Shown here in pieces: positions 1-24,878 of a stretch of 24,878 bases of DNA; the stretch's first letter is position 1; each line of letters starts with the position of its first letter. The DNA comes from a virus (Duplodnaviria; Caudoviricetes). Under the pieces are notes generated by a model. The model was not told the origin of the DNA. It ran no database searches and worked only from the letters and a program-made list of their open reading frames with translations. The position numbers and the translations under genes were made by a program. Location: positions 1-24,878 of IMG/VR virus record IMGVR_UViG_3300037149_000068, one strand, 5' to 3'.

Positions 1-581
1 GGCTCTGCCTGGGCATGGGCCTGCGGGTGAATGAGGCGGTTGCGGCTCGGTGGGAATGGCTCGATTGGGAACGCAAGACCTACACCCCCGGCCGGACCAA
101 GGGCCGCGAGGCCAAGCCGCGGCCGGTGGTGCCCTGGCTGCTGGAGGAGTTGCAGCCCCGCCAGACCGTTGGCTTCATGCTGCCCACCCGTCCAGGCCAT
201 CCCATCACCGACAAGCGGATCCGCTACGTCATGGGCAAGGCCAACCGCAACCTGGGGCTACCGAACATCACGCCGCACCGGCTGCGCGGCACCTACGCGA
301 CTCTGCTGGCGGTGGCCGGGACGCCGATCCAGGACATTCAGGCGGCTCTGGGGCACGAATCCATCCTGACCACTCAGGGCTATCTGGAGGTGGACGTGGA
401 CCGTATCCGTTCTGGTCAGATTTCCATTTCCGGCTGGCTGAACCTGCCAAGGCGGGGAATGGGCGCGCCCAAGGGTGCCAATCCCCATGAAGCCGAGATC
501 GGCAAGTTTCCTGGAGAAATCTCTAAAGATGCGCAAGTGTTGAAAACAGGTGTTCCCAAGGTTCGGAGGATCGGCAAATGA
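1..581 (+). CDS. Tyrosine recombinase/integrase, C-terminal catalytic domain (5' truncated by window)
   Basis: Motifs GLRVNEA (catalytic R), HRLRGTYAT (HxLR) and LGHESILTTQGY (H and catalytic Y). The frame is open to the window start, so ATG 15 is probably internal. Confidence 0.93.
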   Translation, partial: LCLGMGLRVNEAVAARWEWLDWERKTYTPGRTKGREAKPRPVVPWLLEELQPRQTVGFMLPTRPGHPITDKRIRYVMGKANRNLGLPNITPHRLRGTYATLLAVAGTPIQDIQAALGHESILTTQGYLEVDVDRIRSGQISISGWLNLPRRGMGAPKGANPHEAEIGKFPGEISKDAQVLKTGVPKVRRIGK

Positions 582-853
582 TGGCAGAGCACCTGAGCCA
601 ACTTCCCGAGGCCGTCCGAATCACCCTGGCGGTGCTCGAAGCCCAGCTCGCCGAAGACGATCGCAGGCTCGAAGCGGCCATTCTCGCCGCTGCCCGAGAT
701 TCCCGGCTCGCCGCTCGGGTGCCGGCCCTGTGTGATGCTCTCCATGCGCAACACCCCGGCTTATCCCAGCGGTTTATCTTCCGTGCTGTGGCCTTGTCCA
801 CTGGGCTGCACGAACGCCATATCGCACGGCTGTTTTATCGGAGGAACCAATAA
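578..853 (+). CDS. Small HTH protein, Mor/C-like transcription activator candidate
   Basis: 91 aa, ATGA overlap with the recombinase stop. C-terminal AVALSTGLHERHIARLFY resembles the Mor-family HTH. Lies just before the late genes. Confidence 0.55.
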   Translation: MMAEHLSQLPEAVRITLAVLEAQLAEDDRRLEAAILAAARDSRLAARVPALCDALHAQHPGLSQRFIFRAVALSTGLHERHIARLFYRRNQ

Positions 854-1602
854 TGTTCAAAGTCTCTGTGGATCCCAGCAGCCTGCTCGGAAGCCTGAGT
901 GAGATGAACCAGCGCCACATCCCATTCATCGTGTCCAAGGCACTCAACGCCATTGCCAACGATGCGCAGAAGGCCGAGCGGGAACACATCCAGAGCGCTT
1001 TCCACATCCGTCGCCCGTGGGTACTGCAGGGCGTCTACATCAGCAAAGCGGACCGCGCGACCAAGTCCAGCTGGGCGGCCACCATCCAGATTCAGGGCGA
1101 TCGAGACTTCCTGACCCGGTTCGAGCGCGGTGATCTGAAATATCCCACGCACGGCAAGTGGGTTTGGGTTCCTAACGCGGACGTATTCAAAGGACAAGTG
1201 GTCCTATATAGCGATCCTTTGCACCCACGGAACCTCATGTTCCAGCGGTCCAAGGGTGGCCAGATGCAGGGCAACGACCGAACGTTCATGGTCCATGGCA
1301 AGAAGGGTGGGCCGCTTGTTCTGCAACGGATATCACGCGCTGGCAAAGGCGTATCCCAGCGCATCGGTCAAGGCTACGTGCGCAAGGGCAGCGGGCGCGA
1401 TGTTGGTACCGGTCGCTTCACGGCTGGTGCTACCTCCAAGCGTGTCCGTGGCGGTGGCGTCCGTATGCTCTATACCCTCGTGAGCAAGGTCAAGATTCCA
1501 GTGCGCCTGCAGTTCGTGGAGATCGTCACCAACACCGTCGTGGCCCAGTGGGAAGGCCGTCTATCCGAAGCGATGAACTACGCATTGAACACGGCGAAGT
1601 GA
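853..1602 (+). CDS. Lambda gpZ / HK97 gp10-like tail completion protein
   Basis: 249 aa basic protein. N-terminus RHIPFIVSKALNAIANDAQKAERE and C-terminus RLSEAMNYALNTAK fit this family. TAATG coupling to the upstream gene. Confidence 0.6.
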   Translation: MFKVSVDPSSLLGSLSEMNQRHIPFIVSKALNAIANDAQKAEREHIQSAFHIRRPWVLQGVYISKADRATKSSWAATIQIQGDRDFLTRFERGDLKYPTHGKWVWVPNADVFKGQVVLYSDPLHPRNLMFQRSKGGQMQGNDRTFMVHGKKGGPLVLQRISRAGKGVSQRIGQGYVRKGSGRDVGTGRFTAGATSKRVRGGGVRMLYTLVSKVKIPVRLQFVEIVTNTVVAQWEGRLSEAMNYALNTAK

Positions 1603-1728
1603 CGTATGTTAATGATGTTCGGGACGTGTGTTCACTTGCCGTTGATCCACTATGCGGACATTCATATGAATATCGTCTCCATTCATACTCTAGTATGTCT
1701 GTGGACATACTGCACCCCCCCCCGTCAT

Positions 1729-1765
1729 GGGTCCTTCCAGCGAGATCCCGGGCGGGTATCGCGCC
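1729..1765 (+). other. Putative cos packaging site (cosQ-like GGGTCCT followed by candidate cosN region)
   Basis: GGGTCCT at 1729-1735 is identical to lambda cosQ. It is followed by GC-rich GGCGGGTATCGCG and lies about 100 nt upstream of a Nu1-like terS. Confidence 0.6.
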
Positions 1766-1828
1766 AGCAGCTCCTTGTTTGTCTAGCTGCAAGCTTTCAA
1801 CCTCTGTCGCCGTCTTATAGGGTATGAA

Positions 1829-2326
1829 ATGATAACGAAGGACTCATTAACTCGATTAAAACAGGTTGAAATAGCTGCACTCCTTGACCGGGATGAGCGA
1901 ACGGTCCAGCGCTGGCACGATGACGGTTTACCACGACACGGCACCGGACGAGGCTCCTACTACGTTTGGGCCGAGGTGCGCGCCTGGGATCAGGCCCGGC
2001 TGTCGGGTTCGGAGGGGGAGGCACCGACCGACAAGGAGCGGGAGCAGTGCGCCAAGGCGGACCTGGCCGAGATGGAGGCGGCCCGGATGCGCGGGACCCT
2101 CATGGATTCGACCGAAGCCCGGAATGCATGGCAGGACTTCCTGGCCCGGATCCGAGCCAATCTCCGCGACTTTCCAAAGCGGTTGATCCCCCTGCTGGAG
2201 GAGGCCGGGAACCCAAGCGAACGGCTGGACATCGCCCGCAAGGAGATGGACTCGACCCTCCGGGACCTGGTGGCCGAGCAGCAGCGTCTGGCCACCGGCG
2301 AGGGTGAGGATGGACCGGATGAGTAG
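1829..2326 (+). CDS. terS: Terminase small subunit (Nu1-like)
   Basis: N-terminal wHTH (QVEIAALLDRDERTVQRWHDDGLP) followed by the AKADLAEMEAARMRGTL coiled segment. Directly upstream of GpA-type terL. Confidence 0.88.
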   Translation: MITKDSLTRLKQVEIAALLDRDERTVQRWHDDGLPRHGTGRGSYYVWAEVRAWDQARLSGSEGEAPTDKEREQCAKADLAEMEAARMRGTLMDSTEARNAWQDFLARIRANLRDFPKRLIPLLEEAGNPSERLDIARKEMDSTLRDLVAEQQRLATGEGEDGPDE

Positions 2327-4298
2327 CCTTGCCAACCCTCTCCAGGAACTGGCCCAGGCGGCCACCTTCCTGCTCCCGCCGCCCACCATCTCCGGCAGCC
2401 AGTGGGCCGCCGAGTACCGGGTGCTCAGCCAGGAGGACTCCTCTGCGGCCGGCCGGTGGAACCGGGACGCCCGGCCCTACCAGAACGAGATCCTGGACGT
2501 GGCCACGGACCTCACCACGGAGCGGGTTTCGGTGGAGGGCGCCAGCCAATGGGGCAAGACCCAGGTGCTGCTCTGCATCGCCGGGTATTTCATCCACATC
2601 GACCCGGGCCCGATGATGGTCGTGAACCCGACCGTGGGCGCCGTTGAGAACTGGTCGAAGACCCGGTTCACGCCCATGGTGCGGGACTGCCCTGAACTCC
2701 GGACCCTGGTGTCCGACCAGAAGAGCCGGGACAGCTCCAACACGATCCTGAACAAGCGGTTCCCGGGCGGCCTGCTGGTCGGCGTCGGCGCGAACGCGCC
2801 CACCGGCCTGGCGGCCCAGCCCATCCGGGTCCTGCTCATGGACGAGGTGGACCGCTTCCCGAAGAAGGGGGCCGGGACCGAGGGTGATTCCCGGAAGCTG
2901 GCCGAGGCCCGCACCGCGGACTTCCGGTGGAGCAAGAAAATTTATGAGTGCTCGAGCCCGACCATCAAGGACGAATCCAACATCGATGACAGCTACCAGC
3001 GGAGCGACCGGCGGCAATGGTGGATCACCTGCCCGCACTGCGGCCACGAGCAGACCTTGAGCTTCTGGAGCGTGATCTGGCATGACCGGCAGTCCCTGGC
3101 CGACGCCTTCTATGCCTGCTGCGGCGCCGGCTGTGCGATCTCGGAGCCCGAGCTGCGCCGCGCGGTCCGGCTGGGCCGGTGGATCGCCGGGCGCCCGGAC
3201 GTGAAGGGGCACGCCGGGTTCTATGTCCCGGGGATCATGGTCAAGCCGATGGCGGAGCTGGCCAAGGGGTTCCTGGAGGCGAAGGACGCCGGGCCCCAGG
3301 AGCTGCAGGTGTTCTACAACACGCAGCTGGGCGAGCTATGGAACCTGCGCCAGGGTGAGGAAGTGGCAGTGGAGGGGCTCCTGAAGCGGGCCCGGGAGAG
3401 CAGCTACGGATCCGGGGTGGTCCCGGCCGGCGTCGGTCTCCTGGTGGCAGCCGTGGACAACCAGAGCAGCCCCCAGCGACTGGAGTTCCTGGTGCGAGGA
3501 TTCGGGGTAGGGGGGGAGAAGTGGACCATCCAGCATGAGGTCATCCCGGGGAACTTGGCGCTTCCCGAGGTTTGGGACCGCCTGCAGGAGCTGATCCTGC
3601 AGCCCTGGCCCAGGGAGGATGAAGGTCGCCCCATGCGGATCAAGGCGTGCGCTCTGGACATCGGCGGAAACTTCACCAGCGAGGTATACAAGTTTTGCAA
3701 GCGGAAGAAGCTGGCCGGCATCACCCACCCGGTGAAGGGCGCCACGAAGCCTCAGGCCAAGATTGTTCGGCGGTCCGGGAAGCGGGCCCGGTTGTTCCTG
3801 GTGGATGGCGTGGCGGCGAAGGACACCATCTACGCCTGCCTGAAGATCGACAAGCCCGGGTTCGGGTACCAGCACTTCCCGAACGATACCGACCAGGTGT
3901 ACTTCGAGCAGCTCTTCGCGGAGAAGCCCTGCCACCGAGCCGGGGTCCGCGCCTATGAGCGCGTGCCCTCCGATGCCCCGAACGAGATCCTGGACTTACA
4001 TGTTTACTGCGATGCTGCCCAGGCCATCTGGGGAACTCCCCGGGACTGGGCGGCCATGGTGGCCAAGGCTGCAGAAAAACCAACACAGGAGGAACCGATG
4101 GACGAGCCTCACCCCACCGAAGAAGAACCCGAGCAAACCCCGGAGGAGCCAGCCCCGGCGCCGGCCCCTGCGGCGGTCCGCGTCATCCGCCCCAAGAACC
4201 GTCCCGGTGGCGCGGTCACCAGCACTTCAACCGCCGGGATACCGCTTGCCCAGCTCCGGGGAGCTACCGGAGGCGCCGGAGGGTCGGGGGCTTGGTAG
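2304..4298 (+). CDS. terL: Terminase large subunit, lambda GpA family
   Basis: RPYQNEILD, Walker A-like GASQWGKT, Walker B LLMDEVD, SSPT, CPHC, FYNTQLGE, nuclease AVDNQ and NEILDLHVY. Start could be 2304, 2310 or 2319. Confidence 0.96.
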   Translation: MRMDRMSSLANPLQELAQAATFLLPPPTISGSQWAAEYRVLSQEDSSAAGRWNRDARPYQNEILDVATDLTTERVSVEGASQWGKTQVLLCIAGYFIHIDPGPMMVVNPTVGAVENWSKTRFTPMVRDCPELRTLVSDQKSRDSSNTILNKRFPGGLLVGVGANAPTGLAAQPIRVLLMDEVDRFPKKGAGTEGDSRKLAEARTADFRWSKKIYECSSPTIKDESNIDDSYQRSDRRQWWITCPHCGHEQTLSFWSVIWHDRQSLADAFYACCGAGCAISEPELRRAVRLGRWIAGRPDVKGHAGFYVPGIMVKPMAELAKGFLEAKDAGPQELQVFYNTQLGELWNLRQGEEVAVEGLLKRARESSYGSGVVPAGVGLLVAAVDNQSSPQRLEFLVRGFGVGGEKWTIQHEVIPGNLALPEVWDRLQELILQPWPREDEGRPMRIKACALDIGGNFTSEVYKFCKRKKLAGITHPVKGATKPQAKIVRRSGKRARLFLVDGVAAKDTIYACLKIDKPGFGYQHFPNDTDQVYFEQLFAEKPCHRAGVRAYERVPSDAPNEILDLHVYCDAAQAIWGTPRDWAAMVAKAAEKPTQEEPMDEPHPTEEEPEQTPEEPAPAPAPAAVRVIRPKNRPGGAVTSTSTAGIPLAQLRGATGGAGGSGAW

Positions 4299-4376
4299 AT
4301 TCCCGCGCATTTCGAACCGTCAAGGAATCCTTGACCGTTCATTGTCTTCCCCTTCACCAGGGGCCTTTCCATGTCT

Positions 4377-4422
4377 GTTGCTATCCCATAGCAACGCCTC
4401 GGCCACGGCCAACTTCCATTCT
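4377..4422 (+). promoter_or_regulatory. Putative activator-dependent late promoter 1 (GTTGCTAT-N3-ATAGCAAC plus -10-like CATTCT)
   Basis: Perfect 8-bp inverted repeat at 4377-4395, 21-nt spacer, hexamer at 4417-4422. Same architecture recurs at 6771-6816. Confidence 0.7.
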
Positions 4423-4441
4423 GGGGTCTCTGGAGTCCCCC

Positions 4442-4942
4442 ATGGCATCCCTGGCCGCTGCAATGCCCTTCCTACTCCGCGACGAAGGCGGTTGGTCCGA
4501 CGATCCGTCCGACCCGGGCGGTGCCACCATGCACGGGGTGACGCTGCGCACCGCCCAGCAGATGCTCGGCATCACCTCGCCGGAGCAGCTGCGGGCCATC
4601 ACGCCGGAGCAACTGAAGCAGGTGTATGGCTCCCCTGAGTTCTGGCGCTATGACGGGATCCAGGACCAGCGGGTGGCCACGAAGGTTTTCGATATCGGTG
4701 TGGACATCGGGATGGGAACCGAGATCCGCATCCTGCAGAAGGTTCTGGGCGTAGCCGAGGACGGCGTGTGGGGCCCTGCTACCCAGGCGGCCACCAACGC
4801 CCAGGACCCCAACCAGCTGCTCCCGGCCCTGTGCGAGGCGGCCCGGGAGCACTACATCGCGGTGGCGCAGGCCCATCCCGTGGAGGGGAAATTCCTGATC
4901 GGCTGGGAGCATCGGGCGGAGGAAATCCCTGATGCTGCCTGA
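4442..4942 (+). CDS. Endolysin, glycoside hydrolase family 108 with C-terminal peptidoglycan-binding region
   Basis: EGGWSDDPSDPGGATMHGVT signature, LQKVLGVAEDGVWGPAT and KFLIGWEHR. GGAG RBS before ATG 4442, so the ORF-track start at 4292 is probably too long. Confidence 0.92.
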   Translation: MASLAAAMPFLLRDEGGWSDDPSDPGGATMHGVTLRTAQQMLGITSPEQLRAITPEQLKQVYGSPEFWRYDGIQDQRVATKVFDIGVDIGMGTEIRILQKVLGVAEDGVWGPATQAATNAQDPNQLLPALCEAAREHYIAVAQAHPVEGKFLIGWEHRAEEIPDAA

Positions 4943-5255
4943 TCCATGTGCGACCCCTTCGGAGATCGCCCCTAAGACTGGCCGTATTGGCCAGTTGGAA
5001 CAGGAGAGCCTGGGCCTTTTCCAGAGGCTGATTCGGACGGATCAGCCGGAGGAGGTGCGGCGGGCCCTGATGTGGATCGCGGGATGCACGCTGTGCTTTT
5101 GCCTGGTGGTACTCACCCTGGCGGTCTGGTATCAAGCCTGCCTCGACCAGCACGTCGACGGCGGCCTAGTGGGCGCCCTCGGCATCATCTCGGGCTCGGT
5201 GGCGGGTCTCGCCGGCGTGGCCTACCACAAGCAGGGAGGACCCAATGGCGACTAA
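4932..5255 (+). CDS. Putative holin
   Basis: 107 aa with two hydrophobic segments. Overlaps the endolysin 3' end and has a GGAGG RBS. Confidence 0.6.
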   Translation: MLPDPCATPSEIAPKTGRIGQLEQESLGLFQRLIRTDQPEEVRRALMWIAGCTLCFCLVVLTLAVWYQACLDQHVDGGLVGALGIISGSVAGLAGVAYHKQGGPNGD

Positions 5256-5952
5256 CTGGAAGGCTATCGGAATCAGCGCAGCCGTGGTGCTGGCGGCCGT
5301 CTTTATCTATCGGGACCACGTCCAGGATAAGCGCGACGCGGCCCACCTCCAGCAGGCCAACGTGGACCAGGCCGGCGCCAATGCCGATGCCGGGAAGGGG
5401 AATGCGGATGTCACGCCGATGCAGGATGAGCGGAAACAGGTCGCCAAGGACACCGCGGCGGACCAGGCCAACGATCCGAAGTTGGCAGCGGACCGCGCCC
5501 GGGTGGCCAGCTTCGATCCCCGCCCTCTTCCTGGTCCCGGATCTCCCAAGGTGCCCGCTCCTGAGCCTGTGGTCGAGCCTCCGGAATCGCCTCGGGAGCT
5601 GGCTAAGGATCAGCTGATCACTGACCTGACCACGGCCCTGGCTGGCCGGGATAAGACCATCGCCGACCAGGCCAAGCTGAACGCCACCACCACCGACTAT
5701 GGCCAGCATGAGCACGCAGCCTACGCCCAGGACGCTGCCACAGTCGGCGAACTGCGGCAGGCCAATCACCCGACCTTCCGACGCGCCGCCGGGCTGCTCT
5801 ATGCGCCGGGCCAGTCGGCGGTGGGCGTCATCGTCGAGCAGGACATCGCCCGGGTGCGGGTTGTGGGCGAACTCATTCAGCAGGGCCTACCGGCGATGGC
5901 CGGCGGACGCAACCAAACCCTGGCGCTGATCGGCGCTGCCATCACCTTCTGA
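5245..5952 (+). CDS. Spanin-like lysis protein (N-terminal TM, coiled coils with Pro-rich hinge, beta-rich C-terminus ending in Phe)
   Basis: 235 aa, GGAGG RBS, TM AIGISAAVVLAAVFIY, located in the lysis cassette. Confidence 0.55.
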   Translation: MATNWKAIGISAAVVLAAVFIYRDHVQDKRDAAHLQQANVDQAGANADAGKGNADVTPMQDERKQVAKDTAADQANDPKLAADRARVASFDPRPLPGPGSPKVPAPEPVVEPPESPRELAKDQLITDLTTALAGRDKTIADQAKLNATTTDYGQHEHAAYAQDAATVGELRQANHPTFRRAAGLLYAPGQSAVGVIVEQDIARVRVVGELIQQGLPAMAGGRNQTLALIGAAITF

Positions 5953-5961
5953 GGAGGCCTC

Positions 5962-6369
5962 ATGCCTGAGATCGTCACCACCCACCTGACCCACATCTAC
6001 TGGGCCCTCGTCTGCCTGCTCGTGGCTGTCCTGGTCCACTTCTGGCCCACGATCAAGACGTGGTGGGCCGCCCGGGCCGCCGCGGCCGAAGCCGAGGGCA
6101 AGCGGGCCAAGGCGCTGGCGGAGCTGGCCGCCGTGGACGTCGAATCGCTGTTCAAGCGTATCGAGGACGCTTTCGATGCCAAAGTCAAGGCCCTCGAAGC
6201 CAAGGCCAAGGACATGGAGTCCCGGATCGACGCCCGGGTGGCGGCCGATGCCTTGAAGGTCGCCGCCGCAGTCGATCCGGCCACCGATCCTGCGTCCGCG
6301 CCGGCCGCGCCCGAAATCGTCACGATTCCCGCCGCCACGCCAGTGCGTTCCCTGATCCCCTCGGCCTAA
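5962..6369 (+). CDS. Membrane-anchored coiled-coil protein (lysis cassette, function unknown)
   Basis: 135 aa, GAGGAGG RBS, one N-terminal TM, Ala/Lys/Glu-rich helix. Confidence 0.7.
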   Translation: MPEIVTTHLTHIYWALVCLLVAVLVHFWPTIKTWWAARAAAAEAEGKRAKALAELAAVDVESLFKRIEDAFDAKVKALEAKAKDMESRIDARVAADALKVAAAVDPATDPASAPAAPEIVTIPAATPVRSLIPSA

Positions 6370-6372
6370 CGC

Positions 6373-6711
6373 ATGCCCCTTCTCGGCATTTTCCTGAGCA
6401 TCCTTGGCATCATCGCAACCAGCGTGCTATCGATCTGGGCCACCCTGAAAGCGGATCGCCGGGCTCGGCATCAGGACCGCCAGCGCCAGGATGAACAGCG
6501 CGAGCAGGACCAGAAGGCCCAGCTGCACCAGATGGAGCAGCTCCTGCAAACGATGGTGGTGGAGAAGATCGAAGCGGCCTTCAAGGAAATCGGCAAGCTC
6601 CAGCTTCAGGTCGGCGCTGTCGAACGGTCCCACTCGCACCTCCTGGGCTTCCTGCAGGGAAAGGGATGCACCGTCCCGGACTTCTGCGATACCAAGGATC
6701 CCCCTCCGTAG
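6373..6711 (+). CDS. Membrane-anchored coiled-coil protein (possible holin/antiholin-like)
   Basis: 112 aa, N-terminal TM LLGIFLSILGIIATSVLSIW followed by a Gln-rich coiled coil. Confidence 0.65.
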   Translation: MPLLGIFLSILGIIATSVLSIWATLKADRRARHQDRQRQDEQREQDQKAQLHQMEQLLQTMVVEKIEAAFKEIGKLQLQVGAVERSHSHLLGFLQGKGCTVPDFCDTKDPPP

Positions 6712-6735
6712 GCCCACCCTGCGCCCCGTTCCCCG

Positions 6736-6765
6736 CCGCCCGCTCCCCGCGGGCGGTGTGCGTTT
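6736..6765 (+). terminator. Possible terminator after lysis cassette
   Basis: Stem CCGCCCGC/GCGGGCGG (6736-6756) followed by a weak T-tract (TGTGCGTTT). Confidence 0.4.
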
Positions 6766-6769
6766 GGGG

Positions 6770-6816
6770 TGTTGCTATGCGATAGCAACAGTCCCCGGCC
6801 GCCCAGGTCTGAAAGT
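6770..6816 (+). promoter_or_regulatory. Putative activator-dependent late promoter 2 (TGTTGCTAT-N3-ATAGCAACA plus -10-like GAAAGT)
   Basis: Perfect 9-bp inverted repeat at 6770-6790. The hexamer at 6811-6816 lies 21 nt from the core palindrome, as in promoter 1. Confidence 0.7.
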
Positions 6817-6823
6817 TGGACCC

Positions 6824-7393
6824 ATGGACGATAAGTGGATCAGGTTGCCAAAGAAGATCCAGAGCGGAGACAGCTTCTCCTGGGATCCGATTGACCTCGT
6901 TTCCGAGTACCCAGCCGGGCCTAGCTGGACCCTGACCATGTATCTGTTCCTGGTAGGCGCGGCCCCTGGGACGGCGCCGGTGAGCATCCAGGCCACAGCC
7001 GACGCGAACAGCTGCTTTGTGTTGGCTCAGACCCCGGCCCAGACGGCTGCGTGGACCCCGGGTGAATACCACTGGACCCTGATCGTCCAGAGCGCGGATG
7101 GAACCCAGCGAAAGACCCTGGACCACGGGGAAATCCGGGTGGGGATCAACCCCATGCTTCCCCCGGCTGGCTATGACCCCCGCACCCATGCCGAAAAATG
7201 CCTGGCCGCGATCACCGCTGTCCTCGAAGGCCGGATGAGCGAGTCCATCACCGAATACAAGCTCGACAACGGCATCGAGGCAAAGCACATGGACCATGCC
7301 GAGCTGATGCGGCTCCGGGCCTACTACGCCGGGGTGGTCCGGCGCCAGCGGGGCAAGGCGTTTTTTACCCATATCCCTGTGAGGTTCAACTAG
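6824..7393 (+). CDS. gpW-like head-tail adaptor with N-terminal beta-rich extension
   Basis: 189 aa from ATG 6824. C-terminal HAEKCLAAITAVLEGR...EYKLDNG...ELMRLRAYY matches the gpW pattern. Immediately upstream of the portal. Confidence 0.75.
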   Translation: MDDKWIRLPKKIQSGDSFSWDPIDLVSEYPAGPSWTLTMYLFLVGAAPGTAPVSIQATADANSCFVLAQTPAQTAAWTPGEYHWTLIVQSADGTQRKTLDHGEIRVGINPMLPPAGYDPRTHAEKCLAAITAVLEGRMSESITEYKLDNGIEAKHMDHAELMRLRAYYAGVVRRQRGKAFFTHIPVRFN

Positions 7394-9082
7394 ATGGGCC
7401 TCCTTTCCCGCGTCCGCTCCGCCTTCACCGGCCCTGAAACCCGGGCGTCCGTGTCCTTCAGCGCCGGCGCCACCTTCGAACCCAAGCGCCAGGCGCCCAT
7501 GGGCGTCACCACCTTCGAAGCACCGGTCAAGGCCAAGCGTGCCGTGGGCGCCGGCATCGGTGCCTTCTACACCGGCGCCACGATGTACGGCGGCGGGTTC
7601 CTCATGGCCATGCGGTCCAAGGATGAGGAGATCCGCCGGGACGCCCTGGCCCTGCGGGCCAACTCCAGGCGCCTGGCCAACAACAACCCGTTCATGCGTC
7701 ACTACCTCCGGCTGCTGGGCAACAACGTGGTGGGCCCCAATGGCGTCACCATGCAGAGCCTGTTCAAAAGCAAGTCCACCGGGGTGAAGCGCGACCCCTA
7801 CGTCACCAAGATCGAGGGCGCCTGGCAGGACTGGTGCAAGCCAGGGAACTGTGACATGTCCGGCCGCTACTCATTCCAGGATGTGTGCCGTCTCTTTGTG
7901 CGCACCCTCGCCCTCGACGGCGAGTGCTTCATCCGGATCGTTCGGGGCGCACCCAACAAATTCGGGTTCTCACTGGCGTTCCTGGATGCGGATCTGCTCG
8001 ACCACACCTACAGCCGGTCCGGCAGCCCTGGGGTCAACCCGATCGTCATGGGCATCGAGATGGATACCTATGGCAAGCCCGTGGCGTACCACTTCACCGA
8101 TCCCAAACTGATCCGGAACGGCATGGTGGGCGGCTGGGCCTACGGCCAGAAAATCATCATCCCGGCGGACCAGATCATCCACGGCCTGGACCCCGACAGG
8201 GCCATCCAGTCCCGAGGCGTCCCGGCCTGCGCCAGCGTGATGTACATCCTCAGCATGCTCGGCCACTACTGGGAAGCGGAAGTCGCCTGCGCCCGCCACG
8301 AAAGCGAGCGCCCCGGCATCCTTAAGAGCCCCAACGGCGCCATTGATGAGCACGGCGACGATGACGACCGGGAGGAGCGCAGCGCCCTGGTGGATCCCAT
8401 CCTGGCTGCGCAGAACCTGGGTGGCAACTCCACCGGCATCGCGTACATGGGCCTCCCGGCCGGCATTGATGTCGAGTTCCCGGACGTCAAGCACCCCAGC
8501 ACGGCGTTCGAGGCTTTCAGCAAGTCCATGCTCAAGGGCATCGCGTCTGGCCTGGGCGTGGCCTACCACGAGCTGGCCGGAGACCTGACCAGCGTCTCTT
8601 TCAGCTCCATCCGGCAGGGCACCATCAGCCAGCATGAGAGCTTCCAGGAGCAGCAGACCCGGCTCATCCAGACCTTGTGCGATCGGGCCCACGCGGAATT
8701 CATGCTGAGTGCCTGGATCCACGGGGTGCTCAAGATGCCCGCCGGAGTGACCCTGGAGCAGTTCAGCGCTCATAAGTTCCACCCCCGCGGCTGGGACTGG
8801 GTCGACCCCCGGGCCGACAGCGCCGCGGACCTGGAATCCATCGCGGGCGCCGTGAACACCCGGACCGCGGTCCTGGCCAAGAAGGGCCTGGACTGGGAGG
8901 ACGTGGCCTACCAGCTCAAGGATGAGCAAGACCTGATCGACGCCCTGGAACTCAGGGTCGGCCCGCTGATTCAGGCCCCGGCCCCGGCCGGGAAGAACGA
9001 TGGCGAGACCGACGGCGAGCCGGGCGTGAACAAGGACGGCGAGGACACCAATTCCCCCAAGGAGGGAACCGATGGAAAGTAG
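7394..9082 (+). CDS. Portal protein, lambda family
   Basis: LRANSRRLANNNP, NVVGPNG, DGECF, QSRGVP, LGVAYHELAGDLTSVSFSSIRQG and WDWVDP motifs. Confidence 0.96.
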   Translation: MGLLSRVRSAFTGPETRASVSFSAGATFEPKRQAPMGVTTFEAPVKAKRAVGAGIGAFYTGATMYGGGFLMAMRSKDEEIRRDALALRANSRRLANNNPFMRHYLRLLGNNVVGPNGVTMQSLFKSKSTGVKRDPYVTKIEGAWQDWCKPGNCDMSGRYSFQDVCRLFVRTLALDGECFIRIVRGAPNKFGFSLAFLDADLLDHTYSRSGSPGVNPIVMGIEMDTYGKPVAYHFTDPKLIRNGMVGGWAYGQKIIIPADQIIHGLDPDRAIQSRGVPACASVMYILSMLGHYWEAEVACARHESERPGILKSPNGAIDEHGDDDDREERSALVDPILAAQNLGGNSTGIAYMGLPAGIDVEFPDVKHPSTAFEAFSKSMLKGIASGLGVAYHELAGDLTSVSFSSIRQGTISQHESFQEQQTRLIQTLCDRAHAEFMLSAWIHGVLKMPAGVTLEQFSAHKFHPRGWDWVDPRADSAADLESIAGAVNTRTAVLAKKGLDWEDVAYQLKDEQDLIDALELRVGPLIQAPAPAGKNDGETDGEPGVNKDGEDTNSPKEGTDGK

Positions 9083-10949
9083 GTCGATCAAGGGCATCCA
9101 GTATCGAACCGTCGCGCTGGACCGGGCTGCGGTCAACCGGGAGGCCCGAACGGTCCGAGTGGCCATTTCCAGCGAGACTCCGGTGGAACGCTGGTTCGGG
9201 GTGGAAACCCTGGGGCATTCCCCCGGCGAGGTTGATCTGTCCCGAATGCAGAACGGCGCGGCCGCCCTGGTGGGCCACGACACGGATCAGCATTTCGGTG
9301 TCCTGGAAAACGTCACCCTGGACCCGGACAGGGTCATGCGGGGTGACATGCGGTTCTCCCGCTCCCAGCAGGGAGAGGACCTGCTCAACGATGTCGAGGA
9401 TGGGATCCGCTCCAAGATCAGCGTCGGCTACCGGATCAACGACTACCAGACCACCAAGGGCATCGGTGACGCCCCGGACCAGGTCCGCATAACCTCCTGG
9501 ACCCCCATGGAAGCCTCTCTGGTCGCCATTCCCGCTGATGACCGCGTCGGCGTCGGCCGCTCCCTCGACCCCAATTCCCAGGCCCCGGAAATGTCCGGCA
9601 CCCGGGACCTCAACACCAACGGCCAGCAGGCCAATCACGAAAGGAGTTCCGCCATGCCGGAACCTATCACCGCGCCTGTCAGCCAGGCCGTCGCCCAGAC
9701 CCCCGATGAAATCCGGGCCGCTGCCATGAACGAGGCCCTGGAGCTCCAGAACGCCGGCGCCCGCCTGGGCCTGGAAAAGGAGGTCCGCGAGGCCCTGGGC
9801 CGCGGGCTGAGCGGGGACGCGGTCCGCAAGATGATCACGGACAAGCTCGTCGAGCGCGGTGGCAACCCGTTCTCCACCCCCGCGGCCGCGGTGCAGCTGA
9901 CCGAAAAGGAACAGCGGTCCTACTCCATCGCCCGGGCGATCATGGCGCAGGCGACCAACACTTCCTGCTTCGAGCGCGAGGTCAGCCAGGAGGTGAGCAA
10001 GAAGCTCGGGCGGGAAGCCCGGGGTATCTACGTGCCGACGACCCTGGGCATGAAGCGCTCCCTGGATGCCACCGTCCAGGCGACCGCTCAGGGGCTGATC
10101 TCCCAGGAGCCGGTGACCTTCATCGAGTTCCTGTACGCGGCCCTGGCCCTGCGGAAGTGCGGCGCCACCTTCCTGCCGGGGTGCGTGGGGAATATTCCCT
10201 TCGCCCGGCAGATCTCCACCCCCGGCATCACCTGGACCGGCGACGATCCCACCCTTGCGGTGGCCAACGGCGACCAGATCCTGCAGGTGTTCACCATGTC
10301 GCCCAAGCAGGCCATGGCGAAGCGGCAGTATTCCAAGCAGCTGCTGACCCAGACCGCGGGCTTCGCGGACACGTACGTCATGAACGACCTGGCGCAGAGC
10401 CACGCCCTGGGAATCGATCTGGCCGGGCTGTTCGGGGCCGGAACCTCCAACCAGCCCATGGGCGTGGCCAACCAGACCGGGCTGACCGTGGTGCCCATCG
10501 CCACCAATGGCGCGGCCCCGACCTTCGCCAATACGGTCGCGCTGGAAACGGCGGTCGCCCTGGCCAACGTGGACACCACCAACGCTGCCTATCTCACCAA
10601 CACCAAGGTGCGCGGCGTGCTCAAGCAGACCCTGGTCGCGCAGGCGGCCGGCAGCAAGATGGTCTGGGAGACGGAGGCCAACGGGAAGGGGACCGTCAAC
10701 GGCTACGATGCCTGGGTCACCAACCAGGTCCCCTACAACCTCACCAAGGGCACCGGCACCGGTCTCTCCGCCATCCTGTATGGCGCCTGGCGCGAGCTGA
10801 TCATCGCGGAGTGGGGCGCCCTGGACCTCGTGACGGATCCCTACACCCTCGCCGACCAGGGCCTGATCCGGGTCATCTCCACTCAGCTGGTGGACGTCAA
10901 CCAGCGGCACATCCAGAGCTTCGCGGCCATCCTCGACGCCCAGTGCTAG
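9072..10949 (+). CDS. Prohead protease-scaffold-major capsid protein fusion (HK97 fold)
   Basis: N-terminal HK97-type protease (SSETPVERWFG, LVGHD, KISVGY, EASLVAIPAD) and C-terminal capsid (YSIARAI, NGYDAWVTNQVP, LDLVTDPYT, RHIQSF). Confidence 0.93.
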   Translation: MESRSIKGIQYRTVALDRAAVNREARTVRVAISSETPVERWFGVETLGHSPGEVDLSRMQNGAAALVGHDTDQHFGVLENVTLDPDRVMRGDMRFSRSQQGEDLLNDVEDGIRSKISVGYRINDYQTTKGIGDAPDQVRITSWTPMEASLVAIPADDRVGVGRSLDPNSQAPEMSGTRDLNTNGQQANHERSSAMPEPITAPVSQAVAQTPDEIRAAAMNEALELQNAGARLGLEKEVREALGRGLSGDAVRKMITDKLVERGGNPFSTPAAAVQLTEKEQRSYSIARAIMAQATNTSCFEREVSQEVSKKLGREARGIYVPTTLGMKRSLDATVQATAQGLISQEPVTFIEFLYAALALRKCGATFLPGCVGNIPFARQISTPGITWTGDDPTLAVANGDQILQVFTMSPKQAMAKRQYSKQLLTQTAGFADTYVMNDLAQSHALGIDLAGLFGAGTSNQPMGVANQTGLTVVPIATNGAAPTFANTVALETAVALANVDTTNAAYLTNTKVRGVLKQTLVAQAAGSKMVWETEANGKGTVNGYDAWVTNQVPYNLTKGTGTGLSAILYGAWRELIIAEWGALDLVTDPYTLADQGLIRVISTQLVDVNQRHIQSFAAILDAQC

Positions 10950-10955
10950 CCGCTT

Positions 10956-10993
10956 GAGGGGGCGGGAGTCACCCCGGCCCCTCGCTTCTTTCT
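10956..10993 (+). terminator. Probable intrinsic terminator/attenuator after capsid gene
   Basis: GAGGGGGCGGG/CCCGGCCCCTC stem with one mismatch, followed by GCTTCTTTCT. Confidence 0.6.
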
Positions 10994-11020
10994 GACGCCC
11001 CATCAACCAGGAGAATCGCC

Positions 11021-11182
11021 ATGCAAGTGCAGATCACCGCCCATACCCGCGTCCTCGGGGAGACCGTTGCCCCGGATGAGATCGTGGACATCCCCGACTC
11101 CGAGGCCAAGACCCTGTTTAGCGTCGGGAAGGCCGTGCCCTACGCGGCCCCGGCCACCCCCGCCGTCGAGGTCATCAAGTAG
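11021..11182 (+). CDS. Small post-capsid protein (53 aa; possible packaging/head accessory), absent from the ORF track
   Basis: AGGAG RBS. Translates MQVQITAHTRVLGETVAPDEIVDIPDSEAKTLFSVGKAVPYAAPATPAVEVIK and fills the gap before the next gene. Confidence 0.8.
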   Translation: MQVQITAHTRVLGETVAPDEIVDIPDSEAKTLFSVGKAVPYAAPATPAVEVIK

Positions 11183-11184
11183 CC

Positions 11185-11481
11185 ATGCCGAACCTCGCCC
11201 AGGATGCCCGCAGCATGATGCTCGATTTCGGTGAACCTGTGACCTTGGCCTCTGGGCTTGTGGTCAAGGGGATCCCGGGCGTGGCGTCCGTGGAGGACAC
11301 CGTGGTGTGCGAGAACGTCACCGCCGGCCGCACCCGGACGCTCCGATTCGCATCTGCGGACGTTCCAGACCTACAGCCCACCCGGGACACCCTCACCTGG
11401 AACGGCCAGCCCTGGCTGGTCGTGCACGTCCAGCTCGCGGGCGCTGGCAACGTCACGCGCGCCTTTCTGGGAGCGCCATGA
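11185..11481 (+). CDS. Head-tail joining/closure protein (gpFII-like)
   Basis: 98 aa with DFGEPVTL and DTLTWNGQPWLV. Neck position. Confidence 0.75.
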   Translation: MPNLAQDARSMMLDFGEPVTLASGLVVKGIPGVASVEDTVVCENVTAGRTRTLRFASADVPDLQPTRDTLTWNGQPWLVVHVQLAGAGNVTRAFLGAP

Positions 11482-11894
11482 TCACCCTGCAGCAGTTGAT
11501 CCGATATGCCATGGTTGGCGCCATCCACGAGACCACTGGGTATGTTGCCTACCTCTCGCCCCGGACGGACCTGGGCGTTTCCCTGCTCCCGGCCATCTGC
11601 ATCTACTCCCACGGCGACAAGGCGACCAATGAGGACTCCGATTCAACACGGCCTCACCCCCGGATCTACTCCGTAGCCGTGGACTACACCGGGGTGGGGC
11701 GCTCTGCCGAGGACAGCACGGACGCCATGGCTCGGCTCATCCGCAAGGCCCTGCTTTCCGACAGCACGCAGGGCGGACTCGCGGCCCTGACCACCTGGTC
11801 CACCCAGGAGTGGGGGGGCACCGAGGGCGAAGTCCCGCTGTCCGGCACGGTCCTGATCTTCAACTTCAAGTACATGTGGCGCCCGGACTGGTAG
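11478..11894 (+). CDS. Tail terminator protein (gpU-like)
   Basis: 138 aa from ATG 11478 (ATGA overlap), with LPAICIY and IRKALLSDSTQGGLA. Precedes the tail tube gene. Confidence 0.72.
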   Translation: MITLQQLIRYAMVGAIHETTGYVAYLSPRTDLGVSLLPAICIYSHGDKATNEDSDSTRPHPRIYSVAVDYTGVGRSAEDSTDAMARLIRKALLSDSTQGGLAALTTWSTQEWGGTEGEVPLSGTVLIFNFKYMWRPDW

Positions 11895-11928
11895 CCATCC
11901 ACCCCGCCCCCTCAGAGGAGAATCCCCA

Positions 11929-12603
11929 ATGACCCAGGCCCTTTTCGCGAGCATCAACCAGGCGTTCGAGAACCATGCCCCGGGGAAAGTCTACCTTTTC
12001 CCCTATCCGGCCGCTGACCCCGGAGGCGCCACCCCGACCAATACCACCCGGATTGACGCGTACCTGGCGGACATCTTCGGAGAGGACGCGACGTTCCATA
12101 CCATCAGCGCGAAGGCCTGGGGGGACGTGGACGAGAACGGCCTGAACGCCGACGTGAAGAACGACACCATCGAGTTCCCGCACAATGACGGCTCCGCCCC
12201 CGGCAGCGTCCCGGGCGCCATCAAGTCCGCCACTCTGGAATTCGCGATCTATGACTGCGACGCCGCCCACATCGCGGACATGATGGGCCTGGCCGCTGCC
12301 GACCTCCTCACCATCGCTGCGACCGCCACCACCGCCGGGCGCCAGGCTGCCCTGCTGGCGGTCCCCGACGCCAGTCAGAAGTGGATGGTCATCTACGTCG
12401 CCCAATCCGCGACCCCGGGCGAGTGGGACCTGTATGTCTGGCCCCGGTGCAACTTCACCAACGCCCCGGCCATCAAATACAGCGTCAAGGACAAGCTGTC
12501 CATGAAGTGCCAGATGGCGTGCAACCCCGACCTGTTCCTGGTGGACAGCCGAGGGCGGGGTGTTTTCTCCGTGCCCATCACCGTCAACGCTCCGGTAGCC
12601 TAG
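11929..12603 (+). CDS. Major tail tube protein
   Basis: 224 aa, GAGGAG RBS, beta-rich. Lies between the terminator and chaperone genes; no sheath gene present. Confidence 0.75.
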   Translation: MTQALFASINQAFENHAPGKVYLFPYPAADPGGATPTNTTRIDAYLADIFGEDATFHTISAKAWGDVDENGLNADVKNDTIEFPHNDGSAPGSVPGAIKSATLEFAIYDCDAAHIADMMGLAAADLLTIAATATTAGRQAALLAVPDASQKWMVIYVAQSATPGEWDLYVWPRCNFTNAPAIKYSVKDKLSMKCQMACNPDLFLVDSRGRGVFSVPITVNAPVA

Positions 12604-12605
12604 CC

Positions 12606-13034
12606 ATGGCGGTTACCCTCAGCACGCGCCGCCTGGAACTGGCGCTCCCCCTGATCGCCCCGCTGTCCGCCCTCATGGACGCTCGGGCCAAGGTCAAGGG
12701 GGGCGACCCCTCCGCCATGCCCGCGCTCATGAATGCCATGGGCGACAGCGGGACCACGAAAGCAGTCCGGCAGCTCGCCGCCATTTCCGCCGCTTCTGAC
12801 AATGAGCTGGAGCAAGCGGATAAAGACTCGCTCTTCATGGCCAAGCTCGTGGCTGATGCCGCCCAGCGCCCTTACGTGGATGCCCTTGGTGACGCCCTGT
12901 CGCTTTTTGGCTTTGTGCTGGGTGCCTACGGCGTCACCCCCAGCTATTTGAGCAACGACGCCGCCCCCGCCGTGGATTCGACGAACCAGCCGCCCCCGAC
13001 GGACACGGGCCCCGCTTCCCCATCCGCAGGCTGA
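12606..13034 (+). CDS. Tail assembly chaperone (gpG-like)
   Basis: 142 aa helical protein from ATG 12606, between tube and tape measure genes. Confidence 0.72.
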   Translation: MAVTLSTRRLELALPLIAPLSALMDARAKVKGGDPSAMPALMNAMGDSGTTKAVRQLAAISAASDNELEQADKDSLFMAKLVADAAQRPYVDALGDALSLFGFVLGAYGVTPSYLSNDAAPAVDSTNQPPPTDTGPASPSAG

Positions 13035-13228
13035 TCAGCTCCAGGGCAGGGGGCTGGGAGATCGCTGCCCAGCTCCCGGCTGATGACGCCCTGGTCCTGC
13101 TGCAGGACCACCTGCGAGAGGAGTCGCACCGGGCCCTCCGCCATGCCCTCGCCTGCTGGCACTCCGCACTTGGCCTATACGCCAACGGCGGCAAACCTCC
13201 CGATCCACCCAAGCTCACCGATTACTGA
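13007..13228 (+). CDS. gpT-like extension reached by -1 ribosomal frameshift (shift point uncertain)
   Basis: The -1 frame is open 12893-13228 with no ATG (...RFPIRRLISSRAGGWEIAAQLPADDALVLLQDHL...KLTDY) and ends 6 nt before the tape measure start. Confidence 0.72.
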   Translation, partial: GPRFPIRRLISSRAGGWEIAAQLPADDALVLLQDHLREESHRALRHALACWHSALGLYANGGKPPDPPKLTDY

Positions 13229-13234
13229 GGACTC

Positions 13235-15619
13235 ATGGCCAACGAACTGAAAGTAGTGATCACGGGCGATGCGGGCGACGCCATGCTGGTCCTCGATCGG
13301 TTCCAGGACAGCATCAAGAAGACCGCCAGGACCGCCCAGGACGCAGGTAGCACCCTGGAGCAGTTCGGCGATGGGTTCGCGAAAAGCGCCTTGGCCTTCG
13401 GTTCCGCCGCGAGCCTGGGGGCCATGGCTGCGAACCAGATGGTTCAGGCCATCAAGGGTGCAGCCAACGCCTTCCCAGAGGCTGCTGCCCACACGCTCGC
13501 TGTGGCCCGGACCTTCGAAGGTCTGGCCTTCCAGACCGGGGAGTCCCTCGACCAGTTGAACGTCTTCGACGCCACGATGAAGCTCACGGGCGGCAGCATC
13601 GAGCAGCTCGGGGACTGGCTCACGGGCGTCACGCGCTCCATGAAGTCCAACAGTGAGGTATTCGTCGCCAATGGGATCGCGGCTTCTCAGGCAGCCCTCC
13701 TGCAGATGAAGCCGATCGACGTGATGCGGGCCTCCCTATCCGTCATCGAATCGTGCACCGACAAGAACCGGCAGCTGATTCTGACCCAGGAGCTCCTGGG
13801 CCGGGGGGCCATCAACGAAATCCCCCAGATGCGCAGGTTCTTCGACACTCTGGGGGAAGGGCAGGCGGCCTTCGACAAATACGGCCGGGGCATCGATCCG
13901 AACATCACGGAGAAGATGAAGGCCATGGAACGCCGCTCCGGCGAACTGGCCATCGCCCTGGATGCCCTCCAGAAGCAGGCGGCCCTGAGTTATGAGCCGT
14001 GGGACCGGTTCTTCGCGTGGATGAACCAGGGGTTCCTCCACGTGGCCAAGTTCGCCATGGACGCAGTGGACGGTGCTGTCTACTACACCGTTCACGCGTT
14101 CAGCAAGCTGAATGGCCTGTTTAACTTCAGCAAGCCAGGACAGGTCAACACCAGCGCCCACGACGCGGACACCTCCCCCGCCTCCCCCAGCAAACAGCCC
14201 CAAACCAAGGAGGAGATCGACGCCGAGCGCGAGGCGAAGAAGAAGGCGGATGAGGTGGCACGGGAAGCTGCCAGGAAGGGTGCTGAGGCCAAGAAAGAGG
14301 CGGAGCGCAAGGCAGCGGAAGCAGCGAAGACCAGCATGGAGGTGCAGCTCAACCTCCAGGAGCAGCTGAACCACCTGCGGGCCGAAGACACGAAGACCCT
14401 GGACAGTACGTCCATCAAGCAGAAGCAGGCCCAGAAAGATGCCGAGGCCCTGGCCAAGCTGCAAGAGGACTATCACAAGATCTACACCGAGGTCGAAAAG
14501 AGCAACACCCCTGGATCCCAGGACGCAGCAGCGCAGGCCAGGGTCGCAGCGAAGAAGGTCTACACCGACACCCTGCTGCAGGACCAGCGGGAGGCTGATG
14601 CCGCCCAGATCGCTGAGGACGCGGCAACCAAGGCGGCCCTCAAGGCTGCCGACGACAAGGCCTTCGAAAACTTGAAGAAGTCCCTGGCCCAGCAGTCGGA
14701 GATCCAGGGAAAGATGTCGCGCGGGCAGATTGAGGAGCGGCTCAAGGCTGCCACTGCCAAGGGTGGATCGGACGCCCACGCAGCCCTGCAGTACATGGTT
14801 GAGGCGCACTGGAACGGGACCGCTGCTGGCGGTGCTGAGGCGGGCATGCGGGACTTCATCGCCAAGGGCGATGGACTGTTCAACGAATTTCGCTCCACCA
14901 CCCTGGGCGTCATGGACCAGATCCAGGGCGGCGTCGCGAAATCCATCCAGAGCATCGTGGAGGGCACGGCCAAGGGTGGCCAGGCCATGCGCACCCTGGC
15001 GAAGGGTATCGAAAGCAGCATCATCGGCGCTCTGGCCAAGATGGCTGCCCAGTACCTGATGACCGCCGCTGCCGGTGCCGCGTTCGGCAGCACGCTCACG
15101 GTGGCCAACGCTGCCCAGACCAGTTCCGCGGAGGCCCTGGCCACTGCCGAGATCTGGGCCAGTTGGGCACCCCTCAGCCTGGTGGGTGGTGAGGCGGCGG
15201 CTCTGGCTGAGATCGCAGTCATGACCGGAAGCATCGCTGGGGCGTCCAAGGCACCTGCGGTGGCGTCGGGGACCGGTGGTGCGTTCGCCGTGGGTGGCCT
15301 GATCGACACCCCCACCCTAGCCCTAATGGGTGAGGCGGGCCCTGAGCTGGTGGCACCAGAGCATGACTTCCAGGACTGGGCCCACGCGAACCAGAATCTG
15401 GGTTACAACCTGGCGTCCCACGCCTCGCAGGTGTCGAGCCTGAACCGTGCTGCAGGCAGCTATGGCAGCCAGGCCCTGGCATCGAACGGTGGCAGTGTCC
15501 CTGGCCCGATGCACAACGACTTCCGGGGCGCGGTGTTCGCGAGCACCACCGAAGGACAGCGTGCCTTTGATAAAGCCATCAACGCCAGCAACGTCCGAAT
15601 CGGGAAGGCCACCTCTTGA
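13235..15619 (+). CDS. Tail tape measure protein
   Basis: 794 aa Ala-rich helical protein with N-terminal ELKVVITGDA and C-terminal FAVGGLIDTPTLALMGEAGPELVAP. Confidence 0.93.
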   Translation: MANELKVVITGDAGDAMLVLDRFQDSIKKTARTAQDAGSTLEQFGDGFAKSALAFGSAASLGAMAANQMVQAIKGAANAFPEAAAHTLAVARTFEGLAFQTGESLDQLNVFDATMKLTGGSIEQLGDWLTGVTRSMKSNSEVFVANGIAASQAALLQMKPIDVMRASLSVIESCTDKNRQLILTQELLGRGAINEIPQMRRFFDTLGEGQAAFDKYGRGIDPNITEKMKAMERRSGELAIALDALQKQAALSYEPWDRFFAWMNQGFLHVAKFAMDAVDGAVYYTVHAFSKLNGLFNFSKPGQVNTSAHDADTSPASPSKQPQTKEEIDAEREAKKKADEVAREAARKGAEAKKEAERKAAEAAKTSMEVQLNLQEQLNHLRAEDTKTLDSTSIKQKQAQKDAEALAKLQEDYHKIYTEVEKSNTPGSQDAAAQARVAAKKVYTDTLLQDQREADAAQIAEDAATKAALKAADDKAFENLKKSLAQQSEIQGKMSRGQIEERLKAATAKGGSDAHAALQYMVEAHWNGTAAGGAEAGMRDFIAKGDGLFNEFRSTTLGVMDQIQGGVAKSIQSIVEGTAKGGQAMRTLAKGIESSIIGALAKMAAQYLMTAAAGAAFGSTLTVANAAQTSSAEALATAEIWASWAPLSLVGGEAAALAEIAVMTGSIAGASKAPAVASGTGGAFAVGGLIDTPTLALMGEAGPELVAPEHDFQDWAHANQNLGYNLASHASQVSSLNRAAGSYGSQALASNGGSVPGPMHNDFRGAVFASTTEGQRAFDKAINASNVRIGKATS

Positions 15620-18600
15620 GCATGCGGGCACTCACTCTCAACCTCTATTCCAACCAGGGGACCTCCGCCGCAGGTTCGCTCAAGGTAATTTCGGACCAGC
15701 TCATCGAACTGGCCGACGTTACGCAGGAAGTGGACAGCACCGGCAACCTGTCCAAGATCACGCCCGGCACCCTGACGGCCAAGGTGGGCGACCCGGATGG
15801 CAGCATCTGGAACTTCATCCAGAACAGCATCGCCCTCCCGCTGACCACGGCCGGCGCGGCCCAGGGCGTGCTGCCCCCGTGGCTGGAACTCTACGCCGGG
15901 GGCACCAGGATGTTCCTCGGCGCCGTGGACATGGCGGCCCTGAAGAACATCCAGCGGGCCGAGGACTACAGCATCGAGTTCAAGGTCAACGACTGGTCCA
16001 TGGGACTGGCGTCCACCTACCTCGGCGCACCGACCTCCCTGACCTGGGAGCCCGACACCGTCTACGCGGTGAACACCAAAGTCCTCAACGGGGCGAACAC
16101 CTACATCTGCACCACCGCCGGAACATCCGCCACCTCGGGGGGCCCTATCGGCGTGGGGTCCTACCAGGACGGCACGGCCGTGTGGGCCTACGTCACACCG
16201 GAATGGCAGCGCCCGGCACCGCTCACGGCCGTCAACGGCACGGCCGTGAGCCAGGCCGGGTTCAGCGGAAACTTCTACGCCCCGGCACAAATCGGCACCG
16301 GCCCCGGGTCGCTTTGGTATGGCCAGAACCTGAACGTCATTTTCTTCGCCGACCCCTGCGGCTGGGTCTACTCGGGTGCCACGATCTCCACCGATTACCC
16401 GGTGTTCCGGGTCACCTTCCCGACTGGGCCCATAACGACGCCCGACGTGCGGATCGGCAGCTACGGCGGAACGCTGACGGAGACCAGCTACAACGCGATG
16501 ACCTCCCAGATCGTCTACACCTGGACGCCACCCACCGGGGTGACCGGGCTCTTCCTCCCCAACGCCCAGTTCCCGGCGGGCACCATCGTGGCCAGCACCA
16601 CCGACGGCGTCGAATACCAGGTGGGAGGTTTGGCCGGGACGAAGGCCAACACCTGGATCACGCCACCTTACAACACCTCCCTGGCCCCCGGCGCTGGGTC
16701 CTTCTGGACGGTGGTAAGCACTGAAGACCAACAGGCACAGTGCATGGATTCCGACCGGGCGGTGACATCCTACTTGGCCGCGTGGACTACAGCCAGCCCG
16801 TGGCCGGCCGTCGGCCCAACGACGAACTACAAATACGGCCCGGCTCCCGGCAACTGGGAGACGAACGTCTCGCTGGTTGACGCGACATCCTCGGACCTCG
16901 ACTACTGGGTCGTCACCGTGGCCATCGCCAGCGGCGCATCCGACTGCTACACACTGAACCTCAACAGCGTCAATGGCATCGTGATGGGCGACGTGCTGAC
17001 CACGGTGGATGTTGATTCACCGGCCAGTATGACGGTGGCCTCGGTGGATCCCATCCTGCTGCAGATCAGGACCATCGAGGCGATTTCGAACATCGCGCTC
17101 GGGGCTCACGTCTACTGGGACAGCGACACCAAGCTGGACCTGGTTCGGGAGGATCCCAGGACCCTCCTGACCAGGGCCTGCTCGCCCTACAGCGTGGACA
17201 CCACGCAGTTCGTGGAGCCGGCCACCGACCGGCCCATGTTCTCCTTCCTGCCGCTGCGCGGACCTGGAGGGGCGCTCTACGCGGTGGGCGACCTGGACAT
17301 CACACCGGGCGGCCTCCTGCGGCCCCAGACGGGGGCCTATTGGCTGAACCCCGTCACGGACGCATGGCAACCCTCCTACGCCTGGACGGGCACCCCGGAC
17401 ACCGGGTGGTCGAACCCGACCGAGACCGCTCCTGCGACCCCGATGGCCGAGTGGACGTGCCAGCTGGTGAACGCCCCGAGCAGCCTCATGCCCTACGAGG
17501 TCCAGAGCCTGAACCCCTGGCAGCGGCTGCGGAATCGCTGTTACTGCGATACCACCTACCGGCGCGAGAACAACGGCCTGATCTACCTGGCCACGACAGG
17601 CGGCAACTTCTTCGTCCCCGGGGCCTACGTCAGCACCCAGGCCGGAACCTCCTACAACTACACGGTCACCATCGGCGGCGTCAACTACGCCAGCACCAAC
17701 AGCAACGACAACTTCACCCCGTGGTCCAACACATGGGCGGCCCAGGCCGGGGCCCTGGTGGTCTACGACTACGTTTCGATGCGCCGGCTCATTTTCAACG
17801 GCACATCGGGCGGATCCCCAGGCGCGGTTCAGCTATGCCCCTGGAGCGGATCCGCGTGGGGCTCGGCGTCCAACTACTCCTGGCCGAGCAGCGTGTCGGG
17901 CTCCAGCAGCTACGCTCAGTCGGCGGTCCCGATGATCGGGCTGGCCGGCGCTGCCCTGGCCTACATGGTCACGCCCAGCGGGTCTGCCTCCCCCACGGCC
18001 TCCGGAAGCACCCTCACCACATCCGCTGATCGGTTGGAACTGTGGGGCTTCAGCGGAGGCCTGCTGGCGTCCCTGGACCTAAGTAACCACACCGCCCTCC
18101 TCGGCGGAACGCTCGTTACCACACCCTACGGGGTCTACCTGGTGGGCGCTTCGGCCATCGCGCAGGTGGCCTACTCAGGAGGGGCGCTGGTCCTGACCAC
18201 CGCGTATCTTACCGATGCGGTGTCCTGGCTGTTCGCCAACACCCTGGTCGCGCGGACCTCAGGGGAGCTGGTCATCATGGGCCGCCTCGATACCGGGACC
18301 GGGACGGGGACCGTCACGACCACCACCTGGCTGTTCCGGCTACAGGCTCCCCTCGCCAACAGCCTGGACGGCAGCGTGATCTTCTCCGAGCAGATCTCGA
18401 CCGGATCCCCGGCCACGGCCGCGGCTGTGCGCGACCCGAGCAAACCCGGCCGCATCGTCGGGCACATCGGCGGCAGCATGTGGCAGCTGGACACCGTCCG
18501 GCCGTTCTGCATCGCCCGGTGCCGGCCCTCGGGCATGACCGCCATGGAGCTTATTGAGCACGTCTGCCAGGCATTCGACGCCCTGGCGGTGCCCGACGCG

Positions 18601-19041
18601 AACGGGATCATGCACATCGTCAGCCGGGTGAACACCACCGCGGCCATCGACCTGGAGGTGAACCGGGTGTCCGTCGCCACCACGGCCTGTTGGGCTGAGT
18701 TCTCCAGCATCGTCCGGGTCACCGCTACTAGCGACGATTCCACCTACTACGATTCCTTCGGGCAGCAGGGCGGCATCAAGACGGAAGTCGACAATCACCC
18801 GCTCTGCTACTCCATGTCCGACTGCTCGGCCATGGCGGACGCCTGGTGCGATTGGCTGGGCGTCCCGCGCTTTGAGACGGAGGAGGAGTGGATCTACACC
18901 GACCCCTCCACCGCGGCCCCCTGGGAGGCCATCCCGCTATTCACCAAGGTGTGCGTCAGCGGGGGCAAGGCCGCGCACCTCATGTCCCTCTCCCAGTCCC
19001 TGGTCAAGGGGACCGCCACCGTCAAGACCTTGGAGGCATAG
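15616..19041 (+). CDS. Large tail-tip protein (hub/central fibre-like) with inserted carbohydrate-binding-like module
   Basis: 1141 aa, Thr/Ser/Gly-rich, follows the tape measure gene. Module WEPDTVYAVNTKVLNGANTYICTTAGTS...DGTAVW. Hub-like C-terminus (MTAMELIEHVCQAFDALAVPDANGIMHIVSR). Confidence 0.7.
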   Translation: MSMRALTLNLYSNQGTSAAGSLKVISDQLIELADVTQEVDSTGNLSKITPGTLTAKVGDPDGSIWNFIQNSIALPLTTAGAAQGVLPPWLELYAGGTRMFLGAVDMAALKNIQRAEDYSIEFKVNDWSMGLASTYLGAPTSLTWEPDTVYAVNTKVLNGANTYICTTAGTSATSGGPIGVGSYQDGTAVWAYVTPEWQRPAPLTAVNGTAVSQAGFSGNFYAPAQIGTGPGSLWYGQNLNVIFFADPCGWVYSGATISTDYPVFRVTFPTGPITTPDVRIGSYGGTLTETSYNAMTSQIVYTWTPPTGVTGLFLPNAQFPAGTIVASTTDGVEYQVGGLAGTKANTWITPPYNTSLAPGAGSFWTVVSTEDQQAQCMDSDRAVTSYLAAWTTASPWPAVGPTTNYKYGPAPGNWETNVSLVDATSSDLDYWVVTVAIASGASDCYTLNLNSVNGIVMGDVLTTVDVDSPASMTVASVDPILLQIRTIEAISNIALGAHVYWDSDTKLDLVREDPRTLLTRACSPYSVDTTQFVEPATDRPMFSFLPLRGPGGALYAVGDLDITPGGLLRPQTGAYWLNPVTDAWQPSYAWTGTPDTGWSNPTETAPATPMAEWTCQLVNAPSSLMPYEVQSLNPWQRLRNRCYCDTTYRRENNGLIYLATTGGNFFVPGAYVSTQAGTSYNYTVTIGGVNYASTNSNDNFTPWSNTWAAQAGALVVYDYVSMRRLIFNGTSGGSPGAVQLCPWSGSAWGSASNYSWPSSVSGSSSYAQSAVPMIGLAGAALAYMVTPSGSASPTASGSTLTTSADRLELWGFSGGLLASLDLSNHTALLGGTLVTTPYGVYLVGASAIAQVAYSGGALVLTTAYLTDAVSWLFANTLVARTSGELVIMGRLDTGTGTGTVTTTTWLFRLQAPLANSLDGSVIFSEQISTGSPATAAAVRDPSKPGRIVGHIGGSMWQLDTVRPFCIARCRPSGMTAMELIEHVCQAFDALAVPDANGIMHIVSRVNTTAAIDLEVNRVSVATTACWAEFSSIVRVTATSDDSTYYDSFGQQGGIKTEVDNHPLCYSMSDCSAMADAWCDWLGVPRFETEEEWIYTDPSTAAPWEAIPLFTKVCVSGGKAAHLMSLSQSLVKGTATVKTLEA

Positions 19042-19044
19042 AAC

Positions 19045-19509
19045 ATGCCGATCTTCCAACCGGGCACCCCCCGAATTGGCCTGCTGGCCAACGGCACCAG
19101 GTCGGCCACGCTCTGGCTGCCCATGCCGGACGAGGGCTACCCGACCCTGCAGTGGGAGCCCAAGGGCCAGGTGGTGGAGCTTTACGACGGCTCCGAGGTC
19201 TGGCGCCAGTTGGGCTGGATCCCCGTGATCGTCATGCGCTGGAGCGCCTACGACGACCGCCCTGGCGAGGGCTACACCCTCGGCATCGCTGACGGGCAGC
19301 GCCCGGCGATCACGGACCTCCTGAACATCCTGAGCTACGCCCCGGGCATGTTCAGCGTCTCCCCTGGGCCGGCGGCAGGCGGCTTCGTCGCGCAGTCCTG
19401 GAAGGAGAGCGCCATCGGGGTGATCGGCAACGCGGGCTATGCCAAGGGCCTGGAGGTCACCTTCCGGGGCGGGGCCATCTGCGCGAACAAGACCCTGGGG
19501 ACCTTCTAG
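19045..19509 (+). CDS. Tail protein, possibly distal tail (Dit/gpM-like)
   Basis: 154 aa, GGAGG RBS, beta-rich pattern VVELYDGSEVWRQLGW...GLEVTF. Confidence 0.55.
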   Translation: MPIFQPGTPRIGLLANGTRSATLWLPMPDEGYPTLQWEPKGQVVELYDGSEVWRQLGWIPVIVMRWSAYDDRPGEGYTLGIADGQRPAITDLLNILSYAPGMFSVSPGPAAGGFVAQSWKESAIGVIGNAGYAKGLEVTFRGGAICANKTLGTF

Positions 19510-21482
19510 TGGCGACGACTGTCCGGTATATCAAGGGCGGCATCCAGATGATCTGCGATGTCTCGGCCTACCCGGCCCCGGAGCCCCAGGCGGCTTGGCC
19601 GATCCCCGTGTTCGACTCCATCGAGTCCAGCCTCCTGGTCCTGTCCCTGGTCGCCGTTTCGGGGCAGAGCACCTCCGGCATCCAGGTGGCCAGCAGCGGG
19701 GTGCTTCCCAGCGCCTCCACGTGGACCCTCTATCACCAGGCCTATCAGGGCACCCCGGCCACGCTGCCCACGGCGACCTCCCAAACCGTGAGTGTGGACA
19801 GCACTGGCAACTTCGCGATCACGATCACAGCACCCCTGGCCGGGGCCACCCACAACTTCTGGCTGGCCCGGACGGATGCCGGCGGCCAGGTCGTCACCTA
19901 CCCCCTGAGCGAGATCACCACCCCGGTGGATCCAGCCACCACGGTCAACGCCCTGACGCAGGCCGCCCAGCTGTCCCTGGTGAGCCAGTGGACACAGGCG
20001 AAGGCCCTCCAGGCGGTCCTGGACGCCGACGCGACCACGCTCGGCGTCAGCCCCGCAGCCTACGACACCGCCATCTCCAATCTGTCCGCGACACTGGTCA
20101 CGGCCGGCGCGCCGGCCACCTGGGCGACGACCTGGCCCAGCACGGCAGTCTTCTACGCCCAGGGCATCCAGACGACCCTGGCCACCCTCTGGGGCACCGT
20201 CAGCGCGGCCCAGGCAACCCTCCAGGCGGCCCTCTACGCCGCCGCTTCTTCCAGCGCGGTCCCCTGCGCCATCGGTGACGGGGCCACGACCACGTTCCTG
20301 TATGCGGGCGGCACCGTGAAGATCAACGGCGTGGCCACCGTCGCCTTCACGGTCACCTCGGCCACCAGCACGATCACCTTCACGACCGCGCCGGCCCTGG
20401 GGGCCATCATCAGCGGCTGCACCACCAACGCCCAGGCCGAGGCCTCGGCGGCCCAGTCTGCGGTCGAGGCGGCTGCCATCCTGGTATCCCAGACGCAGGC
20501 AGCCGTGGCGGCGGCCACCGTCAGTGGACTGACCACCGTCTACACCAGCGGGCAGTCACAGCTCTCCTGGAATGCGCTCTCGATCTCGGGGGTGACCTAC
20601 GAGATCCGCCTGGGAACCACCTACGCATCCGCCGCGATCCTCGGCAACATCGCCGTTACCAATTTCGCCACGGTATCGGATGGCACCTATTGGGTGACCC
20701 CCAACTACAGCGGCACCTACGGCACCCCCGTGGCCATCGTGGTCACCGGAAGCACGCTGGTCACCAACGTCGTAGCCACCTCGAATGAATCCGGGAACGG
20801 CTGGCTCGGGGTTATGTCGGGCGGGGCCTTCTACGAGGCGGGGACGGGCCTCGCGCTGCAGGGCGCGGTCAAGAACGACAGCCTCACTGCGCTCAACGAC
20901 AGCGAGACAACCCAGACCTGGGACTTCAACGGGGGTGCGCAGTCGACGGGGGCCTACGAGGTCCCGTCCGCCGACTACGTTGACCTGGGCAACGTCCAGG
21001 TCTGCACCGTGAGCGCGACCTACACGGCCGCCAGCGAGGCCATCACCGCCGGCTTCGGGGGGACGCCGTCCGCCGACTGCGCGGTTCAGCTGTGGATCGC
21101 AGTCGCCCAGCAGAACGGGGTCTTCGGGGCATACCAGGTGTTCGTCCCCGGGCAGTATTCAGGGCGGATCTTCAAGATGAAGCTGGTCCTCACCAGCACC
21201 AATCCCAACGTCACGCCCCTGGCCCCGACCTTCACTTGGAGCGTGGATGTCCCTGACAAGATCCTCACCGGGACCGCCGTGGCCTGCCCCGCCACAGGCC
21301 TGACGGTCACCTACAGTTCCCCTTTCCAGATCCGCCCCAACCTCCAGATCACCATCCTTTCCGCCACCTCGGGGGACTACGCCGCGGTCACCGGGGACAC
21401 CGCTTCAGGCTTCACCGTCGTCTGCTACAACGCCAGCACCGCAGTGGCGAGAACGATTCACTGGTGCGCCCAGGCCTACTAA
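19509..21482 (+). CDS. Tail fibre / host-specificity protein (mosaic, gpJ C-terminal-like domains)
   Basis: 657 aa. IGDGATTTF...ITFTTAPALGAII beta module, FN3-like LSWNALSISGVTYEIRLG, and C-terminal FVPGQYSGRIFKMKL...ARTIHWCAQAY. Confidence 0.72.
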   Translation: MATTVRYIKGGIQMICDVSAYPAPEPQAAWPIPVFDSIESSLLVLSLVAVSGQSTSGIQVASSGVLPSASTWTLYHQAYQGTPATLPTATSQTVSVDSTGNFAITITAPLAGATHNFWLARTDAGGQVVTYPLSEITTPVDPATTVNALTQAAQLSLVSQWTQAKALQAVLDADATTLGVSPAAYDTAISNLSATLVTAGAPATWATTWPSTAVFYAQGIQTTLATLWGTVSAAQATLQAALYAAASSSAVPCAIGDGATTTFLYAGGTVKINGVATVAFTVTSATSTITFTTAPALGAIISGCTTNAQAEASAAQSAVEAAAILVSQTQAAVAAATVSGLTTVYTSGQSQLSWNALSISGVTYEIRLGTTYASAAILGNIAVTNFATVSDGTYWVTPNYSGTYGTPVAIVVTGSTLVTNVVATSNESGNGWLGVMSGGAFYEAGTGLALQGAVKNDSLTALNDSETTQTWDFNGGAQSTGAYEVPSADYVDLGNVQVCTVSATYTAASEAITAGFGGTPSADCAVQLWIAVAQQNGVFGAYQVFVPGQYSGRIFKMKLVLTSTNPNVTPLAPTFTWSVDVPDKILTGTAVACPATGLTVTYSSPFQIRPNLQITILSATSGDYAAVTGDTASGFTVVCYNASTAVARTIHWCAQAY

Positions 21483-21494
21483 GGAGCCTCTTGC

Positions 21495-22412
21495 ATGTCC
21501 GCAGCCCCCGTCATCAACAATGACTTTCCGGCCAATGTCCGGGCAGCGATCAACGCCGCCCTGGTGGCCTGTTTCGATGCCGCCGTCCACCAGGCGAACG
21601 CCTACACCGCCGGGGGCACCGCGACCGCGTTCACGCTGACCCCGACGCCGGCCCTGGCGGCCAACGCCAACAACGTCCGCTACAGCGTCAACTTCGGCTT
21701 GGCGGCAGGCACGAACCCCACGCTCTCGGTGTCGGGCCAGCCGGCGCTGCCCCTGATGATGTATGGCTCCGCTGGGGCGCTCATTCCGGCCACCTGGACC
21801 GGAAGCCTCATCACCGACGTTCAGTGCGACGGGACGCACTGGATCGTGCTGGATCCTCCCTTCCCGGCGGCAATCTCGGCCGCCACCGCCGCTCTCACGG
21901 GAGCGCTCACCGCAACCGGCGCAACGCTGTCCGGTGCGCTCAACGCCGCGAGCGCGGCTATCACGGGCACGGTGTCCGCCGCCACCTTCTCGGGCTCCGG
22001 GAGTGGGCTCACCGGAACGGCCAACAGCCTGACGGCGGGAGCTGCCAACTCGGTCGCCTGGGGCAACGTGAGTGGGCGCCCCACCGACCTGGGCTCGTTC
22101 ACGAATGGGCCTGGCTACGCTACGGCAGCGTCGATGTTTAGTTCGTTTAACTCGCTATCTCCTACTAGCGGCACGACCTACACGAATAGCACCGGAAAGC
22201 CCATGTTGGTGATGGTGAACGTGAGTTACGGTTCGTCTACCACTCTCTATACCTCATATTTATACGTCAATTCTACTGTCGTAGCCCAGGGCATAACTCT
22301 TCCAAGTAATAGCGGTGCATTTGCCATGGTGGCCATGGTCCCGCCCGGTGGAACGTGGAGCGTAACCAAGGGCGGCTCTGGCGGGGGTCTTTCCGGCTAC
22401 GGCGTTTACTAG
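21495..22412 (+). CDS. Tail fibre / receptor-binding protein
   Basis: 305 aa, AAGGAG RBS, Gly/Ala/Thr-rich shaft, FSGSGSGLT and VAWGNVSGRP repeats, C-terminal GTTYTNSTGKPMLV tip domain. Confidence 0.78.
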   Translation: MSAAPVINNDFPANVRAAINAALVACFDAAVHQANAYTAGGTATAFTLTPTPALAANANNVRYSVNFGLAAGTNPTLSVSGQPALPLMMYGSAGALIPATWTGSLITDVQCDGTHWIVLDPPFPAAISAATAALTGALTATGATLSGALNAASAAITGTVSAATFSGSGSGLTGTANSLTAGAANSVAWGNVSGRPTDLGSFTNGPGYATAASMFSSFNSLSPTSGTTYTNSTGKPMLVMVNVSYGSSTTLYTSYLYVNSTVVAQGITLPSNSGAFAMVAMVPPGGTWSVTKGGSGGGLSGYGVY

Positions 22413-22421
22413 GAGAACACA

Positions 22422-22847
22422 ATGGCTTATTTCATCGACCCATCTACGGGGGCGAATTATTGGTATGCCGATGACGGCAGCCAGACGGCATTCATGAAGC
22501 CCGGCCTGGTGGCCGCCACGGCCGCCCAGGTCGAGGCGATCACGAACCCGCCCCCGCCGGCCCCAGTGGAGGCCGACTTCGTCGCCGCCGCCCAGAACCT
22601 GATGGACACGGGCGCGCAGAGTCTGGGCTACGACAACATCCTGTCCCTGGCCTCCTACCTCAACAGCAGCAATGCCACGTTCAAGGCCCAAGCGGCCGCC
22701 GGGATCGCCTGGCGGGACGCGGTCTGGACCGAGGGCTACACCATCCTGGCCGCGATCAAGGCCGGGACCACGACCGCCCCCGCCACCACGGCCGCCTTCG
22801 TGGCCCTGCTGCCCACCGTCACCTGGCCCACCACAGCCACCAGCTAG
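22422..22847 (+). CDS. Tail fibre assembly chaperone-like protein
   Basis: 141 aa, AGGAG RBS, follows the fibre gene. LGYDNILSLASY...AWRDAVW motif. Confidence 0.7.
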   Translation: MAYFIDPSTGANYWYADDGSQTAFMKPGLVAATAAQVEAITNPPPPAPVEADFVAAAQNLMDTGAQSLGYDNILSLASYLNSSNATFKAQAAAGIAWRDAVWTEGYTILAAIKAGTTTAPATTAAFVALLPTVTWPTTATS

Positions 22848-22855
22848 GAGAACGC

Positions 22856-23320
22856 ATGCTATACAGTGAAGTCCGGGGCCAGATCCGCACCGGGGACCTG
22901 ATCTTCTTCCACGGGCGTGGCGCGGTCACCGACGTGATCCGCATCGCCACCAGGAGCGACTTCGCCCATGTGGCCCTGGCCTGGGTGGTGGCTGGGCGCG
23001 TCCTGGTCATCGAGGCCCGGGAGAAGGGCGGCGTCCAGATCCACGCCCTGTCCAGCCGCCTGGGCGACGGCGCGTCCTGGCTGAAGGTGCCCCCGGCCTA
23101 CCCCCTGGACCTCCCCCGGGCCATCCTGGACCTGGACAAGCCCTACTCCCTCCTCAACTGCATCCGCGCCTTCTTCGGCCTACCGGGCATCAAGAACCGC
23201 TTCGAGTGCGCCCAGCTGGCCGCCGCGGCCCTGCATCTCCCGGGGAACGGGGGCTGGACGCCACAGCAGGTTCGCGAGCAGTTCGCCGAGGTCCTGACGG
23301 TTTCCCTGGAGGAAGCGTGA
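22856..23320 (+). CDS. Permuted papain-like NlpC/P60 enzyme (YiiX/YebB-like)
   Basis: IRTGDLIFF, FAHVAL (His), KPYS and FECAQL (Cys after His, the permuted order). AGGAG RBS. Confidence 0.8.
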   Translation: MLYSEVRGQIRTGDLIFFHGRGAVTDVIRIATRSDFAHVALAWVVAGRVLVIEAREKGGVQIHALSSRLGDGASWLKVPPAYPLDLPRAILDLDKPYSLLNCIRAFFGLPGIKNRFECAQLAAAALHLPGNGGWTPQQVREQFAEVLTVSLEEA

Positions 23321-23478
23321 GGGACGTCCAGCATTCGCCGCCTACCGCCGAGCGCACCCTGCGCGCCGCCCATGCGCTCGGCGCCTGACTGCCCGCTCCA
23401 CGCAGCACCCAAGCGGAGGCCCCGGCGCTCAAGGCGACCCGGGGCCTGTGCTGTGTGGTTTCCGCAGCAGCTGCGGAT

Positions 23479-23742
23479 TCAGTCCAACTGCTCTTTGGCT
23501 GCTGGGGGATTGGCCGCAATGGCCGCGCGGATGTTTTCCTCGACGGAGGATGTATGGGCTGTATCCGCCTTTTTGATTTCCTGAATGCCCCTGAGAATGA
23601 AGTAGGGCACCCCGACGCCTGCGAGGGAAAATCCGGCCGCCGCAATCTGTTGGGGTGCTTCATGCGCTCCCATGTACATGAAGAACCCGCCGATACCGAT
23701 CGAGGCCGCGACGAAGGCATAAATGGTCCAGATGGTTTTCAT
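23479..23742 (-). CDS. Small two-TM membrane protein (accessory/moron)
   Basis: 87 aa from ATG 23742 (MKTIWTIYAFVAASIGIGGFF) with a GGAG RBS. Opposite strand to the late operon. Confidence 0.72.
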   Translation of the reverse strand: MKTIWTIYAFVAASIGIGGFFMYMGAHEAPQQIAAAGFSLAGVGVPYFILRGIQEIKKADTAHTSSVEENIRAAIAANPPAAKEQLD

Positions 23743-23798
23743 ATACAACTCCACGGTGGTGAGGGCCACGCAAACAATTGGTAACAGCGGATGCTCGG

Positions 23799-23828
23799 AG
23801 CCTACACCTGGAACCTCGCGTGTGGCAA
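23799..23828 (-). promoter_or_regulatory. Candidate sigma70 promoter for the membrane protein gene
   Basis: TTGCCA-N18-TAGGCT on the minus strand. Confidence 0.5.
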
Positions 23829-23857
23829 CCACATGTTGCGACAGGTGATTTTGCGGG

Positions 23858-23885
23858 TTGCACCGTGAAGAATCCCAATTAGGCT
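23858..23885 (+). promoter_or_regulatory. Candidate sigma70 promoter for RNA element copy 1
   Basis: TTGCAC-N16-TAGGCT. The predicted start near 23892 coincides with the 5' boundary of the repeat unit. Confidence 0.5.
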
Positions 23886-23892
23886 GGTGGTT

Positions 23893-24095
23893 GGGCTTCG
23901 AAACCCTCAACAGCCGGACCTCGCCCGTGGCGAGGACATCCCTCTCGGGATTCCGGCTGAATAGAACACCCTTCGGGGAAATAGGCTGGGCCGTAGCTGT
24001 TGGCGGTTCGAAGGTCCCGAGTCCAGGGCTGATGTATCGGCATCCTGCCGCCGCGCGGCGCTTGGCCGTCGCCCCGGTAACTGGGGCCTGGAGAA
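23893..24095 (+). ncRNA. Structured RNA-like element, copy 1 (family unassigned)
   Basis: Diverged direct repeat of 24205-24406 with multiple compensatory stem changes. G-U pairs and a cUUCGg loop favour the plus strand. Confidence 0.78.
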
Positions 24096-24204
24096 TCTAT
24101 GTCGCCACCCTGCAGGGTCAGTGGTCGTCTCATGCCAATGGTATATAATCGGGCCATAAAATAAACAATTCCCCACCGCCCGGTTCCTGACGATACTTCA
24201 TGCA

Positions 24205-24406
24205 GGGCGTCAGAACCCTGTAAGGCCGGACCCCACCCGTGGTGGGACCCCCTCTCGGGATTCCGGCCGAATACAAAACCCTACAAGGGAAATAGGCCGG
24301 GCCGTAGCCTTACACGGTCTGAACGTCCCGAGTCCAGGGCAGAACCATATGCCTGAGGACTTGAGCCGGCCTTTCCATTCGGCCCTGGCAACTGGGGTCT
24401 GGAGAA
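24205..24406 (+). ncRNA. Structured RNA-like element, copy 2 (family unassigned)
   Basis: Same scaffold as copy 1, 312 nt downstream, with stems preserved by covariation. Confidence 0.78.
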
Positions 24407-24411
24407 CGTAT

Positions 24412-24612
24412 ATGAACCACGCTTTCAGGAAGGCCACCATGGACCCTAGCGCCCATGGATGGCCGGAGGACCCACGGCTACGCATCCCCATTCTTGCCTG
24501 GGTTCTCCGTGACCCGTCCCCTTTTGCACAGAACTATGCCCGTGGGATATGGGATTCCTTCCCCCCGGAGATCCAGGAAGAGTGCAGAACCACCCTGGGG
24601 ATTCACTTGTGA
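24412..24612 (+). CDS. Hypothetical protein (66 aa)
   Basis: ATG 24412 preceded by the GGAG at the 3' end of RNA copy 2. Followed by a terminator-like hairpin. Confidence 0.5.
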   Translation: MNHAFRKATMDPSAHGWPEDPRLRIPILAWVLRDPSPFAQNYARGIWDSFPPEIQEECRTTLGIHL

Positions 24613-24774
24613 CTTTCGGATGTCACAAGTGGACCTATGGCCAGCCCGAATTCCATCCCTGAAAAGGCCATGGCATCCGGGCCTTTTGTTGTGACCCGGC
24701 TGTGACTCTTTTTAGAATCACCGTTCTAAGTGCTTTGTTTGTAATAGCAATGCAGAAGTCACAAGAAGTCACAA
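24608..24774. repeat. Six TGTGAC/GTCACA motifs, candidate integrase arm-type sites
   Basis: TGTGAC at 24608, 24690 and 24701; GTCACA at 24622, 24758 and 24768 (GAAGTCACAA twice in tandem). Adjacent to the tRNA att site. Confidence 0.65.
24662..24690 (+). terminator. Possible intrinsic terminator
   Basis: AAAAGGCC/GGCCTTTT stem followed by GTT. Confidence 0.45.
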
Positions 24775-24788
24775 ACGGGCGTCAGGGC

Positions 24789-24830
24789 AAAAAAGGGAAA
24801 GGCCCGAAACCTAATGGTTTCGGGCCTTTC
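24789..24830 (-). terminator. Intrinsic terminator downstream of the tRNA
   Basis: Perfect 15-bp stem GAAAGGCCCGAAACC/GGTTTCGGGCCTTTC with a 4-nt loop, followed by CCTTTTTT on the minus strand. Confidence 0.88.
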
Positions 24831-24833
24831 TTG

Positions 24834-24878
24834 TGGTGGCTGGATGCGGACTCGAACCGCAGACCTAGGGATTATGAG
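24834..24878 (-). tRNA. 3' half of tRNA with CAT anticodon (Met or Ile2), probable prophage att core; truncated by window end
   Basis: Reverse complement CTCATAATCCCTAGGTCTGCGGTTCGAGTCCGCATCCAGCCACCA shows the anticodon loop, the T-arm TGCGG-TTCGAGT-CCGCA and an encoded CCA. Confidence 0.92.

Follow-up and report, generated by a model that had tools for sequence, protein, structure and literature searches.

Tandem C4/CI-like RNA units with sRNA-Xcc1-type cores in the late region of a lambda-type prophage

Our analysis of a phage sequence of 24,878 nucleotides (the window; Caudoviricetes, record IMGVR_UViG_3300037149_000068) revealed a tandem pair of structured RNA units. Judged by sequence comparison, each appears to combine a seqA/IsrK-like leader with a directly adjoining core of the C4/CI type, the two variable loops of the core (a' and b') pairing with the sites a1 and b1 of its own leader. 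The units very probably function like C4/CI modules with an sRNA-Xcc1-type core. They seem to be in a detached state, having no terminator in the leader, no second target at the ribosome-binding site and no antirepressor gene. In the explanation that we favour, which could as easily prove wrong as right, each unit is a compact immunity-RNA module detached from its antirepressor and serves as the source of a trans-acting antisense RNA of 82-83 nt. The basic kind of system is already known; what is new here is that the units are detached, re-coded and arranged in tandem, and that they occur in a new host group.

The window represents the late region of a lambda-type prophage, with genes for terminase, portal, major head and tape measure proteins. 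An integrase-like (tyrosine recombinase) ORF is located directly upstream of the packaging genes (15-581), which is an unusual location; this ORF may be cut by the window start. The region of the RNA pair contains the following features:

23479-23754, minus strand: divergent gene for a small hydrophobic protein of about 87-91 aa, found beside the RNA pair in all three loci described below
23858-23885, plus strand: putative promoter of unit 1 (TTGCAC, 16 nt, TAGGCT)
23893-23943, plus strand: seqA/IsrK-like leader of unit 1, with a 3-bp hairpin, the target a1, a second hairpin and no U-run terminator
23896-23903 and 23908-23914, plus strand: target sites b1 (loop of the 3-bp hairpin) and a1 of unit 1, which covary with the core loops over six units
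23944-24025, plus strand: core of unit 1, 82 nt, a C4/CI-like three-way junction of the sRNA-Xcc1 type (RF02221, 40.5 bits, model positions 1-87)
23996-24002 and 24008-24013, plus strand: loop a' of P3 and strand b' of the same core, which also has an AAUA internal loop in P2 and a 3' UCCA
24026-24101, plus strand: variable 3' linker of unit 1, with a GGAG Shine-Dalgarno sequence (24090-24093) and AUG, and without a second a/b target
24099-24164, plus strand: ORF1, predicted, 21 codons, overlapping a conserved stretch upstream of unit 2
24192-24197, plus strand: weak putative -10-like hexamer before unit 2; xATxCT is similarly placed in all three loci (by eye)
24205-24253, plus strand: leader of unit 2, with the b1 loop (24208-24215), a1 (24220-24226) and a hairpin
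24254-24336, plus strand: core of unit 2, 83 nt (RF02221, 43.5 bits, model positions 1-87), with a code different from that of unit 1
24307-24313 and 24319-24325, plus strand: a' and b' of the unit 2 core, which ends in a 3' UCCA
24337-24612, plus strand: 3' linker of unit 2 with GGAG at 24401-24404, and ORF2 of 66 codons (24412-24612)
24797-24830, minus strand: terminator hairpin
about 24834-24878, minus strand: 3' half of a tRNA with anticodon CAT, likely the att end of the prophage

The first-pass annotation had placed the units at 23893-24095 and 24205-24406, 312 nt apart, and these coordinates were borne out, as were its compensatory double changes between the two copies, all nine of which (4+2+1+2) were found in the sequence. 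The -10-like hexamers that it reported at 23880 and 24192 do lie 7 nt 5' of unit 1 and unit 2, and TTG and TAxxxT hexamers occur, by eye, at similar positions 5' of unit 1 in all three loci; a promoter consensus scan called neither of the two window hexamers. All blocks listed there as invariant are present in the window; beyond it, AACTGGGG is absent from all four other units, and CTGGAGAA is reduced to its GGAG Shine-Dalgarno sequence. The conserved part of a unit comprises about 135 nt, while the remainder, the 3' linker, differs in length and sequence among the six units.

These six units come from the window and two independent metagenome loci, L130 (identical to L126) and L131, which carry the same tandem pair; three further records (L001, L123, L127) repeat the window sequence exactly and provide no additional information. 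The layout is common to the three loci: the divergent hydrophobic-protein gene, unit 1, a Shine-Dalgarno sequence and AUG with an ORF of 21-23 codons, unit 2, and again a Shine-Dalgarno sequence and AUG, with an ORF of 66-82 codons. The hydrophobic protein of the window is 47-49% identical to its counterparts in L130 and L131, and a longer frame containing its gene matches phrog_12304 (unknown function). The ORF1 slot comprises 21 and 23 codons in L130 and L131, and the 21-codon ORF1 of the window has no Pfam match. Behind unit 2 the slot has been exchanged: L130 (1424-1642) and L131 (1474-1719) encode similar proteins of 72-82 aa, unrelated to window ORF2, for which there is no Pfam match and, among 5.8 billion proteins, a sole, self-like match (98% identical). 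An Atlas search with the L130 ORF2 gave matches of 0.82 or less, several of them HEAT-like, which is a weak lead at most.

Several sequence elements were observed around the units. The divergent promoter region that separates unit 1 from the membrane gene contains operator-like inverted repeats, with perfect 11-bp arms in L131 (944-975) and a weaker repeat with GCAAC/GTTGC arms in the window (23822-23865). The inter-unit spacer (window 24110-24190, L130 1140-1225, L131 1180-1270) is 61-70% conserved and contains a TATAAT-like hexamer and a AAATAAAC block overlapping the 21-23 codon ORF; a promoter, a protein or both may be under selection there.

In L130, an intact CAT tRNA is found at the place corresponding to the att end, followed by host kdpE; L131 ends before that point. 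The best named relatives of the L130 kdpE are from Holophaga sp. and Mesoterricola silvestris (82-83%), and therefore the host of L130, to which this conclusion is confined, probably belongs to the Holophagae (Acidobacteriota). In a near-identical record of the window phage (G001), a satellite-like element with genes for an Arm-type integrase, an HTH_17 excisionase and Prim-Pol (L138:770-4392) is located just past the window's right end. The tRNA 5' half beyond the tRNA fragment is replaced in this record, which suggests tandem integration at one tRNA. A second 3' tRNA fragment, tRNA-Pro-like by eye, lies just before the integrase of the satellite-like element.

The first-pass annotation had proposed a covariance-model search for homologues. 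Relatives of the tandem pair do exist, namely the metagenome loci L130 and L131, and unit model R1 added none: over 93 sources, the variant units (its training set) scored 133-159 bits and everything else at most 57. Blastn of the pair yielded 24 phage records, all matching a 25-nt piece, none in plasmids and no whole-unit relative. Four variant patterns retrieved a single record from the viral collection, identical to the window; the genome collection gave two loci, both ordinary sRNA-Xcc1 modules; and the six metagenome loci comprised one identical to the window, one locus found twice, one new locus and two ordinary modules. A search anchored on the membrane-gene protein gave one new locus, L134, which has no RNA match.

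Folding of the isolated 82-83 nt core yields a C4-type three-way junction in 6/6 units. In the structure with both leader-core pairings, 96.8% of 252 cells are paired and 15 pairs are changed on both sides over the six units, a result matched by none of 500 shuffles, while slid controls were at most 51% paired; the structure was derived from the same six sequences, from three phages, so that this test is supportive and not independent. In the two pairings of b1 and a1 with b' and a', double-sided changes affect four of seven and four of six pairs. The long nested stem of the first-pass annotation reaches 95.6% paired cells and 13 pairs changed on both sides; it scores well because the leader-core pairings are common to both structures, and two pairs peculiar to it break, each in two of six units, whereas the P3 pairs formed by the same nucleotides hold in 6/6 with double changes. 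Judged on this covariation, the 'stems' that had been noticed are formed by the two variable loops of the core and their target sites in the leader of the same unit; the pairing in P4 seqA-CI is of this kind. Of two alternative folds, one contains the C-C mismatch and the bulged As described along with these stems; the other uses these nucleotides in hairpin P3.

In full-length units, other folds are computed to be 8-11 kcal/mol more stable than the closed-core form (pseudoknot energy not counted), and the long nested stem is the more stable computed fold (without pseudoknots). Copy 2 folds with z = -4.0 relative to shuffles, copy 1 with only z = -1.4. A further upstream helix, GCCGGA/UCCGGC, fits all six units with one double change and may represent an early folding state. 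Paired cells on the plus strand include 19 G-U against 1 C-A, which favours an RNA of this strand over a DNA fold. The proposal that selection acts on the structure of a phage-encoded non-coding RNA is thus supported by both the six-unit covariation and the G-U excess.

Conservation is concentrated in the RNA: the six units are 70-89% identical in their RNA part, compared with 38-65% in the 3' linker and 61% in the DNA of the adjoining gene. The leader is conserved as well as the core, and P1 with the following UCCA is invariant. These values, together with compensatory changes maintained in three phages, speak against decaying remnants of antirepressor cassettes that have lost their genes and function. 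We regard such decay as highly improbable, even if it would account for the lack of antirepressor, terminator and second target and for family scores under the cut-off.

No Rfam family matches the window at gathering cut-offs. Below them, however, both cores match RF02221 (sRNA-Xcc1) over its full length of 87 positions (E 5.8e-6 and 2.8e-5); over the six units the scores amount to 39.5-45.8 bits, under the gathering cut-off of 53. The first-pass statement that no family could be recognised therefore holds for matches above the Rfam cut-offs; it does not hold for the sub-threshold, full-length RF02221 match of both cores, nor for the layout, which is that of P4 seqA-CI. Models of C4 (RF01695), c4-a1b1 and isrK (RF01394) are absent from the 10 matches obtained up to E 10 in 23300-24878, whereas the C4 model detected phage P4 as a positive control (74.9 bits).

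Features defining these families are present in part. First, the sRNA-Xcc1 features, a full-length three-way junction and an AAUA internal loop in P2, are both present. Second, of the C4/CI features, the units have the junction of P1, P2 and P3, in which loop a' is variable and b' single-stranded, and the upstream sites b1 (within a hairpin loop) and a1, which are complements of b' and a', respectively; a downstream b2/a2 (seqC) at the ribosome-binding site was found in 0/6 units, and in place of an operon with icd/kil and an antirepressor there are ORFs of 21 and 66 codons without family. Third, of the IsrK/seqA features, the leader pairs with downstream RNA in one of two computed folds, while a model match and a terminator giving a short RNA are lacking. 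Because of the missing defining features, the units are not classed as members of C4, isrK or sRNA-Xcc1.

The first-pass annotation had also listed a riboswitch or ribozyme. We consider a riboswitch of a new class or a self-cleaving ribozyme, a double pseudoknot in which the AAUA internal loop would form the pocket or active site, very unlikely. Such a double pseudoknot is formally possible, since covariation is seen in P3 as well as in the two leader-core pairings, and an antisense model offers no explanation for the AAUA internal loop, the sequence of which is conserved throughout the sRNA-Xcc1 family. Yet no riboswitch or ribozyme class reaches the Rfam cut-off in the window or occurs among the above 10 matches; moreover, the pairings are freely re-coded as specificity loops, and relatives carry the sites twice around antirepressor genes. 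Among the options that had been named, the decoy or guide scaffold comes nearest, as the units combine a constant scaffold with two variable specificity loops.

Ordinary sRNA-Xcc1 modules were sampled from 8 of 64 parts of the viral collection (121 loci; about 1100 stretches estimated in total). Sufficient flanks were available for 113 cores, including genome and metagenome loci; 94 of them gave P1 and P3 calls and 19 were dropped. A Shine-Dalgarno sequence with a start codon is found within 75 nt downstream of 79 of the 94 (3.5 on average and at most 9 in shuffles). Pairing of the P3 loop is better with the downstream flank of its own module (mean 17.0) than with those of others (12.1), surpassing over 90% of non-cognates in 64/94; the values for the upstream flank are 17.3, 13.3 and 54/94. 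The junction strand follows the same trend more weakly (37/94 downstream, 33/94 upstream). Among 55 downstream ORFs scanned out of 78 (23 from short-flank loci were omitted), 38 are antirepressor or Rha-like, 3 match only a 'transcriptional regulator' and 14 have no match. On these counts, ordinary phage sRNA-Xcc1 cores appear to sit between target sites of this kind, upstream of antirepressor genes. A circular permutation of sRNA-Xcc1 had been considered for the units and was dropped, as ordinary members have the same upstream sites.

In the literature, sRNA-Xcc1 is treated as a regulatory or virulence-linked sRNA in the accessible portions of four sources (PMC12189769, 10.1101/2025.06.18.660453, 10.1101/2020.03.17.996009, PMC2996969), and it was mapped as a discrete 88-nt RNA in the last of them. 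The available parts of PMC11701678, PMC2864571 and PMC5737381 draw no link between sRNA-Xcc1 and C4. We found no paper treating sRNA-Xcc1 as a C4-like immunity RNA in a search that lay outside Chen et al. (2011) and the supplements of Weinberg (2010 and 2017), either of which could link them.

Some individual cores deviate from the ordinary type. Four phage sRNA-Xcc1-like cores (L018, L024, L033 and L036) score under the Rfam cut-off (35.7-44.9 bits). Three of these (L018, L024, L033) are among the cores without a Shine-Dalgarno sequence and start codon in the scan, and may be further detached variants. In L084 (about 250-325), several copies of a short repeat directly precede the internal loop of an ordinary core; slippage or an assembly artefact is the probable cause.

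In all six variant units, the leader of the same unit is the best pairing partner of the loop (with ties where a code is shared), while in no unit does the cognate loop surpass all non-cognate controls in its own downstream region. A second a/b target (b2/a2, seqC) over the ribosome-binding site was found in none of the six, and none has a U-run (TTTT) terminator in the leader, compared with an upstream T-run in 82/94 ordinary modules. The two units of each tandem pair carry different a/b codes, and the codes are reshuffled among units, one a occurring with two different b and one b with two different a. The code of unit 1 is present in two ordinary modules, L140 and L142, found by a search aimed at this code; it occurs there once in the leader and again right at the ribosome-binding site. 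These phages (44-50% GC) probably infect other hosts. No ordinary module with the unit 2 code was found in the viral collection. In the window and 6 kb beyond it (the early region lies outside the record) there is no b+a site at a start codon, and the sole loose b+a match, at 6176, falls inside a gene. Downstream of the cores, GGAG is kept 5-7 nt before the AUG in all six units, and in four of them the UCCA after P1 is complementary to UGGA of the Shine-Dalgarno region.

As the units have neither an antirepressor nor downstream target sites, they likely act on matching genes elsewhere. Under the trans-acting explanation, a lysogen would transcribe the cassette from the putative promoter 7 nt upstream. 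The precursor would fold first with its leader paired to the core, i.e., into the long stem noticed initially, as an inactive form. In the alternative fold, P1 would close over the UCCA tail and the core would be excised, probably by RNase P by analogy with P1 C4; in the part of the source available to us, C4 is described as processed by RNase P, with specificity determined by the variable loop (PMC5320573). Where an antirepressor-type gene carries b and a sites of matching code at its ribosome-binding site, the freed core could then bind them and block translation of the gene, candidate targets being the phage's own early operon, a superinfecting phage or a satellite. Several observations stand against this explanation. 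No target was found in the phage sequence examined; P1 begins with C (UCCA is present in 6/6), not with the GGW reported at the start for C4 processing in the same part of PMC5320573; without a terminator there would be no IsrK-style release of the leader from the core; and the Shine-Dalgarno sequence and AUG kept in all six units are needless for a pure trans-acting source.

The last observation leads to a cis-acting alternative, to which we assign a minor but appreciable likelihood. Each unit would switch translation of the small ORF that follows it: a same-code IsrK/seqA- or C4-like RNA of an incoming phage would refold the unit and turn on a product of 21-23 or 66-82 aa, e.g., an abortive-infection peptide, much like IsrK activating orf45-anrP. 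In Gifsy-1, according to the accessible text of PMC4825925, pairing of the leader with downstream RNA is the inactive fold, and IsrK in trans switches it to the active one. Besides the start sites, the UCCA/UGGA complementarity, the constancy of ORF1 at 21-23 codons in three loci and the visible similarity of ORF2 in L130 and L131 agree with such a switch. However, blocking the leader, blocking the loops or cutting the 5' part caused no consistent change in computed Shine-Dalgarno accessibility over the six units; window ORF2 has no relatives and is unlike the ORF2 of L130 and L131; and the start sites could be inherited from the ordinary layout, which has them in 79/94 modules.

Alternatively, the leader itself could be the active part. 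As a decoy, it would use its a1/b1 sites to titrate a C4-like RNA encoded by a resident prophage or satellite, lifting the repression exerted by that RNA, with the core only masking the decoy until it is needed. The leader is indeed conserved to the same degree as the core, IsrK, its counterpart, activates in trans (PMC4825925, in the part cited above), and a satellite-like element lies right past the att site in the near-identical record. We nevertheless judge such anti-immunity improbable: none of the six units has a terminator to free the leader, such as the T-run upstream of most ordinary modules (82/94), model R1 finds no such module in 6.2 kb of the neighbouring satellite-like element, and the invariant P1 and UCCA point to the core as the product.

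Cover by RNA libraries gives a weak hint of expression. Part of 23400-24700 is covered by eleven RNA runs, recorded as peat or permafrost metatranscriptomes, and four of them were examined; the runs were picked for this very stretch and may hold DNA, and their contigs show neither strand nor ends. Contigs contain the membrane gene in four of the four runs, unit 2 in three and unit 1 in none, which proves nothing, while 4.3 kb of tail genes are represented by one 161-nt contig. The unit 2 contigs cross both predicted core ends, so that, if they are RNA, a longer precursor or read-through exists.

RNA-based immunity like that of P1 and P4 is known from Proteobacteria; the arrangement described here extends it to what is probably an Acidobacteriota prophage, without the usual cis target and antirepressor. 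The counts for ordinary modules add evidence for a role of the widespread sRNA-Xcc1 family in phage antirepressor control and not in virulence. In the available part of PMC3632133, IsrK is equated with seqA and C4 with CI, and lambdoid copies are speculated to defend against satellites; this old speculation, that prophages carry such RNAs against other elements, becomes testable. Should the trans-acting explanation hold, the two-loop code would be a small programmable translation repressor; should the cis-acting one hold, the units would be an RNA sensor of rival phages. We suggest, tentatively and as a possibility that is on balance doubtful, that Acidobacteriota prophages turned the C4/CI switch into a stand-alone tandem guide cassette, expressed in the lysogen and silencing the antirepressors of other phages or satellites, with a constant tRNA-like scaffold and two independently re-codable loops. 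If true, this would be a minimal, protein-free, RNA-coded heteroimmunity array, the range of which is readable and rewritable in the loop code.

Among known systems, phage P4 (L137) shows the closest order of elements. In terms of Rfam it has isrK/c4-a1b1, then C4; in the sequence, b1 in a hairpin loop, adjacent a1, a terminator, and a three-way core (a', b') ending in CCA are followed by b2 and a2 over the Shine-Dalgarno sequence. The order in the window units is identical as far as CCA. The units share with P4 seqA-CI-seqC and P1/P7 a1b1-c4-a2b2 (RF01695, RF03163) this order, the pairing logic and specificity via variable loops; they differ in lacking seqC/a2b2, the terminator and a kil/icd/ant gene, and in occurring as two tandem units where a lambda-type late region borders on att. 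Compared with C4, P1 is shorter (8 bp against 17), and an internal loop interrupts P2. With ordinary sRNA-Xcc1 (RF02221), the units have in common the match to the whole model, the three-way junction, the AAUA internal loop and the Shine-Dalgarno sequence with AUG after the core; unlike in ordinary modules, the leader is fused directly to the core with no terminator, the second a/b site over the Shine-Dalgarno sequence and the antirepressor are absent, and the UCCA tail is invariant. The Gifsy-1 isrK-orf45-anrP locus (RF01394), as described in the part of PMC4825925 at hand, is similar in forming a long leader-downstream helix as one of two folds, whereas the window has no isrK match, no terminator for a short IsrK-like RNA, and ORFs that are small unknowns with no antirepressor. 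Finally, the clustered sRNA-Xcc1 copies sXF1-5 of Xylella (PMC12189769) and the multi-copy C4-like sRNAs of Acinetobacter (PMC5320573), so far as the available portions describe them, resemble the tandem pair in that several copies of an immunity-type RNA are found per mobile region or genome; they differ from it in passing the Rfam models and in belonging to Proteobacteria.
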